Assembly: GCA_038998335.1 (NCBI GenBank)
Contig: JAVZHQ010000002.1
Coordinates: forward strand, 32,001 to 96,000
Source of the DNA: Candidatus Aenigmatarchaeota archaeon
GTDB taxonomy: Archaea > Aenigmatarchaeota > Aenigmatarchaeia > CG10238-14 > SCSR01
DNA: 64,000 nucleotides
Direction of reading: 5' to 3'
Shown: positions 1 to 64,000 of the stretch, piece after piece
Layout of the letters: every line of letters starts with the position of its first letter
Numbering within the stretch: position 1 is the first letter of the stretch
Notes under the pieces: generated by a model
Told to the model about the DNA's origin: nothing
The model's input: the letters and a program-made list of their open reading frames with translations, nothing else
The model's database searches: none
Program-made: the position numbers and the translations under genes

Positions 1-177
1 ATACTCCAAACCACAATCTGGACAAGAATAAATTTCACCATTCTCAACATCTTCTTCAACCTCTATAGTTCTGCCACAATCTAAGCACTGAAGCTTGTAC
101 TTTCCTATTTTTCTAATCCCCTTTATAGAGATTGGACGATTTTCTGGAAGTGCTACTTTATTCAAATAATTTTCCAT
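1..177 (-). CDS. LysW-like zinc-ribbon protein (3' end runs off the window)
   Basis: Not in the ORF track. Manual translation from ATG at 177: MENYLNKVALPENRPISIKGIRKIGKYKLQCLDCGRTIEVEEDVENGEIYSCPDCGLEY. The CxxC...GEIxxCPDCGxE pattern resembles LysW/ArgW carrier proteins. Confidence 0.65.
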   Translation of the reverse strand, partial: MENYLNKVALPENRPISIKGIRKIGKYKLQCLDCGRTIEVEEDVENGEIYSCPDCGLEY

Positions 178-352
178 ATCAATTTTATTTCTCACTTAAA
201 ATTAAAAAACATTTCCATTTTTCGTAACTAGCTTTTTGTTAGCGTAAATTTCGCTATTTTTTTAACATCTATCAGACTAATCCTTAAACACGATTAAGTT
301 TTAAAAAATTTGTAATATCAATCTTTATAAAATAAAAAAATAAATTAAAATT

Positions 353-1549
353 ATGAAACAACTCTTGATTATTTTAATTATTCTAATTCTTGCTGTTGTT
401 CTTGTGGCTGGTTACTATTTTGGAATAGAACTTGAAATTTTTAGAGATCCGGGACAAATACTTTTTGAAGCAATAGAAAAGTCATCAAAAATTGACAAGT
501 ACAGAATTAGTTATTCTGTTGGAGGTAGTATAGCTTTAGGAAGTATGGAAGTTTCGGTTAACGGAGACGCAACAATAGTAAAATTTGAAAATAAATATAA
601 AACTGTAGCTAATGTTTCTATGCCAAGTATGTTTGGAACTGGCACTACTTCAACATATTCAGAAACTTATATACTTCCTGAAGGAAATGTAAAATGTGAA
701 AAAGCTTCTCTAATAACTCAGAGATACTATTGCGTGGAAGTCGAACCATCGACAGGCTTTTCCCTTGGGGAAAGCATTTCATTCTCACCGCAAGCTCAAA
801 TAAACTTGCTTAAAGAATGGATGGAGAAGGGCATAATAAGAGTTTCAAACTTGGGTGTAAAATACATAATAAACAGAAAGTGCAATAATCTAAAATTTGA
901 TGTAGACCTTAACAAACTCATGCAAAATGTTACAGGTGGCTTCACGATTAAAGAGGGAGAAGCAAGTTTTACGATTGAAATGTGTTTAGATAAAGAGTAT
1001 GGTATGGCTTTAGAAACAAAGTATAATATTTGGATTAAAAACTTAATGGGAAATGAGCTTGAGTTTAAAACAAACATAGAAGCAACGAAACTAAGTTATG
1101 ATGTTAGTAGAAGTGATGTTGAACTTCCTGTTCCTATTAGCGAAGTTAAATGGTTACCTAAACTTTCCATAATGAGTTCAGAGTGTGAGGCTAACTCAAA
1201 TCTAGTAAAAGTTACTGTTAAAGCTAAAAAAGATATGCCAACAGGTCAAGCTCTTTTGAACATAACATGGGATGAGTACAAAGTAGGAGAAGGATTTAAA
1301 ACATACAGCTTAACTTCTTCAACACCTTTTCCAGGTGCACGAAGCGGTGAAACTAAAGAATTAAGTTTTACTCTTCAATCTCCTCTAAAAGAAAGTGAAA
1401 TCTACACTATAAAAGTTAAAATTGATGGTATCGAATCTGATACAGATTTATGCTATACTTGGAGTACAAGCATATACTCTTTAGGTTCGATAACAAGTTA
1501 TATGACAAGAATTGCTGAAAAATTTAGAAATATCACAAAAATATTCTAA
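353..1549 (+). CDS. Membrane-anchored surface protein, possible LolA/LppX-like beta-sheet domain plus C-terminal Ig-like domain
   Basis: 398 aa ORF with N-terminal hydrophobic anchor, alternating beta-strand pattern and paired Cys. Fold assignment is inference. Confidence 0.55.
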   Translation: MKQLLIILIILILAVVLVAGYYFGIELEIFRDPGQILFEAIEKSSKIDKYRISYSVGGSIALGSMEVSVNGDATIVKFENKYKTVANVSMPSMFGTGTTSTYSETYILPEGNVKCEKASLITQRYYCVEVEPSTGFSLGESISFSPQAQINLLKEWMEKGIIRVSNLGVKYIINRKCNNLKFDVDLNKLMQNVTGGFTIKEGEASFTIEMCLDKEYGMALETKYNIWIKNLMGNELEFKTNIEATKLSYDVSRSDVELPVPISEVKWLPKLSIMSSECEANSNLVKVTVKAKKDMPTGQALLNITWDEYKVGEGFKTYSLTSSTPFPGARSGETKELSFTLQSPLKESEIYTIKVKIDGIESDTDLCYTWSTSIYSLGSITSYMTRIAEKFRNITKIF

Positions 1550-1553
1550 GAAT

Positions 1554-2660
1554 TTATTCCAGAAGTTTTCCGTTCTCCATTATTAGTTTTTTATCAGCGT
1601 ATACAAAGCTATTCTTCATATCCTTAAAGAAATCCCAGTGAATAGTGGAATCATTTTTTCCGCCAAAGTGCCTATTTCTTCCTATTGCTAAATGAACAGT
1701 CCCTCTAACTTTTTCGTCAATTATTATTAGCCCGCCAGTAATTTTTGCTTTCGGGTTTGTTCCTATAGCAAATTCTGCTATTCTATCCTTATCACCAGAA
1801 GCGTTTTCTAAAACCTCTTCAAAACATTTCTTTCCTTTCTTTATATCATATTCTACAACTTTTCCTTTTTCAAACCTAAACCAAACACCTTCTACCTGCT
1901 TACCATAATGCCACATGCATGGCAAATCAAAATAGATTTCGCCGTTAGCTGAATTTTCAACAGGAGCACAAAAAACTTCTCCTTCTGGCAAGTTAATGTA
2001 GCCAAAATTTTCTTTCTCAATTATTCCACAAGAATTTATGAATTTTCTTCCTCTAATCGAAAATTTCAAGTCAGTTTGCTCGCCAACTATTCTGATTTCC
2101 TTTGCGTTTTGCAATTTTTTAATTAGCATTTTATTATACTCATAAAGCTTGAAGTAATTCACTTTCATACAATCCCAGAAAATCTTCTCTAAAGTTTTGA
2201 AAGGAAGCTTTAAAGCCTTGGCTACTTCCTTGTTCGGAAAACCTATCAAAGCTGTTCTAAGCTCTTTTCTCTTTTCTCTTCTTTCTTTCCTTTCTCTTAT
2301 AGGCTTGGTTACTTTCCTTCTTATTTCAATTTTCTTCTGAGGCAATTGTCTTGCAATGAAAGGGTTTGTATCATCTATTATTATTTCAACATCAGCAATT
2401 CTTGACAAAACATCAGCAAGCCTAGGAAAATTTTTCAAGTACTTTATTTTTATCGAGTTGTAAGTTTTAAGTGCTAATTCATCGCTCCCGTAAAAAATTG
2501 CTGGCTGGGCTCCAACCTTAGAAGCTTCTAAAGCCAAAGCTTCAGCAAACTTTAAAGACTTTGGACCAGCGTTTATTATTGTAATATCTTTTTCTTTTAC
2601 CCCAAGATTAATTCTGATTATTGTTCTTGCTATTCTTTGGAGTTCTTCCTCGTGCAGCAT
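1554..2660 (-). CDS. Aminopeptidase, M29 family (AmpS/AmpT-like)
   Basis: Motifs NLPEGEVFCAP, IAEFAIGTNP, DEKVRGTVHLAIG, STIHWD. Confidence 0.92.
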   Translation of the reverse strand: MLHEEELQRIARTIIRINLGVKEKDITIINAGPKSLKFAEALALEASKVGAQPAIFYGSDELALKTYNSIKIKYLKNFPRLADVLSRIADVEIIIDDTNPFIARQLPQKKIEIRRKVTKPIRERKERREKRKELRTALIGFPNKEVAKALKLPFKTLEKIFWDCMKVNYFKLYEYNKMLIKKLQNAKEIRIVGEQTDLKFSIRGRKFINSCGIIEKENFGYINLPEGEVFCAPVENSANGEIYFDLPCMWHYGKQVEGVWFRFEKGKVVEYDIKKGKKCFEEVLENASGDKDRIAEFAIGTNPKAKITGGLIIIDEKVRGTVHLAIGRNRHFGGKNDSTIHWDFFKDMKNSFVYADKKLIMENGKLLE

Positions 2661-2697
2661 ATTAATAATTTAAACTAAAGAATAATTTAATAGTTAA

Positions 2698-2797
2698 GCC
2701 CCTGTAGCTCAGTTTGGACAGAGCAGCGGCTTAAGTCTAGTTTAATGAGCTGCCGAACCTAAGCCGATGGTCGAGGGTTCAAATCCCTCCAGGGGCA
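2698..2797 (+). tRNA. tRNA-Arg(CCT) with 25-nt non-canonical intron at 33/34 (2733..2757)
   Basis: Acceptor GCCCCTG/CAGGGGC, D stem GCTC/GAGC with A20 (Arg identity), T arm GAGGG-TTCAAAT-CCCTC. Strict BHB: outer AG/CT, central CGGC/GCCG, bulges TT^A and AA^C, inner AGT/GCT. Splicing gives GCGGC-TT-CCT-AA-GCCGA (G27-A43 mismatch). Confidence 0.88.
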
Positions 2798-2985
2798 TTA
2801 GTATTTTCTGAATGTGGAAAAAACTATAACAAGCCCTATTTCTAAAGGCAAACCAAAAAGTTTTGAGAGATCGTTAGAAAGAAAATCAAGAGGCTGACTG
2901 TAGGCTATTATGCAATCCTTAAGCTTGCTTCCTACAATTAACTAATTAAACCAAAAATATTAAACTTTTAAGCTCAAAAGTTCAA

Positions 2986-3471
2986 ATGAAAATTATGCTG
3001 CCTTTAATAGTTGGAGTTCTTCTTTTACTAATAGCTGTATATATAGGAATAAAAATTCTAAAAAACATAATCCTAGGAATAATTCTTATTTTCTTAGTTC
3101 TTTTTGGTTCATTCCTTATCTTTGGTTCCGTTCCAAACTTAAGAGAAATTCCTTTTATTGGGCAGTTTCTTCCTTCAATTTCAGGGCCTCAAGACGTTAT
3201 TTTAGCGATAAAAAACATTCTTTATAGCATAGAAATTGTTGATGTTAGCAGAGATTCTCAAAACAATTTACTTATCGCAGTAGCTAACACAGGAAAACTA
3301 GAAGTTTCTCAGATAAAGGTTTTTATTGACAATCAAAGCGCAAGCATTCTTAATAAACCAAAAGACCCTTTAAAATCTGGAGAAATTACTCTTATCCAAA
3401 CAGATTGGAACCAAACTTTTTCTGAAATTTTAGTCCAAACAAAACAAGTAAACGCAACCTACAAAAGCTAA
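2986..3471 (+). CDS. Membrane protein with two N-terminal TM helices and a small C-terminal Ig/CARDB-like domain
   Basis: Hydrophobic N-terminus; IAVANTGK...IKVFIDN...PLKSGE pattern. Confidence 0.6.
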   Translation: MKIMLPLIVGVLLLLIAVYIGIKILKNIILGIILIFLVLFGSFLIFGSVPNLREIPFIGQFLPSISGPQDVILAIKNILYSIEIVDVSRDSQNNLLIAVANTGKLEVSQIKVFIDNQSASILNKPKDPLKSGEITLIQTDWNQTFSEILVQTKQVNATYKS

Positions 3472-3509
3472 CAATAATTTTATAAAAAACCAAATTATAA
3501 GAAGAGAAA

Positions 3510-6500
3510 ATGAAAAAATTTTTAATTTTTTGCTTTGCAGCAATACTTTTTTTAATCTTGTTAGAAGTTAGTTTTTCTTTATTTAACTCAAGCACAAGTG
3601 GAGAGTTTGATGTTAAAGCTTATGTTAGGCTAAGCCTTGATAATCACTTCACAGAAAATGTTTATGTAAACAATACTAAAGAGTATAATATTTCTGTAAC
3701 TTTTGATAATTCTTCTTCTGTTGAATTTCTCTACGGTCCTTTTAATTTTTTATTTTTACTTGTAGTCAATGACACAGGGGACTTTTCAAACGAAAATTAC
3801 ATTACAAACAATTCGTTAGTTAATTTTACTTTGATAGCATACTGTAATCAAACTTGCTTTCCTGGGAAATATAAAAGCAACTTCACAGTTTATAATTCAA
3901 CAAATTCAACAGAAAACACAACGGTAGAGGTGGAAGTTGATTGGCCCATACTTGTTAACGAAAATGGAACAGGTTTTTTCAATGGAACGTTTCCTTACAA
4001 ATCGGCAACTTATCATTCTTTTTTCTTTAACACAAGCAATATAACGAACTCTACTGGAGTGAGTATTTGGTTAATAGATGTAAACGAATATTTTAACGGA
4101 ACTGAAAATTTAGATGTTTTCCTTGTTGATAAGAACGGTAAACTCAAGGCTAAATCAATTGTTTCTGATATTTTCTGTACGAATGAGACCGAATGTTATA
4201 AGATAAAACCTTTAAGCTATAAGAACTTGCCAGAAAATGAAGTATGGGAAATAAGAATAGCAAATTCAAGCGAAACAGCTTCTTATTCTGGAATGCTAAC
4301 TTTAACCACTTTAAACGTAACTAATGAAAGTGAAATAATAGATGAAATTAATTTTGACGGGCTAAATTCAACTATAAACTTCAGAAGTACTGTTATACAA
4401 TTAAGAAACGAAGGTCAAAGGCCGCTTGAGGTTGATAGCGGCTTGGACTTTATAACATTTTATTACCTTAAAAGGTTTGAGGGTTCTGGACCCAAGGATT
4501 TTTACATTCTCTTGCCTGATAATGATGTAATAAACTATACTGATGTCTCTCTAGTTTGGAATGGAAACAGCGATTACTCGCTAAAAGTTTTTAACCCTCT
4601 AGGAAATCTCGTAGGCGAATCTAGCGACAAATCGATAAGTGCAAAAGTTTGTGATGTTGAAAGGGAAGAACTTGTAAGAATTACGCAAGAAAATATTTTA
4701 CCGGGTTATTGGAGAATAGCAGTTTCTAACTCAACGCCTTCTAACGACAGCTACAATCTCACAGTCTTCCTTTATCTTAACTCAAGGCAATGGTTCGAAA
4801 CAAACTTTTCCAAAATTGTTTTAAATTCTACTAACGTAACAGAAGTAAACATTACTTTAAAACTAGGGAAGTCTTACTTAGACGGAGAATATGGTGGAAA
4901 TATTAAATTTCTCCATAACGATTATGGTCTAGCTTGGGTAGAAGTTCCTGTTCACACCTTTGTTAATACTTCTATGCTTGTTGTAAACGGAACTTTTAAG
5001 ACAGGCTTGATAAAAATAAAGGAAAGTACAGATTTCAACATAACAAAAACTTTTAACGTAACAATAGAAAACCCAGGCTCTTACGAGCTTAAACTCAATT
5101 GCTCTAAACAAATTTTAAGAAATAAAAACAATCAAAACAAAACCATTGATTTAAAAGTTGAGTGCCCTTCTTCCATTCCTTCAAATTCTTCAGGCTTGTT
5201 AAACTTGACACTAGAAATCAACACTCTAAACACAAGCAACCTTCCAGGTTTGTATGAAGGCTGGATTTACTTAAATTCTTCAGAGGCTCAACCTTACAAT
5301 TATTTCAACCTCACGCTTCAAGTTAACTTGAGCAACGAATTAAACGTAAAAATTTATGACTTGAGAACTGCAGACAGCGATACGCAAGTAGAAGATTCAA
5401 ACTTGAGCGAAAACATAACCTTAATTTTCAACGTTACTCTTGCTAATAGCTCAAGCTTTGAAACTTTAACAAAGGATAACTTTAAAGTCAACCTTACTCA
5501 CACGAATGTTAGTTTTTCAAGATATTTTAACGTTTCAAACGCTAATAGCGAAATATTTAACGGAAACTACAGCGTTAACTTTACACTCCCAGCTAAATTC
5601 CCTGGAGGTTATTATAGTGTGATTTTAAACGTAACTTATGGAACTTTAAACGGAAAAGACATTTTCAATTATCTTTTCATCAACAACACTGCTTTAAGAC
5701 TAAGACTTCCTTCTTATGATTTCTCTGTTACAAATGGAAGTAGCTTCTTAGTTAATGTTTCTGTAGATAATTTTGGTCCTGTAAATGCGACTAATGCAAG
5801 AGTAAAAATTGTAATTGGGACTTATTGTTTAGCAAGCGTTAAGTTCCACTCTGGAAAATGTGAAGGTAGAGATGTGGTAAAGATTCAAGAAAGTGAAGTT
5901 GCTTTCAACTTAAGTGCTAATAAAATTAATTCATGTTATGTTGTTTGGAATGTAACCGCTGGCAACACCATAACTTCTTGCGACTCTCGAATAGAAGGAT
6001 ATAACGCAACATTTTTTGGAAACTTAACCTTTTGGACAACTGTAACCGAACAAACTGCTGGAGGCGGACCTGGAGGTGGAACACAACCATCTTACTTTTA
6101 TAATTTAACCTTTACAAAAGCTGAGAGGCTAATTATAGTTAAACAAAACTCGACAAACTCAACAATAGTAATAGTTAAAAACACAGGAAATGTTTCTCAA
6201 GAAGTATTCTTCGGAGTTCTGTACATTAACTCAAGTTGGTATAGAATTAACTCAACTAATGTAACTCTTGCTCCAAATCAAGAAGCTGCTTTTCTCGTTA
6301 ACTTTACTGTTGGTATGGAAGAACCAAAAGATTATACAGGAAGGTTTAGAGCTTATAGCTCAAACAACACAATAATTTCTGATTTTACCCTAAGAGTTTT
6401 GCCTTTAGTAACTTTAAACGAAAGTCAGATAAGGGAAATAAACGATACACTCTTGCTTTATGAAGTCCAAATGCTTAACCATTCTCTTCAAATAAACGCA

Positions 6501-6881
6501 AGTAGAGAAAAAGGTTATAATGTTTCTAGCGCGGAAGCGATTCTTTCAGAATTGAAAGAAAAAATAGAAGAGGCTAAAAATTACATTGCTCAAGGAAATT
6601 ATCCAGCTGCTCAAGCTTTATTCCCAAGAATCCAAGAATTGCTTAATCAACTAAAAGAAGAAATAGAAAAATTCACAAAACCAGAAAAAGGTTTTGACTG
6701 GATTTTAATCGTGATAATAATAGTTGCGATTATTGGAGTAATAATTCTAATCTATCTATTCTGGCCGACTAAAACTGGCTATATAGCTGAGAAGAAAAGA
6801 TACGTTTATAAACCAAAAAAAGAAAAGATAAGGAAAGAATTGAAAGAAAAATGGGAAAAAGCAACAAAAAGGGTAAAGTGA
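3510..6881 (+). CDS. Large surface/S-layer-like glycoprotein (PPC-like and Ig-like domains, helical stalk, C-terminal TM anchor)
   Basis: Signal peptide, very many N-x-S/T sequons, two PPC-like segments (LDVFLVDKNGK; YSLKVFNPLGN...PGYWRIAVS), GGGPGGG linker, C-terminal TM and basic tail. Confidence 0.75.
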   Translation: MKKFLIFCFAAILFLILLEVSFSLFNSSTSGEFDVKAYVRLSLDNHFTENVYVNNTKEYNISVTFDNSSSVEFLYGPFNFLFLLVVNDTGDFSNENYITNNSLVNFTLIAYCNQTCFPGKYKSNFTVYNSTNSTENTTVEVEVDWPILVNENGTGFFNGTFPYKSATYHSFFFNTSNITNSTGVSIWLIDVNEYFNGTENLDVFLVDKNGKLKAKSIVSDIFCTNETECYKIKPLSYKNLPENEVWEIRIANSSETASYSGMLTLTTLNVTNESEIIDEINFDGLNSTINFRSTVIQLRNEGQRPLEVDSGLDFITFYYLKRFEGSGPKDFYILLPDNDVINYTDVSLVWNGNSDYSLKVFNPLGNLVGESSDKSISAKVCDVEREELVRITQENILPGYWRIAVSNSTPSNDSYNLTVFLYLNSRQWFETNFSKIVLNSTNVTEVNITLKLGKSYLDGEYGGNIKFLHNDYGLAWVEVPVHTFVNTSMLVVNGTFKTGLIKIKESTDFNITKTFNVTIENPGSYELKLNCSKQILRNKNNQNKTIDLKVECPSSIPSNSSGLLNLTLEINTLNTSNLPGLYEGWIYLNSSEAQPYNYFNLTLQVNLSNELNVKIYDLRTADSDTQVEDSNLSENITLIFNVTLANSSSFETLTKDNFKVNLTHTNVSFSRYFNVSNANSEIFNGNYSVNFTLPAKFPGGYYSVILNVTYGTLNGKDIFNYLFINNTALRLRLPSYDFSVTNGSSFLVNVSVDNFGPVNATNARVKIVIGTYCLASVKFHSGKCEGRDVVKIQESEVAFNLSANKINSCYVVWNVTAGNTITSCDSRIEGYNATFFGNLTFWTTVTEQTAGGGPGGGTQPSYFYNLTFTKAERLIIVKQNSTNSTIVIVKNTGNVSQEVFFGVLYINSSWYRINSTNVTLAPNQEAAFLVNFTVGMEEPKDYTGRFRAYSSNNTIISDFTLRVLPLVTLNESQIREINDTLLLYEVQMLNHSLQINASREKGYNVSSAEAILSELKEKIEEAKNYIAQGNYPAAQALFPRIQELLNQLKEEIEKFTKPEKGFDWILIVIIIVAIIGVIILIYLFWPTKTGYIAEKKRYVYKPKKEKIRKELKEKWEKATKRVK

Positions 6882-7873
6882 AAAAAATGAACAAAAATTT
6901 AATTTTTTCTTTAGTCCCGAACGTCTTTTTCTTTTTAGCTTTAGTTTATTTGATTTTTTCTGGCTTAAACACTTCTAAAGCCGTGGAAGTTGAGTTTAAC
7001 AGCTTCTTGATTTTCTTTGAAAGTTTGGAAAAAATCGATGTCTTGAAAGGCATTATAGATTCTTTCACTTTTGTAATTTTTGAAGCAATAATCCCGCTTG
7101 CTCCCTTTTTATTTCTATTAGGCTTAGGTTTTTTCCTAACTTTTCTTTTTCTTGAAAAAATCAAACCTTACTTTTTTGTTTTTCAATTAATCCTTTTGGT
7201 TTTAATTTTACTCTACACAAGATTTTCAATAATAATCTTAACTTGTTTCTTAGGAATTTTGATTTCTAGCCTTGTTTTACTTAAAGCTACAGAAAAAGAA
7301 AAAAGAGGCTTTTCTTTCGTAAAATCTTTAATATCTAAACACCTTCATTTGGTTGTTTTTTTAATAGCTATAGGTCTATTCTTGAATTCTTACATCAAGT
7401 TCGAGAGTTATAAATCAACCGTTTTAGAAGCAAACATAAAGTTTGCAGAAAGAGTAGTTCCTGACGTAAAGAATTTGGAAAATGAACTGAAGAAAAGCCA
7501 TATAGACTTAATTAACAAAACTTGTGAAGGAATAAAAAGTGGTATGATAGAATCTTACCAAAAGTTTCCTCAGGATTTAAGGGAAAATTGCGAACAAGTT
7601 CATGACTCTTCGATTTTTGTTGTCAACACAGTAAAACAAGAAGTTATAGCTCAAATAAACTCTTGGAACATAACGGAAGAAAAAATTGAAATTATACCAA
7701 AACTATTTCCAATTCTTGAGCAAAGTGTAAAAATTACTCCTTTAATTCTTGCTGTTTCTTTTTATCTCTTAGCAAGATTTGAGAACTTTTTCATTTCCTT
7801 GCTCTTTGGTTTTTTAGGGTTTTTCCTTAAACCAAAAGAAAAAAAGCAAAAAGAGATTTTAAAAAAAGCATAA
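6878..7873 (+). CDS. Multi-pass membrane protein, unknown function
   Basis: Several hydrophobic helices. GTG at 6878 overlaps the upstream stop; alternative ATG at 6887. Confidence 0.65.
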   Translation: MKKMNKNLIFSLVPNVFFFLALVYLIFSGLNTSKAVEVEFNSFLIFFESLEKIDVLKGIIDSFTFVIFEAIIPLAPFLFLLGLGFFLTFLFLEKIKPYFFVFQLILLVLILLYTRFSIIILTCFLGILISSLVLLKATEKEKRGFSFVKSLISKHLHLVVFLIAIGLFLNSYIKFESYKSTVLEANIKFAERVVPDVKNLENELKKSHIDLINKTCEGIKSGMIESYQKFPQDLRENCEQVHDSSIFVVNTVKQEVIAQINSWNITEEKIEIIPKLFPILEQSVKITPLILAVSFYLLARFENFFISLLFGFLGFFLKPKEKKQKEILKKA

Positions 7874-7909
7874 AATTTATATATATAAAACAAGGTAAAA
7901 AGTGAATAT

Positions 7910-8230
7910 ATGTGGTTAGAATTCACTACATTGAGCCTTTCATCGTTTTTAGTAGCAGAGATATTTTACAGGTCTAAAATTAAAATCTTCTTAACCTTTC
8001 AAAGCTTAGAAAATGCAAGAAAAAATCTAATGAAAATAGCAGAAAGAATAAACAAAAAAGGAAGCTCAGGAGTTGTAGTAAGCATAGGAAACAAAACTTT
8101 TCACTTCCATCATTCAAGACTTGGTTGGATTTTGGCTGCAATTTCTATGGGAATCGCAAACCTTTATCTTTTTTCAGTTTCATTTGGATTAATTCTTCAT
8201 CATTTAATAAGGGAGAAAAAATTATTCTAG
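7910..8230 (+). CDS. Small membrane protein with HFHH and LHH histidine clusters
   Basis: 106 aa ORF with an AT-rich TATA-like sequence upstream; His clusters flank the TM helices. Confidence 0.6.
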   Translation: MWLEFTTLSLSSFLVAEIFYRSKIKIFLTFQSLENARKNLMKIAERINKKGSSGVVVSIGNKTFHFHHSRLGWILAAISMGIANLYLFSVSFGLILHHLIREKKLF

Positions 8231-8400
8231 AGCTTCATCTTAAGTTTTTCTAGAACATTTATTTGTTCATCTATTCTTTTTATCTCATTTTTTATCATTT
8301 CTTTCTGAGCAGAATCTTTTATTAAACCAAGCTTTGTGGTTAACTCTTTTTTCCTAATTTTTAACCTTTCAATTTCTTTTTCAGCATCTTCTGCTAGCAT
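8227..8400 (-). CDS. Small coiled-coil protein (57 aa)
   Basis: Not in the ORF track. MLAEDAEKEIERLKIRKKELTTKLGLIKDSAQKEMIKNEIKRIDEQINVLEKLKMKL. The ATG directly follows the TAA of 8401..8838. Confidence 0.7.
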   Translation of the reverse strand: MLAEDAEKEIERLKIRKKELTTKLGLIKDSAQKEMIKNEIKRIDEQINVLEKLKMKL

Positions 8401-8838
8401 TTAAACACCTGTTTGTTTTAAGTAAGATAAAAACATTTCGTAAACTGGTAAAGTAATTTTTGATTTAAAAACTGGCTCAAGCTTTGCAATTTCCTCAAAA
8501 CTTTCAGCCAAGCTAACTTTTTCTATCAAATCCTTGCCTTCCATAATAACACTCTGAGAAAGCTTTAAATCGATTTTAGAATAGCGTGAAGCTACTAGGC
8601 CAAGAATTTTATCTATGTTGCTTATTATTATTGCTTTATAACCTTCAAGAAACTTTTTTTCCAAACCTTTTGTGTTTAGTTCTCTTTTTATTTTCACAAG
8701 GGTTGGTTCGAGAATTTCATCTCTTGCTCTTAAAAGCAAATTATCGCAAAAGTTTAGCTGGAAACGCTTAGCATCAAAAAGCTCTTGGGTTGAGATGCAC
8801 AAAGCTATAGGAGTTATGTCAGCTAAGGTTATAGGCAT
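8401..8838 (-). CDS. Hypothetical helical protein
   Basis: 145 aa ORF with protein-like composition, divergent from aIF5B. Confidence 0.7.
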   Translation of the reverse strand: MPITLADITPIALCISTQELFDAKRFQLNFCDNLLLRARDEILEPTLVKIKRELNTKGLEKKFLEGYKAIIISNIDKILGLVASRYSKIDLKLSQSVIMEGKDLIEKVSLAESFEEIAKLEPVFKSKITLPVYEMFLSYLKQTGV

Positions 8839-8881
8839 ATTATCACTAATTAATTTATAACTTAAAATTGTTTAAATTGTT

Positions 8882-10627
8882 GTGGTCAACATGATAAGAA
8901 GCCCTATAATAGTATGCGTAGGTCATATAGACCATGGAAAAACAACTTTGTTAGATTGTATAAGAGGTACAACTGTAACTAAGCTTGAGCCTGGGATGAT
9001 TACTCAGCATGCAGGAGCAAGTTATGTACCAATAGAAACTGTTCAAAAAATTTGTGGTGATTTGCTTCAAAAATTGAAAGTAAAGCTTGTTGTTCCTGGT
9101 TTGTTATTTCTTGACACTCCAGGACATGCGGCCTTCATAACCTTGAGAAAAAGAGGAGGAGCAGTTTCAGACCTAGCAATTTTAGTTGTTGATATAACAG
9201 AAGGATTTCAAGAGCAAACTGACGAAAGTCTAAAAGTTTTAAAAGAATTTAAAACTCCATTTGTTGTAGCAGCAACAAAAATTGATAAAATTCCTGGCTG
9301 GACTCCTGTTAAAAATTCCTGTTTTACAGAAAGTTTTAAAAGACAAAGCGAAACGGTAAAGGATGAAATAGAGAAAAGAGTTTATACTATAATCGCTCAA
9401 CTTTCTGAAAGAGGTTTTAACTCAGAAAGGTTCGATAGGGTAGAAGATTTTAGGAAGCAAGTAGCTATAGTTCCTTGCTCAGGAATAACTGGTGAAGGAA
9501 TTCCTGAATTGCTAGTTGTTCTTGCTGGCTTAGCCCAACACTTTCTTAAGGATAGACTTGAACTTTCAAGTATTGCAAAAGGGGTAGTTTTGGAAGTTAA
9601 AGAAACTGTAGGTTTTGGTATAACTATTGATGCTATCCTTTATGATGGAAGAGTTAAGAAAGGAGATTTTTTGGTTGTTGGTGGAAAAGAACCGGTAGTC
9701 ACAAAAATTAGAGCCTTATTAAGACCTAAACCATTGAGAGAGTTAAGAGTTGAAAAACAGTTTGAAAGCGTTGAAGAAGTAAGTGCAGCTGCTGGAATTA
9801 AAATTGCAGCTCCAAACTTAGAAAAAGTTATTGCTGGTTCACCGATAAGGTTTGTTAGTTCTGAAGAAGAAATAGAAAAAGCAAAAGCTGAAGTTCAAAG
9901 AGAAGTTGAAGAAGTTGAGTTTCTTAAACAAGTAGATGGGGTTATAATCAAGGCTGATACCCTTGGAAGCTTAGAAGCTATGATAAAAATTTTAACTGAA
10001 GAAAAAATTCCTATAAGGAAAGCAGAAGTTGGACATGTTACTAAACAAGATGTTATAGAAGCTCAAAATGTTTCAGACGAATTTAGAAAGGTGATTCTTG
10101 CTTTTAACGTAAAAATTTTAGAGGAAGCTAAAAGTCTTGCAAAAGATTTAGGAATAGAAATATTCCAGAACAATATAATTTACCGGTTAATAGAAGATTA
10201 CAAACAATGGTTTGAGAAGAAAAAGGAATTGAAAATAAAAGAAAAGATGGAAAAGCTTGTTTGGCCTGGGAAGATAAAAATTCTTCCTGGTTATGTTTTT
10301 AGAGTGAGCAAGCCAGCTATTTTTGGGGTTGAAGTTTTAGCAGGAAAAATTAAACCAAAGGTTTTGCTTGTTAATAAAGAAGGAAAAGAAATCGGTGAAA
10401 TAAAAGAAATCCAGAGAGAAATGCAAACTATAAGTGAAGCTAAAGCTGGAGATAAAGTTGCTATAAGTATGGAAGAACCAACAGTAGGAAGGCAAATACA
10501 CGAGGGAGAAATACTTTATGTGAAAATTCCCGAATCTGATCTAAAAGAAATTTTGACAGAATTTAAGAATCAACTTACAGAAGCTGACTTGAAAGTTATA
10601 GAAGAAATAAAAGAAATCTTATCTTAA
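8882..10627 (+). CDS. infB: Translation initiation factor aIF5B (IF-2)
   Basis: GHIDHGKTT, ITQHAGA, DTPGHAAF, TKID, IKADTLGSLEA. Alternative ATG at 8891. Confidence 0.97.
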   Translation: MVNMIRSPIIVCVGHIDHGKTTLLDCIRGTTVTKLEPGMITQHAGASYVPIETVQKICGDLLQKLKVKLVVPGLLFLDTPGHAAFITLRKRGGAVSDLAILVVDITEGFQEQTDESLKVLKEFKTPFVVAATKIDKIPGWTPVKNSCFTESFKRQSETVKDEIEKRVYTIIAQLSERGFNSERFDRVEDFRKQVAIVPCSGITGEGIPELLVVLAGLAQHFLKDRLELSSIAKGVVLEVKETVGFGITIDAILYDGRVKKGDFLVVGGKEPVVTKIRALLRPKPLRELRVEKQFESVEEVSAAAGIKIAAPNLEKVIAGSPIRFVSSEEEIEKAKAEVQREVEEVEFLKQVDGVIIKADTLGSLEAMIKILTEEKIPIRKAEVGHVTKQDVIEAQNVSDEFRKVILAFNVKILEEAKSLAKDLGIEIFQNNIIYRLIEDYKQWFEKKKELKIKEKMEKLVWPGKIKILPGYVFRVSKPAIFGVEVLAGKIKPKVLLVNKEGKEIGEIKEIQREMQTISEAKAGDKVAISMEEPTVGRQIHEGEILYVKIPESDLKEILTEFKNQLTEADLKVIEEIKEILS

Positions 10628-11248
10628 ATTTTTCTTTTTAGGCAAAACTAAGAAACCTATAATGCCCCCAATAATTCCACCAAAATGTGCAAATTCACTT
10701 ATGTTGTTTGGAAAATAGTACCAAAGGAGAAATATGTCAAGGAGAATATAAAATAGAACTCCTACAAAAAGCGGAACTTTAAAATTTTTAAGAGTAAAGA
10801 AAATGAAAGGTAAAGCTACTATATTTAAAAGAGGGACAAGCAAAACCGGGATTTCTTCCCATCCTGCTATTGCTCCTGCAAGAAAAATCAAGCCAAAAAT
10901 GCATGCAGAAGAACCTACCGCTAAAACAAATTGGTTTGTTAGAAATTGGATTAGAAAAAGAAAGGGTAAAGCAAAAAATCCTGAAAAAAAGTAGAAGAAA
11001 GCTAAGTTTAAACTTCCTATTTTACTTTCAACAACTGCACCTAAAGCAAGGAAGATTAGCATGTTAATTATAAGATGAATTAAGCCTGTATGAAGAAACA
11101 TGTGAGTAATTAAAGTGTAAGGTTTTGTTTGAAGATTTTCAAGGGCTAAGCCAAACTCACTTATAATATAAGGTTTATTGAAAGTAAGTAAGTAGACTGC
11201 CAAATTTATTATAAAAATTGTGTAAGTAGCTGCGGGGAACTTTTCCAT
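10619..11248 (-). CDS. Rhomboid family intramembrane serine protease
   Basis: HMFLH...HLIINM, catalytic GSSA and AHFGG motifs. Start moved to ATG 11248 (MEKFP). Confidence 0.9.
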   Translation of the reverse strand: MEKFPAATYTIFIINLAVYLLTFNKPYIISEFGLALENLQTKPYTLITHMFLHTGLIHLIINMLIFLALGAVVESKIGSLNLAFFYFFSGFFALPFLFLIQFLTNQFVLAVGSSACIFGLIFLAGAIAGWEEIPVLLVPLLNIVALPFIFFTLKNFKVPLFVGVLFYILLDIFLLWYYFPNNISEFAHFGGIIGGIIGFLVLPKKKNLR

Positions 11249-11325
11249 ACAATATAAGTTTAGTTGGTTAAAATAAATTTTTATAAAAGTTATTTTTTTA
11301 TAAGACAAATTCATTATAGATACAA

Positions 11326-11652
11326 ATGGCTATAGAGCTTCCTTATCTTGAGTTCTTGGTTGTTTTAAGTATAATTTCTATAGTTTATGTTGTAGTTATC
11401 TTAGTTCTTGTTTGGGAGTTAAGGAAAGCTATAAAAAAGATAATAGTCACGAGTAAAAAAATACTAGAAGAAGATATAGTTTCGACTTTAATTTTATGGA
11501 GTTATGAAAAGCTTAAAGCTGGGGTTCCTGAAGAAGAATTAAAAAATATTTTGCTTAAGTCAACTGTTACTAGAGCTGATGAAATTTTAGAAAAAGCAAA
11601 AGATTTGCTTTCTAGAACTATAGAAACAAAAAGTGTCTTTTCTAAAGAATAA
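11326..11652 (+). CDS. Hypothetical protein with N-terminal TM helix
   Basis: 108 aa; TM followed by a small helical domain. Confidence 0.6.
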   Translation: MAIELPYLEFLVVLSIISIVYVVVILVLVWELRKAIKKIIVTSKKILEEDIVSTLILWSYEKLKAGVPEEELKNILLKSTVTRADEILEKAKDLLSRTIETKSVFSKE

Positions 11653-12400
11653 ATTTTTCGATTTTTCCGATATAGGTTCCGTCTAGCAAATAGGCTTCGC
11701 ATTTTCTTATATCAAGAAAATTATTAGCAAGAATTGGGCCAATAAGTTCTTTATCTGCTATTTTATTAATTGCAATTCCGCCCAGAAGTTTGTTGAAAGT
11801 TGGAAAAATTATAATTTCTAATTTACCTACCTTTTCTAAGTTATACTTTTCTTTTACAAGTTTTTTGTTAAGCTCTCCTTTTACCCAAACTTGTTCTATA
11901 CTTCTATACCCTAAGCTGTCCTTAAATTCTACACAAGGATGAACATGCCCCATAAAAAGGTAATCGCACAGCATTAAATTTTTAGAAGGCCATGCATGAC
12001 CGTGAAAAAAACCATATTTTCCAAGTTTAAGGCCTTTTGAAGAATAAACCTTTACTTCTTTTGGAAGTATTGAAGAAATATTGTCGTCATGATTTCCTCT
12101 TACACAAATCACTTTAACTTTTTTAATTAAATGAAAGAAGAGTTTTGGGATTTCTTTAATTTCTCTAAAGCTTATACCGGGAACTTTATGTTTGACGTCG
12201 CCAAGAATCAAAAGAGTTTTTACTTTTGTTTTTTCCAAAAGAAAATCAATCATATTCTTGAACTTTTCGGCCTGTGAAGGAATAATTATTCCAGACTTAA
12301 AAAGTTCGTGCTCTAAACCCAAATGTAAATCTGCTATAACTAATACTTTTTCTTTTTTGATAAAAAGGGCTGGATAATCTCGAATAAACCTTATTTTCAT
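11642..12400 (-). CDS. Calcineurin-like metallophosphoesterase (COG1407/ICC-like)
   Basis: ADLHLG, LGDVKH, RGNHD, HGH and GHVHP motifs. Confidence 0.9.
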   Translation of the reverse strand: MKIRFIRDYPALFIKKEKVLVIADLHLGLEHELFKSGIIIPSQAEKFKNMIDFLLEKTKVKTLLILGDVKHKVPGISFREIKEIPKLFFHLIKKVKVICVRGNHDDNISSILPKEVKVYSSKGLKLGKYGFFHGHAWPSKNLMLCDYLFMGHVHPCVEFKDSLGYRSIEQVWVKGELNKKLVKEKYNLEKVGKLEIIIFPTFNKLLGGIAINKIADKELIGPILANNFLDIRKCEAYLLDGTYIGKIEKFIL

Positions 12401-12455
12401 AATTCACTATAAGGAGTAAAATATATTTTTATTTTAACAGCTATAAAACTAAACT

Positions 12456-13958
12456 ATGCAAGAAGTTGGAACTGTAATTTCAACACCAGAAGCAAGCAGC
12501 ACAAGGTTTTCCTTTGTTATAAACCAGGAAAAAAACCTAGTTTTAAGGAAAGGTCAATTTGTTCAGTTAGAAACAGAGGAAGGTTTGTTAATAGCGAGAG
12601 TTTCAGAAATTTTTAAGACTAATCGCTACTTCACAAGAGCAGAGTCTGTTAGGGAATATGAAAGGTCTGGAAAGCTTTTACCAGAATTTTTTCCTGTAGA
12701 AAGGTGGGAATATTTAGTTGCAGACGCTATTCCTTTGGGAATTCTTTTTAACGAAACACAAAAAAGGGTTACTTTCCCTCCTTCACCAGGTTTAAAAGTT
12801 TTTCTAGCGGAAAGTGAGGTGCTAACTAAATTTTTAGGTTTAGACGAGAACGGACTTAACATTGGTGAAATAGAATTTCATAACTTACAAGCAAAAATAA
12901 ACTTAACGAGACTTTTCCAAAAACATTGCTCGATTCTCGCTCAAACAGGAGCAGGAAAAAGCTACTTAGTTAGTTGCTTGATAGAAGAAATTTTGGACAG
13001 GAAGGATGAGCTAGGGAAGCCAGCGATAATAGTTATAGACCCGCATGGCGAATATTTAGGTTTTGGTGAAGATGAAAAATATTTAACAAAAACAAAAATT
13101 TTTGATGAGAATACTTTAAAAATAGCTACTCATGAACTTTCTGCAAACCAAATTTGTGAATTGCAACCATTTATTTCTCCTGCTGAAAAAAGAGAATTAG
13201 CAAGAGTAATAGAAAATTTGAGAGAAGAAAAAATTGCTTATGATATGAATGATTTGATCGCTGCAATAGAAATTAGCGACATCAAGCCAAACGTTAAAGC
13301 TCCTTTGGTTTCCTGGCTTAATGACTTAAACTCTACAAACCTTTTTAGTAATGTTACAAGGCCAAGTATAGAGGAACTAGCAAAAAGTGGACAATTAAGT
13401 ATTATAGATTTGTCAAACTTTGTTCACTTGAGGGATAAACAGATAATAGTAACTTTTATAGCAAGAAAGTTATTTGAAGCAAGGAGGTCAAATCAAATTC
13501 CCCCATTCATTCTTTTTATAGAAGAAAGTCATCAGTTTTCTCCAGAAAGAGAAGAAAAGTTTCAAGCAATTTCAAAAAATATAATAGAAACTATAGCAAG
13601 AGAAGGAAGGAAATTTAATGCTTCCTTAGTTCTAATTTCTCAAAGGCCTATACAGCTAAGCGTTACAGCTTTAAGCCAGTGCAACACTTCAATACTCTTA
13701 AGAATTGTTAACCCTTATGATATAAAGCATGTTTCAGAATCTTGCGAGGCAATAAGCTCTGATATAATGGAGATGCTTCCTGGTTTAAAAGTTGGTGAAG
13801 CAATAATAACAGGAGCTGCTGTCAATTATCCCATAATTGTAAGGATAAGGAGGAGAAAAAGCAAGGAATCACCAAAAATTGGAATGAAGTTGGAAGAAGC
13901 GATACTTAAGTATGAGGAAGAGAAAAAGCAAAAGATTGAAGATTTAAAAGCATTCTAG
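12456..13958 (+). CDS. herA: HerA-family bipolar helicase/ATPase
   Basis: N-terminal HAS-barrel-like region, AQTGAGKS, IDPHGEY, EESHQF, AREGRKF, SQRP. Adjacent to rad50/mre11. Confidence 0.9.
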   Translation: MQEVGTVISTPEASSTRFSFVINQEKNLVLRKGQFVQLETEEGLLIARVSEIFKTNRYFTRAESVREYERSGKLLPEFFPVERWEYLVADAIPLGILFNETQKRVTFPPSPGLKVFLAESEVLTKFLGLDENGLNIGEIEFHNLQAKINLTRLFQKHCSILAQTGAGKSYLVSCLIEEILDRKDELGKPAIIVIDPHGEYLGFGEDEKYLTKTKIFDENTLKIATHELSANQICELQPFISPAEKRELARVIENLREEKIAYDMNDLIAAIEISDIKPNVKAPLVSWLNDLNSTNLFSNVTRPSIEELAKSGQLSIIDLSNFVHLRDKQIIVTFIARKLFEARRSNQIPPFILFIEESHQFSPEREEKFQAISKNIIETIAREGRKFNASLVLISQRPIQLSVTALSQCNTSILLRIVNPYDIKHVSESCEAISSDIMEMLPGLKVGEAIITGAAVNYPIIVRIRRRKSKESPKIGMKLEEAILKYEEEKKQKIEDLKAF

Positions 13959-16318
13959 CTTACTGCTATAACCTTAGTTGGTTCGTCTTTTTCCTTATCC
14001 CTTTCTAACCTGTAAAGATAGCCGGTAACAGCATCTTCAAGCCTTTCTTCGTGAGAAATAAGAAAGACTTGATCAACAAGTTCGCCAACTCTTGTTTTAA
14101 GAGTCAAAGCTAAATCTTCCACAGCCTTTGCATCAAGGTTGTGTGTGGGTTCGTCTAAAACAAGCCACCTTAGTTGAGGAGCTAAAACTCTAGCAAAAGC
14201 AATTCTCAAAGCCAAACAAGCTACACTTCTCTCGCCACCAGAAGCAATTCCATCTGCATTTATAAATCTTCCAGTTCTGTCTTTAAGTTGAAGAACATAA
14301 TCTCCTTCTTCTATGTTGAGTTTAATTTCTATGTAATCTCTATAAGGATAAAGTGTAGGCCAAAGTCTATTCATCTCATAATTTACTGCCTCAACAAACT
14401 CTTTTCTCATTTCTTCTTGAGTAAATTTTAAAGCTAACTCAAAAATCTTTAAGTCGTTTATGATTTTTTCAAGCTTTTTAACCTCTTCCATTTCTTTAAC
14501 TACAAAATTAAATTCATTTTCATATTCTTTCAACCTTTCTTCTTTTTCTTTTTCCAATTTTTCTAATCCAAGAATTTTTTCTTCCAATTCTTTTTCTTTC
14601 ACAAAAACTTCTCTTAATTCTTTTTCTTTTTCTTCAAGATTTCTTCCAGAAATCTTTTCTTCCACTTCAGAAATTTTAGTTTCTAAACGCTTAGCTTCTT
14701 TCATAAGTTCGTTTAATCTCTCTTTTCTTTCTTCATAATCTTTAAACCTATACCTTATAATTTCTAATTCTTGCAGAATTTCTCTAAGTTGTTTTACAGA
14801 TTTTTCTGTTTCTTCGATTTCAACCTTGAGCTTAGAATAAACTTTTTCGTTTTCTTCAATTTCTTTATTCAAATCTCTTGAATCCGTTAATAAGCTATTA
14901 TATTCCTTCTTTTTTTCTTCCAAATCTTTTATCTCTTCTAGCATTTTTTCAACTTTTCTTTTAATTTTCTCGATTTCTTCAAGCTCTTTCTCGTTTGCAG
15001 TTTTATTTTTTATCGCTTCCTCTAGTTTCTTCCTCAGTTCTTCTATTTTTCTTTCTCTTTCTCTTACGAGCAAATCCTTTTTTTCTTGAGTTAAAACAGA
15101 ATCACAAACTGGGCATTTTCCTCCAGCCGAAGAAAGTTTTTCCACACTTTCTTCCAAATCTTTTAACTTACTTTCAAACTCTTTAGCTTCTTCCAAGTAT
15201 TTTTCATTTAACGATTTTTTATTCCTGATTTTTTCTTCTAACTCTTCTAAAGAAAAACCTAAGCTTTCAAGCTCTTCTTTGACTTTGAGTTTATTTTCAA
15301 CCTCTACTCCAAGTTTCTCCATTTCTTTTTTTAGAAGATTGATTTTTGCCTTAGCTTCTGAAAGAGAATTCCCAATCTTTTCGTAATAGCTTCTCTTTTC
15401 CCTTAAACTTTCTTCTAATTCCTTCAACTTTATTTTCATTTTTTCGATTTCTTTTTCTACTTCTTCCTTACTTCTGCCTTTCAAAATTTCTTCCAAACTC
15501 TTAAGATTCTTTGTAGTTTCATCTACTGCGCTGTTTATTCCTTTTTCTTCTTTTCTCAAGTTTTCTAGAAGTTTTTCTAACTCTCCTAATTCTTTAACTT
15601 CCTCTTCCAAACTTTTTTTCTTGCTAAGCACTTCTTCAAAACTCTTTTTTAGTTCTTTTTTTTCAGAAGAAATCTGAATCAAAGAAGATTTTATTTCAGA
15701 AATGCTTTTCTTTAAATTTTCTAAATCTATTGACTCTATTATTTTCTGTTTCTCACTCTTTCTATCCAAAAGCCTGTTTGTTAGAGTTTTTGTGTTTGCT
15801 CTTGCTTCCTCAAACTTGTTTATCATCAAAAGTTCGTCTATCTTTTTCATTCTTTGGCCTTTTGGAATTGTTAGGAAATAGTCTAAAGCATTTTGTTCAG
15901 AGTAAATTGCTCTTGTAAAAAGGTCATAATCAACTTTCAAAATTTTTTCTATAGTTTCTGTTACTCTTTGTGAGTTTGGTCCTTCCAAAAGTTTTCCTTC
16001 TTCCCTTAATTCAGAATAAGTTGTTCCTTTTCCTTTCTCGATAATTCTTTTTACAGAGTATGTTTTACCGTTAGCTTCAAAGAAAACTTCTACTTCGGCT
16101 TTATTTTTTTCTGTAGGTTTGTTCATTATAATTTCATCAAGTTTAATTTTTTTACTCTGTAAATCAGGGAAATTTCCAAAAAGAGCGAAGCATATAGCAT
16201 TTAAAACAGAAGTTTTCCCGCTTCCCATTCCCCCGAACAAAGCGTTAGTTCCTTTTGAGAACCTAAACTCAGACTCTAGATGAGAACGCCAATTCTTAAG
16301 CCTAACTTTTGTTATCAT
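13955..16318 (-). CDS. rad50: DNA double-strand break repair ATPase Rad50
   Basis: GGMGSGKTS Walker A, long coiled coil with CPVC zinc hook, SGGE signature, LDEPT. ATG at 16318 overlaps the mre11 stop. Confidence 0.95.
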   Translation of the reverse strand: MITKVRLKNWRSHLESEFRFSKGTNALFGGMGSGKTSVLNAICFALFGNFPDLQSKKIKLDEIIMNKPTEKNKAEVEVFFEANGKTYSVKRIIEKGKGTTYSELREEGKLLEGPNSQRVTETIEKILKVDYDLFTRAIYSEQNALDYFLTIPKGQRMKKIDELLMINKFEEARANTKTLTNRLLDRKSEKQKIIESIDLENLKKSISEIKSSLIQISSEKKELKKSFEEVLSKKKSLEEEVKELGELEKLLENLRKEEKGINSAVDETTKNLKSLEEILKGRSKEEVEKEIEKMKIKLKELEESLREKRSYYEKIGNSLSEAKAKINLLKKEMEKLGVEVENKLKVKEELESLGFSLEELEEKIRNKKSLNEKYLEEAKEFESKLKDLEESVEKLSSAGGKCPVCDSVLTQEKKDLLVRERERKIEELRKKLEEAIKNKTANEKELEEIEKIKRKVEKMLEEIKDLEEKKKEYNSLLTDSRDLNKEIEENEKVYSKLKVEIEETEKSVKQLREILQELEIIRYRFKDYEERKERLNELMKEAKRLETKISEVEEKISGRNLEEKEKELREVFVKEKELEEKILGLEKLEKEKEERLKEYENEFNFVVKEMEEVKKLEKIINDLKIFELALKFTQEEMRKEFVEAVNYEMNRLWPTLYPYRDYIEIKLNIEEGDYVLQLKDRTGRFINADGIASGGERSVACLALRIAFARVLAPQLRWLVLDEPTHNLDAKAVEDLALTLKTRVGELVDQVFLISHEERLEDAVTGYLYRLERDKEKDEPTKVIAVS

Positions 16319-17592
16319 TATTTCACCCATTTTTCTAAACCTTTTTGTCTTTCTAAAGATTTTTTCAAATCTTTTTCTAAAGTTAATTGTTCACCAATCA
16401 AAATGTTAAAAGCTTTTTCTATTTCGCCTTCACTTAAAATACTAAAAAATTTTTCAAAGTCATAGGTAAAGCTGAACCCAAGCTCTTCTAAATTCTTTCT
16501 TAAAATGTTTAGGCCAATTTCTTCTACAGAAAGCCTTTGTTCTCTTAAATCTCTTAAAAACTCTATTTTTCTCTCTACTTCTTTAGTTTCTAGCTCTTTG
16601 ACAAGAATTATTACAGCTCTTTCAGAAAACTTTTTCTCTATTTCTCTTAACTCTTGGTCTGAAATTTCTGTTTCTTTTCCTATAACTTTTATTCTAATTA
16701 AAGGTTTTTTCAGAAAATTTTTATCGAGAATTTTTTTAATCAAACTTTCAATTTTTTCTCTTCCCCCACATTCCAAATTAATTTCCTCATAGAAAAACCT
16801 TCTAATTTTTTCAAGCTTTTCAAAAGTAACTTTAATTTTTTCATCAATTTCAATTTTGAAAAAACCTTTTTCACTCAAAGCCTCATTTTTTTCATATTGT
16901 GTAACTATCGTACTTCCTGGAAAAAGTAAAAGAGTGTTATTTACTTTTTCCTGAGCAGAAGAGTGAACGTGCCCATCTATTATAACATCAAAACCTTTTG
17001 GAAGATTAGAAACACTTAAGCTTGGTGGTTCAAGGGGAGAATAAACATAAGGAGAAATGTTTTGATGTAAAAGCAAGATGTTAAAACAATTTTCTAAAGG
17101 TTTTGGATTCCATAGGTTTAAAACCTCTTTTGCAAACCTTTCGGGCACACCAGACATTCCATGAATCGCTACCCTTTTTCCTTCTTTTTCAAAAACTATT
17201 GTATGCTTATGTAAATGAATTAGAATTCCAGCATTTTCCAGAACTTCTACAGCATTTATCTCATCTTTTCCTTTTCTTTCATGAGTACCGTGAATTGCTA
17301 CTATTGGTAAATGAGATAAAGTCCTTTTTGAAATATCTTTCAATTCTTTTGAGGAAGAGATAAGTTTTAAGCCAGAAGACTCTTTGAGTAAAGGTTTAGT
17401 TAAAATTTTCATGGCTCTTGCCCAAGTGTCTGGCCTTGGTATTCTTGTATCAAAGATATCGCCAGCTATTAAAATTAAGTCACAATCTAGAGCTTTTTCT
17501 ATAGCTTCTTCTGCATTTTCAAAACTATCGTTTTCAAGCTCTGAGTTGTAGGCAAAGCCAAAATGAAAATCTGAAAGCACTGCTATTTTCAT
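16318..17592 (-). CDS. mre11: Mre11 DNA repair nuclease
   Basis: SDFHFG, AGDIFD, HGTHE, LLHQ, GHVH, FPGS. Directly upstream of rad50. Confidence 0.93.
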   Translation of the reverse strand: MKIAVLSDFHFGFAYNSELENDSFENAEEAIEKALDCDLILIAGDIFDTRIPRPDTWARAMKILTKPLLKESSGLKLISSSKELKDISKRTLSHLPIVAIHGTHERKGKDEINAVEVLENAGILIHLHKHTIVFEKEGKRVAIHGMSGVPERFAKEVLNLWNPKPLENCFNILLLHQNISPYVYSPLEPPSLSVSNLPKGFDVIIDGHVHSSAQEKVNNTLLLFPGSTIVTQYEKNEALSEKGFFKIEIDEKIKVTFEKLEKIRRFFYEEINLECGGREKIESLIKKILDKNFLKKPLIRIKVIGKETEISDQELREIEKKFSERAVIILVKELETKEVERKIEFLRDLREQRLSVEEIGLNILRKNLEELGFSFTYDFEKFFSILSEGEIEKAFNILIGEQLTLEKDLKKSLERQKGLEKWVK

Positions 17593-17734
17593 TTTTATCT
17601 ATTTAACTAATCTTTGCTAACTTATAAAAGTTTTTAAGTATTGCAATTAAATATTTAAAAGTGGAGCAAATGGGCGATTCACTTCCAAGCTGAAAAACTA
17701 ATTCTTTTATCCACAAATTTTATTAGGTGGGAAA

Positions 17735-19180
17735 GTGGCTGAACAAGAAGGTATAACAGTAAAGAAAAATGAAAATTTTTCTGAGTGGTATACCCAAGTT
17801 GTGTTAAAATCGAAGTTAGCTGATTATGGACCTGTTCAAGGGACAATTGTTTTCAGGGAATACTCTTATGAAATCTGGGAAAAGATTCAATCGATTTTTG
17901 ATAAAATGATTAAAAACACTGGACATAAAAATGCTTACTTTCCTTTATTAATTCCTGAAAGTTTTCTCAAGAAAGAAGCTGAGCATTTTAAAGGCTTTGT
18001 TCCAGAAGTTTTTTGGGTAACTCATGCAGGTGATGATAAGCTTGGTGAAAGACTAGCTATTAGACCTACATCAGAAACTATAATCTACTATTTTTTCTCT
18101 AGGTGGATAAGAAGTTGGCGCGATTTACCTGTTTTATTAAATCAATGGTGTAACATCTTAAGGGCTGAAATAAAATCCACTAAACCTTTTATCAGAACTT
18201 CGGAATTCTTGTGGCAAGAAGGCCACACAGCACATGCAACAAAAGAGGAAGCAGACAAGGAAGTTATGCTCATCTTAAATTTCTATAAAGATTTGATTGA
18301 AAATTATTTAGCAATTCCTGTATTGGTTGGTAAAAAAACAGAAAGAGAAAAGTTTGCTGGAGCTCTGTATACAACAACACTCGAAGCAATAATGCCTGAC
18401 GGTAAAGCTTTGCAGATGGGAACTTCCCATAACTTAGGGCAAAACTTCTCCAAACCTTTTGAAATAAAATTTATGGATAAAGACAAAAAGGAAAAGTATG
18501 TTTGGACAACTTCTTGGGGAATAGCTACTCGTTTAATCGGGGCAATTATTATGGCTCATGGTGATGACAAAGGTTTAATAATTCCTCCAAAAGTTGCTCC
18601 TTATAAAGTAGTTATAGTTCCCATTTATTACAAAGAAAAAGAGAAGGAAAAAATAATGAAGAAATGTAGCGAAGTTCAGGAGATTTTACAGAGAAATAGT
18701 ATTGAGACTATTTTTGACAAAAGAGAAGAGTATACTCCTGGTTGGAAGTTTAACGAATGGGAGCTTAAAGGTATACCTTTAAGAATCGAAATAGGGCCAA
18801 AGGATGTTGAGAAAAAGCAAATAGTTTTGGTAAGAAGAGATACAAACGAGAAAATTGTAGCAAAAGAAAAGGAAATAGTAGAAAAAACTCTTTATCTTTT
18901 GGAAGAAATTCAAAAAAATCTTTTTAAAAAAGCAAAGAAGTTTCTTGAAGAGCATATAACAACAGTAAAAGATTACAAAGAATTTAAAGAAAAGTTAGAA
19001 GAAAAAGGTGGTTTCATAAGAGCTTGCTGGTGTGAAAGTGAAGAGTGTGAAGCAAAAATCAAAGAAGAAACTGGTGCAACTATCAGGCTAATACCTTTTG
19101 AAAAAGAAAAGATTTTTTCAAGTTGTGTTTATTGCGGTAAAAAAGCAAAGAAAGTTGCTTACTTTGCAAAATCTTATTAG
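17735..19180 (+). CDS. proS: Proline--tRNA ligase (archaeal/eukaryal type)
   Basis: FSEWY, RPTSETII, EFLWQEGHT, GTSHNLGQNF, C-terminal Zn motif ending AKSY. Confidence 0.97.
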   Translation: MAEQEGITVKKNENFSEWYTQVVLKSKLADYGPVQGTIVFREYSYEIWEKIQSIFDKMIKNTGHKNAYFPLLIPESFLKKEAEHFKGFVPEVFWVTHAGDDKLGERLAIRPTSETIIYYFFSRWIRSWRDLPVLLNQWCNILRAEIKSTKPFIRTSEFLWQEGHTAHATKEEADKEVMLILNFYKDLIENYLAIPVLVGKKTEREKFAGALYTTTLEAIMPDGKALQMGTSHNLGQNFSKPFEIKFMDKDKKEKYVWTTSWGIATRLIGAIIMAHGDDKGLIIPPKVAPYKVVIVPIYYKEKEKEKIMKKCSEVQEILQRNSIETIFDKREEYTPGWKFNEWELKGIPLRIEIGPKDVEKKQIVLVRRDTNEKIVAKEKEIVEKTLYLLEEIQKNLFKKAKKFLEEHITTVKDYKEFKEKLEEKGGFIRACWCESEECEAKIKEETGATIRLIPFEKEKIFSSCVYCGKKAKKVAYFAKSY

Positions 19181-19241
19181 TTTAATGAATTATATTAACC
19201 TCTTTACTTCTAACATACTCTTCAGGTTGGCTGCTATTACT

Positions 19242-19940
19242 TTAACAAAACCCTGGTCTATCGTTTAGCTTATAAACTATATTTCCTTTCGCTTCTGTCA
19301 CAATTAAAGGTGGAGAAATTGGATTATGGCCGTGCTCTACAGTTATTATTGTTGGAATTTTAGAAGCTATGAGAGCTAAGGCAACAGCGTTTGTAGAAAT
19401 ATTCTCATTTTCAAAGACATACGTCTCTTTCATTTTTAGATCGTCTCCTGCTGAGCCACCGCTAAACTTGATATGACTACCTAATGTTCTTATCGTAGCA
19501 GTTACAATTTCCTCTCCCTTCCCAGCCAAACCATCATGTAAGTTTATCGCTGATAAATAAGGATAATTCTCTACATAACTAGGAAATTGTTTAGTAGCTT
19601 CTTTTAACGCTTCCATTTCATTTTCTCTTACCCCTTTTCCCAAACCTGTGAAAAATTTATGAGTATCGCTAGAGATAAGAGCTAGAGCCACACTTCCTTT
19701 ATAAATAGCTTCTTCCGTGAATTCTCCTGCAGAAGAACAACCAATAAGCTTTGCTTCTCTTCCTATAACTTCTCTTATTCCTTCTATAACTTTTTTATAA
19801 TCGTATTCTGAAGAACTGAAAACTAATGCAAAATCTGGCTTTTTTCCTTCTAGTTTTTCTAAAGCTTTAGTCGCTACTTCCCTTCCCACCTCTAAGGAAT
19901 CTTTCCCTTTAACTATACTTGTAACAAACTTGGTTGCCAT
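19242..19940 (-). pseudogene. Truncated FIST signal-transduction protein (FIST_N only)
   Basis: GCSSAGEF and GGSAGDD motifs of FIST_N. The ORF ends at VYKLNDRPG, where FIST_C normally begins. Confidence 0.6.
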
Positions 19941-20034
19941 AAATTTTATTTAAGCTTTTTTATTTTTGAAATTAAAATTGGTTAAACGAAAGATATTTAA
20001 ATTAAATCACATAATTATTTTTAGCTGTTCTTTG

Positions 20035-20679
20035 GTGAACTATTTGAAACCTAAAATAAGAACAACAGGAACAACAACAGTAGGAATAGTTTGTAAGGAA
20101 GGGGTAGTGCTAGCTGCTGAGAAAAAGTCTACTATGGGGTATTTAGTAGCTAGCAAAGAAAGTGTTAAAATTTTGCCTATAGAGGACAACATAGCAATAA
20201 CTATAGCAGGAGCTAGTGGAGATGCTCAAGCTTTAGTAAGATACATGAAAGCTGAATGCAGACTTTTTGAGATTCAAAACAATAGAAAAATTTCTGTTCA
20301 AGCTGCTGCAACACTTCTAGCAAATATTTTATATTCTGGAAGATGGACGTTTTTACCTTACATGGTTCAACTGATAATTGCAGGTTATGATGATTCTGGT
20401 CCTTCCATTTATACTCTTGACGCAATTGGCTCTGTAGAAGAGGAAAAAAGGTTTTTCTCTACAGGCTCAGGCTCGCCAATAGCCTTAGGTGTTTTGGAAG
20501 ATAAGTACAAGGATGGTATTTCTTTAAGCGAAGGGATAAAGCTTGCTGTCCAAGCAATTAAAGCTGCTATAGAGCGTGATATAGCATCTGGAGGAAAAAG
20601 TATTGATGTTGCTGTCATAACTAAAGATGGTTTTAAGTTACTTGGAAAAGAAGAAATTGAAAAAATAACGAAACAGTAA
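20035..20679 (+). CDS. psmB: Proteasome subunit beta
   Basis: TG/TTTVGIV processing site and GSGSP motif. Probable GTG start at 20035. Confidence 0.95.
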   Translation: MNYLKPKIRTTGTTTVGIVCKEGVVLAAEKKSTMGYLVASKESVKILPIEDNIAITIAGASGDAQALVRYMKAECRLFEIQNNRKISVQAAATLLANILYSGRWTFLPYMVQLIIAGYDDSGPSIYTLDAIGSVEEEKRFFSTGSGSPIALGVLEDKYKDGISLSEGIKLAVQAIKAAIERDIASGGKSIDVAVITKDGFKLLGKEEIEKITKQ

Positions 20680-20688
20680 AATTCTAAA

Positions 20689-22566
20689 GTGAATAAAATG
20701 GAAATTCTCGAAAAAGTTAAGAATATACTGCCAAAAGAAGCGATAAGTAAGGTAGAGCTAGAAGGTTCAGAGATAATAGTTTACACAAAGGATAAGGATT
20801 TCTTCGTAGAGCATGAAGAAGTAGTAAAAAAAGCAGTAGAGGAATTGAAGAAAAGAATAGAAATAAGACCTGAAAGCGATTTATGCTTAGACCAAGAGTA
20901 TACAAAAGAAAAGATAATGGAAATAGTTCCAAAAGAAGCTAACATAAAAAACATTTATTTTGAACCAGAGCGTAGCATAGTTATAATTGCTGCAGAAAAG
21001 CCTGGTTTGGTCATAGGAAAAGGTGGGGAAACTTTCAAACAGATTAAAAAAGAGACCTTTTGGGTCCCGAGAATTGAGAGAGTCCCGCCCATAAAATCTG
21101 ATATTATAGAAGGGATAAGAAAGGTTATTCACACAGAAGTGAAATTTAGAAAAGAGTTCTTGAATAAAATAGGTGAGCAAATTTTTTCTGAAAGAAAAAC
21201 TAACAGAGATTGGATAAGAGTTATTGGTTTAGGTTCTTGTAGAGAAGTTGGAAGAAGTTGCTTTTTGATAGAAACACCAAAGTCAAAAGTTTTGATAGAT
21301 TGTGGAATTAATGTGGGGGGAACTAATTCAAGTATTTTTCCTTACTTCCAGACTAAGGAGTTTGATTATAATGAGCTAGATGCTATAATAGTTTCTCACG
21401 CTCATCTAGACCATTTAGGCTGCGTACCAATGCTTTATGAGCATGGTTATGATGGGCCATTATACCTAACTACTCCAACAATAGATTTAGCAACTCTCCT
21501 TTGGCTTGATTACATTGATGTTATGCAAAAAAATGCTGTTAACCCTTTATTTACTGCTCGTGGTGTAAAAGAAGCAGTAAAGCATAGCATTTCTTTAGAG
21601 TATGGGGAAGTTTCTGACGTTGCTCCTGACGTAAGGCTTACTTTTCAGAATGCAGGACATGTTTTAGGTTCAGCTTTAATTCACTTGCATATTGGTGAAG
21701 GTTTGCACAATATTGTTTATGCTTGTGATATGAAGTTTGGGAAAACTCCTCTGCTTGAGCCAGCTTTCACAAATTTTCAAAGGGTTGAAACTCTAATAAT
21801 AGAAAGCACTTATGGTGGAACAAACGATATAATGCCTCCTCGTGACGAAGCAGAAAAGCAACTTGTGGAAATTATAAACAAAACTATGGAGAGAAATGGT
21901 ATAGCTTTGATTCCAAGTTTTGCAGTTGAAAGAGCTCAAGATGTTATGGCCATACTTGTCGAAAATAATTTTCAGTATCCTGTTTTTATTGACGGGATGA
22001 TTTGGGATGCTACAGGAATTTATACTGCTTATCCTGAGTACATGTCAAGAGTAACTCAAAGAAAAATTTTTAGCGGAAAAGATCCTTTTGTTAGCGATAT
22101 TTTTAAAAGAGTGGCTTCTCCTCAAGAAAGGGAAAAAGTTTTGGAGCAAAGGCCTTGTGTTATAATTTCAACATCTGGCATGCTAGTTGGTGGGCCAGCA
22201 ATAAACTACTTGCAAAACTTGGCAGAAGACCCAAAAAATACTTTAATATTTGTTGGTTATCAAGGTGAAGGAACCTTAGGAAGAAGAATTCAGAAAGGAT
22301 GGAAGGAAATTCCTATGAGAACAGAAAATGGAAAAACTATAGCTATTAATTTACAAATGGAAGTTCAGACTATAGATGGGTTGTCAGGACATTCTGACAG
22401 AAATCAGCTCTTAAGCTTTATTCACAGGTTAGCTTCCAAGCCTGATAAAGTGATAATTGCTCATGGTGAGAATCAAAAGGCTTTGGAATTGGCTAGAAGC
22501 ATTCATAAATTGTTTAGAGTAGAAACTGTTGCTCCTAGAAATTTGGAAGCAATAAGACTTAAATGA
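20689..22566 (+). CDS. fttA: beta-CASP ribonuclease aCPSF1 / transcription termination factor FttA
   Basis: Two N-terminal KH domains (KPGLVIGKGG), HAHLDH, AGHVLGS, SGHSD. Follows psmB as commonly seen in archaea. Confidence 0.95.
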   Translation: MNKMEILEKVKNILPKEAISKVELEGSEIIVYTKDKDFFVEHEEVVKKAVEELKKRIEIRPESDLCLDQEYTKEKIMEIVPKEANIKNIYFEPERSIVIIAAEKPGLVIGKGGETFKQIKKETFWVPRIERVPPIKSDIIEGIRKVIHTEVKFRKEFLNKIGEQIFSERKTNRDWIRVIGLGSCREVGRSCFLIETPKSKVLIDCGINVGGTNSSIFPYFQTKEFDYNELDAIIVSHAHLDHLGCVPMLYEHGYDGPLYLTTPTIDLATLLWLDYIDVMQKNAVNPLFTARGVKEAVKHSISLEYGEVSDVAPDVRLTFQNAGHVLGSALIHLHIGEGLHNIVYACDMKFGKTPLLEPAFTNFQRVETLIIESTYGGTNDIMPPRDEAEKQLVEIINKTMERNGIALIPSFAVERAQDVMAILVENNFQYPVFIDGMIWDATGIYTAYPEYMSRVTQRKIFSGKDPFVSDIFKRVASPQEREKVLEQRPCVIISTSGMLVGGPAINYLQNLAEDPKNTLIFVGYQGEGTLGRRIQKGWKEIPMRTENGKTIAINLQMEVQTIDGLSGHSDRNQLLSFIHRLASKPDKVIIAHGENQKALELARSIHKLFRVETVAPRNLEAIRLK

Positions 22567-22573
22567 AACTGTT

Positions 22574-22605
22574 ACAATATCTATATGAACCCCCACTGCT
22601 TACAA
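22574..22605. repeat. Intergenic near-copy of 22784..22814 (inside the adhesin C-terminal region)
   Basis: acaatatctatatgaacccccactgcttacaa vs acaatatctatatgaaccccactgcttacaa; differs by one extra C. Confidence 0.9.
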
Positions 22606-22660
22606 CCTTCTAATTGTCTTTTTAAGTTTACTAGTTTTTTAACTTATTCATTAAAATTTC

Positions 22661-23800
22661 TTAACCATAAAGAATAAGTCCAGCACCTGAAATATCAACA
22701 GTTGCGCTATCTGGGCATGTATCACCTGCTGGATAGGAAGGACAGCCACCTTTTCTAAATTCTACAACCAAAAATCTGTAGTCACAATATCTATATGAAC
22801 CCCACTGCTTACAATCTCCAATTTCTCCTAAAGGTTTAAGAGTAAATTCGTTGCTTATAACTCTGCAAGTTCTTCGCCACTCTCCAGTATTACAACATGT
22901 CGCTGGAGGAATTGTTACAGTTGCAGCCTCTCCATCATCATAAAAATTGCCAGTTTCACGCTCATATTTTATATACCTTAATCTGGCTTCTACGCCGTTA
23001 CATTGTTCATAATAAAAGGTTGCACTACCATCAGGAATATCAATACGTAGTTGACCCCATCTTTCACCAGCCAAATCGGCCCAGAACCTTGCTTTTGTTC
23101 CATAAGGAATGGTTACTGTTGCTGCATATTTTGACCAACTGGTTGAACGTGTGTATTCGTAGGCGTTCCCTCCTCCGACATAACCACCACCAATCCTAAT
23201 AGGATAGAACCAAATTCCAGTAGGTGTATTACTGGTTAAGTTGCCAGAAACAACCAAATTATCCCACAAGCGTACTGTTCCGGTACCGCTTGAATGAGCG
23301 TCTATTATCAAATCTCCTGTATAACTTCTTAACCCCTTTCCACTATCCACATAAATGTCCCCTCCACTTACATGTAATTTTGCTTGAGGACTCGTTGTTC
23401 CGATTCCTACATTTCCACCGCTTGGATTTATTGCTAAAGGAAATGCTGCACTGTCTGTACTACGAAAGGCTTGCATCCAAACAGCCCAAGTACCTGTGTT
23501 AAGAGCACCGATATACAAGAAAACATCACCACCACCTACGGCAGCTACAGCTCTATCAACTCCAACATTCGAGTATCTTGGGCCATTAACACTCAAAGTT
23601 CTTACATCTAATGCTCCAAGAAAAGTGTACTTTCCAGAAGAAGCAAAGGTTCTTTCTGCATCGGTATCCCCTCCTATTTGACTTGCTGTATGCCCTGGGC
23701 TAGGAGCTCCTGGTCCAGGAGAAGCCAAGCTTGGAATATAGCCAACTATTAAACCTAGGGAAAAGATTAGCAAAAAGGATAAAATTAAAGCTTTTTTCAT
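22661..23800 (-). CDS. Secreted fibre/adhesin-like protein with Cys-rich tip domain
   Basis: Signal peptide, GHTASQIGG motif, GNVGIGTTSPQAKLHVSG fibre-type repeat. N-terminal paralog of 51464..52273. Confidence 0.7.
   Translation of the reverse strand: MKKALILSFLLIFSLGLIVGYIPSLASPGPGAPSPGHTASQIGGDTDAERTFASSGKYTFLGALDVRTLSVNGPRYSNVGVDRAVAAVGGGDVFLYIGALNTGTWAVWMQAFRSTDSAAFPLAINPSGGNVGIGTTSPQAKLHVSGGDIYVDSGKGLRSYTGDLIIDAHSSGTGTVRLWDNLVVSGNLTSNTPTGIWFYPIRIGGGYVGGGNAYEYTRSTSWSKYAATVTIPYGTKARFWADLAGERWGQLRIDIPDGSATFYYEQCNGVEARLRYIKYERETGNFYDDGEAATVTIPPATCCNTGEWRRTCRVISNEFTLKPLGEIGDCKQWGSYRYCDYRFLVVEFRKGGCPSYPAGDTCPDSATVDISGAGLILYG
23600..23712 (-). repeat. 113-bp block shared in inverted orientation with 51570..51682
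   Basis: Manual alignment: 6 substitutions, no gaps, first 45 bp identical. Confidence 0.9.
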
Positions 23801-23885
23801 AATTTATTATTTAATTTATTAATACTAATTTCTTACTTTTCTCGTAACCAATACTTTTAACTATTCAGAAAAACTAATTTAAATT

Positions 23886-24167
23886 ATGGGTAAAAAATTT
23901 TTACTGCTTATTCCAATTCTTATTGCTTGTTTGTTATTAATTTTATTGATTTGTTATTTTGGTTTTTTGAGAAAAAATTACGAACCAGAAATTCAAGAAA
24001 GAATGAAAGAATTTTTAATAGATAATCCAAACTCTACCGAAAGTTATGCAAGAGATGTAGTCATTCATGATTTAGCTATAGAAGAGAAAGACTCTAGTTT
24101 ATGCGAAAAAATAATTACTAATTGGTTAAAAGAAGATTGCCTGAATTTTTTCAAGGTGAATGAATGA
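23886..24167 (+). CDS. Small membrane-anchored protein with a Cys pair (DSSLCEKI...EDC)
   Basis: N-terminal TM; stop overlaps the start of the next gene (ATGA). Confidence 0.6.
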   Translation: MGKKFLLLIPILIACLLLILLICYFGFLRKNYEPEIQERMKEFLIDNPNSTESYARDVVIHDLAIEEKDSSLCEKIITNWLKEDCLNFFKVNE

Positions 24168-25978
24168 AAAAAATTATTTTTTTAATTTTCATACCACTAC
24201 TTCTTGTTCCAAATTTAACTCTAGCTCTTACTTGCACTATTTCTACAAGTTGTAACGCGGTAACACTTTTTAAAATTTCATCTTTAACTAATGCTCATGC
24301 AGAATTGCCAGGGCAAACAAATTACGGATACTATGTTTGTTGCAACGAAAATGGTTTAGGAAATAGTTGTAGTGGAACTTATACAATAGTATTAAAACTT
24401 TCTTCTCAAACCAATGCTCATGTAGAAGAAAAAACTTACATAAACTATGTCAATTCAGTTTGTTTATCTTTATCTTCTGGGAGTATAGATTGTCAGTATG
24501 CTGATGATAATTGTAACAATCTTGGCTCTGATTATGTCTGTGTAGCTTCTATTTCTTCCAGAACAAATGCACATGTTGGTGATTGTAACGCATATTCAAG
24601 AAAAATATGCTGTAAAGCGGTAGTCTCAGGCCCGCCTACTTGTGTAAGAAGCAATCCTACAGTATCGATTATTCCGCAATCGCAATCAACTAGTGTAGCA
24701 GGAACTACTCTAACTTATACTGTTAGTATTATCAATAACGATAACTTAGCTTGCGGTTCCTCTATTTTCAGCTTGTCTGTGAATTGTCCTTCAGGTTGGA
24801 TTTGTAATTTAGCTCAGACTTCTCTTACTGTTTCACCAGGTGGGAACAGCAATTCAACTACAATAAATGTTACTTCACCTTTAACAGCCTCTCAAGGAAC
24901 TTATAGTTTTACAGTAAGAGCAACGAACAACAACGACCCTAGCTATTATGGGCAAGGAACCGGAAATTATACAATAACACCTTCTGTTAATTGTGTTGGT
25001 AATTTAAGCTTAAGCATTTCAGGCTCTGGTACTTGCACAGTAAACGCAAGGGTAACAGCTTCAAATTGCGATGGAAAAAGTTTTGATGTAAAAGATGAAA
25101 GTGGAAATATAAAATGCTCTGGAGTAATTTCAGGAAACAACTTTTTATACGATTGTGCTCCATGGGATGTTGTATCAAACGGGGGAATAACTTACACTTA
25201 TAAGCTGTTTGTAGATAATGTAGAGAATGATAGCGCCCAAGTTACTTGTAACCCTTCTGTTCTTGTTTGTAGTGGGGATATACAATTAACTCTAGATAAA
25301 ACTGTTGTCCCTCCTAGTGCTTCTGTAACACCTTCAGCTTCTGGATTATCAAATTGTGACGGGAAAAAGATATCTTTCAGAGATAACGCTTGCGGCTTAG
25401 GAAATGAAGTTTCTAGTTGTATTGTTAGCGGAAATGGTTGCCAAGGCTCATCATTTACTGCACCCTCTAGTGATGGTTTTTATCGTTACTATGCTTGCAT
25501 AGATAAGAATGAAAATGGAAACTTTAACGATCAAGGCGAAAGCGATGACGAAACTCTGCAAGTAGATTCTTCCTTACAAGCAGATTTTATAGCTTGGTTA
25601 GGAATGGAAGAAGTAAATGTTATTACACAACAAAATTTTCCCGTTTCTGTTTATGTTAAAAACACTGGAAGCTTAAAAGATAATTATGAATTTAAAGTTC
25701 AAACTTCTTCTTCAAACGTTCAAGCAAGAGTTTATGATAAAGAAATTTCAAACGTTTTTCCAGGTTCTGTAATTTCAACAAAAGTAGAAATAAAAGTTCT
25801 TGCTCTTTCTTCTCAAGAAGAAGTTAAAGTTAATGTAACTTCAAAAAGTTCAAGAGAAAGCAAAGAACTAACTATAACCCTAAAAATTGGAAGTAGTAGT
25901 ATGAGTGATTTGGATGTTTTATCTGTTCTTTTGATTATAGGTCTTTCGGTAATTTTTTTAATAAAAAGAATGCATTAG
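24164..25978 (+). CDS. Cys-rich modular surface protein (triple SxxTNAH domain, Ig-like domains, MSDL-TM anchor)
   Basis: Signal peptide; ISSLTNAHAE / LSSQTNAHVE / ISSRTNAHVG; NEW3/CARDB-like Ig segments; C-terminal TM. Confidence 0.75.
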   Translation: MKKIIFLIFIPLLLVPNLTLALTCTISTSCNAVTLFKISSLTNAHAELPGQTNYGYYVCCNENGLGNSCSGTYTIVLKLSSQTNAHVEEKTYINYVNSVCLSLSSGSIDCQYADDNCNNLGSDYVCVASISSRTNAHVGDCNAYSRKICCKAVVSGPPTCVRSNPTVSIIPQSQSTSVAGTTLTYTVSIINNDNLACGSSIFSLSVNCPSGWICNLAQTSLTVSPGGNSNSTTINVTSPLTASQGTYSFTVRATNNNDPSYYGQGTGNYTITPSVNCVGNLSLSISGSGTCTVNARVTASNCDGKSFDVKDESGNIKCSGVISGNNFLYDCAPWDVVSNGGITYTYKLFVDNVENDSAQVTCNPSVLVCSGDIQLTLDKTVVPPSASVTPSASGLSNCDGKKISFRDNACGLGNEVSSCIVSGNGCQGSSFTAPSSDGFYRYYACIDKNENGNFNDQGESDDETLQVDSSLQADFIAWLGMEEVNVITQQNFPVSVYVKNTGSLKDNYEFKVQTSSSNVQARVYDKEISNVFPGSVISTKVEIKVLALSSQEEVKVNVTSKSSRESKELTITLKIGSSSMSDLDVLSVLLIIGLSVIFLIKRMH

Positions 25979-25989
25979 TAGCTTATGTT

Positions 25990-26307
25990 TTATTCGATAT
26001 AATTTTTAACTGTCGCTTCAGTTATTATTCCAACATCTATTATCCTGCTGTAAATCAAGGTTTTATTCAGCAAAGAATCGTAAAGCCTTTGATTTTTTTG
26101 TAAGCAAAAGCAGTGATTATCTTTATCTATATGACTAAACTCTGTATCGGGAATAAACTCACAAAATTTTTTACAATTTTCTATTAATTGTGATTTAGAG
26201 TTTGGTAAAAAGGTGTTGCCTATGAAAATTCCAAGTAAAAAAATAGCTATTGCAAATATTGCATAAGCTAGATAATGCTTGATTTTAAAACTTGACATTT
26301 TTTTCAT
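25990..26307 (-). CDS. Small membrane-anchored Cys-containing protein
   Basis: TM helix followed by CKKFC...HCFC. Confidence 0.6.
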   Translation of the reverse strand: MKKMSSFKIKHYLAYAIFAIAIFLLGIFIGNTFLPNSKSQLIENCKKFCEFIPDTEFSHIDKDNHCFCLQKNQRLYDSLLNKTLIYSRIIDVGIITEATVKNYIE

Positions 26308-26442
26308 AATTGTTTATTTCTTCTTATAAATTTATTGGTTTAAGGTGGAGAGTAGAAGTATGATTAAGAGTTTGTTTGACGGAAATGCAAAGTGCTTCTT
26401 TAAATTAAAATATATTTAGAAATTCCAAACCTAAATATAAAT

Positions 26443-27039
26443 ATGAGAAAAGCTTTACTTTTACCTGTAATCTTTCTTTTGACGATATCAGGTTTAATTT
26501 TATATCTACACTATCAAACAAAAACAGAAGAGCAATTGATAAAAGAGTGTATGGCCATAGCACAAGAAGATAGAAAGACATGTTTTCCAGGTTCTAGACC
26601 TTTCATCATTTGCAAAATTAACGGCAGCCAGATTATTAAAACAGAAAATTTGAGTGATATCAAATGTGGTGAAACTATAATGTATACAGTTAATTTAAAC
26701 TTAGCATCAAAATTACCCGAAAAATTTTATGCTTGTGCCTTGTATGATAAGTTGTTGAATGTAACGGAATGGCGTTGTATAGAACAAGTCTCATTTCCTG
26801 GTATGGCGAAAACATCTTATATAAACGGAAAAGTCTTGACTTGCCTTCATGTGCTTGAATCTAACTCAACCTCAATTATGTTTTTCTATAAGGGTGTTGT
26901 TCCAAACGTAACCAAAATAAATTTATTAGAATTTTATATTTTCCCTCCTGATGTTCCAGAAATCTCACAAAAATATTTTGAAAATAATCTTAATCTTGGA
27001 AAAAAAGTTTACGAGTTATACGGTAATGTAGTATGTTGA
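26443..27039 (+). CDS. Secreted/membrane-anchored hypothetical protein
   Basis: N-terminal hydrophobic segment and multiple Cys. Confidence 0.6.
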   Translation: MRKALLLPVIFLLTISGLILYLHYQTKTEEQLIKECMAIAQEDRKTCFPGSRPFIICKINGSQIIKTENLSDIKCGETIMYTVNLNLASKLPEKFYACALYDKLLNVTEWRCIEQVSFPGMAKTSYINGKVLTCLHVLESNSTSIMFFYKGVVPNVTKINLLEFYIFPPDVPEISQKYFENNLNLGKKVYELYGNVVC

Positions 27040-29798
27040 GAAAAAAAATAAAATTTTTGATTTTTTTCTCGTTTTTACTTTTTTTAGTAATTTTTTTAAG
27101 TATTTCGAAGGGAAATATCTACACCGAGACTGGCTGCTACAAAAGCGGGGACAAGAGAACTTATGATTGCTGGGCAAGTATCTCCTATAGAAACCCTTGT
27201 ACCGAATTTTGTGGCTATGATGGTCCAAGTGGATGGGACGCAAAATCTTGCTGGATTAAAATTTGTATAGAGTCTGGTGCAGAGCCAATGCCGGAATGTT
27301 GTAATTATATCGAAGGATGCTCTCCATGCTGTATAAAGGGACAGTTTGGTGCGGAATGCGAAGTAGATGCAGATTGTCCGACTGATGGCTGGTATTGCTC
27401 TGGTTCGGTAAAGGAATACAGAGACTATTATTGTGGTAGCGTCTCAGGAAATTGTGAGTGTAAATACTCTACAAGCTCAAGGGAAGATTGCTCAGCAAAA
27501 TCTTCTTACAATACTGGTGACACTGGTGATCAACCTACTGTTGCTGGAGGATGTTATGACTATACTGGTTGCTCTGCTGGTAATTGTATAGGCTCTCAAC
27601 TAAATGAATACTGCTCAGGGAATTCTGTTTATGAATATTATGCAAATGGTGCGTCTTGTTCAGGCTACTGGAAAAACTGTGAAGATTACGAAAGCTTATA
27701 TTGTAATTCAGAAGATGGTGATATTTACAGAAACGAATGGCAATGCTCAGGTTCTCCGGGATATTGTAATGACGGAGCCCCAGATACAAAAATATACGAT
27801 TGTTCGAATAATTGCTCAGACTCAGATGGAGGAAGGTCATACTTTATTCGAGGAACTGTTACAGACAATAATTTATGCTCTTCTGGACAAACTTCTTGCC
27901 CAGTAACAACAAAAACAGATGAATGTATAAGCTCGACTGTTTTAAGAGAATATTTTTGCTCTGGAAATGATTACTCTTATGAAGATAAGGATTGTACTAC
28001 CTTAGGTTCTGGATATACATGCTCTAACGGAAAATGTGTAGAAACTATTCCTCCTACTACAACCATAACTCCTAATGGCCATGCTTGGACTAATCAAGAT
28101 GTAAGCTTTACTTTAACTTGCACCGATACTGGTTCAGGCTGTGCAAATACTTACTATAAAATTATAAACGACGGTGAATCTTGCGGAACAGGATTTTCAA
28201 CAGGAACCTCAGGAACTGTTACTTGTCCTTCAAACTCAGTTTGTAAAAAAAGAGTTTGTTATTATAGTATAGATAATAGTGATAATGTAGAGAGCATCAA
28301 GGTAAGTAATATTTTCTACATAGATAAAGAACCACCAAGCACACCTTCACCTTCAGTTTCACCTTCAGGCTGGACAAATGTAAACTCATTTAACTTCAGT
28401 TGGTCTGTACCTAGCGATGGATCTGGTTCAGGAATTTCAGGTTATTACTGGCATACTAATAATAACCCGGATGCTTGGACTACTTCAACATCATTACCTC
28501 AAGGAAGTTATGCCTATCAAGAAGGAATAAATGTTTTCTACGTAAAAGCAAAAGATATAGCTGGGAATGAAGGTCCTTACGGAAGTATTAATTATTACTA
28601 TGACAGCATTCCGCCAACTTTAATAAAATCTCATTCGCCTTTCAGACCAATAACAAATCAGCAAGTTTTATTTGAAGCAAACGCAAGCGACTCTTCTTCA
28701 GGATTATCTTGGATAAAAATTTATGTCGATGGACAAGAGGTAAAGACTTGCACTTACTCTGGAGAAAAAACTCTTCAAACTTGCAGATATATTGGTGGAC
28801 CGTATTCTTATGGCTTACATACTTACTATGCTGAAGCAAAAGATATAGCTGGAAACTACATAAGAATACCAGCTACAGGAACAAATACTTTTGATGTCAC
28901 AGCCTGCGGTAATGGAACCGTAGAAACAGTATATGGTGAAGAATGTGAACTCCCAAACACTCAAAACAATAATTATTGTGTAAACCCTCCTGATCATTGT
29001 GAATCTACTCCTGGAAAGTATTGTACTTATAGTGATTTGTACGGTAATTGTGATGAAAATTGTGTATGCGTACTTGATACTCCAACTTGCAAATGTTATT
29101 GGGGTGGTGACGGTGAAGGAGAAACTTATTGTAACGCTCAATGTGACTCAGATGATGACTGCTTACCAAGTTTAAGTGGAGATTATTGCTACTATAACAA
29201 AAAATGTTTGGAAGATTGCTCATGCTCAGAAGGAGATAAAATGTTTTGCCCTCAAACAGTTCCTTATTTTAATCCTAACACAAATACTTGCTACTATGGT
29301 GATAGGGGTTGTGACCAGAATGGATGTACCTTAAGAACTTGTATGCCTCAATCAAATGAAGCTTGTACACAATACGGATGTACTGGTGATATTGATTTTG
29401 ATTTAAAAGTTGGGGTAGAAAAACTAAGCTCAACAGTTGACCAAAAAATTTCTATAAAAGTTTATGTTAGAAACATAGGAAATTATGAAGATGGCTATAA
29501 ATTTGAATTAAAAACTACACAAAATGTCCAAGCAAAACTTTACGACGCTGAAATCAGAAATGTTAAACCAAACTCTTTAGTAACTAATACAATTGAAGCC
29601 AAAGTCTTGACCCAAACACAACATGCCGAAATTAATGTAACTGTTAGTTCTATTTTATTACCAGCGCGAAACAAAACAGCAGTGATAGGAATTAGAGCTG
29701 AAAAAGCAAACATGAGTGATTTAAGCACTTTTTCAATAATTTTGCTACTCTTAATTTCCATTTCAGTTTTAACTAAGGATGTCCTAAACCAAGAGTAA
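27033..29798 (+). CDS. Large Cys-rich modular surface protein (CxDSDGG-type repeats, Ig-like domains, MSDL-TM anchor)
   Basis: Signal anchor; CSDSDGG...LREYFC...CSNGKC and degenerate copies; CGNG..E...EECE motif; C-terminal domain homologous to that of 24164..25978. Confidence 0.75.
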   Translation: MLRKKIKFLIFFSFLLFLVIFLSISKGNIYTETGCYKSGDKRTYDCWASISYRNPCTEFCGYDGPSGWDAKSCWIKICIESGAEPMPECCNYIEGCSPCCIKGQFGAECEVDADCPTDGWYCSGSVKEYRDYYCGSVSGNCECKYSTSSREDCSAKSSYNTGDTGDQPTVAGGCYDYTGCSAGNCIGSQLNEYCSGNSVYEYYANGASCSGYWKNCEDYESLYCNSEDGDIYRNEWQCSGSPGYCNDGAPDTKIYDCSNNCSDSDGGRSYFIRGTVTDNNLCSSGQTSCPVTTKTDECISSTVLREYFCSGNDYSYEDKDCTTLGSGYTCSNGKCVETIPPTTTITPNGHAWTNQDVSFTLTCTDTGSGCANTYYKIINDGESCGTGFSTGTSGTVTCPSNSVCKKRVCYYSIDNSDNVESIKVSNIFYIDKEPPSTPSPSVSPSGWTNVNSFNFSWSVPSDGSGSGISGYYWHTNNNPDAWTTSTSLPQGSYAYQEGINVFYVKAKDIAGNEGPYGSINYYYDSIPPTLIKSHSPFRPITNQQVLFEANASDSSSGLSWIKIYVDGQEVKTCTYSGEKTLQTCRYIGGPYSYGLHTYYAEAKDIAGNYIRIPATGTNTFDVTACGNGTVETVYGEECELPNTQNNNYCVNPPDHCESTPGKYCTYSDLYGNCDENCVCVLDTPTCKCYWGGDGEGETYCNAQCDSDDDCLPSLSGDYCYYNKKCLEDCSCSEGDKMFCPQTVPYFNPNTNTCYYGDRGCDQNGCTLRTCMPQSNEACTQYGCTGDIDFDLKVGVEKLSSTVDQKISIKVYVRNIGNYEDGYKFELKTTQNVQAKLYDAEIRNVKPNSLVTNTIEAKVLTQTQHAEINVTVSSILLPARNKTAVIGIRAEKANMSDLSTFSIILLLLISISVLTKDVLNQE

Positions 29799-30807
29799 AA
29801 GCATAAACTTCAAAAAAATCTCCATTATAAACGTTTATATAAGAGTTTTCACAACCTAAAGGAACTTTTGTCCCACTTTTTTCATGTTTATTAGAAGCCC
29901 AAAGCAATAACCATATCAAAATCCATTTTTCTTCGTTATTTATACCACCTTCTGAAAAATCTGAAATCCAAGCAGCTTTTCCATATTTATCGTTAAGAAC
30001 AACTGCTGGTGCTATCTCGTTAGCAGTAGTCTTAACATCAGCTTTCAAAAGAACTTTTCTCTCATCTTGTGCTATTATTTTATCATAATTTAAGAAATTT
30101 GAAAATTGATAGTTTTGACTGAAATTTACTCGCAAATATTTCCATGCTTCGTAAATGATATCTGAGGAACTTTCAGGTGCTCGAGAAAACTCTAAATGAT
30201 GAAGATTTGAAAGTGTTCCAACTCCAGTTGTTAACCCAAAAATTTCTCTATGTCCGGAATCTGCGTTAATTTGTGCATAAGTTATATCTGAAACTTCAAC
30301 TATTCCGTTACCCTCTGCCAAATATTTTTTCAAAGATTCAAAAGTTTCAGGAACGCTTAAGTCATTATACCCCCAGATTAGAAGGACATCAGAAACTGGA
30401 ATTAAAGTTAAATCAGAAGATTTGATCTCAAATTTTATCTCTCTTTCGTTTATTTTCAAGTCAGTTAATAAATTGGTTAAATCGTTTATCACGTTGGCTG
30501 GACATTTACATGCTATGGTAATTTTTTTCTTTATCGCATTTTCTGTTTCTGACCATTCAACAATAGAGCTAGGGATTATTTTTCTTTGGTAAAGAGTTTC
30601 TTTTAGTTCGTCAAGATTAAAAGAATACTTGTAAAGCTCGTTATTCCTTTCTATTGAAAGGATTATGTCTCTAGAAAGTAGACTAAGCAAAGCTTTATCC
30701 CAGTTATGTTGGAAAGAAATTGGAGGAAAGAAAAAATTAAAGAGTATAAAAATAATTATAGCTGCAGTAATCATTTCAACAACAAAAATAAAACCTTTAT
30801 TTTTCAT
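29773..30807 (-). CDS. Pilin-like protein (class III signal peptide)
   Basis: MKNKG/FIFVVE followed by a hydrophobic helix; last gene of the T4P operon. Confidence 0.7.
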   Translation of the reverse strand: MKNKGFIFVVEMITAAIIIFILFNFFFPPISFQHNWDKALLSLLSRDIILSIERNNELYKYSFNLDELKETLYQRKIIPSSIVEWSETENAIKKKITIACKCPANVINDLTNLLTDLKINEREIKFEIKSSDLTLIPVSDVLLIWGYNDLSVPETFESLKKYLAEGNGIVEVSDITYAQINADSGHREIFGLTTGVGTLSNLHHLEFSRAPESSSDIIYEAWKYLRVNFSQNYQFSNFLNYDKIIAQDERKVLLKADVKTTANEIAPAVVLNDKYGKAAWISDFSEGGINNEEKWILIWLLLWASNKHEKSGTKVPLGCENSYINVYNGDFFEVYAFTLGLGHP

Positions 30808-31314
30808 TCACCACACCTGAACTATTAATTCAGCATAACCTCCTGAAGAAAAGGCTGCTATTCTTCTCACAGTTATGTTTGTTGCAGTAATAACAACTTT
30901 TGGAGGAAAACAGTTAATTAAAAGCTGGTTGTTTGATAAATCAAACAAAATCAAAGAAAAATCAAAGTCAGAACCAATCTTTTCCTTAACCTTGTAATAA
31001 TCCTGATTGCAAAAACTTTGAAGCGAATTAATTTTTGCTAAGTTTAAAAGGTTTGTTTTATTTTTTAAGTCGTCTGAAAGTCCAATTCTTTTAACCGAAT
31101 CTAACACAAGAGTTTCCCAGTTTGCTGGTTCGCCAAAATCGTTTATCAAAAGTTCAGAAATTTGATAAGCTTCCAATCTTTTTCTCTCACTTTCCATTTC
31201 CTGAAGATAAAGAGGGTAATATCTTAACAGTAAGAAAAAAATGTAAGCTACAAAACTTATAAAAATCCCCATAGAAGCTATGTACTCAACAAAGCTTAGC
31301 TCGCCCTTCATCAT
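30808..31314 (-). CDS. Pilin-like protein (class III signal peptide)
   Basis: MMKG/ELSFVE followed by a hydrophobic helix; GEPANWE...IGL pattern. Confidence 0.7.
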   Translation of the reverse strand: MMKGELSFVEYIASMGIFISFVAYIFFLLLRYYPLYLQEMESERKRLEAYQISELLINDFGEPANWETLVLDSVKRIGLSDDLKNKTNLLNLAKINSLQSFCNQDYYKVKEKIGSDFDFSLILFDLSNNQLLINCFPPKVVITATNITVRRIAAFSSGGYAELIVQVW

Positions 31315-32315
31315 ACTCCCATTATCCCGAAGTTTACAAGTATAAAGAAAGAGCCAAAAGTAATGATAGCCATTATAATGCTATGCTTAAGCCCTGCTAT
31401 AGCTGAACCTTCGCTAATTTCGCCTGCAACCAAACCACAAAATATTGATTCAACTATTGCCATTAAAAAGAACAAAGAAGTATAGTAAGAGCCCATGTTT
31501 TCCAGAGCTCTTATGTTACCAAGGTTAAAAACTGAGGCAATACTCCCTAAAATGTCACAAAAAACACAAGAAAGTTGAGAACAAAAAGCACAAGGGTTTT
31601 GCAACCCAATCATTTCTAATTGACCTACAGTTTCTACTTTAAATATAGGGACCATAAGCCTGTTTATTCCAACCACTATACCTATAAACAAAAAGTTTAT
31701 TATATACATGAGAACAACATATTGGCTTAACAAACTTTTCCTTTCTTTTTCGTAATCATCAAGAATTGTCATGTTTTCTGCAACAGTTTCTAGAGTAGAG
31801 ATTATATCTCCTCCAGAAAGATAAGCTTCTTTTATTATCTTGGAAACTACGGTAAGCCTTTTGCTTGCTCTAACTCTTTCTGCAAATTGATCTAAGACTT
31901 TGTCAAAAGACATGCCCCAAGAAATTTGAGATGCCATTTTTTTAATTTCTGGTGTAAGTTTTCCGTACTCATACTTGCTAGCTAAAATTACAGAAGTGTG
32001 AAGAGGAGAGCCTGACCTTAAAGCTTCAATAACATCTCTTAAGAAGAACGGAAACTTTTCTTCCATTTCTTTTATTTCTCTAGTTTTCATATACCTAAAG
32101 AAAAACAAAGGACCTGCTATTGCAAAAGCTGAAAGAATTATCGAATTTCCCAAAACTGCTCTATCATTACTGACTATTCCTACTATCAAGAAAAAACCAG
32201 AGGCTGCTAAAGAAGCTAATAAAACTTTTGTGTTTGTTGTAAGTTCAAACTTTTCAACATAAACCTTAGCTTTTTTTTCTTTTGTTTTAGCTTTTTTTTC
32301 TTCTTTAACCTTCAT
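31311..32315 (-). CDS. Type II secretion F / TadC-like pilus membrane platform protein
   Basis: EEKFPFFLRDVIEALRSG, YGKLTPEI, SGGDI, multiple TMs. Confidence 0.9.
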   Translation of the reverse strand: MKVKEEKKAKTKEKKAKVYVEKFELTTNTKVLLASLAASGFFLIVGIVSNDRAVLGNSIILSAFAIAGPLFFFRYMKTREIKEMEEKFPFFLRDVIEALRSGSPLHTSVILASKYEYGKLTPEIKKMASQISWGMSFDKVLDQFAERVRASKRLTVVSKIIKEAYLSGGDIISTLETVAENMTILDDYEKERKSLLSQYVVLMYIINFLFIGIVVGINRLMVPIFKVETVGQLEMIGLQNPCAFCSQLSCVFCDILGSIASVFNLGNIRALENMGSYYTSLFFLMAIVESIFCGLVAGEISEGSAIAGLKHSIIMAIITFGSFFILVNFGIMGV

Positions 32316-33184
32316 TATTCTCCGCCTGGACTTATGCTTTTAACGAAAATTATGAAAGCTACAGAAACAATTGGTAAGAAAATAAATATTATCACAAACT
32401 GAAGGAAAATTATGTTACTTCCTATCCCTGCCAAACCACTAAAAATTGCTGAAAGAATTGTGAAGAAAACTGCACCAAGAATTATTGCTGTTATGTAAAT
32501 CTCTATAAACATGGTTAACTGATGGGAAAACTCATAAAGCTTTCTTCTGTATTCTGTCATAAAAGTTCTTGCTTTTTCTCTTAAGAACAGGTTAATGTCA
32601 CCTCCTGTTCTGTTCATGGATAATAAACCCCAGAAAAGTTCTCTGAGATTTTTTGAAGGAGCTCTTTCTACTCCTCTTTCTAGTGCTGTATTTATATCCA
32701 TACCAAAAGTTTCTGTATCGTTAACTATTGAGTTTATTTCTTCCGTAAAATAACCATACTCGCTGTAAGTAGAGAATATTTTAAAAACTTTATGTAAAGG
32801 TACTTTTGAGCCTGCGATTGTTGATAAATAAACAGAAGCGAAGGGTAAAATCTTATCTATTTCTTTTGCTCTTTCTCTTATCACAAGTTTTGGGTAGCTC
32901 ATCATGGAATAAAAGAATGTCAAGGAAAAAAACACAGAAATAGTAAAAGAAAAAATAAAGCTAAACAAAGGGTTTTGAGAAAGTATGACAAAAATAAGGC
33001 AAAGCATGGGAAATTCTGCACAAAAAACTATTAAGCTTGTTAAAATTGCAACGCTTATGTATTCTTGAAGGGAATACCCCATTCTTGCTCTTTTTAAGTC
33101 TATTTTTACTTCTGTATAATAGGGAAGAAGCTTTTCTCCCCACTCACCAAAGTATTTCATAGCCAAGCTTGTGTAAAAACCCAC
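32315..33184 (-). CDS. Type II secretion F / TadC-like pilus membrane platform protein
   Basis: IDKILPFA...GMDINTALE...PSKNLRELF...TGGD. Confidence 0.9.
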   Translation of the reverse strand: MGFYTSLAMKYFGEWGEKLLPYYTEVKIDLKRARMGYSLQEYISVAILTSLIVFCAEFPMLCLIFVILSQNPLFSFIFSFTISVFFSLTFFYSMMSYPKLVIRERAKEIDKILPFASVYLSTIAGSKVPLHKVFKIFSTYSEYGYFTEEINSIVNDTETFGMDINTALERGVERAPSKNLRELFWGLLSMNRTGGDINLFLREKARTFMTEYRRKLYEFSHQLTMFIEIYITAIILGAVFFTILSAIFSGLAGIGSNIIFLQFVIIFIFLPIVSVAFIIFVKSISPGGE

Positions 33185-34977
33185 TATTTTCCACCCATTA
33201 TAGAAGCTAAAACTTTTTCTGGAGAAGTGTAGTACATGTTAAAAACATTATAAACATCTTTATATCGAGTTATATTCTTTTCCATCATCCAGTTTAAAAC
33301 AACCATTCTTCTTTCTAGTTCTTCCTTTACTTGTTGCTCAGTTAGTCCCATAAATTCAGCAATTTTCTTCAGAGTCATGCTTTTGTTAACAACAACAATT
33401 TTATCTCTACTGGCATCCCACTTGAAAACTTCATTAACTATAGGCTCTTTTGTTTCAGGGTCTATTCCGATTATCTCTACAATCTGATTAACTTTCCTGA
33501 CATGTTTTTCTCTATACCTTACTCTTAATAGGAAAACGACTAAATCTAAACTTCCTATCAAGCTAGCAGGTAGAGAAATTGGAGGAGTTGTCAACCTATC
33601 TATAAGCTTATTAATATTTTCTGCATGGATAGTTGCTAAAGAAGGATGTCCAGTTGCCATTTCTTGGAAAAGAACATAAGCTTCTCTTCCTCTTACTTCG
33701 CCAACAACTATGAAATCGGGTCTTTGTCTTAAGCTCTCTTTTAACAAATCGAACAAATCTATCTCTCCTCTTAACTTTCTATCTTCAGTTCCTATAGCAG
33801 TTCTCGCAACGTAAGGAACCCAGTGCGGATGAGGAAGTTTAAGCTCAGGAGTATCCTCTATTGAAACTATTCTTTTTTCTGGTCTAATGAAAAGCGAAAG
33901 CACGTTAAGTAAAGTTGTTTTTCCTGAGGCAGTTCCACCAGCAACTAGAATACTTCTTCCAAAGTCAACAGCAAGCCAAAGAAAAGCTAAGGATGGGATA
34001 TCAATAGTATTATACTTAAGAAGATGGATTGGTGTTAAAGGTTCTATCGTAAACTTTCTTATGGTAAAGTTTGAGCCTCTTCTTGCTATATCCGTAGCCA
34101 AAGCTGCCTGAACTCTACTTCCGTCAGGAAGTGAGCCACCAACGAGTGGAGTAGCTACTGATATAGATTTTCCACAAAGCTGAGCAAGTCGATGAATAAA
34201 GGAATCTAGCTCGTCAGGGTCTTCAAAAACAATATTAGTTACTATCGAACCTAGCTTGGGGTTTCTGTGAAAAACAAATATAGGAATTCCTACCCCATCA
34301 CAACTTATATCTTCTATGTTTTCATCTTCCATCAAGGGCTCGATTCTTCCTAAACCTATAAAGTCTCTTTCTATGTAATACCTGATGATAAGTTTTTCTT
34401 TTTCGCTTACTTCTATTTTATAATAACTTAGCAAATCGTCTATAGTTTTATAAAGATAATTCTTCATTTCAAATTTTTTCAACTTTCCAAACTCTATATC
34501 AAGCTTTTCTTGGATTAGCTCTTTAAGCTTTTTAATTGTTTCTTTCAATCTATCGGTTAGCTCAGGTTCGATGACTTGATAAATGTATTTGTTTAAAGAA
34601 GAGTCCCAAAAAATTTTTGCATAGGCAAAAACAAGTTCGTCCTTTTGAGGCTTTCTTGGTATTAAAGGATAAGCTAAAGTGATTTTTCTCCTTTCTTCTT
34701 CTGTTAAAGGAATTTCCCCTATTTCAATCTTTTCTGGTATAAACTCTGGGATTTCTATTCCGTCTAAAAGTTTTGGTTTTTCCACAGGTTTTTTCTCTTC
34801 CTTTTCTTCAACTTTCTCTTCCTTTTCTTCAACTTTCTCTATCTTTATTGGAATTGTGATTGGAGCTAAGCCTTGCAAACCTAGTTGAGAGGGCAAAACC
34901 TGAATTCCTTGTTTACTCATGTATTTTTTATAACCTTCTCTTGCCCTTCTTAAAAAGTTTCTTAAAAGCTCGACCAT
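33184..34977 (-). CDS. Type IV pilus assembly ATPase (VirB11/FlaI/TadA family)
   Basis: IEDISCDG, GGTASGKTT, IEDTPEL, LRQRPD, GEVRG, TGH...TIHAE. Confidence 0.95.
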   Translation of the reverse strand: MVELLRNFLRRAREGYKKYMSKQGIQVLPSQLGLQGLAPITIPIKIEKVEEKEEKVEEKEEKKPVEKPKLLDGIEIPEFIPEKIEIGEIPLTEEERRKITLAYPLIPRKPQKDELVFAYAKIFWDSSLNKYIYQVIEPELTDRLKETIKKLKELIQEKLDIEFGKLKKFEMKNYLYKTIDDLLSYYKIEVSEKEKLIIRYYIERDFIGLGRIEPLMEDENIEDISCDGVGIPIFVFHRNPKLGSIVTNIVFEDPDELDSFIHRLAQLCGKSISVATPLVGGSLPDGSRVQAALATDIARRGSNFTIRKFTIEPLTPIHLLKYNTIDIPSLAFLWLAVDFGRSILVAGGTASGKTTLLNVLSLFIRPEKRIVSIEDTPELKLPHPHWVPYVARTAIGTEDRKLRGEIDLFDLLKESLRQRPDFIVVGEVRGREAYVLFQEMATGHPSLATIHAENINKLIDRLTTPPISLPASLIGSLDLVVFLLRVRYREKHVRKVNQIVEIIGIDPETKEPIVNEVFKWDASRDKIVVVNKSMTLKKIAEFMGLTEQQVKEELERRMVVLNWMMEKNITRYKDVYNVFNMYYTSPEKVLASIMGGK

Positions 34978-34978
34978 A

Positions 34979-35389
34979 TTATTCTACCATTAATTTATTT
35001 TCTATTTTGCTAAATGTTAAAGTTAATGGTTTTGTTGATATAGCACTACCTTCTGAATCAATAGAAGAGTTCAAGTTATGTAAGGAAAAAAGGTACCTTC
35101 TTCCGTCTACTAAAATTATCTCCCAAACTCTGCCTGCTTTAATTATAAACTCATAGCTTGTCTTTGAGCTAGTTACTATTCTAGAATAATCACATTCCTT
35201 ACAGGAATTTTTCAAAGTTATGGCTACAGAAGAAATGTAATCGCTTGTTAACTTTGCGTTTCTATAAGCTAATTCGCTAGTAAAATAATCTGATTGTGCT
35301 CTGAAAAGACTGCCTATGCCTAGAAATACTATAAAACCTACGACAAAAAATATAACAAACTGAAGTATGTAAGTCTGGGCTTTTTTCAT
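34979..35389 (-). CDS. Pilin-like protein (class III signal peptide)
   Basis: MKKA/QTYILQ followed by a hydrophobic helix. Confidence 0.7.
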   Translation of the reverse strand: MKKAQTYILQFVIFFVVGFIVFLGIGSLFRAQSDYFTSELAYRNAKLTSDYISSVAITLKNSCKECDYSRIVTSSKTSYEFIIKAGRVWEIILVDGRRYLFSLHNLNSSIDSEGSAISTKPLTLTFSKIENKLMVE

Positions 35390-35391
35390 TT

Positions 35392-36024
35392 CTACCCAAA
35401 AAGTATTTGGACTTCTGTGATAATCAATTTATTGGTTTGATCAAGCTTTGGCTCGCCTAACCTTGAGATTCTTATGGCATTACCAGTAGAAGTAGTAGAA
35501 GAAGGGTCCCTTGGTAGAAGTCTTATTTGATGAATTTTCCCGTCTTCTGTAAGGTTTCTAAACCATATTCTGTAGGTAATAGTAAAACCGTCTCCTGAGC
35601 TATCAGCCTTAGCTAGAACAACACTTGCATCGTCTAAACCCAAGTACCCTGGAGAAATAGTGCTTGAAGTCTTAAAAGGTATCCAGCCTATGTCAGGAGC
35701 TATGTTTGTTTCTTTGCTCCAGAAAGCAAATTCGATGGAATTGTTTTGAGGCCCAGAATAATCGTAAGGATAAAGTCTCCATGAACCACTAACCTCAGAA
35801 TTGAAAGTTTCTTCCCCACCATTTCTTGCTATATTTTCAATTTTTTTAACTAAGGAATTTGAATTTTCTCTATCGAAATAGCTAGCAACTTTTTCCACAT
35901 TTGCAACTCCTTGCTGTTTTTGGATGATTGGCATTCCCCATAAGTAAGCTGAGGTTGTTAGAGCTGCTGCTAAAAGAATGATAATGACAGCAGTAACCAC
36001 ATCTGTTTGGGCTTTTAATCCCAT
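35392..36024 (-). CDS. Pilin-like protein (class III signal peptide)
   Basis: MGLKA/QTDVVTA followed by a hydrophobic helix and YLWGMP. Confidence 0.72.
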   Translation of the reverse strand: MGLKAQTDVVTAVIIILLAAALTTSAYLWGMPIIQKQQGVANVEKVASYFDRENSNSLVKKIENIARNGGEETFNSEVSGSWRLYPYDYSGPQNNSIEFAFWSKETNIAPDIGWIPFKTSSTISPGYLGLDDASVVLAKADSSGDGFTITYRIWFRNLTEDGKIHQIRLLPRDPSSTTSTGNAIRISRLGEPKLDQTNKLIITEVQILFG

Positions 36025-36027
36025 AAT

Positions 36028-36492
36028 TTACACTTTTACAGGCTTAGTGTATAAAGCTGGTCTAGTTATTACCGGTCTCTTAAGCTTTTCGCTTATTTCA
36101 CTTAGAACATTTAATACTGACTGATTATTTTCTATAATTTTTTGGTTTTGCTCTATGAGTTTTTCTATTTTTTCAGTTAAAGGCTTAAAGGAAGGTTGAG
36201 TTTCTTCTGGAGCAGAAGCTTTTATGTAATTCAAAAGCTCGTTTAAATTCTCTATTAGTTCGTCCATTCTTGCTGGTAGTTTAGAAATTTCTATTCTTAG
36301 AGCATCATTAGCCTTTGCAAGCTCATCTACTAGCTGCTGATTTATTCTAACTATTTCTATTATCTCTTTAAGCATTCCTTTACTGTCAGTAACTCCTATC
36401 GAGCTTTCTAATTGCTCGATTCTTCTTTCTAGCCTTCTTAAGGGAGATAAAGGAACTATTTCAACTTCTTCTGTAGCCTCATCGCTAACCAT
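36028..36492 (-). CDS. Cytoplasmic coiled-coil protein heading the T4P operon
   Basis: Heptad-rich 154 aa, no TM, GGTGA RBS-like site upstream. Confidence 0.65.
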   Translation of the reverse strand: MVSDEATEEVEIVPLSPLRRLERRIEQLESSIGVTDSKGMLKEIIEIVRINQQLVDELAKANDALRIEISKLPARMDELIENLNELLNYIKASAPEETQPSFKPLTEKIEKLIEQNQKIIENNQSVLNVLSEISEKLKRPVITRPALYTKPVKV

Positions 36493-36545
36493 TAATTCAC
36501 CTAACTAAATATTTCTTTTAGAAATTAATAAAAGTTATCTTAAGC

Positions 36546-38195
36546 TTATACTTCTTCTTCACTGGGCGTTGGTGTTGAAGGTGCAGCTTTCTCAAGCTTG
36601 CTTGCTGCTATAACATCATCTATTCTCAATATCATCTCTGCAGCTTCTGCAGCTGATTTTATAGCTTGTAGCTTTACTTTTAATGGTTCTATAACTTCCA
36701 TCTCTTCCGCATCCCTTACCTTTCCGTTGAAAATATCTAGGCCATAATAAGTTTTTCCTTGCTCGTGAGCTGCTCTTAGCTCGACAAGCATGTCTATCGG
36801 ATCCAAACCTGCATTTTCTGCTAAGCTTCTTGGTATAACTTCCATAGCATCTGCAAAAGCAAGTATTGCTAATTGCTCTCTACCAGAAAACTTTTCTGCA
36901 AACTTTCTTAACCTTCTTGCAATCTCTGCTTCTGGTGCTCCAGCCCCAGGGATCACTTTCCCTAGCTCAAGAGCAGAGGCTACTGCTCCTACTGCATCTT
37001 CCACACTTCTGTCAACCTCGTCAACAACATGCTCTGTACTTCCCCTTACTAGAATTGTTACTGCTTTTGGATCTTTGCATTCGCGAACAAAGGTCATGGC
37101 TTCTCCTGCAATTTTCTTTTCTTCAACAATCTTTGCAAAACCTAAATCTTCTGGAGTCAAGTCATCTAAGTTAGTGACAATTCTTCCTCCTGTAGCTTTT
37201 GCTAGAGCTTCCATGTCTGAGCGTTTAACTCTCCTGCAAGCTAAAATTCCTTCTTTCGCAAGATAATGTTGAGCTAAATCATCTATTCCTTTCTGGCAAA
37301 AAACAACGTTTGCTCCACTTGCAACTATTTTCTTTACCATATCTTTTAGCATTTTCTGCTCTTGCTCTAGAAAAGCTTGCATTTGCTCAGGAGAGGTTAT
37401 CCTAATCTCAGCATCAGTTTCTGTTTCCTTTATTTCTAGAGCACAATCTAGTAAAGCTATCTTAGCATTTTTAACTACTTTTGGCATTCCTGGATGAACT
37501 ACTTCTTTATCTATAACAATTCCTTTTATAAGTTCTGTATCTTCTGAAGAGCCTCCATGCTTCTTTTCTCTTTTTATATTTTCCCTGTTAACAACAATCT
37601 TTCCGTTTTGCACTTCTGCTACTGTTCTTACTGCTTCAACAACAAGCTCAGCTATTTTTGGTGAAGCTTTTTCCATCGATTTCCCAGACATTGCTGTGAT
37701 TGCAATTTTTTTCAAAATTTCTTTATCTTCGAGGGAAACGGGTTTTGCTATTTCTTCAAGAATCCTTAAGGCTTCGTCTTTAGCGATTCTAAAACCCTTT
37801 GTTATAACTGTTGGATGAATTTCTTGGTCTAAAAGCTCTTCTGCTTTTTTTAGAAGTTCGCCAGCAAGAACTACTGAAGTTGTTGTACCGTCGCCTACCT
37901 CTTCATTTTGCGTTTTTGCAACTTCTACCATCATCTTTGCTGAAGGATGCTCTATTTCCATTTCTTCAAGTATAGTTACTCCATCGTTTGTTATTACTAT
38001 ATCTCCAACAGAATCCACTAGCATCTTGTCCATTCCTTTTGGGCCTAATGTAGTTCTTACAGCATCTGCAACTGCCTTAGCTGCAGCTATATTATTTCTT
38101 TGAGCATCTCTTCCAACAGTCCTTAAAGTGCCTTCAGGCAATATCAAGACTGGTTGCCCACCCAACTGACCAATTAAAGCTTTTCCGTTAGTCAT
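36546..38195 (-). CDS. thsA: Thermosome (group II chaperonin) subunit
   Basis: [32 protein letters not shown]. Confidence 0.98.
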
Positions 38196-38257
38196 ATCAT
38201 CCCTCCTATTGAATCAGAAATCTTAAATGTGTATGTGGGTATACAAGTATTTAAGCT

Positions 38258-39169
38258 TTACTCTACCTTTTCTTCCATTAATTTTTCTAATTCTTTTACA
38301 CTCTCTATTTCAGGAATTTCTGATTCTAAGATTATTGGCACTTCTTCCACAGATTTTTTTTCACATTTTTTCGCAACAAAAGCACATCTTGAAGAAAAAA
38401 GAAAAGACATTCTTTTAATAGAGATAGCATCTTTCTCTATTTTTTTTGTATTTTTAGAAAGGCTTACTATCATTGAAAATTTTTCTCTTCCAACAATCTC
38501 AAAAGGAGCAGAATAAGTTGGGCTGTTAGTTAAACCTATTCTTGAAAACTCTTTAGAAACTTTTTCTTGAAATTCATTTTTTGGCTTAAGATAGGCTGGT
38601 TCGCAAGCTTTAAGCTTGAAAGGAGATTTTAAATCAACTTTAAGAACTCTTTCCAAACTTCTTACAGTCTCTAAGGAAGGGTTAACTTTTTTGTTCTCTA
38701 TTTCATATAAAGCCTTTTTTGTTACTCCAACTAACTTTGAAAGTTCTTCAAGAGTAAAACCTAATTCTTTCCTTCTGCTTTTCAAAATTTCAGCATCTAT
38801 CGGAACTACGTGCTTTCCTTTTGTAGCTTCTATTTCTGGAACTTCTTCTTCTAGAAATTTTTCAAAAAAATAAGGGGTAATGACCGGTAAGTTAAACCTT
38901 GAATAGATTATTTCTTTTTTCAAGAATTCTCTGTTTGTTTTTAATGAAATTACTAAAGGGTAAGCAGAGAGAAAGTATGAAATTGTTTTTAAGCTTAAGG
39001 CTTGCTCTTTTGTTAGACCATCTATATTGATTAAAGCTTTTATTAGAAGTAAAAACTCTTTTTTTGCTGCTATGTCAAAAGCTCCCTCACTAACCAAAAC
39101 TTGAAATCTACGAGAAAGCAAAGAATTAACTATTTTTTCAATCAAAAAAGATTTATTAAACATTTGCAT
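38258..39169 (-). CDS. COG1395-type archaeal HTH (XRE/cro) transcriptional regulator
   Basis: FDIAAKK...LLIKALINID N-terminal domain, central XRE HTH (LEELSKLVGVTKKALYEIE), SAPFEIV. Confidence 0.85.
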   Translation of the reverse strand: MQMFNKSFLIEKIVNSLLSRRFQVLVSEGAFDIAAKKEFLLLIKALINIDGLTKEQALSLKTISYFLSAYPLVISLKTNREFLKKEIIYSRFNLPVITPYFFEKFLEEEVPEIEATKGKHVVPIDAEILKSRRKELGFTLEELSKLVGVTKKALYEIENKKVNPSLETVRSLERVLKVDLKSPFKLKACEPAYLKPKNEFQEKVSKEFSRIGLTNSPTYSAPFEIVGREKFSMIVSLSKNTKKIEKDAISIKRMSFLFSSRCAFVAKKCEKKSVEEVPIILESEIPEIESVKELEKLMEEKVE

Positions 39170-39222
39170 CCAAATAATTATTGATAAAGAAAAGGTTAAT
39201 AAATGTGCATGTAAGTATACAA

Positions 39223-39316
39223 GGGCCTATAGCTCAGCCTGGTTAGAGCAATCGCCTTATATGGCTCGCTTTCGTGAGAAAGCGATAGGTCGAGGGTTCA
39301 AATCCCTCTAGGCCCA
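39223..39316 (+). tRNA. tRNA-Ile(TAT) with 19-nt canonical intron at 37/38 (39262..39280)
   Basis: GGGCCTA/TAGGCCC acceptor, GCTC/GAGC D stem, ATCGC-CT-TAT-A^A-GCGAT anticodon arm, central splice helix CTTA/TGAG, T arm GAGGG-TTCAAAT-CCCTC. Confidence 0.85.
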
Positions 39317-39356
39317 TAAATTAACCTATAAATCTCTTTTCCTTAGTAATTTAATT

Positions 39357-39608
39357 ATGGTAAAAATAAAAATGAATTGGTCTGGAGTTTTATATGGTGG
39401 TTTCGGATGTGAACTTGCTTTGTGCGGTGCGATTGCTGCTTCTTCGTCAAATGACATCTTATGTAAAATAGCTGGCATTACTCTTGTTGTTTCAGGTTCC
39501 ATGATTGCGTATGCTGGTTTTGTTGAAGACACTATGTATGAAAAGTATAAACTACATGAAGCACTTTATAAAGGCTTAAAAAATTTATATAAAAAGTTGA
39601 TAAGATAA
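39357..39608 (+). CDS. Small membrane protein
   Basis: 83 aa with two hydrophobic segments. Confidence 0.5.
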   Translation: MVKIKMNWSGVLYGGFGCELALCGAIAASSSNDILCKIAGITLVVSGSMIAYAGFVEDTMYEKYKLHEALYKGLKNLYKKLIR

Positions 39609-39643
39609 CAGTGTAACTATTTTTACTTCTCTTATATTTTCTT

Positions 39644-40633
39644 TCAGACTACAATGCTCATAAATCCTTCTGCTATTAGAAAGTAAATTGCTAAAGTTAA
39701 TATATCGCTTAGCAAGGTTGCTAAAGGTCCGGTTGCTATTGCCGGGTCTTTCCCAATTTTTTTGAAGAAAAGGGGTAAAAGACTTGAAACCAAAACTCCA
39801 GCAAACATCCCAACAAATAATGCTGTTCCAACTATACAGCTTAATAAAAAATTTCTCCACCCTACTAAAGCGATTAAAGCAAGTGTTAGAGAACAAACAG
39901 AAGAAAGAGCAAGAGTAACTTTAAGCTCTCTTATCATGTAAGACTTAACAGAAAACTTTGGGTCTAAAGCTATACTCCTTACTATCAAAGTTTCTGATTG
40001 GGTTCCTATGGAATCTGTTATGTAAACCATAACTGGAATGAAAGAAGCCAAAGCAAGGAAAACGCTTAAAACACTCTCAAAAAAAGTTACTATTGAAGCT
40101 GCTATAATTCCGCCAAAAATTCCTACTAAAAGCCATGGAAGCCTTGATTTAACCATGTGCTTAGCAGGAGATTTTATTGTTGTATATTCCTTCCCTACTT
40201 TGTGAAACAAACCGCCAAACTTAAAAATATCTTCTCTTACTTCCTGATTAAAAATTGTTAGAATTGTATCATAAGGAACTACTCCAAGCAAATGATTTTT
40301 CTCGTCTACTACAGGAACTGCTTTTATTCCTTTTGAAAGAGCAAGATAAACTATCCTTTCCTGATGAGTTCTTGGATGAACAAAAACCAAATCTTTTTTC
40401 ATGATGTCTTTAGCTTTCAGTCTTTTATTTTTAGCTTTCATAAGTTCTTTAATGGAAAAAACTCCACAGAGGACTTTTTCTTTATCTACAACGTATATAT
40501 AATCCAAAACCTCAAATTTTTCTGCATCCTTAGTTAAAATTTTCTTAACCTCTTCTAAAGAAGAATCAACGCTAACTATAGGAACTTCTTTTATCATTAA
40601 AGATTCTGCAGTTTTTAAACTTTTTTGCTCCAT
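39644..40633 (-). CDS. mgtE: MgtE-family magnesium transporter (CBS pair plus TM domain, no N domain)
   Basis: Tandem CBS domains, SRLPWL, GTQSET, DPAIATGP...SD. Start placed at ATG 40633. Confidence 0.9.
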   Translation of the reverse strand: MEQKSLKTAESLMIKEVPIVSVDSSLEEVKKILTKDAEKFEVLDYIYVVDKEKVLCGVFSIKELMKAKNKRLKAKDIMKKDLVFVHPRTHQERIVYLALSKGIKAVPVVDEKNHLLGVVPYDTILTIFNQEVREDIFKFGGLFHKVGKEYTTIKSPAKHMVKSRLPWLLVGIFGGIIAASIVTFFESVLSVFLALASFIPVMVYITDSIGTQSETLIVRSIALDPKFSVKSYMIRELKVTLALSSVCSLTLALIALVGWRNFLLSCIVGTALFVGMFAGVLVSSLLPLFFKKIGKDPAIATGPLATLLSDILTLAIYFLIAEGFMSIVV

Positions 40634-40713
40634 TAAACTCTTCAAAAATAATTTCTTCAATCTTACTTAAAAACTTGCTTAAATTAATAAAAGCAAAAGA
40701 ATAAAAAGAGAGT

Positions 40714-41088
40714 ATGGAAATAAAAGAAGCTTTTGGAAAAGTTGTTAACCTTTCTCACAAGAGTTTGGAAAAAGCGCTTGAGGTTTTAGAGTTAACCAAA
40801 GATAAACTTGAGAAAAACATAAAAAATAAGAAATTCCTAATTCCTCATAAAAACTTTGACTTAATAATCGATTACAAACCAAACTCAAAACAAATCGTTC
40901 TTTATTTAACTCCAAAAAAATGGAGTAAAAAGTTGTTAAAAAGCTTAAAAGAAGGGAACGAATTTAAGTCTATGGTTGTTCTTTTAGGAAATACAAAAAT
41001 TCTTAAAAGTGATTTTGACATAAGAATAGGTGCTTTTGGTATTCCTAGCTCTGAACTCGTAAGAGCAGTGATTCAGCATAAATCATAA
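40714..41088 (+). CDS. Hypothetical protein
   Basis: 124 aa ORF filling the gap; no recognisable motif. Confidence 0.55.
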   Translation: MEIKEAFGKVVNLSHKSLEKALEVLELTKDKLEKNIKNKKFLIPHKNFDLIIDYKPNSKQIVLYLTPKKWSKKLLKSLKEGNEFKSMVVLLGNTKILKSDFDIRIGAFGIPSSELVRAVIQHKS

Positions 41089-41595
41089 AGATTTTTCTAT
41101 TAGCTCTAAAATTGTTTTAGGCAGCAAATCTCTATTTTTCTCTGTAACTTCTATAATTTCACCAAAATCTTTAAATTTCCCAACAAAATTTCTATGCAAT
41201 ACTGCAACTAAAGGTTTTTCTGAAAGAAGAACTTGCGTGAGTTTTTCTCTAAACTTTTGACTGAAAAATTCCATCTTCCCTATTTCGTCTATTGCTATTA
41301 TATCACATTCTTTAAGTGCAAAATCAACTGCTTTTAAAGCGATTCTCTCGAATTCTTCTAAGTTTATCCCATAACTTCCAAGCATCGGACCAATTTTTAT
41401 GTCTTTGCTTGCTAGAATTCCAACTTCATTAGAGTAAATATCTTTGACGCAAAAGCCAACTCTTCTTCCCCCTTCCCTTATTTCAGGAGTAATGAAACCA
41501 CCAACTCTTCTTCCTTTTTCTTTAAGTGCAGATACAACTTTCTCTAAAACAGCTGACTTTCCACTTCCAGATTTTCCTGTTAGAAAAATTTTCAT
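41083..41595 (-). CDS. Nucleoside-triphosphatase (THEP1/NTPase 1 family)
   Basis: GKSGSGKS, GGFITPEIREGGRRVGF, IDEIGKME. Confidence 0.93.
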   Translation of the reverse strand: MKIFLTGKSGSGKSAVLEKVVSALKEKGRRVGGFITPEIREGGRRVGFCVKDIYSNEVGILASKDIKIGPMLGSYGINLEEFERIALKAVDFALKECDIIAIDEIGKMEFFSQKFREKLTQVLLSEKPLVAVLHRNFVGKFKDFGEIIEVTEKNRDLLPKTILELIEKSL

Positions 41596-41651
41596 AATTA
41601 TTTTCTAATAGGTTGATTATTTTAAATATTTCACAGAACTAACAATAGGAT

Positions 41652-42236
41652 ATGATTAAAAAAATGTTCTTAGTTATTTTCCTACTAATTTTTTTATTGT
41701 TAGCTTTAAACTATTCTAACACAGGCCTTGCTTTTTATAGTCAAAGTTTTAGTTTAAGCTTATTCTTGGGATTTTTCTTTTCTGTTGTTTTATTGTTTTT
41801 AATTTTCAGAAGAAGGGAAAGAAAAATTCTTGAAAAAACTGGCATAAAGGAGCAAGTTGAAAAAAATGAAATAGTTCAAAAGTATAGCTTAACAAGCTAT
41901 GTTGAAAAATTAAGAAAAAGTATAGACTACGTTAGCAAAATTTACAATAACATGAAGGATAGACTTAATTCACTTGGGTATTTGGAATCCGAAGAGACGA
42001 AACATTTAGAAGAAAAGAGCAAGATTGTTGAAGAAATTCTGGATAGCTTGTACGATGCTTTAGAAAACCTCAAAAAAGGAAAAGAATACAACTCTGTTAG
42101 TAGTGTAGAATATGCTCTAGGTATAGCACAAGATTTAGCTTATTCTGATTTGACCGAAAACCTTCAAGCTCTTGCTACAAAAATGAGGGAAGCTTATACT
42201 TTGAAAAGTATCAAATTAAGAGAGCTTAAAAAATAG
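41652..42236 (+). CDS. 2-TM membrane protein with helical tail (paralog of 42277..42906)
   Basis: Shares ERKxxEKxGI, LxxYxExLR and YSDxxExL...KM...Y with the next gene. Confidence 0.65.
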   Translation: MIKKMFLVIFLLIFLLLALNYSNTGLAFYSQSFSLSLFLGFFFSVVLLFLIFRRRERKILEKTGIKEQVEKNEIVQKYSLTSYVEKLRKSIDYVSKIYNNMKDRLNSLGYLESEETKHLEEKSKIVEEILDSLYDALENLKKGKEYNSVSSVEYALGIAQDLAYSDLTENLQALATKMREAYTLKSIKLRELKK

Positions 42237-42276
42237 CAACTTGAATTTAAATATTTAGAGCAAACAATTTTAAATT

Positions 42277-42906
42277 ATGCTCAAGAAATTTTTGGTAATT
42301 TTTGGAATATTTCTTTTTTCTTTTATTTCTTACTTGTTCTTAAGTAGTCCTACAGCTATGAGTGTTTCACAAACAAACCCAAACTTTTGGTTTCCTCTCA
42401 GCATTTCTATAACTTTTTTAATTGTTCTTTTGCTTCTTTTAAACATAGACGAAAGAAAACTAGCAGAAAAAGTAGGAATTCTGAAAAAAATAGAGGAGCA
42501 GGAAGCTATAGAAAGAGTAAGAGAGGTTAGAAAACAGTTTGGTCTTGAGAAATATTACGAAGAACTTAGAAGAGCTAGGGAGAAGGCTGAATCAATTTAT
42601 CATAATATAAAGAAAGAGTTTGAAAAAAATGAAATTAGTGGTTTAAAAGGTGATGAAGTTAAATTATTCTACGCAAAATCCATGGTTGACGAGCTTTATG
42701 GAGCTATGCACTATTTAAAACTTAAAAAACCGAACAAAGTAATAAGATACTTGGAAGATGCTAGAAGAGCTTGTGAAGAGTTAGGCTATTCTGACTTTGC
42801 TGAAGAACTCTGGCTTTTGCAAGGAAAGATGGAAGTAACTTATAATCAACAGAAAAAAATGCTAAAAGATATTCAAGAAAAAATGTGGAAACCCTTTAAT
42901 GAATAA
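42277..42906 (+). CDS. 2-TM membrane protein with helical tail (paralog of 41652..42236)
   Basis: Same architecture and motifs as the preceding gene. Confidence 0.65.
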   Translation: MLKKFLVIFGIFLFSFISYLFLSSPTAMSVSQTNPNFWFPLSISITFLIVLLLLLNIDERKLAEKVGILKKIEEQEAIERVREVRKQFGLEKYYEELRRAREKAESIYHNIKKEFEKNEISGLKGDEVKLFYAKSMVDELYGAMHYLKLKKPNKVIRYLEDARRACEELGYSDFAEELWLLQGKMEVTYNQQKKMLKDIQEKMWKPFNE

Positions 42907-43031
42907 TAGCGGGGGCACGATTTGAACGTGCGACCTTTACCCCAGACTTAAGTCTGTCCGGGTGTCACAAGAGCAGCCTTATGAGCCATTCGCAAAACTT
43001 CGGCGAGCACTCCAGGCTGCTCTACCCCGCT
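42907..43031 (-). tRNA. Initiator tRNA-Met(CAT) with three introns: 29/30 (42988..43000), 38/39 or 37/38 (42963..42978), 43/44 (42937..42957)
   Basis: Removing 13, 16 and 21 nt gives AGCGGGGTAGAGCAGCCTGGAGTGCTCGCCGGGCTCATAACCCGGAGGTCGCACGTTCAAATCGTGCCCCCGCTA (75 nt), with A1-U72 and three G-C anticodon-stem pairs. 4-bp central helices TCGC/GCGA, TCAT/GTGA and ACCC/GGGT with 3-nt bulges. Confidence 0.9.
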
Positions 43032-43161
43032 TTTACAACTTATATTAAATTTGATAGAAACATAATTTAAATACTTTTACCAATAGAGTGGTAATTTTTG
43101 CTTTATTTTTAACTTTGAAAGTTGTAAACCTAATTATTTACCCAAAAAACACTTTTTCATC

Positions 43162-43476
43162 ATGTACCAAGAAAAAGGTGTTCTGAAAAGAGTGAAGGAC
43201 TACATAAAAAGTTATTTTACTTTACCTTCTTTACTTGGTGGTGCTACGGGAACTGCCATAGGTTATTGGGGATCTTTAACCGCAATCTCTCTTTACGATA
43301 TAATAACAAATAAATTACCGCAAGCGATCCAAACAGGCAATTTAAACGTTTTTCTTTATTCAAGTTATTGGGAACCGGCAGGAAAGATTGCTTTTGTTAG
43401 TGGAATCGCAGGCTTAATTCTAGCAAGAAGAGTAGAAAGGTCAACAATTTCTTTTCTCAAAAAAATCTTAAGGTGA
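43162..43476 (+). CDS. Small membrane protein
   Basis: 104 aa with Gly-rich hydrophobic helices; upstream of the TrmB gene. Confidence 0.55.
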   Translation: MYQEKGVLKRVKDYIKSYFTLPSLLGGATGTAIGYWGSLTAISLYDIITNKLPQAIQTGNLNVFLYSSYWEPAGKIAFVSGIAGLILARRVERSTISFLKKILR

Positions 43477-43480
43477 TTAA

Positions 43481-44299
43481 ATGCTTCCGCTCTTTAACGA
43501 GCTAGAAGAAAAAACAATAAAAAAAGAGGAGCTTTTGGAAATTTTCAAAGAATTTGGACTAAGTGAATATGAAACAAAGGTTTATTCCGCTTTACTATTT
43601 CTTGGTTCCTCAAAAGTTGGGAAAATAAGCAAAGTGTCGAAAGTACCACAATCAAAAATTTATGGCGTGCTAGAAGAGCTTACTCAAAAGGAGTTAGTTG
43701 AGATTTTTGACGGTAGACCAAAGGAGTTCAAAGCAGTACCACCAAAAATAGCTTTTAAGAACCTTTTAGAGAGGAAGGAAGAAGAAGTTAAAATTCTTAA
43801 GAGTAGGATAGAGTTTTTGATAAAAGCTTTTAAACCTTTTGAAGTTAACGAAGAATTTGGTCAAGGAATTTGGGTACAAAAAAACGAAAAGAGTTGGGAA
43901 GTTCTAAACAGATTTTCTAGCATGTTAGAAAATTGCAAGAACTATGCTTTTGACATAACAAAAGATTTTTCCTTAACCTCTTCTTTTAGAGATTCTTTAA
44001 GAAAATGTGCAAGAAACGGCGCAAAGCTTATGGCAATAAGCACAACAAAAATTACCAGAGAAAATTTTCCCAAGGTTAAGTGGTTTTGTGATAATGGCTT
44101 AAAAATAAAAATTTTTGAAACCGAAAATCATCCAAGAGTCTTGGTAATAGATGGAAAAGAAGTTGGGGTAAAGCTCGAAAGCGATTCAAAAAAATTTTAC
44201 TTCCAATTCCTTTGGTCAAAAAATAAGTCTTTAGTTAGAATTTTTGACAATTATGCAAAAACTTTATGGAGAATTGCAAAGCCTTTAAGAGTTACATAA
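43481..44299 (+). CDS. TrmB family transcriptional regulator
   Basis: FGLSEYETKVY...SKVPQSKIYGVLEEL wHTH; C-terminal domain with VIDGKE. Confidence 0.9.
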   Translation: MLPLFNELEEKTIKKEELLEIFKEFGLSEYETKVYSALLFLGSSKVGKISKVSKVPQSKIYGVLEELTQKELVEIFDGRPKEFKAVPPKIAFKNLLERKEEEVKILKSRIEFLIKAFKPFEVNEEFGQGIWVQKNEKSWEVLNRFSSMLENCKNYAFDITKDFSLTSSFRDSLRKCARNGAKLMAISTTKITRENFPKVKWFCDNGLKIKIFETENHPRVLVIDGKEVGVKLESDSKKFYFQFLWSKNKSLVRIFDNYAKTLWRIAKPLRVT

Positions 44300-45370
44300 T
44301 AACTTGGAGATTGAAATCATTCTAGTTTTTCCTTTCATCCCTTTTTTTACTTCTTTTACTTTTATTAACTTAACTTGGTTAAGATGATTTATCAAATCTC
44401 TAAAGGCTCTATCACTTATCGGCCTTTCAACTCTCTTGCAATATTCTTCGTACAATTCACCTGAAGTCAAGCTTTTTCTCTCCTTCAATATTTCAAGAAT
44501 AATTTTCTCATTTCCGCTTACGCTTTCTTCCAAGATTTTTGGTTTTGCAGGCTTAATCTCAGGCAGAACTTCCTTAACATGCGAAACTTTAAGTTTGTTA
44601 GAATTTTCACTTTCTGCCAACCTACCTGCTTTTAACAAGCATTCTAACCCAACTCTCACATCACTTCCTTTTTGAACTGCAAAATTTGCTACCAGAATGG
44701 CTACCCCTTCTTCCACAGAATGAAAAGCATTCTTAATTCTTTCCTCAAGAATATCTTTCATCTCTTGCAAGCTGTACGGCTTAAATTCGATTTCCTCTAT
44801 TCTCAGGCTACTTTTTATTCTTGGGTCAAGCTTAACAAAAACATCTTTAAAGTTTGAAATAAAAACAAGACAAACTGGGTTTTTTAAGTACTGATTTATT
44901 CTTAACAAATCGTAAAGAACTTCTTCACTTTTGAAGATTAGTTGGTCGACCTCATCTAAACAAACTACTAAACCTTTTTTCGTCTTCCCTAAAAATTCAA
45001 TTAACCTTTCGAGAACTTCATCTTTGCTTATCCCTCTTCTTGGAACAAATATTTCCAACTCGTTTGCTATTTTTGTGAGAATAGAAAGAGCAGTATTATA
45101 GCTCCAACAATTTATGTAAATTGTTTTCACACTTTCGCTAAACTCTTCAAACTCCCGAAAAACAAATTTAACAACATGAGTTTTTCCTATTCCTGGTGGA
45201 CCAAAAATGAAGGTGTTTTGTCCTGCTAAGCCTTTTGCTACTGGCATTAAATTTCTTGCTATTTGTTTTATCTTATCTTCTCGATGAGGCAAAAACTCTG
45301 GTAAGTAATCTGGAGATAAAACTTCCTCATTTTTAAAAATTTTTGATTCAATTTCTGAAAAAGTATTCAT
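44285..45370 (-). CDS. cdc6: Orc1/Cdc6 replication initiator-like AAA+ protein
   Basis: LSPDYLPEFLPHRE, GPPGIGKT, YINC, LDEVD, LDPRIKSSL, C-terminal wHTH. Confidence 0.92.
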   Translation of the reverse strand: MNTFSEIESKIFKNEEVLSPDYLPEFLPHREDKIKQIARNLMPVAKGLAGQNTFIFGPPGIGKTHVVKFVFREFEEFSESVKTIYINCWSYNTALSILTKIANELEIFVPRRGISKDEVLERLIEFLGKTKKGLVVCLDEVDQLIFKSEEVLYDLLRINQYLKNPVCLVFISNFKDVFVKLDPRIKSSLRIEEIEFKPYSLQEMKDILEERIKNAFHSVEEGVAILVANFAVQKGSDVRVGLECLLKAGRLAESENSNKLKVSHVKEVLPEIKPAKPKILEESVSGNEKIILEILKERKSLTSGELYEEYCKRVERPISDRAFRDLINHLNQVKLIKVKEVKKGMKGKTRMISISKLLCNS

Positions 45371-46971
45371 AAAACTTCCTTCAATTTTTTAATCGATTCC
45401 TCTTTTGTTTCTATCAAATAAGGTCCTAGTCTTGGACCTTTCTCTACTTTTAAGAGAATTTTGTAGAGAAGTTTGAAGAAACTTGCTGGTTTAATTCCAT
45501 AACTTCTTGAAATTTCAAAAATTTTTGTCTGTACTTTTTCTCCGTCTTCTTCTTTTTCTAGATTTTCAACAAGCTCTTTTATTGCTTTCTTTTCCTCTTC
45601 AGAAATTTCTACTTCAGCTTCTATCTTTTCGTCTTCAACCCAATTCTTAGCAAACTCGAGTTTTTTCTTCAGATCTTCTATTAATTCTTTATCAACTTCT
45701 CTTACAAGTTTCATTTTCTTTAGCTTTTCTAAAGCAAATTCAAGCTGATTTTTTTCTGGTAGTATCCTTGCAATCTCAACAAGCCTTAAGTAAGGAATGC
45801 TTAAAGACGGTTTTTTAGGCGGACTGAGAAAATAAACATACTCAAAAAGTCTTTTTGCGTTCGTCAAGTCTCTTTCGTTTTCAACTTTTTCTAGCCCAAA
45901 ATAAATTCTCTCAAGCTTGCTAAGTTCGTCCATATACTTTGGGATATCCGTAACATCAAGCTCTCTTGTTCCTTCAAATCTTTTGAACATTAAAAGAATC
46001 AAGCTTTGAACGCTGCCATACCGAAACCAAACTTGGGGAGTAAAAACATTTCCATAAGATTTTGAAATTTTTTTACCTCCTTTTTCTAGAAACATTTCGT
46101 ATACTATGTGAAGAGGCGGTTCAAAACCTAGAACTTCTCTACAAATTGTGTCGTTAACTCTAACCGAGTCATGAATGTCTTTCCCATAAGCTTCAAAAAC
46201 AATTCCTAAGGTTTTCCATCTTGCTGCAAACTCTCCTTTCCAACTTAGTTTTCCGTTTCCCTTAAAGTAGCTTGCCTCACCTTTATAACCACAGCCCTTA
46301 ACTATAATTTCTTTTCCGGTGTTCAAGTTTTTTCCCACAAATTGTTGGTCGCAAACATAAAGCACTTTATGCTCTTCAGGAATAAGCTGATAAGCTCGGG
46401 TTGTGTAGATTTTTCCACATTTTTCACAAACAGGAAAATAAGGAAGCATTTCCACAAATTTTTCTTGCCCAAGTAAATCTTTCACTATTCTTCCAATTTT
46501 TTCCGCGTTCAAAAGAATTTGCTCTATTTCCTTGTCTAAAACTCCTTTTCTATAGTTTTCTGTTCCAGATTGGAAAGTGTAATCTATCCCAGCCTTTTCT
46601 ATAGCTTCTATAAGCAAGGAGCTCATATGCTCGCCATAACTTGAATGACATTTAAAAGGATCTGGAATGTCAGTAACAGGCACTCCTATATAATCTTCGA
46701 GCCAGTTTGGCATGGTTAAAGGAACCTTTCTTAAGCCATCTCTATCATCAGAGTAAGCAATAAACTCTGATTTAAAGCCTAAATCTCTCAAACCCAAAGT
46801 TACCCCATACTGTCTAATAACATCACCAAAACTACCTAGATGAGGAAAACCGGAAGCTCCTAAGCCTGATTCTGTCCTTAAAACTTTTAACTTCCTTTTT
46901 AATTTCTCTTCTCTTTCAACTATTTGCCTTGCTATTCTATCAATCCAGAACTCATACTTTTTCTTTTCCAT
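45367..46971 (-). CDS. lysS: Lysine--tRNA ligase, class I
   Basis: GASGFPHLGS, SDDRDGLRKVP, IPDP, KLSWKGEFAARW, KISKS, GPRLG. Confidence 0.95.
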   Translation of the reverse strand: MEKKKYEFWIDRIARQIVEREEKLKRKLKVLRTESGLGASGFPHLGSFGDVIRQYGVTLGLRDLGFKSEFIAYSDDRDGLRKVPLTMPNWLEDYIGVPVTDIPDPFKCHSSYGEHMSSLLIEAIEKAGIDYTFQSGTENYRKGVLDKEIEQILLNAEKIGRIVKDLLGQEKFVEMLPYFPVCEKCGKIYTTRAYQLIPEEHKVLYVCDQQFVGKNLNTGKEIIVKGCGYKGEASYFKGNGKLSWKGEFAARWKTLGIVFEAYGKDIHDSVRVNDTICREVLGFEPPLHIVYEMFLEKGGKKISKSYGNVFTPQVWFRYGSVQSLILLMFKRFEGTRELDVTDIPKYMDELSKLERIYFGLEKVENERDLTNAKRLFEYVYFLSPPKKPSLSIPYLRLVEIARILPEKNQLEFALEKLKKMKLVREVDKELIEDLKKKLEFAKNWVEDEKIEAEVEISEEEKKAIKELVENLEKEEDGEKVQTKIFEISRSYGIKPASFFKLLYKILLKVEKGPRLGPYLIETKEESIKKLKEVL

Positions 46972-46995
46972 TTCTCTCAACTTTTAAAAAGTTTG

Positions 46996-47066
46996 TGGGC
47001 CTGCCAGGAATTGAACCTGGTTCTTGGCGTTGTAAGCGCCACGTCCTACCGTTAGACTACAGGCCC
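46996..47066 (-). tRNA. tRNA-Val(TAC), intronless
   Basis: GGGCCTG/CAGGCCC acceptor, TGGCG-CT-TAC-AA-CGCCA, CCAGG-TTCAATT-CCTGG. Confidence 0.93.
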
Positions 47067-47113
47067 TTATGCCAATATTTATTTGTATCGAGTAAACTAA
47101 TAAATTATTTTTC

Positions 47114-47596
47114 TCAAAGCTTAAGAGAATGTTCAATCCTTATAGGTATTTCCTTTGATTTTTTATTTTTATCGTCTTCTAAAATTTTATAAGCTTTGAT
47201 TAAACCATAGCTAACGTAAGAAACATTTCTTCTAAAGAACTTTTCTTCAAATTCAGCTCTTGCCCATAAAACTATCTCCAAGTCTTTTGCCACATCTAAA
47301 TCATCCGGAGATAAATCTATTTTGCCGTTCGGATGTGAATGATACTGAAAAAACAAATAGCTTGGATTAAATTTCTTAAACATTCTAACGTACATTTCTG
47401 TTCTTTGATTGTCAACTTCATTGTAGCTAGCCTTTTCAAAGACAGGAACTACACCCTTCAAGTAGAATTTTTTATCTTTCTCCATTCCATAAACAAAACC
47501 ACTAAATTCTGTTCTAGCAAGAGCCGATATTCTTGCCAGCTCTGTTAATCTAATAGCATCTACTGTTGACAAACAAATCTCTTCTATTTCTACCAT
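47114..47596 (-). CDS. JAB/MPN (JAMM) domain protein
   Basis: EFSGFVYG plus YHSHPNGKIDLSPDDL matches E...HxH-x7-S-x2-D. Start placed at ATG 47596. Confidence 0.8.
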   Translation of the reverse strand: MVEIEEICLSTVDAIRLTELARISALARTEFSGFVYGMEKDKKFYLKGVVPVFEKASYNEVDNQRTEMYVRMFKKFNPSYLFFQYHSHPNGKIDLSPDDLDVAKDLEIVLWARAEFEEKFFRRNVSYVSYGLIKAYKILEDDKNKKSKEIPIRIEHSLKL

Positions 47597-47628
47597 AAGA
47601 ATTAAAAACAATCTTAAAGTTTAAATTT

Positions 47629-48105
47629 CTAATTTCTAACCTTAAGAAAATCAGAATATTCAAGAATTAACTCTTCTGGAACAAGTATTTTCTTGTAGCT
47701 TAGAATTCCTTTTTCAGCAAGCTTTTTATCAGAAGTTAGAAGAGTTAATTTTTCTCTTTTTGAAATGAACAAGTGTAAAGCATCTTTTGCTTCTAAACCA
47801 AAATTTTTTACTAAGTTAGCAATTGAAGAATTTAGACTAAACTCTTCTATTATTTCTGCCTTACTTTCTTCTAGAAACTTTTTAAGGAGGAGTGAAATTT
47901 TATTTTTATCTAATTTAAATTCCTTTTGCATTACTTCAAAAACCTCTGCCAAAACCCAAGAAGAAACAAAAATCTTAAAGTTATTGTTTAAACTTAAAGC
48001 CTTGATTATAAACGGGACTTTTCTTTTGTTGATCATGTTTTTAAAGTATCTTAAAAGTATGTTTGAGTCAAGGTATAGCTTTTCAATTTCTATAAATTTA
48101 TGCAT
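47629..48105 (-). CDS. PIN domain (VapC-like) ribonuclease
   Basis: YLDSNIL, VLAEV, KDALHL, LLTSDKKL. Confidence 0.88.
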   Translation of the reverse strand: MHKFIEIEKLYLDSNILLRYFKNMINKRKVPFIIKALSLNNNFKIFVSSWVLAEVFEVMQKEFKLDKNKISLLLKKFLEESKAEIIEEFSLNSSIANLVKNFGLEAKDALHLFISKREKLTLLTSDKKLAEKGILSYKKILVPEELILEYSDFLKVRN

Positions 48106-48164
48106 AGAAAAATTTATATACTAATAATATTTAAATATTTTGGGAGTTCACTTCCGGTGATCTA

Positions 48165-48620
48165 ATGAAAATAAAAAATGTAGAATACGATACAAAAAAT
48201 GCACAAAAAATATTTGAACTGCTTGAAAAAAACCCTAGAGGGTTAACAATTAGTGAGATTTCTAGAGAGCTTAGACTAAACCGCCATACTGTAACAAAAC
48301 TTTTAGAAAGAATGCTTATAGAAAAAAAAGTAAACTATGAGGAAAAAGGCCCAGCAAAAATTTTTTACTCAGTTGGAACAAGCAAGTTTGTTGGAAGAAT
48401 TGACCAAGAAAAAGATACGCTTTGGTTTAACGTTTTTAAACCAAAGTATCCTGGGGAAGAAGAATTTTTAAGAATAAACCAGACAAAGCACGATTATCTT
48501 ATTAGGTCTTCTACTAAGTTTAAGTCTGTTGGTGCAGTTGCTATTAAAAAAAGTAGTTTAGTAAGTGTGATTAAGTTATTAAAAGAAGTAGCAAAAAGAG
48601 AGTTTGGTTTAGAAGTTTAA
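48165..48620 (+). CDS. Winged-HTH protein with C-terminal beta4-alpha (PC4/PUR-like) domain
   Basis: GLTISEISRELRLNRHTVTKLL HTH. The C-terminal fold is inferred from its pattern only. Confidence 0.7.
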   Translation: MKIKNVEYDTKNAQKIFELLEKNPRGLTISEISRELRLNRHTVTKLLERMLIEKKVNYEEKGPAKIFYSVGTSKFVGRIDQEKDTLWFNVFKPKYPGEEEFLRINQTKHDYLIRSSTKFKSVGAVAIKKSSLVSVIKLLKEVAKREFGLEV

Positions 48621-49339
48621 GACGCTACCAATCCTAGAGTTGCTGCAATTATAAATACAATTTGTCTTATCTCAAACCTTGGTCTCCAGTTAAAATAGTT
48701 AGAAGAAAGTTTAATTGTACCCTTATCACCGTTTATAGTTACTTGATATTTACTAGAATTCAGGAATTTTATCTTTGGCCTAAAGCTTATAACTCTTAAG
48801 CAGCTAGGAAACTTTGCCAAATAAAAATTAAACTTTCTATTTTTTTCCAAATAATTCCCTTTTAAAACTTCATAAATTAAACCTTCTATATTTCTAAACA
48901 TAGCTTGTTTAAGTTCTATCGCATGTTTTGAATAAATTTCCTTAAGTTTTTGTGAATCGAGCTTAAGAGGATGGAACTTTACCTTAAGCAAACTTTCAAG
49001 AAGAAGAACTATTTCTTCAGTTTTTTTGTCAGGACCTCGATAAACTTCAAGAGTTTTAGTTAAAGTGTTAATAAAGCAATAAGTTCTTTTCAAGATTTTG
49101 TTTTTGCCGTTTTGTTTCAAAAAACTAACTATTTCATAAATATCTTCTTCTGAAAAAGCCTTTTTTAAAGCATCCTCTAAACTTTCATAGTAAAAATATT
49201 GAACAAAAACTTCATTCTTATCATACCTGCTAACCTTTGCTTCTATCCAGCTATCTTTGAATTTTTTGTTGTTCAAAATTCCGCATATTTCAAAAGGACT
49301 AGGAAGTTTTTCAAAAAGAAAAACTGTTATGGTTGGCAT
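48617..49339 (-). CDS. Hypothetical protein (alpha/beta)
   Basis: 240 aa ORF converging on the wHTH gene. Confidence 0.65.
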   Translation of the reverse strand: MPTITVFLFEKLPSPFEICGILNNKKFKDSWIEAKVSRYDKNEVFVQYFYYESLEDALKKAFSEEDIYEIVSFLKQNGKNKILKRTYCFINTLTKTLEVYRGPDKKTEEIVLLLESLLKVKFHPLKLDSQKLKEIYSKHAIELKQAMFRNIEGLIYEVLKGNYLEKNRKFNFYLAKFPSCLRVISFRPKIKFLNSSKYQVTINGDKGTIKLSSNYFNWRPRFEIRQIVFIIAATLGLVAS

Positions 49340-49395
49340 GATTAAGAAAATGAAAAATAAGACTGATAAAAATTTTTAACTTAAGGAAGTGGTAA

Positions 49396-49842
49396 CTACC
49401 AGACAATTACTCTTAACCAAACTCTTTTAATTTTTCCGTTCAAATCTTGAATCAACATTGGTTCTTCATAAGCTATTCTGTTAGTTGAGCTGGCAATTTT
49501 TCCATAATAAGGAGAAACTTTTAAAAATGTAAAATTAGAAATTCCACTAATATTAACAAAAATTTGATGGTTTTTAATTTCTTCGGGGGCATTAAAAACA
49601 CAAGACCAATGACCTGTTGAATTTGTATTGGGACAAGTTATTTCTCTATCAACAAAAATTTTTACTTCAGCGTTTTGAATTGGCATACCATTAAAATCTT
49701 TTGCTTCGCCATAAGCTAGAATAGTATCCTGCCACCAAGAAACTGAAGAATTTAAGTTTAAAGTTACTATTCCTTCTTCAGAAGCATAAGCAAAGACTAA
49801 AAAAATTAGTAGAAAAATTAAAAAAGGTAATAAGAGCTTCAT
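49396..49842 (-). CDS. Secreted protein with Ig/carboxypeptidase-regulatory-like domain
   Basis: Signal peptide; GMPIQNAEVKI...TNSTGHWSC pattern. Confidence 0.6.
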   Translation of the reverse strand: MKLLLPFLIFLLIFLVFAYASEEGIVTLNLNSSVSWWQDTILAYGEAKDFNGMPIQNAEVKIFVDREITCPNTNSTGHWSCVFNAPEEIKNHQIFVNISGISNFTFLKVSPYYGKIASSTNRIAYEEPMLIQDLNGKIKRVWLRVIVW

Positions 49843-49881
49843 GTTTAATATTAAGTTACTTTAAATTAAAATTGTGATTGT

Positions 49882-50283
49882 ATGGAAGAAAAAGAGCTTC
49901 AAGAAAAAATATTTGTTTACAGGCTTTTGGAAGCTAGACTAAATTCTTTACTTAAAGAAAGAGAATTGTTAATAGCAAAAATTGTAGAAATTCAAACAAC
50001 TTTACAAAGTATAGAGGAAATTAAGAAAGGCGAGGAAGTACTTTTTGCCTTAGGCTCAGAAGCTTATGCTTTTGGAAAGTTGAAAGAAAAAAATAGGATT
50101 ATAGTTGAGGTTGGTAGCAATATAGCCTTGGAGAAAAATTTTGAAGACGCAAAAAAAACTTTAGAAAAAAGAAGAATCGAAATGGAAAAAACTTTAAACG
50201 AAGTAGAGAAAAGTATTGTTGAAGTTTCTTCAAGACTCCAAGAGCTCGCTCCAGAAATAGAGAAACTAGCTAAAGGGAGTTGA
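49882..50283 (+). CDS. pfdA: Prefoldin subunit alpha
   Basis: Coiled coils around beta hairpins (VLFALGSEAY, IIVEVGSNIALEK); upstream of ftsY. Confidence 0.92.
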   Translation: MEEKELQEKIFVYRLLEARLNSLLKERELLIAKIVEIQTTLQSIEEIKKGEEVLFALGSEAYAFGKLKEKNRIIVEVGSNIALEKNFEDAKKTLEKRRIEMEKTLNEVEKSIVEVSSRLQELAPEIEKLAKGS

Positions 50284-51411
50284 ATGTTTGGGGTTCTTAA
50301 GAAAAAAATTTCAAAAGCAATAGAAGCTATCTCTGAGAAATTTAAGAAAAAAGAAGAAGTTAGCGAAAAAATTGAGAAAAAAATTGAAGAAATAGAAGAG
50401 AAAGAACCTGAAAAAGTTATCGAAGAAATAAAAAAAGAAAGCCCAAGCGAAGAATTTAAGAAAATTCTCGAAGAAAGCGAAAAGGAAATAAAAGAAGCTA
50501 AGCCAAAAGAGAGAAAAAGTCTTATAAAAAAAGTGAAGGAGAAGATAATAAAGAAAATAAGAGAAAAAAAGTTAGAAGAAAAAGATTTGCTTCCTGTTCT
50601 TAATGAAATGAAGTTTGATTTAATAGAGGCTGACGTTACCTTAGAAGTTGCAGAAAAAATAATAAACGAACTTAAAAATAGCCTTTTAGGAAAAGAAGTC
50701 AAGAAAGGTGAGGAAGAAAAAGTTATAAAAGAAGCTTTAAGGAAAAGCTTGTTTGAGATCCTCTCTGTTCCAAAAATAAGTCTTGAGGAAACAATAGAAA
50801 AAGCGAAAAGAGAAAATAGACCTGCACTTTTTGTTTTTCTTGGGTTTAACGGTGTAGGCAAATCTTTGAACCTAGCAAAAGTAGCTCTTTGGCTCAAGAA
50901 TAAAGGTTACAAACCTTTGATAGCTGCAGGTGATACTTTTAGAGCTGCTGCAATAGACCAAATAGAAGAATACGCAAAAATTGTTAACGTGCCAGTAATC
51001 AAACAAAAGTATGGAGCTGATTCTTGTGCAGTAATTTATGATGCAAGAAAGGCTGCAGAAGCCAGAGGTTTTGACGTAGTTTTAGCTGACACTGCGGGAA
51101 GAAGCCATACAAACAAGAATTTGATGGAAGAACTGAACAAGATTTGCAGAGTTAACAAGCCAGACTTAAAAATTTTGGTTTTAGATAGTTTAAGTGGGAG
51201 TGATGTTATTAATCAATTTAATTTTTTTGATAAAACTGTAGGTGTTGATGCAATTATATTCTCTAAGGTTGATGTAAACGAAAAAGGAGGAAACATCCTT
51301 TCTGTTTGCCATACTTTCAAAAGACCCATTTTGTTTATTGGTACTGGCCAAGGTTCTAAAGACTTAAAAGAATATGAACCAAACTTTTTTGTCTCAAACT
51401 TGGTTGATTAA
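50284..51411 (+). CDS. ftsY: Signal recognition particle receptor FtsY
   Basis: Charged N-terminal region, GFNGVGKS, AGDTFRAAAIDQ, DTAGR, FIGTGQ. Confidence 0.95.
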   Translation: MFGVLKKKISKAIEAISEKFKKKEEVSEKIEKKIEEIEEKEPEKVIEEIKKESPSEEFKKILEESEKEIKEAKPKERKSLIKKVKEKIIKKIREKKLEEKDLLPVLNEMKFDLIEADVTLEVAEKIINELKNSLLGKEVKKGEEEKVIKEALRKSLFEILSVPKISLEETIEKAKRENRPALFVFLGFNGVGKSLNLAKVALWLKNKGYKPLIAAGDTFRAAAIDQIEEYAKIVNVPVIKQKYGADSCAVIYDARKAAEARGFDVVLADTAGRSHTNKNLMEELNKICRVNKPDLKILVLDSLSGSDVINQFNFFDKTVGVDAIIFSKVDVNEKGGNILSVCHTFKRPILFIGTGQGSKDLKEYEPNFFVSNLVD

Positions 51412-51463
51412 TAATCAGTTAATGGTTAAAAATTTTAATTTGAAAAAAAGTCAAATAATAAAT

Positions 51464-52273
51464 ATGAACGAAACCCTAATCATAGTTTTCATTGCAATAT
51501 TTATTGTAGGTTTAATAGTTGGTTATATTCCAAGCTTGGCTGTTCCTATTCCTAATGGTGGTGGTAGTTCAGGAGCTCCTAGCCCAGGGCATACAGCAAG
51601 TCAAATAGGAGGGGGTACTGACGCAGAAAGAACCTTTGCCTCTTCTGGAAAGTATACTTTTCTTGGAGCATTAGACGTAAGAGGAGGGTTAACTGTAGTA
51701 GGGGATATCTCTTCATCAAATTATGTAAGAGGCACAACTGGTCTTTGTATCGGAAGTGATTGCAGAACTTCTTGGCCGTCTGGAATTAGTGGAAGTGGAA
51801 CAGCAAACTATATCGTCAAATTCACCAGCTCCAATACTATTAACACTTCTCTAATATATGAGAGTGGAGGTAATATTGGTATTGGCACAACAACACCAAA
51901 TTATAAACTTCACGTAAAGGGAAACGCCTATTTTGATGGCCCTGTTGGTATAGGAGGGCAAGCATACAATCCAGGCGAACTAAAAGTAACTGGCTGGGCC
52001 TACTTAGGTCGTGCGAATGTAGCAGCATCAGGCCAAACTAGCTGTACAAATTATGGAACTAGCTATTGTCTTGTTGATGATGCTAACGATTGGATTGTGG
52101 CGTATTGCCCTTCAGGTAAGAGTATGGTGATAGGTGGAGGTTGTTCAAGCGATAAACCTGCTCCACTCTGGAAAAATGCACCTCTAGGCGACACTGGTTG
52201 GGAGTGCGACTGGAATGGAGATGCAGGCAAAATGACAGTTTATTTAATTTGTGCAAGAATAGCAGGTGATTAA
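51464..52273 (+). CDS. Secreted fibre/adhesin-like protein with Cys-containing tip domain
   Basis: Start placed at ATG 51464 (MNETLIIV). GHTASQIGG, CIGSDCRTSW, GNIGIGTTTPNYKLHVKG, C-terminal CPSGK...GGGCS...WEC. Confidence 0.7.
   Translation: MNETLIIVFIAIFIVGLIVGYIPSLAVPIPNGGGSSGAPSPGHTASQIGGGTDAERTFASSGKYTFLGALDVRGGLTVVGDISSSNYVRGTTGLCIGSDCRTSWPSGISGSGTANYIVKFTSSNTINTSLIYESGGNIGIGTTTPNYKLHVKGNAYFDGPVGIGGQAYNPGELKVTGWAYLGRANVAASGQTSCTNYGTSYCLVDDANDWIVAYCPSGKSMVIGGGCSSDKPAPLWKNAPLGDTGWECDWNGDAGKMTVYLICARIAGD
51570..51682 (+). repeat. 113-bp block shared in inverted orientation with 23600..23712
   Basis: 6 substitutions over 113 bp by manual alignment. Confidence 0.9.
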
Positions 52274-52460
52274 AAGTTATAATCGAGAATCTGAAATTTT
52301 TCAACCATGTAAATACAAAAAACTTATCTAATTCTTTTAGCAACAGTCTTATTATTAAATCTGGTTCAACCTCTAAACAATTTATAAACACTTTTTAAGT
52401 CTTTGTTAGCTTGATAAAAAAGAATTTAATAGATTTAAAAAACGAATAAATTAACAATAA

Positions 52461-53792
52461 GTGAGAAAAATGTTCGACAGTCTAGGAAAAAACCTTAGCA
52501 ATTTGATAAGAAGAATAATAACAGGCGTTACTATAGACAAAAAAGCAGTAGAAGAAATTCTAGAAAATTTAAAAGTAATTCTTTTGCAAGCTGATGTCGA
52601 TGCCAAGCTTGTAGAAGAGCTAACAGCAAAAATAAGGAAAAAGTGTTTAGAAGAGAAAATTCCTGCTGGTTTGACTCTCAGAGAACATGTTTTGAAAGTA
52701 ATTTATGAAGAACTGGTAAACCTGCTTGGAGGAAAACCTTCAGCCTTGATAGGAAAGAAAAAAATAATGGTAGTTGGTTTATTTGGCTCAGGAAAAACAA
52801 CAAGCATAGTAAAAATTGCAAAATATTTTCAAAAACAAGGTTTAAAACCAGCCTTAGTTGCTTTAGATTATCATAGGCCTGCTGCTGTTGAACAACTTTT
52901 ACAATTGGGAAAGCAAATCAATATCCCTGTCTACTTTGATGAAGGTAAAGACCCTTATAAATGCGCAAAAAATGCTTTAGAAAAATTCAAGAATTACGAT
53001 ACAATAATTTTTGATACAGCAGGAAGAGACGCTTTAGATAAAGAGCTAGCGGAAGAACTAAAAAAGCTGGGAGAAATAATTAAACCTGATGAAGTTTTAT
53101 TAACAATTCCTGCAGACATAGGAAAAATTGCTGGCCCTCAAGCTAGTGAATTTAACAAGCTGGTAGGAATTAGTGGAGTAATAGTAACTAAAATGGATGG
53201 CACTGCAAAAGGAGGAGGAGCCTTAACTTCTTGTTTTGCAACAGGAGCAAAAGTTAAGTTTATTGGTATAGGAGAAAAAATAGAAGATTTAGAAGTTTAC
53301 AACCCAGAAAGGTTTGTTTCTAGATTGCTTGGCTTAGGCGACTTACAAACTCTTTTAGAAAAAGCAAAAGAAGCAGAAATAAAACCTGAAAAAGTTGAGA
53401 AAATAGTTGAAGGGAAGTTTACACTTCAAGACTTTTATGAGCAAATTCAAGCCATGCAAAAAATGGGGCCACTTTCAAAAGTTGTACAAATGATTCCAGG
53501 CTTGGGAATGCAACTTCCTGAAGAGCTTTTGGAAAAACAAGAAGAGAAATTAAAGAGTTATAAGTATATTATTGATAGCATGACAAAAGAAGAAAGAGAA
53601 AATCCTGAGATAATAAACTCAAGTAGAATTTCAAGGATTGCTAAAGGGAGCGGAAGACCTGAAGCTGAAGTTAGGGAATTGCTTAGTCAATATGAGAAAA
53701 TGAAAAAACTACTGAAAACTTTTGGAGGAAAAGCTGGGCTTGAAAGAGGAAACTTAAAAAAGCTTGCAAAACAATTTGGATTTAGGTTTTAA
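52461..53792 (+). CDS. srp54: Signal recognition particle protein SRP54
   Basis: GLFGSGKTT, DTAGR, TKMDGTAKGGGAL, M domain SMTKEER...SRISRIAKGSG. Confidence 0.96.
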   Translation: MRKMFDSLGKNLSNLIRRIITGVTIDKKAVEEILENLKVILLQADVDAKLVEELTAKIRKKCLEEKIPAGLTLREHVLKVIYEELVNLLGGKPSALIGKKKIMVVGLFGSGKTTSIVKIAKYFQKQGLKPALVALDYHRPAAVEQLLQLGKQINIPVYFDEGKDPYKCAKNALEKFKNYDTIIFDTAGRDALDKELAEELKKLGEIIKPDEVLLTIPADIGKIAGPQASEFNKLVGISGVIVTKMDGTAKGGGALTSCFATGAKVKFIGIGEKIEDLEVYNPERFVSRLLGLGDLQTLLEKAKEAEIKPEKVEKIVEGKFTLQDFYEQIQAMQKMGPLSKVVQMIPGLGMQLPEELLEKQEEKLKSYKYIIDSMTKEERENPEIINSSRISRIAKGSGRPEAEVRELLSQYEKMKKLLKTFGGKAGLERGNLKKLAKQFGFRF

Positions 53793-53793
53793 A

Positions 53794-54648
53794 ATGGAAG
53801 GAAAGAAAGTAGTTTTGTTTTTTGCTGGAATTTTTCTTTTAACTCAGATTTTAGGGCTTTATATTGGTAATGAATACATTCAACTAATAAAAGCTGGTGA
53901 AGCAGAACCTGCTTTTGAAAATCCAGAAAGCGTTGAAAATTCTATTCTTTTAATTTTTTACATGCTTCTGATGACAGGCTTGATAATACTAATAATCAAA
54001 TACAGAAAAACTCTTATAAGAGTTTTAGAAGCTGTAGCTGTGTTTTTCGCTTCTATGATAACTTTTGACTTTCTTTTTCCAGTTGTAATACTTTTTGTTC
54101 CTGTATCTTTGATTCTTGCTTTTATTTTGACAGCTTGGAAAATTTTAAGGCCAAGTGTCTTAAACCAAAATCTAGCCATTATTTTCTCTATTGCTGGAGC
54201 TGGAGCAGTAATAGGTGCTTCGCTCGGAGTTCTCCCTGTTTTGGTTTTCATAGCTCTAATTGCAATTTATGATTTTATTTCTGTTTTTTTAACCAAACAT
54301 ATGGTTTATATAGCAAAAGAAATAACAAAAACTCCAACTGCTTTTACCGCTGCCTTTCCCTATAAATTTGAAAAACCAAAAAAAGTTGCTGTTAGAGGAA
54401 GAAAAATAACGAAAAAGTTTCATGTTTTTCAGCTTGGAGGTGGTGATATAGCCTTACCTTTAATCTTTTCTGTTTCTGTGCTCAGAAGCTTTGGTTTAAT
54501 CCAAGCAATTTTCTCTATGATTGGGGCTTTAATCTTCCTTTCCATTCTTATTTATTACGTTACAAAAAAACCTGGCATGGCTTTACCAGGAATTCCATGG
54601 ATAAGTTGTGGGATGCTTTCTTTCTTTATAATTTCCATGTTGATTTAA
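53794..54648 (+). CDS. Presenilin/signal-peptide-peptidase-like GxGD intramembrane aspartyl protease
   Basis: YDFISVFLTKHM, LGGGDIALP, ALPGIP; multi-TM. Start placed at ATG 53794. Confidence 0.88.
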   Translation: MEGKKVVLFFAGIFLLTQILGLYIGNEYIQLIKAGEAEPAFENPESVENSILLIFYMLLMTGLIILIIKYRKTLIRVLEAVAVFFASMITFDFLFPVVILFVPVSLILAFILTAWKILRPSVLNQNLAIIFSIAGAGAVIGASLGVLPVLVFIALIAIYDFISVFLTKHMVYIAKEITKTPTAFTAAFPYKFEKPKKVAVRGRKITKKFHVFQLGGGDIALPLIFSVSVLRSFGLIQAIFSMIGALIFLSILIYYVTKKPGMALPGIPWISCGMLSFFIISMLI

Positions 54649-55343
54649 ACTTTTCCTGCAAAAATTTGCTCTTTCGGAAAAACTACCAAACCATTCTTTG
54701 TTATTTGAATAGGATGTACTCCAGAATCATGATCTGTAGCTCTCATTTTTCTTACGCACAAGCCTCTAGTGTAAAACCCTGCCTCTTTTATGTAGTAAAG
54801 AATTATTATTCCATCAGCAACAAATTCTTCCACTCCTAAACCAGAAATTTTCCCTGAACCTTCCTCTATTTCTGAGACAAGAATTGTTGTACATCCCAAA
54901 CGCTTAACAAGCCTTGTTAAATCTAAAATGCTTTTTCTTACTTGCAAGGCTTTTTCAAAGTACAAGCCTAGAATTGTTGACGGATCTATAACAAGTCTTT
55001 TTGCTTTTAATTTTGTTACTTCAGTTTCTATCAAATCTCTTAACTTTTCAAAACTGTACATTTCTGCAGAAACGAAAGAAACCATTTTTTTCTCTATAAG
55101 TTCTTTAAAATTCCAGTTAAATTCTTCAACAGCATAGCTAATAAGCCTTTCAGGCTCTTCCTCAAGAGAAATATAAACTCCAGGCTCGTTATAAACATAA
55201 GCTCCATTATAGATAAATTGTAAGCAAAATATTGTTTTCCCAGCACCAGCAACACCAGAAAGAAGTATGGTAGAAGACTGGGGAAAACCTCCACCTATCA
55301 AATCATCCAAACCAGGAATTCCTGTCTTTATTCTTTCTACCAT
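54645..55343 (-). CDS. KaiC/RAD55-like RecA-superfamily ATPase
   Basis: RIKTGIPGLD, GVAGAGKT, SLEE, VEEFVADGII, KMRAT. Confidence 0.9.
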   Translation of the reverse strand: MVERIKTGIPGLDDLIGGGFPQSSTILLSGVAGAGKTIFCLQFIYNGAYVYNEPGVYISLEEEPERLISYAVEEFNWNFKELIEKKMVSFVSAEMYSFEKLRDLIETEVTKLKAKRLVIDPSTILGLYFEKALQVRKSILDLTRLVKRLGCTTILVSEIEEGSGKISGLGVEEFVADGIIILYYIKEAGFYTRGLCVRKMRATDHDSGVHPIQITKNGLVVFPKEQIFAGKV

Positions 55344-55397
55344 AATAAAGAGTTGAATTTCTATTAAATTAAATTTTAAATTACATAAACTTGATTT

Positions 55398-56000
55398 ATG
55401 AGAGAATTCATTTTAAGAGCTTCAAAAGCTGTAACTAGACCAGATTTTAATCTAAATGATTTACCGGGCTCAGCAGGAAGAATGGATTTAGTTTGTAGAT
55501 GCATTTCTAGTGCTTTGTGGATATCTAACGATTTAAGAAGAGATACAAGAATTTCTGTGATTCTTGAAGGACCTCCAGCTCCACCAAAAATGTTAGTTTT
55601 TGAAGGAAGCTCTTTAAAGGGAGTTAACCCTGACGAAAGAAACATAGCCTCACATATAAGAAAAGCTTTAAAGCTAGGTGCTAACTTGAAACTTAACGAA
55701 GAATTAGAAATTTCGCCTGGGATAAAAGTTGCAAAGAAAAGTTTTGAAAGTTTGATAAGAGAAAAAATAGGAAAGATGCAAGTTCTATACTTACATCCAA
55801 AAGGAAAAGATATAAGGGAAATGGAAATAGAAGAAAACGTAGCTTTCATTTTAGGCGACCATATAGGAATTGCTAGAAAAACTGAAAAACTAATGGAAAG
55901 ACTTAACGTAGAAAAAGTTTCTTTAGGGAAAACGATTTATTTGGCAAGCCATGCTATAGTTATAGTAAATTATGAGTTAGACAAAAGATGGTTAAAATGA
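55398..56000 (+). CDS. trmY: tRNA (pseudouridine(54)-N1)-methyltransferase TrmY
   Basis: LNDLPGSAGRMDLVCRC, PDERN, FILGDHIG, VSLG (SPOUT). Confidence 0.93.
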   Translation: MREFILRASKAVTRPDFNLNDLPGSAGRMDLVCRCISSALWISNDLRRDTRISVILEGPPAPPKMLVFEGSSLKGVNPDERNIASHIRKALKLGANLKLNEELEISPGIKVAKKSFESLIREKIGKMQVLYLHPKGKDIREMEIEENVAFILGDHIGIARKTEKLMERLNVEKVSLGKTIYLASHAIVIVNYELDKRWLK

Positions 56001-57277
56001 AGATAGAAGAAACTGCCTCAAAAATTTTGAAGAATTGGGTTTTATGCGACCATTGTCTAGGCAGACTATTTGCACAAATTTTAACTGGTCTTTCAAACGA
56101 GGAAAGAGGGAGAGTTATTAGATTGTTTATGGCTTTCTTGCTAGATTCAGGAGAAAAAATTGATTTAAACCCATCGAACTTTTATGGTATAAAATTCAGG
56201 AACATAAAGTTAGAAACAAAACCAGAAAAATGCTTTATTTGTAAAAATATTTTTGAAAAGAAAGAAGAGCTAGCTAAAAAAATAAACGAGAAATTAAAAG
56301 GAATAGAGTTTGAAACGTTTGTTATAGGATCGAAAATTCCTGCAGAAATTGAAAAAGCAGAAGAAAAAGTTTGGGAGGAAACAGGAATAGAGTTTGTTGA
56401 ATCTATTAAATCAGAAATCAACAGAGAAATCGGTAAAGAAGTAGAAAAAATAACAAAAAAAAGGTTTGAGCCAAGAAATCCAGATGTTACTATTCTTGTT
56501 GATGCAGAAAAAGGAAAAGTTAAAGTTGAAATAAGAAGTTTATACATTTTTGGAGGTTATAAAAAGCTTGTTAGAAATATTCCTCAATCTAAATGGATTT
56601 GTAGTAGATGTAAAGGAAAAGGTTGCAGCTATTGCAAAGGAAAAGGAAAGTTATATCCAACTTCTGTTCAAGAGATAATAGAAAAACCTTTGCTTAAAAC
56701 TACTAATGGAAAAAGAAGTTTTATGCATGCAACAGGTAGAGAAGACATTGACGCAAGATGCCTAGACTACAGGCCTTTTATAATAGAGATTGAAAACCCA
56801 ATAAAAAGGAAAATTGACTTAAAAAAAGTTGAAAAAGAAATTAACCAGTCAAAAAAAGTTAAGGTTAAAGGTTTAAGAATAACTGAAAAAGAATTTGTAA
56901 AAATTTTAAAGGCTGCAAGATTAGATAAAACTTACTTAGCTGAAGTTGAGTTTGAAAAAGCTATAGACAAAAACAAGTTGAAAGATTTAAAAGTCTTGAA
57001 AGAGCAACATATACTTCAAAAAACTCCTCTAAGAGTGTTGCACAGAAGAGCCGACAAGTTTAGGAAAAGAAAGGTGAAAAGTATCTCTTACAAGCTTTTG
57101 GGGAGGAAAAAGCTTCTTTTAAGAATTAAAGCTGAAGCTGGGCTCTATATAAAAGAATTGATAACTGGAGATGAAGGAAGAACTAAGCCAAGCGTACAGG
57201 AAATTTTAGGAAATAAAGTTAAAAAGATAAATTTAGATGTTATAAAAATACATGTAAAAAAACTAAAAGTTTGGTGA
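55988..57277 (+). CDS. pus10: tRNA pseudouridine(54/55) synthase Pus10
   Basis: LCDHCLGR, GREDIDAR, QKTPLRVLHRRAD, GLYIKELITGDEGRTKPS. Confidence 0.95.
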   Translation: MVKMKIEETASKILKNWVLCDHCLGRLFAQILTGLSNEERGRVIRLFMAFLLDSGEKIDLNPSNFYGIKFRNIKLETKPEKCFICKNIFEKKEELAKKINEKLKGIEFETFVIGSKIPAEIEKAEEKVWEETGIEFVESIKSEINREIGKEVEKITKKRFEPRNPDVTILVDAEKGKVKVEIRSLYIFGGYKKLVRNIPQSKWICSRCKGKGCSYCKGKGKLYPTSVQEIIEKPLLKTTNGKRSFMHATGREDIDARCLDYRPFIIEIENPIKRKIDLKKVEKEINQSKKVKVKGLRITEKEFVKILKAARLDKTYLAEVEFEKAIDKNKLKDLKVLKEQHILQKTPLRVLHRRADKFRKRKVKSISYKLLGRKKLLLRIKAEAGLYIKELITGDEGRTKPSVQEILGNKVKKINLDVIKIHVKKLKVW

Positions 57278-57281
57278 AGCT

Positions 57282-57566
57282 ATGGTCAAGAAATCAAGAG
57301 GAATAAGGGCAAAAACAAGAGAAAAATTGAGACAAAAACCAGGCTATAGGCCAGCGATAACAAAATTTTTGCAGGAATTTAAGGAAGGGCAAAAAGTTGC
57401 TATACTGCAAGAACCTTCTTCTCATTCAGGAATGCCGCACCCAAGGTTTAAAGGAAGGATAGGAAAAGTTATAGGGAAAAGAGGAAAAAGTTATATTGTT
57501 GAAATCACAGATGGAAATAAGGTTAAAAAGATAATATCAAGACCTGAACACTTAAAGGCGATATAA
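57282..57566 (+). CDS. rpl21e: 50S ribosomal protein L21e
   Basis: SRGIRAKTR, GMPHPRFKGRIG, RPEHLK. Confidence 0.95.
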   Translation: MVKKSRGIRAKTREKLRQKPGYRPAITKFLQEFKEGQKVAILQEPSSHSGMPHPRFKGRIGKVIGKRGKSYIVEITDGNKVKKIISRPEHLKAI

Positions 57567-57893
57567 ATGAAAATAATAGCAGAAGAAACAATAACTAATA
57601 GCGAAGCAAAAGAAATACTCGAAAATAGAGCGAAAGAAATCGAGCTTAAGTATGAACAAAAGAATGCTCTAGAAATTTTAAGGAAATTTGTCAAGCTTGA
57701 TTCTGAAAAGGCAAAAAAGCTTGCTGAAGAACTTAAAAAAATTGAAAAATTAAGAGAAAAACAAATAGTTGAAATAATCAACTTTTTACCGGAAGATAAA
57801 GATGAACTTAGAGTTGTACTTCATAAAGAATACAACAGCTTTACACCCGAAGAAATCGACATGATTTTAGAAACAGTTAAAAAATATATCTAA
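57567..57893 (+). CDS. rpo4: RNA polymerase subunit Rpo4 (RpoF)
   Basis: ELKYEQKNALE...IINFLPEDKDELR; conserved position after L21e. Confidence 0.9.
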   Translation: MKIIAEETITNSEAKEILENRAKEIELKYEQKNALEILRKFVKLDSEKAKKLAEELKKIEKLREKQIVEIINFLPEDKDELRVVLHKEYNSFTPEEIDMILETVKKYI

Positions 57894-57912
57894 ATCCTTT
57901 CTGGTGGTTTAA

Positions 57913-58461
57913 ATGATGAAAGATGAATACGCAATAGTTTTAGATTTTCTTCCTCATGGTAAGCCTGGAGATAGAAAAGCTGAACCTGTAGCTCAAGCTA
58001 TAGGAGAAAAATTCTTCAACCTTTTAGAGTTAGCTATAAGAGAAAGCACAGAAGTTAAACCAAAGGAAAGAGTTTATATCGGCGAGGATAAAAGGGATAA
58101 GGTAAAGTATATAAGAGGGAGAATAAGCTATAACGAGCTTACAAATTTTGCAAAAAGCGAACTAGAGGAAGTTTTGCTAGAACAAATAACAAAAGATGAA
58201 AAAAGATTTGTTAATGTTTTCAACAAAGCTGGACCTATATCGACAAGAATGCACGCCTTAGAATTACTTCCTGGAATAGGTAAAAAGCATCTTTGGGACA
58301 TAATAAACGAAAGAAAGAAAAAGCCATTTGAAAGTTTTAAAGAATTGCAAGAAAGAATAGAAATGCTTCCTGACCCAAAGAAAATGGTCTTAAAAAGAAT
58401 TTTAAATGAATTAGAAGGAAAGGATAGGCACAGGCTTTTTGTTGGTTTTTCATTTACTTAA
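57913..58461 (+). CDS. DUF655 predicted RNA-binding protein
   Basis: VLDFLPHG, AQAIGEKFFNLLE, RMHALELLPGIGKK. Confidence 0.92.
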   Translation: MMKDEYAIVLDFLPHGKPGDRKAEPVAQAIGEKFFNLLELAIRESTEVKPKERVYIGEDKRDKVKYIRGRISYNELTNFAKSELEEVLLEQITKDEKRFVNVFNKAGPISTRMHALELLPGIGKKHLWDIINERKKKPFESFKELQERIEMLPDPKKMVLKRILNELEGKDRHRLFVGFSFT

Positions 58462-58676
58462 CTTTCTTCTCCTATTTCTTTCACTGCTACTGCAACAGAA
58501 ATCCAAAGTAATCCGCCAACTAAAAAGAGGACAAAAGCAATTAGCAAAGCCAAAGAAAAGCTTAAGTCACTAACTCCCAAACCTTTTTCCAAATGCCCAG
58601 CAATCATAGAAGCAAAAAGTATGCAGGCAGTACCTAAAACCCAAAAAGTTACTATTTTCCAATTCTTCTTTACCAT
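58458..58676 (-). CDS. Small 2-TM membrane protein
   Basis: 72 aa with two hydrophobic helices. Confidence 0.6.
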   Translation of the reverse strand: MVKKNWKIVTFWVLGTACILFASMIAGHLEKGLGVSDLSFSLALLIAFVLFLVGGLLWISVAVAVKEIGEES

Positions 58677-58707
58677 TTTCTCTAAAATTAGATAAGTTTT
58701 TTAAAGC

Positions 58708-58965
58708 TTATAAACTTCTTGTTATTCCTGTAACTTCAACTTCCCCTACTTCTTCAATTTCTTTCAGTTTTTTCTCTAGATTTTCTACCTCTCCTCCTGC
58801 GTCTGGAACTATTTTAACAACATGAATAGCAACTAAACCAAAAGCAATAGGCTCGCGGGAAATTTTTTCTGGTTTTATCGCATTCTCTATTTTTTCTTCT
58901 AACTTATCTAAGTCAACTTCAACAGTTTTTGGAAGAACCTTTAATCCAACTATTACTTCCCCCAT
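58708..58965 (-). CDS. ef1b: Elongation factor 1-beta
   Basis: MGEVIVGLKVLP, EPIAFGLVA. Start placed at ATG 58965. Confidence 0.93.
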   Translation of the reverse strand: MGEVIVGLKVLPKTVEVDLDKLEEKIENAIKPEKISREPIAFGLVAIHVVKIVPDAGGEVENLEKKLKEIEEVGEVEVTGITRSL

Positions 58966-58967
58966 CT

Positions 58968-59129
58968 TTACGGCCCCGTAAACCCACATTTTGGGCAAGT
59001 ATACTTATTGCTTAAAGCTTTACAAGTTGAGCATCTAACTATTAAAGCTTCCCCGCAACTTGGACATTCAAACTTAACGAAATTTTCTTTTGCTAAGATG
59101 TTAACCTTACAAGTTAAGCATTTAAACAT
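58968..59129 (-). CDS. Small zinc-finger protein (DUF1610/HVO_2753-like)
   Basis: Not in the ORF track. MFKCLTCKVNILAKENFVKFECPSCGEALIVRCSTCKALSNKYTCPKCGFTGP; four CxxC motifs, typical position upstream of aEF-1beta. Confidence 0.9.
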   Translation of the reverse strand: MFKCLTCKVNILAKENFVKFECPSCGEALIVRCSTCKALSNKYTCPKCGFTGP

Positions 59130-59168
59130 TATTTAAGCTTAGTATTAATAATTTTTATAGGTTACGCT

Positions 59169-59253
59169 GCCCCTGTAGTCTAGCCTGGACAGGATAGAAG
59201 CTTGCGGTAAGAGTGAAAAGCTTCTGGCCCGGGTTCGAATCCCGGCAGGGGCA
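59169..59253 (+). tRNA. tRNA-Arg(GCG) with 11-nt canonical intron at 37/38 (59208..59218)
   Basis: GCCCCTG/CAGGGGC, A20, GAAGC-TT-GCG-G^A-GCTTC, CCGGG-TTCGAAT-CCCGG; central helix TTGC/GTGA. Confidence 0.9.
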
Positions 59254-59294
59254 TTAAAAATTTAAAATACCAGTATTAAAAATTGTTAGAGAAA

Positions 59295-59477
59295 ATGCCA
59301 AATTTAATTCTTATAATCATCTTACTAATCCTAATTTTTCTTCTTTTCCTAAACTTAGACTGTATAATGGAGGGAATAAGCAGAGAAAATAAGGCTTTTT
59401 GCTTTCATCAAGACTTTGGCTTAAGTAGAGTTGGTTTAAGAATTTCTTCAAGCCAAGGCTGTACTTGCTACCCTTAA
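59295..59477 (+). CDS. Small membrane-anchored protein
   Basis: TM helix and C-terminal CTC; short, so uncertain. Confidence 0.4.
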   Translation: MPNLILIIILLILIFLLFLNLDCIMEGISRENKAFCFHQDFGLSRVGLRISSSQGCTCYP

Positions 59478-60383
59478 TCATTTCAAAATGATTTTCATAA
59501 AATCATGAGCAACTTTCGTGTTCTCAAAAATCTTTTTCGCATTTTCTTCTAAATCTTTTACATCAGTATACCTTCTACTTATGTGAGTTAAAATTAATTG
59601 CTTAACGTTAGCTTTTTTTGCTATTCTTGCTGCTTGCTTAACGTCAGCATGAGCTTTTCCACTTTCTTCTTCAAGAAAAGTTCCGTCATGAATTAGCAAA
59701 TCAGCGTCTTCAGAAATTTTTACAATATTGTCGCAAGGTTTGGTATCACCTGTATAAACAACCTTTAAACCTTTTTTCAAGTTAGCAACTTCTTCAATTC
59801 TAATTTCCTTTCCCTTATACTCAGCTTTCCCATATTTTTTTAGTTTCTTAAGCCAATAACCCCTTTTCAACCCAAGCTCTTTAATTTTTTTCGAATCAAT
59901 ACTCCATCTATCCTTTTCCTTAAAAGCATAAGCTACAGAAGGAATAGAATGAAAAGCTGGAATAGAAAAAATTTGGTAATCTTCTGTTTCATCTATTAAA
60001 GTGACTTTATCGCCATGAAAAGGAACGTTTACAGCAACAACAGGAAACCTGCAACCAAAATAGCCTAAGCTTAAAATGTTTGTCACAAACTTTTCAGCTT
60101 CTGGAGCAAAAATTTTTAACTCTTTTTTTCTTTTTTCCAAGCTCATGGTTTGAAGTAAAGGAATTAAACCAGCAAAATGGTCTGCATGCCAATGGGTTAT
60201 GAAAATCTTGTCTATTTTCATAAAGCTAATTCCAGCAAGCATTAATTGCTTTTGAGTTCCTTCTCCACAATCAAAGAGCAAAGTTTCTTTTTTCTCGCTA
60301 TAGTATTCTAAAGCTATTGCTGGATGACTCCTTTCTTTGCTCGGTATACCAGAAACTGTGCCCAAAAAAGTTATTACTATCAC
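59478..60383 (-). CDS. rnz: Ribonuclease Z
   Basis: FLGT, FDCGEGTQ, THWHADH, exosite insert, YTGDT, LTHISRRY. Confidence 0.95.
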   Translation of the reverse strand: MIVITFLGTVSGIPSKERSHPAIALEYYSEKKETLLFDCGEGTQKQLMLAGISFMKIDKIFITHWHADHFAGLIPLLQTMSLEKRKKELKIFAPEAEKFVTNILSLGYFGCRFPVVAVNVPFHGDKVTLIDETEDYQIFSIPAFHSIPSVAYAFKEKDRWSIDSKKIKELGLKRGYWLKKLKKYGKAEYKGKEIRIEEVANLKKGLKVVYTGDTKPCDNIVKISEDADLLIHDGTFLEEESGKAHADVKQAARIAKKANVKQLILTHISRRYTDVKDLEENAKKIFENTKVAHDFMKIILK

Positions 60384-60405
60384 AATCCTAATTATAGGAA
60401 AATCT

Positions 60406-61836
60406 TTATATTAGGCTTTCCTTTTCAAAGTATTTTCTCAAGAATATACCAAAATTTTCATCTTTTTTAACTAATTCCATTATTTTTTCATTCTCGTAAA
60501 TTAGCTCAAAACCTTTTGCTAGCTGCTCTGCAATATGGTTTGGTATGCCTTTGGCTTTTAATACTTCCAGGCTTTTACTCAAGCTGTCAAGAATTTTCTC
60601 TCTTGCTGTCAAGAATTTTCTTCTAACTTCAACGCACCAAAAATTGTTTTCTATAAAAGGTCCGGTAATTGCTTGACCCTTATACTTTTCTAGAAATCTT
60701 TCAGAATCGTCTAAATCAAAAATTTTCGGCCCAACTCTTTTTTGAACTAAAGGCAGTTTAGAAATTTCCATCTCAAGCAAAACTATAGCTAAATCTTTCT
60801 CGTTAGTGTAAACATCTTTTCTTAAAACTTTAAACTCATACTTTACTTCTTCCAAAATGCTTTGAAGCCTGTCGGCAAACTTTCTTAGCTGAGGCCAAAG
60901 AATATCTGGAACAACTTTTGGCGGCAAAAACTTAACAAGTATTAGCTCAGTCCTTCTTTTCATCTGATAAACTATTAGCTCGTTTTCTGTTATTGGTTCA
61001 AGCTTCCTTTTAAAGAAAAGCTCCTCTCTTGGGTTTTCCAAAAATTCTTTTGCAAGTTTTTTAAACTTGAAGAAGTTCGTGGAAGATAAAGCAGCACAAG
61101 TATTCCTGTTTTTATCTGTTGGGTCAATAAGAATCAAGGCTTGATTTTTAAACATTTTTATAAGTTTTGGGTAATCTTTCTGCGAATAATAATTTTTAAC
61201 CTGAATTATTTCTCCCGGCTTCCAGTTAACAGCTTTTTTCATAAGGTTGAGAAAACTTTTATACTTTATTATAAGCAACTCGCAAACATAACCAGAAAAA
61301 CCTTCTGTTTTAGCGTCAGCCCCATAAATTTCGTTCGCTTCACAAAACTTCTTTAAAAGCCTTACTTCTTTTGCCATGTTTTTGGTTAAATTTTTTTCTA
61401 TAAACCTAACATGAAAAGGAGTTCTGTCAACTGCAGACTTAATTTTTTCAGGACTTTCTACCTCATAGCAAGGAACTATGTCAACGCTTATTCCTTTGAT
61501 TTTCCCAGAAACATAAGGATGTTGAGCATATTCTATGTTGTATTCACCTTTCATTCTTTCTATAACTTTCTTTCCAATTTCTAAGCCAAACCTTTCAAGC
61601 TCTTTTTCCTTCAAGCTAGGAGAAAAAAGAACAAAAATGTCAAATTCCATCTTTTCTGGAAGCCAAGTATCTCTTGTTATGCTTCCGGCAAGCATAGCTT
61701 TTGCATTGTACTTTTTTGCTTCATCATTCGCAACCTTGAGAACATGCCTAGCTAAAGATTTCAGTTTTCTTTCTTCCTCTTTTTTTGGCTTTATTTTTTC
61801 AAGTACTTCTTTCAGTACTTTAGTATACTTATCCAT
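60406..61836 (-). CDS. cca: CCA-adding tRNA nucleotidyltransferase (class I)
   Basis: GSITRDTWL, FDIFVLF, YAQHPYV, SAVDRTPFH, GFSGYVCELL. Confidence 0.95.
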   Translation of the reverse strand: MDKYTKVLKEVLEKIKPKKEEERKLKSLARHVLKVANDEAKKYNAKAMLAGSITRDTWLPEKMEFDIFVLFSPSLKEKELERFGLEIGKKVIERMKGEYNIEYAQHPYVSGKIKGISVDIVPCYEVESPEKIKSAVDRTPFHVRFIEKNLTKNMAKEVRLLKKFCEANEIYGADAKTEGFSGYVCELLIIKYKSFLNLMKKAVNWKPGEIIQVKNYYSQKDYPKLIKMFKNQALILIDPTDKNRNTCAALSSTNFFKFKKLAKEFLENPREELFFKRKLEPITENELIVYQMKRRTELILVKFLPPKVVPDILWPQLRKFADRLQSILEEVKYEFKVLRKDVYTNEKDLAIVLLEMEISKLPLVQKRVGPKIFDLDDSERFLEKYKGQAITGPFIENNFWCVEVRRKFLTAREKILDSLSKSLEVLKAKGIPNHIAEQLAKGFELIYENEKIMELVKKDENFGIFLRKYFEKESLI

Positions 61837-61840
61837 TCTT

Positions 61841-62836
61841 TCACTTTATTTCAAACTCTTTCTCCACGCATCTTACTTTTCCTACTACTTCGCATCCTCC
61901 GTATTGAAGGCTTCCTTTGTAGGAAGTGTAATAGCAAAACATTGCTTTATACTTTCCTGGTTCTGCCAATTTTTCTTCCATACAATTTTTCGAGAAGGTT
62001 CTGTTTCCAGAAGTGCAATTTATAGTTTTAGGCTCATAAACTTTTTGGTTCCAACTGTAAGTAAAAATGCTAAGAGGTTTAATTTCTGTGCACAATTTTG
62101 CTTTTGCTGGACAAATCGGACAAGCTAAGCAATCGCAAGGGCATGGACAATAAGGATTAATTTCTTGCTCTATCCATTCACCATTTTTATAGAAATACAG
62201 AAAACGCTCGTCCCAGTCATAAAAGTCTAGATAGATTGAGGAATTAAGGTTGTTTATTATCTTAAACTCTATTTCTTCTCCTTGCTTGTAATAATCCTTG
62301 AGAATAAAGTTTATCCCAGGCTCAAGACCACAAATATCCTCTATTTCTATTCTCTTGTTTTCAACTTCTATATAGCTACAAGAAAACTCACCTTTCTGTC
62401 CAACTAGACCAAAAAGATAATAAACCTTGCAGTTGGGTAGAGAAATGCTACAGCCTTCAGGTTCTTTTTTCCAGACTTTTGAAGCTTGGAATAATTCTAC
62501 TGTTGTGTTAGGTTTAATGTTTTCTATACCCTCGCAACTTTTCTTTAGGAAATTGAACAAAGACTCGTCTATAAATAATGATTTTTTGTTTACTTCTTCA
62601 AAAACTGTTCCACATTTTTCTACTTTTTTGTTCAAAATCTCTAACGCTTCCTCGCTTGTTATTTCAATAGAAACAGGTTTTTGCAGGTAGTATAAGACTA
62701 GTATTACTGCAACTAAAAGAATTATCGGTATCAATAAACTTTTTACACTTATTTTTTTCTTAACTTTTTCTTTTTTCTCTCCTACTTTCTTTTCTTCCTT
62801 TTTCTCTTCCTCTTTTTTTCTTTCTTTTTTTGCCAT
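61841..62836 (-). CDS. Membrane-anchored protein with Cys cluster and Ig-like C-terminal domain
   Basis: Charged N-terminal tail, TM, CPCPCDCLACPICP, PGKYKAMFCY. Confidence 0.6.
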   Translation of the reverse strand: MAKKERKKEEEKKEEKKVGEKKEKVKKKISVKSLLIPIILLVAVILVLYYLQKPVSIEITSEEALEILNKKVEKCGTVFEEVNKKSLFIDESLFNFLKKSCEGIENIKPNTTVELFQASKVWKKEPEGCSISLPNCKVYYLFGLVGQKGEFSCSYIEVENKRIEIEDICGLEPGINFILKDYYKQGEEIEFKIINNLNSSIYLDFYDWDERFLYFYKNGEWIEQEINPYCPCPCDCLACPICPAKAKLCTEIKPLSIFTYSWNQKVYEPKTINCTSGNRTFSKNCMEEKLAEPGKYKAMFCYYTSYKGSLQYGGCEVVGKVRCVEKEFEIK

Positions 62837-62870
62837 AATTATTTTTTGTTGTTTTATAGTTTTAAATCTA

Positions 62871-63494
62871 CTAGAAAAAGAAAAGAAAAAGCAACAAAAG
62901 AACAGCTAAAGAAAATAGAAAGATTAAAGGAGAAAGTTCTGTATAGGGTAAATAAACTAGGCCGGTAGTTGAGCTTGAGAAAAAGAAGATTAATGAAAAG
63001 AAAATTAACAAAGGAATAAACTTAATTAACTCCCTTTTTTGAAGATCTTGCTGAGTTTTTTCTTTTTTTACGAGTAAATAATCTATACTACTTTTAAGCA
63101 TTTGGTAAACTTTTTCACCAAAACCAATCTTCAGCAAAATTTCTTCAGGAAGAAGCAAACCTTTTTTAACATAAGTAATAAACCTTGAATAATTTCCAGT
63201 TCTGCGGAAATCTTGTAAAATACTTTCAGCTTCTTTCTTTAAACTTATTTCCATTCTTCTCCTTAACTCAGAATAATCTTTCTTACTATACTCCATAAGT
63301 TCAACAGAAGTTTTTGGTAAGTATTCGAGAATCAAAACATTTTCATAACTTTTAAAAACAACCCTTTTTCTCTTTTCCAAAGGCAATTTCTCCCAATAAA
63401 GTTCTGCAATTTTAGCTAAACCTTTAGTAATTTCAAAAGTAAAGCTTAAATTTTCGTCGTATAAACGATTGTAAAGATTAGAAAAAATCTCCAT
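62871..63494 (-). CDS. Hypothetical protein with two C-terminal TM helices
   Basis: Helical soluble N-terminus, then a TM-SSTTG-TM end. Confidence 0.55.
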   Translation of the reverse strand: MEIFSNLYNRLYDENLSFTFEITKGLAKIAELYWEKLPLEKRKRVVFKSYENVLILEYLPKTSVELMEYSKKDYSELRRRMEISLKKEAESILQDFRRTGNYSRFITYVKKGLLLPEEILLKIGFGEKVYQMLKSSIDYLLVKKEKTQQDLQKRELIKFIPLLIFFSLIFFFSSSTTGLVYLPYTELSPLIFLFSLAVLLLLFLFFF

Positions 63495-63525
63495 TATTTA
63501 ATTTTTCTCTTTGAACAGCTTAACT

Positions 63526-63762
63526 CTAACCCTTCGCTAAATGCTTTTCCATCTCTGTTATAACTTCTTCGTAAAATGGCTTTTCATATTTTTGAGAATT
63601 GCTTTTCAAGTAATTGTAAAGAGCTAATGCTTTCTCTTTCGTTAAAGTTTTAAACTCGTTTATTGCTTCTCTTATGCTACTTAACCTTAAAATACTATAA
63701 GGGCATGGAGAGCTACAAGGTTTAAGTAGTAAGTCAAAAGTTTCAGCTAAAGCGTCTGCCAT
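63526..63762 (-). CDS. Hypothetical protein
   Basis: 78 aa ORF co-oriented with its neighbours. Confidence 0.5.
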   Translation of the reverse strand: MADALAETFDLLLKPCSSPCPYSILRLSSIREAINEFKTLTKEKALALYNYLKSNSQKYEKPFYEEVITEMEKHLAKG

Positions 63763-63784
63763 AGTTTATAAAATAAAGTTAAAA

Positions 63785-64000
63785 CTATAAAAGTTTTGAG
63801 ACATAAGCTCCTTCTTTTTTATAACCAAGCTTATAGTAATATTTTTTAACACCAGCTCCGCTTATTACCACAATTTTTTTCTTATCAAATTCTTCCTTAG
63901 CAATTCTTTCAGCCTCTTCTAAAAGTCTTCTCCCAAAACCTTTATGTTGAAAAGCCTCTTTCTTAAATTCACCTACAGGAACCAAAGGGCCATAAACATG
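63785..64000 (-). CDS. elp3: Elp3-like tRNA uridine(34) acetyltransferase, C-terminal part (5' end outside the window)
   Basis: HVYGP...FQHKGFGRRLLEEAERIA...ISGAGVKKYYYKLGY matches the Elp3 GNAT C-terminus. Confidence 0.9.
   Translation of the reverse strand, partial: HVYGPLVPVGEFKKEAFQHKGFGRRLLEEAERIAKEEFDKKKIVVISGAGVKKYYYKLGYKKEGAYVSKLL

Follow-up and report, generated by a model that had tools for sequence, protein, structure and literature searches.

How a cell reads AUA but avoids misreading AUG is a classic question about the genetic code, and the solutions based on agmatidine and on a UAU anticodon have been treated as unrelated. In ARMAN-2, -4 and -5 (Micrarchaeota/Parvarchaeota), a pre-tRNA-Ile(UAU) was put forward as a substitute for the agmatidine route (Fujishima et al. 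2011, PMC3239211). A survey of 167 genomes reports a UAU tRNA-Ile in Nanoarchaeum equitans and Korarchaeum cryptofilum only, and the gene of the latter bears an intron and resembles the organism's own tRNA-Ile(GAU) (PMC6000648). Among protein families, COG1395/PAB2104 has been described as an arrangement of PD-(D/E)XK, HTH_3 and a degenerate PD-(D/E)XK domain (PMC1189080; PMC3424549), and a 2012 table gives its co-occurrence with a DUF1743 plus tRNA_anti protein (Steczkiewicz et al., PMC3424549). The passages on the family in these two papers make no mention of TiaS, the decoding of AUA, the thermosome or a neighbouring tRNA, and the function of the family is still listed as unknown.

We analysed a window of 64,000 nucleotides from an Aenigmatarchaeota genome (GCA_038998335.1) in which a tRNA-Ile(UAU) gene stands beside a COG1395 gene (Table 1). 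As in ARMAN, a DPANN archaeon without tRNA-Ile(CAU) and TiaS carries a UAU Ile tRNA with an intron at position 37/38, but the intron is 19 nt long here and 25 nt in ARMAN, for which the passages on the tRNA name no neighbouring genes (PMC3239211). The window also shares with N. equitans and K. cryptofilum an encoded UAU anticodon (PMC6000648); in contrast to those two, the gene is the rule across its phylum and has a fixed neighbour. The partner of COG1395 is a tRNA gene and not tiaS, unlike in the co-occurrence of the 2012 table. UAU decoding without TiaS is already known for DPANN (ARMAN, 2011), and the tRNA alone is ordinary there; a first-pass annotation of this DNA had called it rare, which is outdated, as several DPANN groups regularly carry UAU tRNAs (PMC3239211). 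The newer part is the locus, with tRNA-Ile(UAU) in the tiaS slot beside COG1395: the gene of one solution would physically replace that of the other, next to a conserved archaeal protein of uncharacterised function. Our literature searches on COG1395 found nothing on tRNA, although the supplementary tables of the cited papers may hold neighbourhood data; nothing relevant came from those combining TiaS or agmatidine with gene neighbourhood or a regulator, nor from those on regulators of the thermosome or of heat shock, and none of the papers listed for Aenigmarchaeota and UAU tRNA contains the name Aenigmarchaeota.

Table 1. Features of the locus and of related genes in the window (positions in the 64,000-nt window; domains in protein residues).
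Feature	Position	Strand	Basis or remark
Thermosome (group II chaperonin) gene	36546..38195	-	ORF; directly downstream of COG1395; third gene of the conserved trio
24-nt element, second copy	38224..38247	+	thermosome promoter; 21/24 identical
COG1395/PRK04140-type gene, 303 aa	38258..39169	-	HTH_3, NF003162, structure model
COG1395 domain: Hjc-like PD-(D/E)XK	residues ~2-111		
COG1395 domain: XRE-type HTH	residues 124-185		
COG1395 domain: second PD-(D/E)XK-like	residues 194-300		
Divergent promoter region, 53 bp	39170..39222	.	read from sequence
24-nt element TAAATGTGCATGTAAGTATACAAG, candidate operator	39200..39223	+	between putative TATA box and tRNA 5' end
tRNA-Ile(UAU)	39223..39316	+	Rfam tRNA model, cloverleaf, conserved loop
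tRNA-Ile(UAU) exon 1	39223-39261		anticodon TAT 39258-39260
tRNA-Ile(UAU) intron, predicted, 19 nt	39262-39280		position 37/38
tRNA-Ile(UAU) exon 2	39281-39316		CCA not encoded
Initiator tRNA-Met(CAU), several introns	42907..43031	-	anticodon read by hand
Elp3 gene, 3' end	63791..64000	-	TIGR01211, 718.9 bits

The Rfam tRNA model RF00005 matches the gene over model positions 1-71 with 65 bits (gathering score 29, E 8e-14). The Infernal alignment gives the loop as CUUAUA, a 20-nt insertion and GCGAU, which places the anticodon at UAU and the intron at 37/38. The spliced form of 75 nt is predicted to fold into a perfect cloverleaf with the loop CUUAUAA (-31.3 kcal/mol). Its body shares 61 of 75 bases with the tRNA-Ile(GAU) and 50 of 75 with the elongator tRNA-Met of the same genome, and 58 of 75 with the Ile-like tRNA(CAU) of Archaeoglobus, which we take to be a tRNA-Ile2. 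The discriminator base is A73, and the body is Ile-like as judged from its sequence, in agreement with the first-pass reading of an Ile-type tRNA with anticodon TAT.

AUA is the commonest isoleucine codon in this organism. Window ORFs of at least 150 aa contain 779 ATA, 720 ATT and 153 ATC codons, bearing out the earlier remark on abundant ATA, and across 546 genome ORFs of at least 200 aa, ATA makes up 47.5% of Ile codons (41.3 per 1000). The genome, which is 90.4% complete, has no match to the TiaS domain PF08489 (now named TiaS_FLD and presumably the former DUF1743), for which all four archaeal control genomes were positive. A full-length TiaS HMM, which gave 80 matches among the ORFs of 80 TiaS loci used as positive control, found nothing at E <= 10 among all genome ORFs of at least 40 aa. 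None of the 41 genomes from the same order and none of the 151 genomes sampled across the phylum yielded TiaS. We assigned the tRNA set from all 45 Rfam hits and three tRNAs called by ARAGORN only, reading the anticodons of intron-rich genes by hand. Only two CAU tRNAs are present, one of initiator and one of elongator type; no third CAU tRNA and no tRNA-Ile2(CAU) was found among these 48 tRNAs of the 90.4% complete genome, and none of them other than tRNA-Ile(UAU) reads AUA. The initiator gene begins with AGCGGGG, holds GGCTCATAAGG and terminates in CCCCGCTA; ARAGORN with -i calls it Lys(ttt), a call that we rejected after reading the anticodon as CAU. The lack of TiaS and tRNA-Ile2(CAU) suspected in the first-pass annotation thus holds for both parts of the agmatidine route, and the locus takes the place of that system instead of belonging to it. 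Very probably, tRNA-Ile(UAU), with its one 19-nt intron at 37/38 removed, is the sole AUA decoder of a lineage that has lost TiaS and tRNA-Ile2(CAU).

The tRNA and COG1395 genes stand head to head across the 53 bp first noted, or 59 bp if translation of COG1395 begins with the next ATG (39163), the start used for P0001, a database copy of 301 aa. The 30 loci of the phylum that scored best, drawn from 30 genomes, all have tRNA-Ile(UAU) no farther than 1 kb from COG1395. The two genes diverge at a distance of up to about 140 nt in 26 loci and of about 0.5-0.9 kb in two, while in the other two the tRNA is upstream on the same strand or on the COG1395 3' side. An independent Rfam tRNA call abuts the COG1395 start in 15 of the 30 loci and its 3' end in L131. 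Of 20 additional loci from the window's family, 16 show the pairing, as do 9 of 11 loci found by pattern, and rearranged loci keep it, with the tRNA on the 3' side in L131 and inverted in L133. As the adjacency recurs in every one of the 30 related loci, it is not due to chance. The next most conserved neighbour is the thermosome gene (14 of 30 loci), and on the far side of the tRNA no gene is shared by more than 5 of the 30. Searched by tblastn, 24 of 41 COG1395 loci from Aenigmatarchaeota contain a thermosome homolog, in most cases on the downstream side of COG1395. A COG1395 match is absent in 68 of the 151 Aenigmatarchaeota genomes, indicating that tRNA-Ile(UAU) works without COG1395.

The first-pass annotation had mentioned that COG1395 often neighbours tiaS, and the archaea that retain the enzyme show this arrangement. 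Of 80 TiaS loci, 33 carry a full-length COG1395 upstream of tiaS and on the other strand, with the two genes directly adjacent in 28; the 33 include Methanosarcinales, Methanoperedens, Methanocellales, Methanoculleus, Methanobacteriaceae, Hydrothermarchaeota and two Thermoplasmatota. In an earlier set, COG1395 was divergent from tiaS in 8 of 17 TiaS loci. COG1395-related loci were retrieved with an alignment of five COG1395 sequences. The thermosome gene is directly downstream of COG1395 in 5 loci from TiaS-bearing archaea, and the full order thermosome-COG1395-tiaS occurs in four (L012, L111, L120 and L126), which come from Methanocellales, Methanoculleus, a Methanomicrobia MAG and an unclassified MAG close to Hydrothermarchaeota. 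Set against the order thermosome-COG1395-tRNA-Ile(UAU) of the window, these place the tRNA in the tiaS slot, as the first-pass annotation had proposed. The shared position, head to head with COG1395 and followed by the thermosome, suggests an ancestral exchange of the enzyme gene for the tRNA gene, and we consider it likely that this took place in an Aenigmatarchaeota ancestor within one promoter architecture. Two outcomes had been named beforehand as speaking against the proposal, intact tiaS and tRNA-Ile2(CAU) elsewhere in the genome, or no recurring adjacency; we found neither of the two genes, and the adjacency recurs. A derivation of the UAU gene from a tRNA-Ile2(CAU) adjacent to tiaS was also considered and is unsupported: the 80 loci hold four CAU tRNAs near tiaS, three of initiator type and only the Archaeoglobus one Ile-like.

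Asgard genomes carry COG1395 in 100 and TiaS in 64 of 121 cases, with no COG1395-tiaS adjacency in the 121; among the 21 without COG1395, 18 have TiaS. At the 19 usable COG1395 loci of TiaS-less Asgard genomes, the 400 nt upstream contain no tRNA and the 700 nt downstream no thermosome. At 31 archaeal tRNA-Ile(UAU) loci outside Aenigmatarchaeota, DPANN or other, COG1395 was found in none. We did not find it in one Woesearchaeota and one Pacearchaeota genome nor, unlike in the window, in the one Micrarchaeota genome tested; in one Undinarchaeota genome it is present but unlinked.

The spacer contains a TATA-like sequence, TTAATAAA, at 39196-39203. It precedes the tRNA 5' end by 20-27 nt and the ATG of COG1395 by 27-34 nt, and from this position we infer a TATA box. 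The 24-nt element beside this TATA-like sequence includes an imperfect inverted repeat, TGCAT-N6-ATACA, at 39206-39221. In the second copy the repeat is perfect (TGTAT-N6-ATACA, 38230-38245), and a TATA-like TTAAATA lies close by on the minus strand (38249-38255). The window has two matches to the element against none expected, only at the tRNA and thermosome promoters that flank COG1395; the whole genome has four core-motif matches, three of them with the extended motif. The plain TGTAT-N6-ATACA was discarded as a specific mark, since with at most one mismatch it gives 20 genome matches and is unspecific alone. Upstream of COG1395 the element is kept in 10 related loci, and in 13 related loci from several families it precedes the start of the thermosome gene by about 40 nt. 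Its presence at the tRNA/COG1395 promoter is limited to a subclade of the window's family, and most other families show it only at the thermosome promoter.

A different motif, GTTTGNNCATCTATATA (at most one mismatch), is found in two Methanosarcina genomes both in the spacer between COG1395 and tiaS and immediately upstream of a distant thermosome gene, whose promoter carries GTTTGTACTTCTATATA. Control matches in these genomes numbered zero and one genome has a third match; the motif is partly a mere TATA box and the two genomes are congeners. Comparing the COG1395-tiaS spacers of L111, L120, L126 and L012 with their thermosome promoters revealed no convincing shared motif beyond TATA-box words.

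In conserved divergent gene pairs, one gene usually encodes a regulator and the other is its target. The locus resembles divergent pairs of XRE-type HTH autoregulators in its head-to-head genes, short spacer and inverted repeat beside a TATA box; it differs from them in that the partner is a tRNA gene and the COG1395 operator is a candidate. COG1395 could well be a sequence-specific DNA-binding regulator of the tRNA/COG1395 and thermosome promoters, a role that we put forward tentatively. It would bind the palindrome-containing element beside the TATA boxes of both promoters and thereby regulate its own gene, the chaperonin and how much of the AUA decoder is supplied. A rationale for controlling that supply may lie in the reported binding of U34 Ile tRNAs to AUG as well, with misreading that hinges on tRNA concentration (PMC3895270). 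The first-pass proposal as a whole is supported in part, but the evidence is mixed for its suggestion that COG1395 would control AUA decoding: the shared promoter element speaks for common regulation, and the missing Asgard adjacency, the lack of COG1395 at the 31 other UAU loci and the 68 phylum members without a match speak against the suggestion. A farther-reaching version is doubtful, namely that COG1395 couples chaperonin expression to AUA-decoding capacity in a regulon for translation fidelity and protein folding. The operator would then co-evolve, with one motif at the COG1395 and thermosome promoters in Aenigmatarchaeota and another in Methanosarcina, and selection keeping the new decoder under the same control would account for a tRNA in the tiaS slot at every locus examined. 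Taken as a whole, an AUA-decoder tRNA in the tiaS slot under COG1395 as candidate regulator is a reasonably plausible explanation. It gives the COG1395 family its first concrete, testable functional hypothesis and makes the protein a candidate regulator of the archaeal chaperonin. For methanogens lacking Phr we know of no heat-shock regulator, and the genetically tractable Methanosarcina carries the COG1395-tiaS pair.

The most serious alternative, possible though rather unlikely in our judgement, is that synteny explains everything: an ancestral thermosome-COG1395-tiaS cluster lost tiaS, the tRNA gene landed there, and COG1395, for instance a chaperonin-only regulator or a DNA nuclease, has nothing to do with AUA decoding. 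The pair would then be kept because the two promoters interdigitate in a spacer of 28-59 bp. The very short spacers fit this account, as do the element being primarily a thermosome-promoter feature across families, the absence of the adjacency in Asgard and other DPANN groups, a COG1395 presence that does not track TiaS in Asgard, and the many Aenigmatarchaeota genomes without a COG1395 match. On the other hand, the chance that this particular tRNA hits the slot of the enzyme it replaced is roughly 1 in 1000 genes, and all 30 loci retain the tRNA, against 14 that retain the thermosome side. The pair moreover outlives the local rearrangements of L131 and L133, which argues for selection on proximity and not for an unbreakable promoter.

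In the COG1395 protein, Pfam HTH_3 matches residues 129-180 (E 1.2e-13), and NCBIfam NF003162 (PRK04140, which we take to be the COG1395 family) aligns residues 6-301 with model positions 3-312 of 317 at E 2.5e-60, in line with the first-pass assignment; the 204 bits are below the curated cut-off of 263, which no match in the 151 Aenigmatarchaeota genomes reaches. PF26553 is listed for homologs of the protein. In the AlphaFold model (pLDDT 95.2), VIA-align superposes the N-terminal domain (residues 2-111) on Hjc (1gef, Z 9.0), the HTH (124-184) on P22 c2 (2r1j, Z 10.5) and the C-terminal domain (194-296) on the N-terminal PD-(D/E)XK-like domain of Tk-TIP26, a TBP-interacting protein of Thermococcus kodakarensis (2czr, Z 9.6, rmsd 2.6, 92 residues aligned, 8% identity). 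The model thus reproduces the PD-(D/E)XK - HTH_3 - PD-(D/E)XK-like architecture described for the family, and the literature agrees with it (PMC1189080; PMC3424549). Foldseek against the PDB returned HTH matches alone of note, the nuclease-fold domains being seen with VIA-align only. COG1395 and Tk-TIP26 both place archaeal nuclease-fold domains in a transcription setting, but TIP26 lacks an HTH and the likeness is one of fold only; a contact of COG1395 with TBP is speculation.

The same protein could instead act on RNA, as a nuclease-like protein with an MBF1-like HTH that binds or processes the AUA-decoding tRNA, or works at the ribosome, its gene adjoining that of its partner, be it the TiaS enzyme or the tRNA substrate. 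We regard this as improbable, although several features speak for it. The N-terminal domain superposes on Hjc and keeps a variant site, D...K(I/V)L...NID, of the kind proposed to be active in the COG1395/PAB2104 family by Feder and Bujnicki (PMC1189080); across 46 diverse homologs, F31, K44 and R91 are invariant and D32, N48 and D50 occur in at least 90%, so that polar residues D32, K44, N48 and D50 are conserved. The HTH also matches aMBF1 (TIGR00270, E 5e-8) and ribosome-bound EDF1/Mbf1 chains. Nevertheless, it resembles phage and SinR repressors, and its closest relatives, at 28-37% identity, are DNA-binding repressors; both flanking promoters share a DNA element, and tRNA-Ile(UAU) functions in many lineages that lack COG1395.

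That the tRNA gene is no working AUA decoder, being a pseudogene or spliced elsewhere to another anticodon, might be read from the ARAGORN calls "tta" and "aga" and from a minimum free energy precursor fold that differs from the bulge-helix-bulge form, but is scarcely credible given that no other tRNA of the genome reads the commonest Ile codon, that a 5-bp stem and the loop CTTATA are kept in more than 50 orthologous genes with differing introns, and that the Rfam alignment puts the insertion at 37/38. The two calls, "Stop tta" and, with -i, "Ser aga", are miscalls. A bulge-helix-bulge can be drawn in which a 4-bp helix of C32-U33-U34-A35 and intron UGAG is flanked by two 3-nt bulges, UA|U and AA|A; its strict fold has -28.7 kcal/mol against -43.7 for the minimum, with an outer helix of only 2 bp. 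With or without -i, ARAGORN also mislabels many other tRNAs in the same intron-rich genome.

The Elp3 gene pointed out earlier at the window end was recovered there and extends past it (G000:C2:95791-97320). Its product is a general candidate for U34 modification of tRNA-Ile(UAU). Elp3 is also present in the archaeal control genomes.

The tRNA gene that faces the COG1395 gene (see table) carries, as the first-pass annotation had claimed, a UAU anticodon in an isoleucine-type body. In the Rfam alignment, its anticodon loop reads CUUAUA and then an insertion. Once 19 nt (39262-39280) are removed, the remaining 75 nt are predicted to fold into a perfect cloverleaf with the loop CUUAUAA and share 61 of 75 bases with the tRNA-Ile(GAU) of the same genome, in comparison with 50 of 75 for the elongator tRNA-Met. 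A bulge-helix-bulge core, with C32-A35 paired to the intron UGAG between two 3-nt bulges, can be drawn in the precursor, but at -28.7 kcal/mol this form is not the minimum-energy fold (-43.7 kcal/mol). The ARAGORN labels "Stop tta" and "Ser aga" for the locus are miscalls.

To read AUA, tRNA-Ile2(CAU) needs the agmatidine enzyme TiaS, and we found neither in the whole genome (1.009 Mb, 33% GC, 90.4% complete). The search for TiaS_FLD, the Pfam domain of the enzyme, gave no match while all four archaeal controls were positive, and a full-length TiaS HMM, applied to every ORF of at least 40 aa, had no match at E<=10 either; as a control, it gave 80 matches among the ORFs of 80 TiaS loci. Nor did TiaS turn up in any of 41 genomes belonging to the order, or in any of 151 from the phylum Aenigmatarchaeota. 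The assigned tRNA set (45 Rfam matches and 3 further ARAGORN genes, many read by hand, with non-canonical introns) covers 45 of the 46 usual archaeal anticodons, and CAU occurs in only two of its members, an elongator type (contig C1:405024-405132) and an initiator (window 42907-43031). As ATA, already noted as abundant at first pass, makes up 47.5% of the isoleucine codons, tRNA-Ile(UAU) is the AUA decoder of this genome. The same strategy has been published for ARMAN, Nanoarchaeum and Korarchaeum (PMC3239211, PMC6000648).

The tRNA gene stands in the slot of tiaS. Among 80 TiaS loci retrieved from named archaea by a TiaS alignment search, a full-length COG1395 gene was upstream of tiaS on the opposite strand in 33 (28 directly adjacent, 5 at 2-3 kb), the upstream sequence being too short for judgement in about 6; another set, with partly overlapping genomes, showed the pairing in 8 of 17 loci. 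The adjacency stated at first pass is borne out. The pair was seen in Methanosarcinales, Methanoperedens, Methanocellales, Methanoculleus, Methanobacteriaceae, Hydrothermarchaeota and two Thermoplasmatota, and was absent from the Bathyarchaeia, Archaeoglobaceae, Hadarchaeota, Jordarchaeia and Nitrososphaeria loci among the 80. A 2012 table lists COG1395 as one that "co-occurs with" a DUF1743 + tRNA_anti protein, TiaS not being named there (PMC3424549). In four TiaS loci (L012, L111, L120 and L126), COG1395 has the thermosome gene immediately downstream, and since the window has the same order with tRNA-Ile(UAU) in place of tiaS, the proposed replacement at the same locus is probable.

Of the 151 Aenigmatarchaeota genomes sampled, 83 gave a COG1395 match, and tRNA-Ile(UAU) is located <= 1 kb from COG1395 in all 30 best-scoring loci (30 genomes, many families). 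The two genes are divergent and within about 140 nt in 26 loci and divergent at about 0.5 and 0.9 kb in two, while the tRNA is upstream on the same strand in L133 and at the 3' side of COG1395 in L131. ARAGORN calls "Ile tat" in 9 of the 30 loci, an Rfam tRNA call abuts the COG1395 start in 15 and its 3' end in L131, and the remaining tRNAs, rich in extra introns, were identified by regex and by eye. Pairing recurred in 16 of 20 more loci of the window's own family, and COG1395 was alongside in 9 of 11 tRNA loci found by pattern, with protein identity down to 31%. The thermosome gene ranks next in conservation, staying on its side of COG1395 in 14 of the 30 loci; on the tRNA side, no other gene recurs in more than 5. 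In L005 and L009, from the window's genus, the tRNA seems to carry one more short intron, placed after position 9, and is about 430-750 nt from COG1395, versus 53 in the window.

In other loci of the family, L284, L285 and L291 among them, spacers of about 37 nt hold two crosswise TATA-like boxes, each abutting the start of the opposite gene, so that the two pre-initiation complexes would overlap. Inherited synteny with such interlocked promoters is the main rival explanation of the pairing, yet the pair persists through the rearrangements in L131 and L133.

The alternative that we favour is regulation by COG1395. The first-pass identity of the gene is supported: its product matches NCBIfam NF003162/PRK04140 over the full length (E 2.5e-60, score under the curated cut-off), a domain search found an XRE-type HTH, and the structure model (pLDDT 95.2) has the three-domain architecture published for COG1395 (PMC1189080). 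Two copies of a 24-nt element, for which 0 matches were expected, flank the gene, and both contain a TGTAT-N6-ATACA-type inverted repeat. Genome-wide, the core motif occurs four times, and at three of these sites the extended motif is present; the third copy is at C9:3927 (-), on a 6-kb contig, in or beside a 163-aa ORF. Across families, 13 loci have the element some 40 nt ahead of the thermosome start; its presence upstream of COG1395 is confined to a subclade within the family of the window (10 loci). In L005, it stays beside COG1395 despite the distance of the tRNA. Two Methanosarcina genomes, which are congeners, have a different motif (<=1 mismatch), partly overlapping a TATA box, both in the spacer between COG1395 and tiaS and immediately upstream of a thermosome gene that is distant from it; one of the two genomes has a third match. 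COG1395 would bind the 24-nt element and, via it, tune its own gene, the chaperonin and the AUA decoder. Such control would have a rationale: U34 isoleucine tRNAs bind AUG too, and misreading, according to the authors, depends on tRNA concentration (PMC3895270).

The common element would fit the control of AUA decoding proposed at first pass, but adjacency of COG1395 and TiaS was never seen in the 121 Asgard genomes examined (COG1395 in 100, TiaS in 64 and in 18 of the 21 genomes lacking COG1395), and 19 usable TiaS-less Asgard COG1395 loci had no tRNA <= 400 nt upstream and no thermosome gene nearby. Moreover, the tRNA does not need COG1395: both Aenigmatarchaeota loci in a tRNA-Ile(UAU) scan hold it, but none of the 31 outside loci do (Woese-, Pace-, Nano-, Undin-, Micr-, Iain- and Nanohaloarchaea and one Thermoplasmata), and in five outside genomes searched whole, it was absent in three, partial in one and unlinked in that of an Undinarchaeota. 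Separately, L188, a Thermoplasmata MAG contig, has a tRNA gene without an intron, whose body is Ile-like and whose loop reads CTTATAA; other Thermoplasmata members have TiaS.

Features of the tRNA-Ile(UAU) locus and of the window end
Feature	Position	Strand	Remark
tRNA-Ile(UAU) gene	39223-39316	+	Rfam tRNA model, 65 bits
COG1395-type ORF	38258-39169	-	divergent from the tRNA, start 53 bp off
COG1395 domain 1	residues 2-111		predicted Hjc-like, Z 9.0 to 1gef
COG1395 domain 2	residues 124-185		predicted repressor-type HTH, Z about 10
COG1395 domain 3	residues 194-300		predicted second nuclease-fold domain, Z 9.6 to TIP26
Element copy 1	39200-39223		between TATA-like box and tRNA 5' end
Element copy 2	38224-38247		in thermosome promoter; 21/24 bases identical to copy 1
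tRNase Z-like gene	59478-60383	-	
CCA-adding enzyme gene	60406-61836	-	
Elp3 gene	from 63791 (63791-64000 in window)	-	

Non-canonical or multiple introns are found in many other tRNAs of the genome. The initiator tRNA-Met (minus strand), read by hand, is apparently split by three introns of about 13, 16 and 21 nt; it is missing from the Rfam match list and labelled Lys(ttt) by ARAGORN -i. Similar 12-nt introns (AAnTTAGnGGAA-like) are located at position 29/30, within the anticodon stem, in C1:241491-241576, C1:568138-568223 and C1:763881-763967, hand-read as Thr(GGU), Gly(GCC) and Pro(CGG). The tRNA at window 59168-59254 (+) has an ambiguous anticodon, Pro(cgg) or Phe(gaa) by ARAGORN and Arg(GCG) assuming a canonical 37/38 intron. 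At C1:653838-654731 (-), the 3' part of a tRNA-Asn(GUU)-like gene follows about 800 nt and a duplicated 5' acceptor/D-arm segment; the gene may be a disrupted copy or may contain a very long intron. Genes for tRNA maturation are clustered near the window end.

Follow-up and report, generated by a model that had tools for sequence, protein, structure and literature searches.

The only initiator tRNA-Met gene that we found in this genome is divided into four exons by three short introns, and its precursor is very probably cut by a single alpha-type splicing endonuclease (EndA) at three motifs of the bulge-helix-bulge (BHB) type, with RtcB joining the exons. The gene is 125 nt long and lies on the minus strand of the window (the whole 64,000-nt stretch of DNA that was analysed) at positions 43031..42907, with the same bounds as in the first-pass annotation. 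The host is of the Candidatus Aenigmatarchaeota type (DPANN), the close relatives of its EndA being found in MAGs of Candidatus Aenigmatarchaeota, and its assembly comprises 1,009,365 bp in 9 contigs with 33% G+C. If the proposed pathway is right, the start of every protein would require a tRNA made by three cuts and three ligations, and the initiator tRNA may serve as a built-in reporter of splicing capacity.

Table 1. Parts of the interrupted initiator tRNA-Met gene with its candidate flanking signals, and the orthologous genes with four or five introns
Feature	Sequence	Positions	Strand	Description
Exon 1	window	43001..43031	-	31 nt; tRNA positions 1-29: acceptor 5' strand, D-arm, start of anticodon stem
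Intron 1	window	42988..43000	-	13 nt; position 29/30
Exon 2	window	42980..42987	-	8 nt, positions 30-37 (9 nt if intron 2 is at 38/39); contains anticodon CAT
Intron 2	window	42964..42979	-	16 nt; canonical position 37/38
Exon 3	window	42958..42963	-	6 nt, positions 38-43 (5 nt if intron 2 is at 38/39)
Intron 3	window	42937..42957	-	21 nt; position 43/44
Exon 4	window	42907..42936	-	30 nt; positions 44-73: variable loop, T-arm, acceptor 3' strand, discriminator A
TATA-like box	window	43063..43073	-	candidate promoter; 32-42 nt upstream of tRNA position 1
T-rich 3' trailer	window	42895..42906	-	candidate oligo-T terminator; abuts the stop codon of a convergent plus-strand ORF
Four-intron orthologue	L005 (G004)	1477-1622		four introns
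Five-intron orthologue	L030 (G035)	742-921		five introns
Five-intron orthologue	L031 (G020)	1369-1523		five introns

A 7-nt acceptor strand opens the gene, and its complement followed by A closes it; no CCA is encoded in exon 4. Removal of the three intervening segments leaves a 75-nt product, the minimum free energy (MFE) fold of which is the full cloverleaf (-35.8 kcal/mol). Archaeal initiator tRNA-Met is characterised by A1:U72, three G:C pairs at 29-31:39-41 and A11:U24, and the spliced product possesses A1:U72, G29-G31:C39-C41 and A11:U24 as well as the anticodon CAT in a 7-nt loop (CTCATAA). The gene with A1:U72 is deduced to be the initiator because a separate elongator tRNA-Met, with G1:C72 and a canonical intron, is present in the genome (contig C1:405024-405132). 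A similar A/T box at roughly the same distance upstream of orthologues from several genera weakly suggests that the TATA-like box is a promoter in this AT-rich genome.

The first-pass annotation had already described the locus as an initiator tRNA-Met gene with three introns of 13, 16 and 21 nt. The cloverleaf, the features of the spliced product, the Met(cat) call by ARAGORN and the orthologues all agree with this identity, and the exon and intron lengths of 31/13/9/16/5/21/30 are reproduced. The ambiguity of the boundaries that it pointed out is also borne out: 37/38 and 38/39 are both possible for intron 2, as are 43/44 and 44/45 for intron 3, the product being identical, and the internal exons are therefore of either 8 and 6 or 9 and 5 nt. 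The placements at 37/38 and 43/44 are favoured by the BHB rule and by orthologues in which the site is unambiguous.

Standard tools did not recognise the gene, as the first-pass annotation had predicted, and this holds for both ARAGORN and the Rfam tRNA model. Within the window, three tRNAs are reported by ARAGORN in default mode and four by the Rfam tRNA model, none of them at the initiator locus; the latter gave no match at the locus at E ≤ 10 (42800-43150), nor among its 46 genome-wide matches at E ≤ 1. Four other Rfam matches in the same interval at E ≤ 10 (S774, SAM-II, BaMV_CRE and STnc410) were rejected as chance, all being far under their gathering scores. The anticodon CAT is absent from both ARAGORN lists for the genome (31 and 46 genes). 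When the orthologous products were spliced beforehand, ARAGORN identified tRNA-Met(cat) in 19 of 19, while for 16 unspliced intron-bearing initiator genes the default mode was right in 0, and the intron mode was right for one, wrong for seven and failed to detect eight. The apparent incompleteness of DPANN tRNA sets may hence in part reflect genes that are present and invisible to these two tools.

In its intron mode (-i), ARAGORN reports a different gene at the same bounds, namely a tRNA-Lys(ttt) that would have an intron of 29 nt, an extra arm of 26 nt and two mismatches in its anticodon stem. A reading of the locus as a class-II-like tRNA-Lys(UUU) with one intron, or as a tRNA of another identity, can be given practically no weight. 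Its two A.C mismatches in the anticodon stem and its long extra arm are foreign to lysine tRNAs, the genome has intact Lys(ttt) and Lys(ctt) genes at other loci, and the identity proposed by the same program differs among the orthologues (Lys, Stop, Leu, Phe, Pyl, Tyr and Ser). Moreover, the intronless orthologues fit the three-intron initiator parse base for base.

Other tRNA genes of this genome also appear to be interrupted. Three in the window, all on the plus strand (2698-2797, 39223-39316 and 59168-59254), are overlong for intronless tRNAs and were given inconsistent identities by ARAGORN (Ile(aat); Stop(tta)/Ser(aga); Pro(cgg)/Phe(gaa), respectively); they probably carry non-canonical introns. 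Counted by eye and by length, ~20 of the 47 tRNA loci of the genome look intron-bearing. Two further regions, C1:653838-654731 and C1:556995-557113, have a partial match to the Rfam tRNA model (model positions 9-63 at 653847-653902) and an 800-nt intron proposed by ARAGORN -i, and could represent a miscall, a split tRNA or a tRNA whose intron is very long. The canonical introns of the elongator tRNA-Met, tRNA-Trp and others contain TGATGA-like and CTGA-like boxes, which are possibly those of intron-borne C/D box guide RNAs.

A check for another initiator gene, recommended in the first-pass annotation, was made by local blastn, for which the spliced sequence, exons 1 and 4 and the anticodon arm served as queries, and returned this locus only. 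The spliced anticodon arm also matched 13 nt at C1:450372-450384, which we dismissed as chance since they fall within a long ORF of the opposite strand. That no second initiator gene was found in the 90%-complete assembly is consistent with a dependence of translation initiation on splicing. The DNA of the window occurs in hot-spring metagenome runs. Among the contigs of 4 runs the locus is identical in the probable source run, and a related strain in two other hot-spring studies keeps the intron-bearing sequence over 42951-43032 at the DNA level.

Our DNA search covered 60 relatives and the genome itself; matches were obtained in 47 of the 61 at E ≤ 10, and an initiator tRNA gene is present at all 30 returned loci (L013-L016, L018, L022-L026 and L028 were parsed by eye and the others by script). 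Ten of these genes are uninterrupted, eight have one intron, four have two, five have three, one has four and two have five. All genes with at least three introns belong to family f1, the window's own family, and about 14 different intron sites are used in this gene across the lineage. The same three introns are found in G001, G002 and G004 of the same genus (81-91% identity), with an extra fourth intron at 10/11 in G004. G003, also of this genus, has an intron at 13/14 alone, indicating fast intron turnover. With zero to five introns in the same gene, the lineage may provide a natural series for studying the gain, loss and mutual dependence of BHB introns.

Exon 1 is 90-100% identical among orthologues across the order, and the intronless orthologues L011, L017 and L019 (L008 too across this region) have exactly the junction sequence predicted for the present genome (G000). 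Pairing was counted from structure-aware parses of the D-, anticodon- and T-stems, as a MAFFT alignment of nine precursors misaligns G035 and part of G020. At the 14 pairs of these stems there are zero non-pairs in the 20 spliced products, and the T-stem, with three pair types at four of its five positions, has abundant double-sided change.

These data bear on the possibility that the locus is a decaying pseudogene, its insertions being junk and a working initiator gene residing in the unassembled ~10% of the genome. Such a reading would agree with the completeness of 90.4%, with the imperfect motifs of introns 1 and 2 (see below) and with a locus that is known here from DNA alone, none of the 11 runs listed being RNA. 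Still, we consider it very improbable. The exons are conserved while the introns diverge among orthologues, all five T-stem pairs are changed between G000 and G001 with pairing intact, the central helices of the intron motifs covary, and the spliced products are exactly 75 nt in 20 of 20. The three-intron gene is, moreover, the sole initiator locus found in G001 and G002 too. A functional gene, spliced at three BHB-type motifs, is thus the reading that we follow below.

The first-pass annotation had described the junctions as BHB-like, which is upheld by the central helices of 4/4, 3/4 (4/4 in the other register) and 4/4 pairs for introns 1, 2 and 3. A BHB motif is defined here by a 4-bp central helix and two 3-nt bulges on opposite strands, with the cut after the second bulge base; accordingly, the last six bases of the upstream exon are taken as four helix and two bulge bases, and the last six of the intron as four complementary and two bulge bases. 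Orthologues with unambiguous sites were used to calibrate the cutting rule, which rests on sequence rather than on experimental data. We scored 41 introns from 16 intron-bearing initiator genes: 22 have a 4/4 central helix, 17 one of 3/4 and two one of 2/4. When the 3' boundary is displaced, 3/197 attain 4/4 and 28/197 attain 3/4, and for shuffled introns the shares are 2.1% and 12.7%, respectively. The fit is therefore beyond chance, because the intron ends were set by the tRNA sequence alone, before motif scoring, and the helices form nonetheless.

In intron 1 the exon positions 24-27 (TCGC) pair with GCGA of the intron in a complete central helix. There is a 3-nt 3' bulge and the 5' cut site lies within a 9-nt loop, with no 5' bulge and no inner helix, and hence the motif is of the relaxed (bulge-helix-loop) form. 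The unconstrained MFE fold of the precursor already includes it. The motif of intron 2 is imperfect as well: at 37/38 its central helix has one U.U mismatch (3/4), both bulges are of 3 nt and the anticodon stem forms the outer helix. Same-genus orthologues have 3/4 or 2/4 in this register. The alternative placement at 38/39 has a 4/4 central helix and lacks the outer helix; the DNA does not separate the two readings, and our preference for 37/38 follows from three orthologues in which this site is unambiguous and from the anticodon stem acting as outer helix there. Intron 3 combines a 4/4 central helix (ACCC with GGGT), a 3-nt 5' bulge, a 4-nt 3' bulge and a 5-bp inner hairpin, and its outer helix of 3-5 bp is formed by the 3' end of intron 2 and positions 46-50.

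The motifs have been kept in the relatives through compensatory change. Ten orthologues have an intron at 29/30, and two pairs of its helix show double-sided changes, from T:A to C:G in L012 and from C:G to T:A in L031 and L026. At the 43/44 site, which is occupied in 8 orthologues, the inner hairpins of 3-9 bp are unrelated in sequence and all of them pair. In both five-intron genes every intron has a central helix of 3/4 or 4/4.

The enzymes for such a pathway are encoded in the genome. EndA is a single ORF of 188 aa (C1:649550-650113) with the domains PF02778 and PF01974. A broad-specificity enzyme of the (alpha-beta)2 or epsilon2 type, as expected in the first-pass annotation, is not what we found: the gene is a single one of the alpha type, with neither a second subunit nor a three-unit protein of ~395 aa. 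PF01974 and PF02778 have one match each in the genome at E ≤ 10, both in the same ORF, and a protein search for a beta subunit or paralogue returned none. The best solved relative is the homotetramer of M. jannaschii (1a79; E = 1.5e-29), and the EndA is probably a homotetramer too. Within family f1, 35 of the 36 relatives have an EndA match, and only G017 has two over the cut-off, both of about 190-210 aa.

We also observed that several genomes of families f2, f5 and f7 of the same order encode, besides an EndA of ~190 aa, an extra protein of ~400 aa with two tRNA_int_endo domains (e.g. G040:C4:8699-9190 and G050:C3:60001-60486). Family f1, with the most interrupted initiator genes, is without this two-domain protein.

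Compared with 1a79, the EndA has a 6-residue insertion between Tyr118 and His134, within VKLKRGPKAP (residues 122-131), which includes four basic residues. It aligns with loops of the N. equitans and ARMAN-2 EndAs, and its GPK is present in 75 of 77 aligned EndAs. The catalytic triad is incomplete, which speaks against the proposed cutting: Tyr118 and His134 are present, while Ala165 stands where M. jannaschii has Lys156, and 76 of 77 aligned aenigmat- and nanohaloarchaeotal EndAs have Ala or Ser there. Solved EndAs have an SVRK motif at the catalytic lysine, and those of N. equitans and ARMAN-2 keep this lysine. The near-invariant Gly-Pro-Lys of the loop might supply the missing catalytic lysine, and an apparently single-subunit EndA without the canonical residue would be an instructive case of how relaxed motifs are handled.

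RtcB is encoded at C1:~120.6-122.1 kb. Its gene is itself interrupted, within the conserved motif HFGY|GFPIGG, by an in-frame 18-nt insert (C1:120826-120843) that contains two TAA stops and agrees with the BHB rule, its central helix and its inner hairpin both being of 4 bp. Among the relatives (L124-L129), G004 and G035 have an 18-nt insert at this site, G020 one of 16 nt, G009 one of 20 nt and G012 one of 29 nt; in G034 the insert lies a few bases upstream, and G001 has none. Their inner hairpin is kept despite changed sequence, and the lengths of 16, 20 and 29 nt are not multiples of three. The rtcB message probably needs the RtcB ligase for its own splicing; our literature search found no paper on an rtcB intron.

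In the pathway that we propose, transcription would yield a precursor of ~125 nt plus leader and trailer, the single alpha-type EndA with its lysine-rich DPANN loop would cut at the three motifs, and RtcB would join the four exons into the 75-nt tRNA, to which CCA would be added later. Introns 1 and 3 would leave first and intron 2 last, because the canonical 37/38 motif needs a complete anticodon stem, which is present only after intron 1 has been removed; the outer helix of intron 2 is of 2 bp with intron 1 present and of 5 bp after its removal. The motif of intron 1 would require an open D-stem, as its central helix uses positions 24-27, and that of intron 3 an open anticodon stem, as its central helix uses positions 38-41. 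Both motifs are compatible in the raw precursor, where forcing the two of them costs 1.2 kcal/mol (-58.2 vs -59.4). In this constrained fold the last three bases of intron 2 before A38 pair with 46-48 as the outer helix of intron 3, a pairing that extends to 5 bp in G000 as judged by eye. However, the simple order is opposed by the intermediate that retains only intron 2: its canonical BHB conformer (-31.5) is 14.7 kcal/mol less stable than the MFE fold (-46.2), in which intron 2 is paired with the D-arm. Nor does the order seem to be obligatory, because intron 3 retains its central helix and inner hairpin when intron 2 is gone.

The pairing with the D-arm accounts for intron 2 in full: a single bulge base is followed by nine bases antisense to the D-arm, then by the four bases of the central helix and finally by two of the bulge (antisense core of 9-10 nt). 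Of the 10 orthologues with a 37/38 intron, 7 show complementarity of 7-11 nt to the D-arm, a level that shuffled introns attained in no more than 28 of 1000 trials; the intron sequence of L031 is unrelated and is paired with another segment of the D-arm. The 7 genes are exactly those that also have a 29/30 intron, a suggestive link between the two, drawn from 7 genes of three genera.

It is conceivable, though on balance unlikely, that intron 2 of the functional gene is recognised without a canonical BHB, through pairing of its core with the 5' strand of the D-arm, which would refine rather than replace the main model. The D-arm helix could either substitute for the missing inner helix beside the 5' cut site or keep the D-stem open for the motif of intron 1. 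Besides the complete account of intron 2 and the coincidence with the 29/30 intron, the dominance of this helix in the predicted fold of the precursor speaks for such a role. Yet four of the seven genes come from one genus and the association is statistically weak, the D-arm is invariant and thus compensatory change cannot appear, and L012, L021 and L026 have the 29/30 intron and no 37/38 intron. The pairing could also be a relic of intron origin.

A wider picture can be drawn only tentatively and seems to us rather doubtful as a whole: instead of being independent insertions, the three introns would form an interlocking, ordered system with intron 2 as antisense helper and with the canonical 37/38 motif forming last, in a lineage with up to five introns and one EndA that is without the textbook lysine, for which the loop lysine may substitute. 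The interlocking of introns is possibly a new feature.

Interrupted tRNA genes of this type are already known, and the present lineage is unusually intron-rich. Multiple-intron tRNA genes are described in Thermoproteales (Pyrobaculum, Thermofilum and Caldivirga; Sugahara et al. 2007/2008, as cited in PMC4033280 and PMC8450103), with a 'maximum of three' or 'up to three' introns per tRNA gene in the accessible text of these two papers. As far as these sources go, the resemblance lies in several short BHB-type introns that occupy both canonical and non-canonical positions and are taken out by EndA and a ligase, some of them so close together that one must leave before the motif of the next can form. 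In contrast to the Thermoproteales, which are Crenarchaeota having an (alpha-beta)2 EndA with a Crenarchaea-specific loop, we deal here with a DPANN archaeon and one alpha-type EndA, and orthologues in the window's family have four and five introns, more than the three stated in the available portions of PMC4033280 and PMC8450103. Our literature search, which covered sources outside the subscription journals, yielded neither an archaeal tRNA interrupted by more than three introns nor a report on tRNA introns of Aenigmatarchaeota. Judged from the sequences, the lineage thus appears to stretch the known limits in two ways, by five introns in one tRNA gene and by a single-subunit EndA without the canonical catalytic lysine.

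Three enzyme or splicing systems are close to the one proposed here. In the bioinformatic study of Kaneta et al. (2018; PMC5829648), the accessible text describes alpha4-type EndAs with an insertion in the C-terminal domain in several DPANN lineages, and 'L3'-loop EndAs that go together with a greater disruption of tRNA genes and with incomplete tRNA sets. The EndA of this genome fits the alpha4/'L3' description as it stands in that text (single subunit, ~180 aa class, N-terminal and catalytic domains), from which we infer that its loop corresponds to 'L3'. In the same portions of the paper, Aenigmarchaeota are named only in spelling out the DPANN acronym, with no gene-level account, and the loss of the catalytic lysine is unmentioned. 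The EndA of ARMAN-2 (Micrarchaeota) is, according to the available text of Hirata et al. (2012; PMC3488258), a three-unit epsilon2 protein of 395 aa that owes its broad specificity to an ARMAN-2-specific loop with K161. Going by that text, ARMAN-2 shares with our host the DPANN affiliation, introns with relaxed motifs and an insertion between the catalytic Tyr and His, but its enzyme keeps the catalytic lysine, whereas the EndA described here is without a canonical one.

For the splicing order, the parallel is the nuclear tRNA-Ile(UAU) of Cyanidioschyzon merolae, which has three BHB introns including one at 37/38; introns 1 and 3 were found by RT-PCR to be lost before that at 37/38 (Soma et al. 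2013, PMC3728597, accessible text). The order is the same as the one we propose, but there it was demonstrated by RT-PCR and here it is deduced from predicted folds and motifs. As far as that source describes it, the gene also differs in belonging to a eukaryote (a red alga), in having introns in the D-stem and T-loop and in not being an initiator.

A last observation concerns the 37/38 intron of L010 (G006; 1501-1628), a gene without a 29/30 intron. It holds an 8-nt stretch, GTTTGCGA, that is closely like the core TTTTGCGA of the 29/30 intron of G000, and this likeness hints at the movement of introns between sites.

Follow-up and report, generated by a model that had tools for sequence, protein, structure and literature searches.

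A canonical-position intron antisense to the D arm as a candidate splicing scaffold in a three-intron archaeal initiator tRNA-Met gene

Archaeal tRNA introns are usually viewed as separate units, each of which needs just a local splice motif. For the archaeal endonuclease EndA, that motif has a 4-bp central helix, with the cuts made in 3-nt bulges. The initiator tRNA-Met gene in the 64,000-nt stretch of archaeal DNA that we analyzed (here, the window) raises the question as to whether an intron may also serve its neighbors: one of its introns is antisense to the D arm of its own tRNA, and another has a splice motif that takes up the 3' strand of the D stem. In Thermoproteales and other archaea, tRNA genes with several introns are spliced by EndA at BHB, hBH, or BHL motifs (Sugahara et al. 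2007/2008, via excerpts of PMC4033280 and PMC4090602), and excerpts of a 2014 review give three introns per tRNA gene as the known maximum (PMC4033280).

The gene occupies 125 nt on the minus strand (43031..42907) and is of the archaeal type with inserts. It is not reported by tRNA-finding programs: ARAGORN calls three tRNAs in the window and Rfam four, none of them at the initiator locus, and a permissive Rfam threshold likewise returned nothing relevant there. In a spliced dynamic-programming alignment to the intron-free homologue L010, the gene contains introns at 29/30 (13 nt), 37/38 (16 nt), and 43/44 (21 nt). Here, we will refer to these as i1, i2, and i3. An earlier reading of this DNA from its letters alone (the sequence-only reading) had counted two introns, and what it called intron 2 is the canonical-position intron, i2. 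According to the spliced alignment and the segment table, and all on the minus strand, exon 1 (tRNA positions 1-29) lies at 43001..43031, i1 at 42988..43000, exon 2 (positions 30-38, with the CAT anticodon) at 42979..42987, i2 at 42963..42978, exon 3 (positions 39-43) at 42958..42962, i3 at 42937..42957, and exon 4 (positions 44-73) at 42907..42936. These coordinates draw i2 at 38/39; owing to an A/A ambiguity, the 37/38 frame (42964..42979) is equally valid.

Removal of all three introns restores a canonical tRNA that folds as a cloverleaf (-35.8 kcal/mol) and whose exon layout equals that of intron-free homologues such as L010 and L016. The CCA end is not encoded, and the 3' end of the gene, at 42907, abuts a plus-strand open reading frame (42277..42906). 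Elsewhere in the window, ARAGORN labels 39223..39316 (plus strand) as "tRNA-Stop (tta)." By eye, this locus has a TAT anticodon and an intron of ~19 nt after position 37, and the "stop" label is probably a mis-parse of an intron-containing tRNA.

We found a single copy of the initiator gene in the genome (1.0 Mb, 9 contigs, 90% complete), and the gene must therefore be spliced. One gene with an EndA catalytic domain was found as well (L057:1474-2040, minus strand of contig 1 of G000), a 188-aa open reading frame that matches PF01974 at 95.1 bits. Relaxed BHL motifs have been described, and DPANN endonucleases have been linked to heavy disruption of tRNA genes (excerpts of PMC12397907 and PMC5829648), the link being drawn for alpha4-type enzymes with an extra loop (PMC5829648, in part). 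The DNA runs that contain the stretch are labeled as hot-springs metagenomes, and no RNA run is listed for it. Two metatranscriptome runs from a study with a related strain yielded 0 matching reads in the ~3% of each run that was read, and the DNA contigs compared alongside them showed only a strain variant resembling L003.

The 5' strand of the D arm together with the start of the D loop (positions 9-17a, AGAGCAGCCT, 43023..43014, minus strand) is the exact reverse complement of AGGCTGCTCT (42979..42970, minus strand), just as the sequence-only reading had stated, and the same pair was recovered as an inverted repeat. The antisense element (42970..42979) and its target (43014..43023) are both read on the minus strand. 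The element comprises A38 plus bases 1-9 of i2, or, if i2 is placed at 37/38, its opening ten bases, in which case the complete 10-nt antisense stretch lies inside the intron. When the gene was shuffled 3000 times with its dinucleotides preserved, a perfect stem of at least 10 bp arose in 5 cases, and the AT-rich window holds 21 inverted repeats of at least 10 bp at short spacing. By itself, then, the 10-bp repeat appears only moderately unusual, and it is suggestive rather than compelling. Stronger evidence that the pairing did not arise by chance comes from its recurrence in related genes, described below.

The precursor folds to an RNAfold minimum of -59.4 kcal/mol (z -4.85), a value that none of 200 shuffles equaled. 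The D:i2 helix is part of this minimum-energy structure and is nested within it, in agreement with the earlier claim that no pseudoknot is involved. In the folding model, the 10-bp helix has a probability of 0.85-1.00 at 37, 60, and 75 C, and while i2 is present, the D stem and the anticodon stem are predicted to be blocked (P 0.00-0.01). Among the genes compared, the D:i2 helix of the window gene is the longest that is perfectly matched, without G-U pairs.

We next consider i1, whose central helix pairs T24-C27 (43003..43006, minus strand) with the four bases that precede its last two (42990..42993, minus strand). As had been proposed, formation of the i1 motif ties up the D stem on its 3' side. 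The same proposal assigned G22-C23 to the motif. These bases can pair with G31-C32, but RNAfold favors pairing of G19-U21 with G31-C34, and the two versions are indistinguishable by comparison since all of the bases concerned are invariant exon bases. The central helix shows a standard pair in 100% of cells across the 11 i1-bearing genes of 12 aligned, and it covaries through wobble changes plus one change on both sides; in L011, CCGC:GCGG replaces TCGC:GCGA. The 3' splice site of i1 falls within a 3-nt bulge and the 5' site within the closing loop, which makes the motif a bulge-helix-loop.

The sequence-only reading proposed that i2 acts as a chaperone for i1 by freeing the 3' strand of the D stem. 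For the window gene, the folding model agrees: the i1 central helix is predicted at P 0.92 with i2, 0.17 with i2 deleted, and 0.22 with i2 shuffled, and the D stem goes from P 0.00 with i2 to 0.95 without it. The gain shrinks with temperature, however, from 0.76 with i2 against 0.31 without it at 60 C to 0.63 against 0.43 at 75 C. Nor does the effect extend to most relatives. In 9 of the 30 genes that carry both i1 and i2, the natural i2 lifts the predicted i1 helix by at least 0.3 over deletion, and the count over shuffles is also 9. In none of the 30 does the natural i2 lower the helix by 0.3 or more, and in 18 the i1 helix is not predicted at all, often owing to its G-U pairs.

Other introns can have a similar predicted effect. 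An intron in the 5' strand of the D arm likewise promotes the i1 helix in silico in L039, L048, and L049. The L011 gene (genome G050) has i1 and a T-loop intron without i2; its i1 helix is predicted at P 0.97, falling to 0.13 after the T-loop intron is removed, which hints that different introns may be able to perform the same job. In L009 (G006), which lacks i1, a stretch of the 37/38 intron looks by eye like the last part of i1, with the potential to pair with T24-C27; this may reflect intron sliding or a swapped partner.

The third intron, and a splice motif that uses the 3' end of i2, were absent from the earlier scheme. The i3 motif is a textbook hBHBh', with a GAC:GUC outer helix, a central helix of A-C39-C40-C41 with four i3 bases, 3-nt bulges, and an inner hairpin (h', 42943..42956, minus strand) in which each of the 5 pairs shows two-sided changes among relatives. 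The GAC strand of the outer helix is the 3' end of i2 in the 37/38 frame (42964..42966, minus strand), and its partner is G46-U47-C48 of the variable loop (42932..42934, minus strand). In the 12-gene alignment, this outer helix is paired in 97% of cells, and L050 carries one covariation, a compensating change from GAC/GUC to GGC/GCC. The 3' trinucleotide of i2 pairs at all three positions with 46-48 in 18 of 23 genes with i3 versus 3 of 23 without it (leaving out the unparsed L035 and L040), and in genes without i3, i2 ends mostly in G rather than C. This strong association, together with the covariation, is the basis of the i2-i3 dependency and argues that the i3 motif needs i2 to be still present. 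In silico and by comparison, one intron's motif thus appears to depend on another in two instances: the outer helix of i3 on i2, and, in this gene, the i1 helix on i2.

Both motifs can be accommodated in a single fold. A structure combining the acceptor stem, the D:i2 helix, the i1 motif, the full i3 motif, and the T arm has a computed energy of -58.2 kcal/mol, 1.2 above the minimum, and RNAalifold returns the same architecture for four genes, from two genera, that have only i1, i2, and i3.

How i2 itself would leave is a further question. Its own relaxed motif consists of the anticodon stem and a central helix of C32-A35 with the four bases preceding the last two of i2, with a 3-nt bulge at the 3' site. 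The motif is poor in this gene, with 3 of 4 central pairs and no inner helix; in most relatives, both end pairs of the central helix are kept. The antisense element lies in the loop of this motif. On geometric grounds, it is incompatible with the D:i2 helix, because only 0-1 nt would be available to span the length of that helix. We also considered whether the D:i2 helix might supply the inner helix (h') for the i2 motif, and set this aside by a geometric argument, since a linker of 0-1 nt would have to lead from the far end of an 8-10-bp helix back to the central helix. A pseudoknot that combines the D:i2 helix with the anticodon stem was judged sterically marginal.

The earlier reading had also suggested folding the partially spliced intermediates, and here the outcome cuts both ways. 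In the full precursor, the D:i2 fold is 8.1 kcal/mol more stable than a cloverleaf-like fold; the margin is 6.8 without i1 and 2.5 without i1 and i3, and its narrowing makes a later refolding plausible once i1 and i3 are gone. Yet after the removal of both, the D:i2 helix remains favored in the model (P 0.85-0.99), and the balance would have to be tipped by proteins or tertiary contacts that lie outside it. The release of i2 is the weakest step of the scheme set out below.

To place the gene among its relatives, we compared initiator genes across the phylum. A DNA search gave matches in 37 of 61 related genomes and in 39 of 70 genomes of the family, and a pattern scan of 371 phylum genomes gave 64 matches, some of which are intron-free genes that were matched via the second gap of the pattern. 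In all, 87 distinct initiator genes were parsed. This number excludes two that had been dropped beforehand, L053 (another Met tRNA, in G004) and L054 (cut by a contig end, score 62); L046 (with an unparsed intron inside the anticodon) and L073, L074, and L076-L087 (repeats of included genes) were left out. The 75-nt initiator tRNA gene is exceptionally broken up in this group, with as many as six introns (L049) and five in L029, L030, L033, and L048.

A 37/38 intron is present in 48 genes, 30 of which also have i1. An RNAduplex energy between i2 and the D region of -12 kcal/mol or below is found in 23 of these 30 versus 3 of the 18 without i1. Adding a shuffle p of 0.05 or below leaves 17 of 30 versus 1 of 18, and counting genera in which any member reaches -12 kcal/mol gives 13 of 17 versus 3 of 16. 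Fisher values of 7e-5 and 5e-4 overstate this association between i1 and the antisense element, since the genomes share ancestry and are not independent samples, and since genes with i2 were favored by the phylum scan.

The element is present in 5 of the 6 families that have both i1 and i2 and always falls on the 5' half of the D arm. Its register shifts, from positions 9-17a to 12-19 (L097) and 14-21 (L030, L095, and L098), and in families f4, f10, f36, and f38, the complement of i2 lies in the D loop or in the 5' half of the D arm. In the window's genus, the other three i2-bearing genes keep 8 bp, one of which is in L004 a G-U pair created by a C-to-T change, and other genera of the family keep 6-9 bp of D:i2 pairing. 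Identity between genera stands at 60% in the 5' portion of i2 and at 43% in the i1 loop, with the structurally constrained i3 hairpin at 58%.

Covariation of the 10-bp pairing had been put forward as a check. The pairing does recur in relatives, but no covariation was seen: in a MAFFT alignment of 12 genes, 64-84% of cells of the D:i2 helix are paired, and because the exon strand never varies, no change on both sides is possible. A compensating change was sought in the phylum scan among genes with a variant D stem (GGGC:GCCC) and i2, and none was found; the variant-D-stem genes with i1 (L059 and L060) lack the element, and L089 has it in a D-loop register. What the analysis shows, across all three introns, is the sequences, the helices with the extent to which each is conserved or covaries, and the computed energies; formation of the D:i2 helix in the cell, its benefit to i1, and the order of the cuts are inferred.

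The comparison also turned up exceptions. Eight genes (L011, L020, L025, L036, L037, L041, L043, and L094) have i1 but lack i2 altogether. The sole intron of L025 is i1, and its D stem is predicted to form. Homologues that keep both introns without strong complementarity, which the sequence-only reading had named as evidence against its proposal, do exist: complementarity is weak or absent in 7 of the 30 genes, yet 23 are paired. Conversely, L089 combines an 11-bp pairing and i3 with the absence of i1. Judged from these genes, i1 does not require the D:i2 pairing, and the association between the two has exceptions. The link between them draws on conservation, on the association described above, and on folding models that work in a minority of genes, and it is partly supported by them; the earlier scheme was also too narrow.

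Two further features of the phylum set concern other introns. The four bases preceding the last two of the 10/11 intron (L029, L031, L032, L050, L055, L072, and L094) pair by eye with acceptor positions 5-8, as GGGT with GCCC or, in L032, L050, and L072, as GGAT with GTCC, so that this motif would need the acceptor stem to be opened. Very long inserts also appear in the spliced alignments of two genes, with ~150 nt in the T loop of L104 (G246) and a 37/38 intron of 93 nt in L091 (G236).

Taken together, these observations are best explained if i2 serves as a scaffold and is the last intron to leave, with its 5' part keeping the D arm open and its 3' end completing the i3 motif. We put the probability of this reading at roughly one half. 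Under it, i2 would act in cis in the unspliced transcript, where two pairings would form, one between its first 8-10 bases and the D-arm 5' strand and the other between its last three bases and G46-U47-C48 in the variable loop. The result would be a nonnative "pseudo-cloverleaf" of four arms, namely the acceptor stem, the D:i2 helix, the i3 bulge-helix-bulge, and the T arm, with the D:i2 arm capped by the i1 bulge-helix-loop. If the D:i2 helix forms in the cell as it does in the model, the D stem would be prevented, T24-C27 would be free for i1, and i1 and i3 would both be presented to the splicing endonuclease. The i2 motif, built from the anticodon stem and the pairing of C32-A35 with the 3' part of i2, would exclude both scaffold helices, and i2 would accordingly be cut last in the proposed order. 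Loss of i1 and i3 would let the anticodon stem form, tipping the RNA toward the cloverleaf.

A more ambitious version would make i2 a dedicated, conserved "assembly" intron that encodes a splicing programme. It would clamp the D arm with one end and the variable loop with the other, building a surrogate cloverleaf that presents i1 and i3 together to the endonuclease, and their removal would flip a switch that exposes i2. We regard this version as tentative and think it somewhat likelier to be wrong than right.

Other explanations for the D:i2 pairing must be weighed against the scaffold reading. The pairing could have been selected for a different role, as a folding lock that holds partly spliced precursors back from the L shape, CCA addition, aminoacylation, or initiation factors, or as a means of keeping the D loop open for a modification enzyme. 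The predicted block of the D and anticodon stems for as long as i2 stays is what a lock would produce, L089 retains its 11-bp pairing without i1, and in family f36, all four genes pair strongly, yet the i1 helix is unpredicted with or without i2 in three of them and is not raised in the fourth. A lock leaves unexplained, however, why the element is rare (3 of 18) where i2 is the only intron in the 5' half, and an i2 lacking the element already disrupts the anticodon loop. We consider this explanation unlikely.

About as unlikely, in our view, is that the complementarity was inherited from an old intron, perhaps one that had copied UGCUC from the 3' side of the D stem, and that it now does little. 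Such an origin would fit the observations that i2 can be aligned across five genera of family f1, that the element decays in g6, f8, and parts of f4 and f38 while both introns remain, and that i1 is spliced without i2 in eight genes. It sits poorly with the presence of the element in 5 of 6 families with both introns while the i1 loop falls to 43% identity, with pairing that is kept despite register shifts, and with several changes that preserve a G-U pair (L004, L033, and L096).

Less probable still is that the element serves as a flanking helix for D-arm introns (10/11, 14/15, and 20a/21) and is, in the window gene, the leftover of a lost one. Within the first set of 21 genes with i2, 13 also have a D-arm or D-loop intron, including L004 from the window's own genus, as do 9 of the 14 genes at -12 kcal/mol or below, and in the D5-bearing genes L004 and L031, pairing begins exactly at A11, adjoining the 3' splice site. 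Against this, the window gene and L002, L003, and L005, from two genera, keep 7-10 bp without any D-region intron, and the window helix, as the longest perfect match and one free of G-U pairs, does not look like the product of decay. By a geometric argument, moreover, there would be a break between the central helix and the partner strand of a flanking helix of this kind. Finally, chance complementarity in a GC-rich stretch, a possibility to which the inverted repeats in the window lend some color, is close to refuted by the recurrence of the same pairing in 23 of 30 related genes, and the rarity of such stems among shuffles of the gene also speaks against it.

The scaffold reading has partial precedents. 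As in the multi-intron tRNAs of Thermoproteales, the motifs are half exon and half intron, and the precursor must leave the cloverleaf; unlike those genes, with their maximum of three, relatives of the initiator gene described here have up to six introns. Ordered splicing of multi-intron tRNAs is already known: in Cyanidioschyzon merolae, RT-PCR revealed orderly, sequential processing of BHB motifs in which the 37/38 intron is always last, and in archaeal "nested" introns, the last motif forms only after other introns are removed (both from excerpts of PMC3728597). The proposed scheme resembles the algal one in that RNA structure would set the order of removal, with the 37/38 intron last. In C. 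merolae, according to the same excerpts, each motif folds alone and the order follows motif stability or position, whereas here the late intron would build parts of the early motifs and block the competing native helices.

Complementarity between an intron and exon bases of its own tRNA also has a parallel in the guide intron of archaeal pre-tRNA-Trp, in which a box C/D guide is reportedly intron encoded (Singh and colleagues, 2004). Box C/D guides have a C box (RUGAUGA) and a D box (CUGA) flanking the guide. We considered i2 as a guide RNP of this type and rejected it, as C and D boxes are absent from the 16-nt intron and from the 125-nt gene.

A different precedent is offered by split tRNAs, in which two non-tRNA flanks pair and thereby form the splice motif itself. 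Split tRNA halves of Nanoarchaeum and Caldivirga carry complementary leader and trailer sequences (PMC4033280, in excerpts). The similarity is that non-tRNA sequence pairs to assemble a splice motif; the difference is that here an intron pairs with mature tRNA sequence distant from its own splice sites. The excerpts available of a 2026 preprint on Asgard tRNA introns contain nothing on dependence between introns. In a full-text search of the main texts of openly available papers, we found neither an intron antisense to the D arm nor one supplying another intron's outer helix. What appears to be new here relative to the literature searched, from the sequence comparison, is the combination, in one canonical-position intron, of a sequence antisense to the D arm and a 3' end that would be lent to the motif of a neighbor.

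The proposed scheme would also bear on why tRNA finders miss genes of this kind; neither ARAGORN nor Rfam detects this essential initiator gene. The system is small, with 125 nt and one enzyme, and is suited to a clean in vitro test. If i2 does supply the helices of its neighbors and hold back the native fold, the order of splicing would be written in the RNA, and the introns of one gene would constrain each other's gain and loss, with a bearing on the origin of the many-intron tRNA genes of DPANN and Asgard archaea. If the "assembly" intron version were true, the introns of heavily split archaeal tRNA genes would be a coadapted set rather than independent insertions, which could explain how an essential, single-copy gene tolerates up to six of them.
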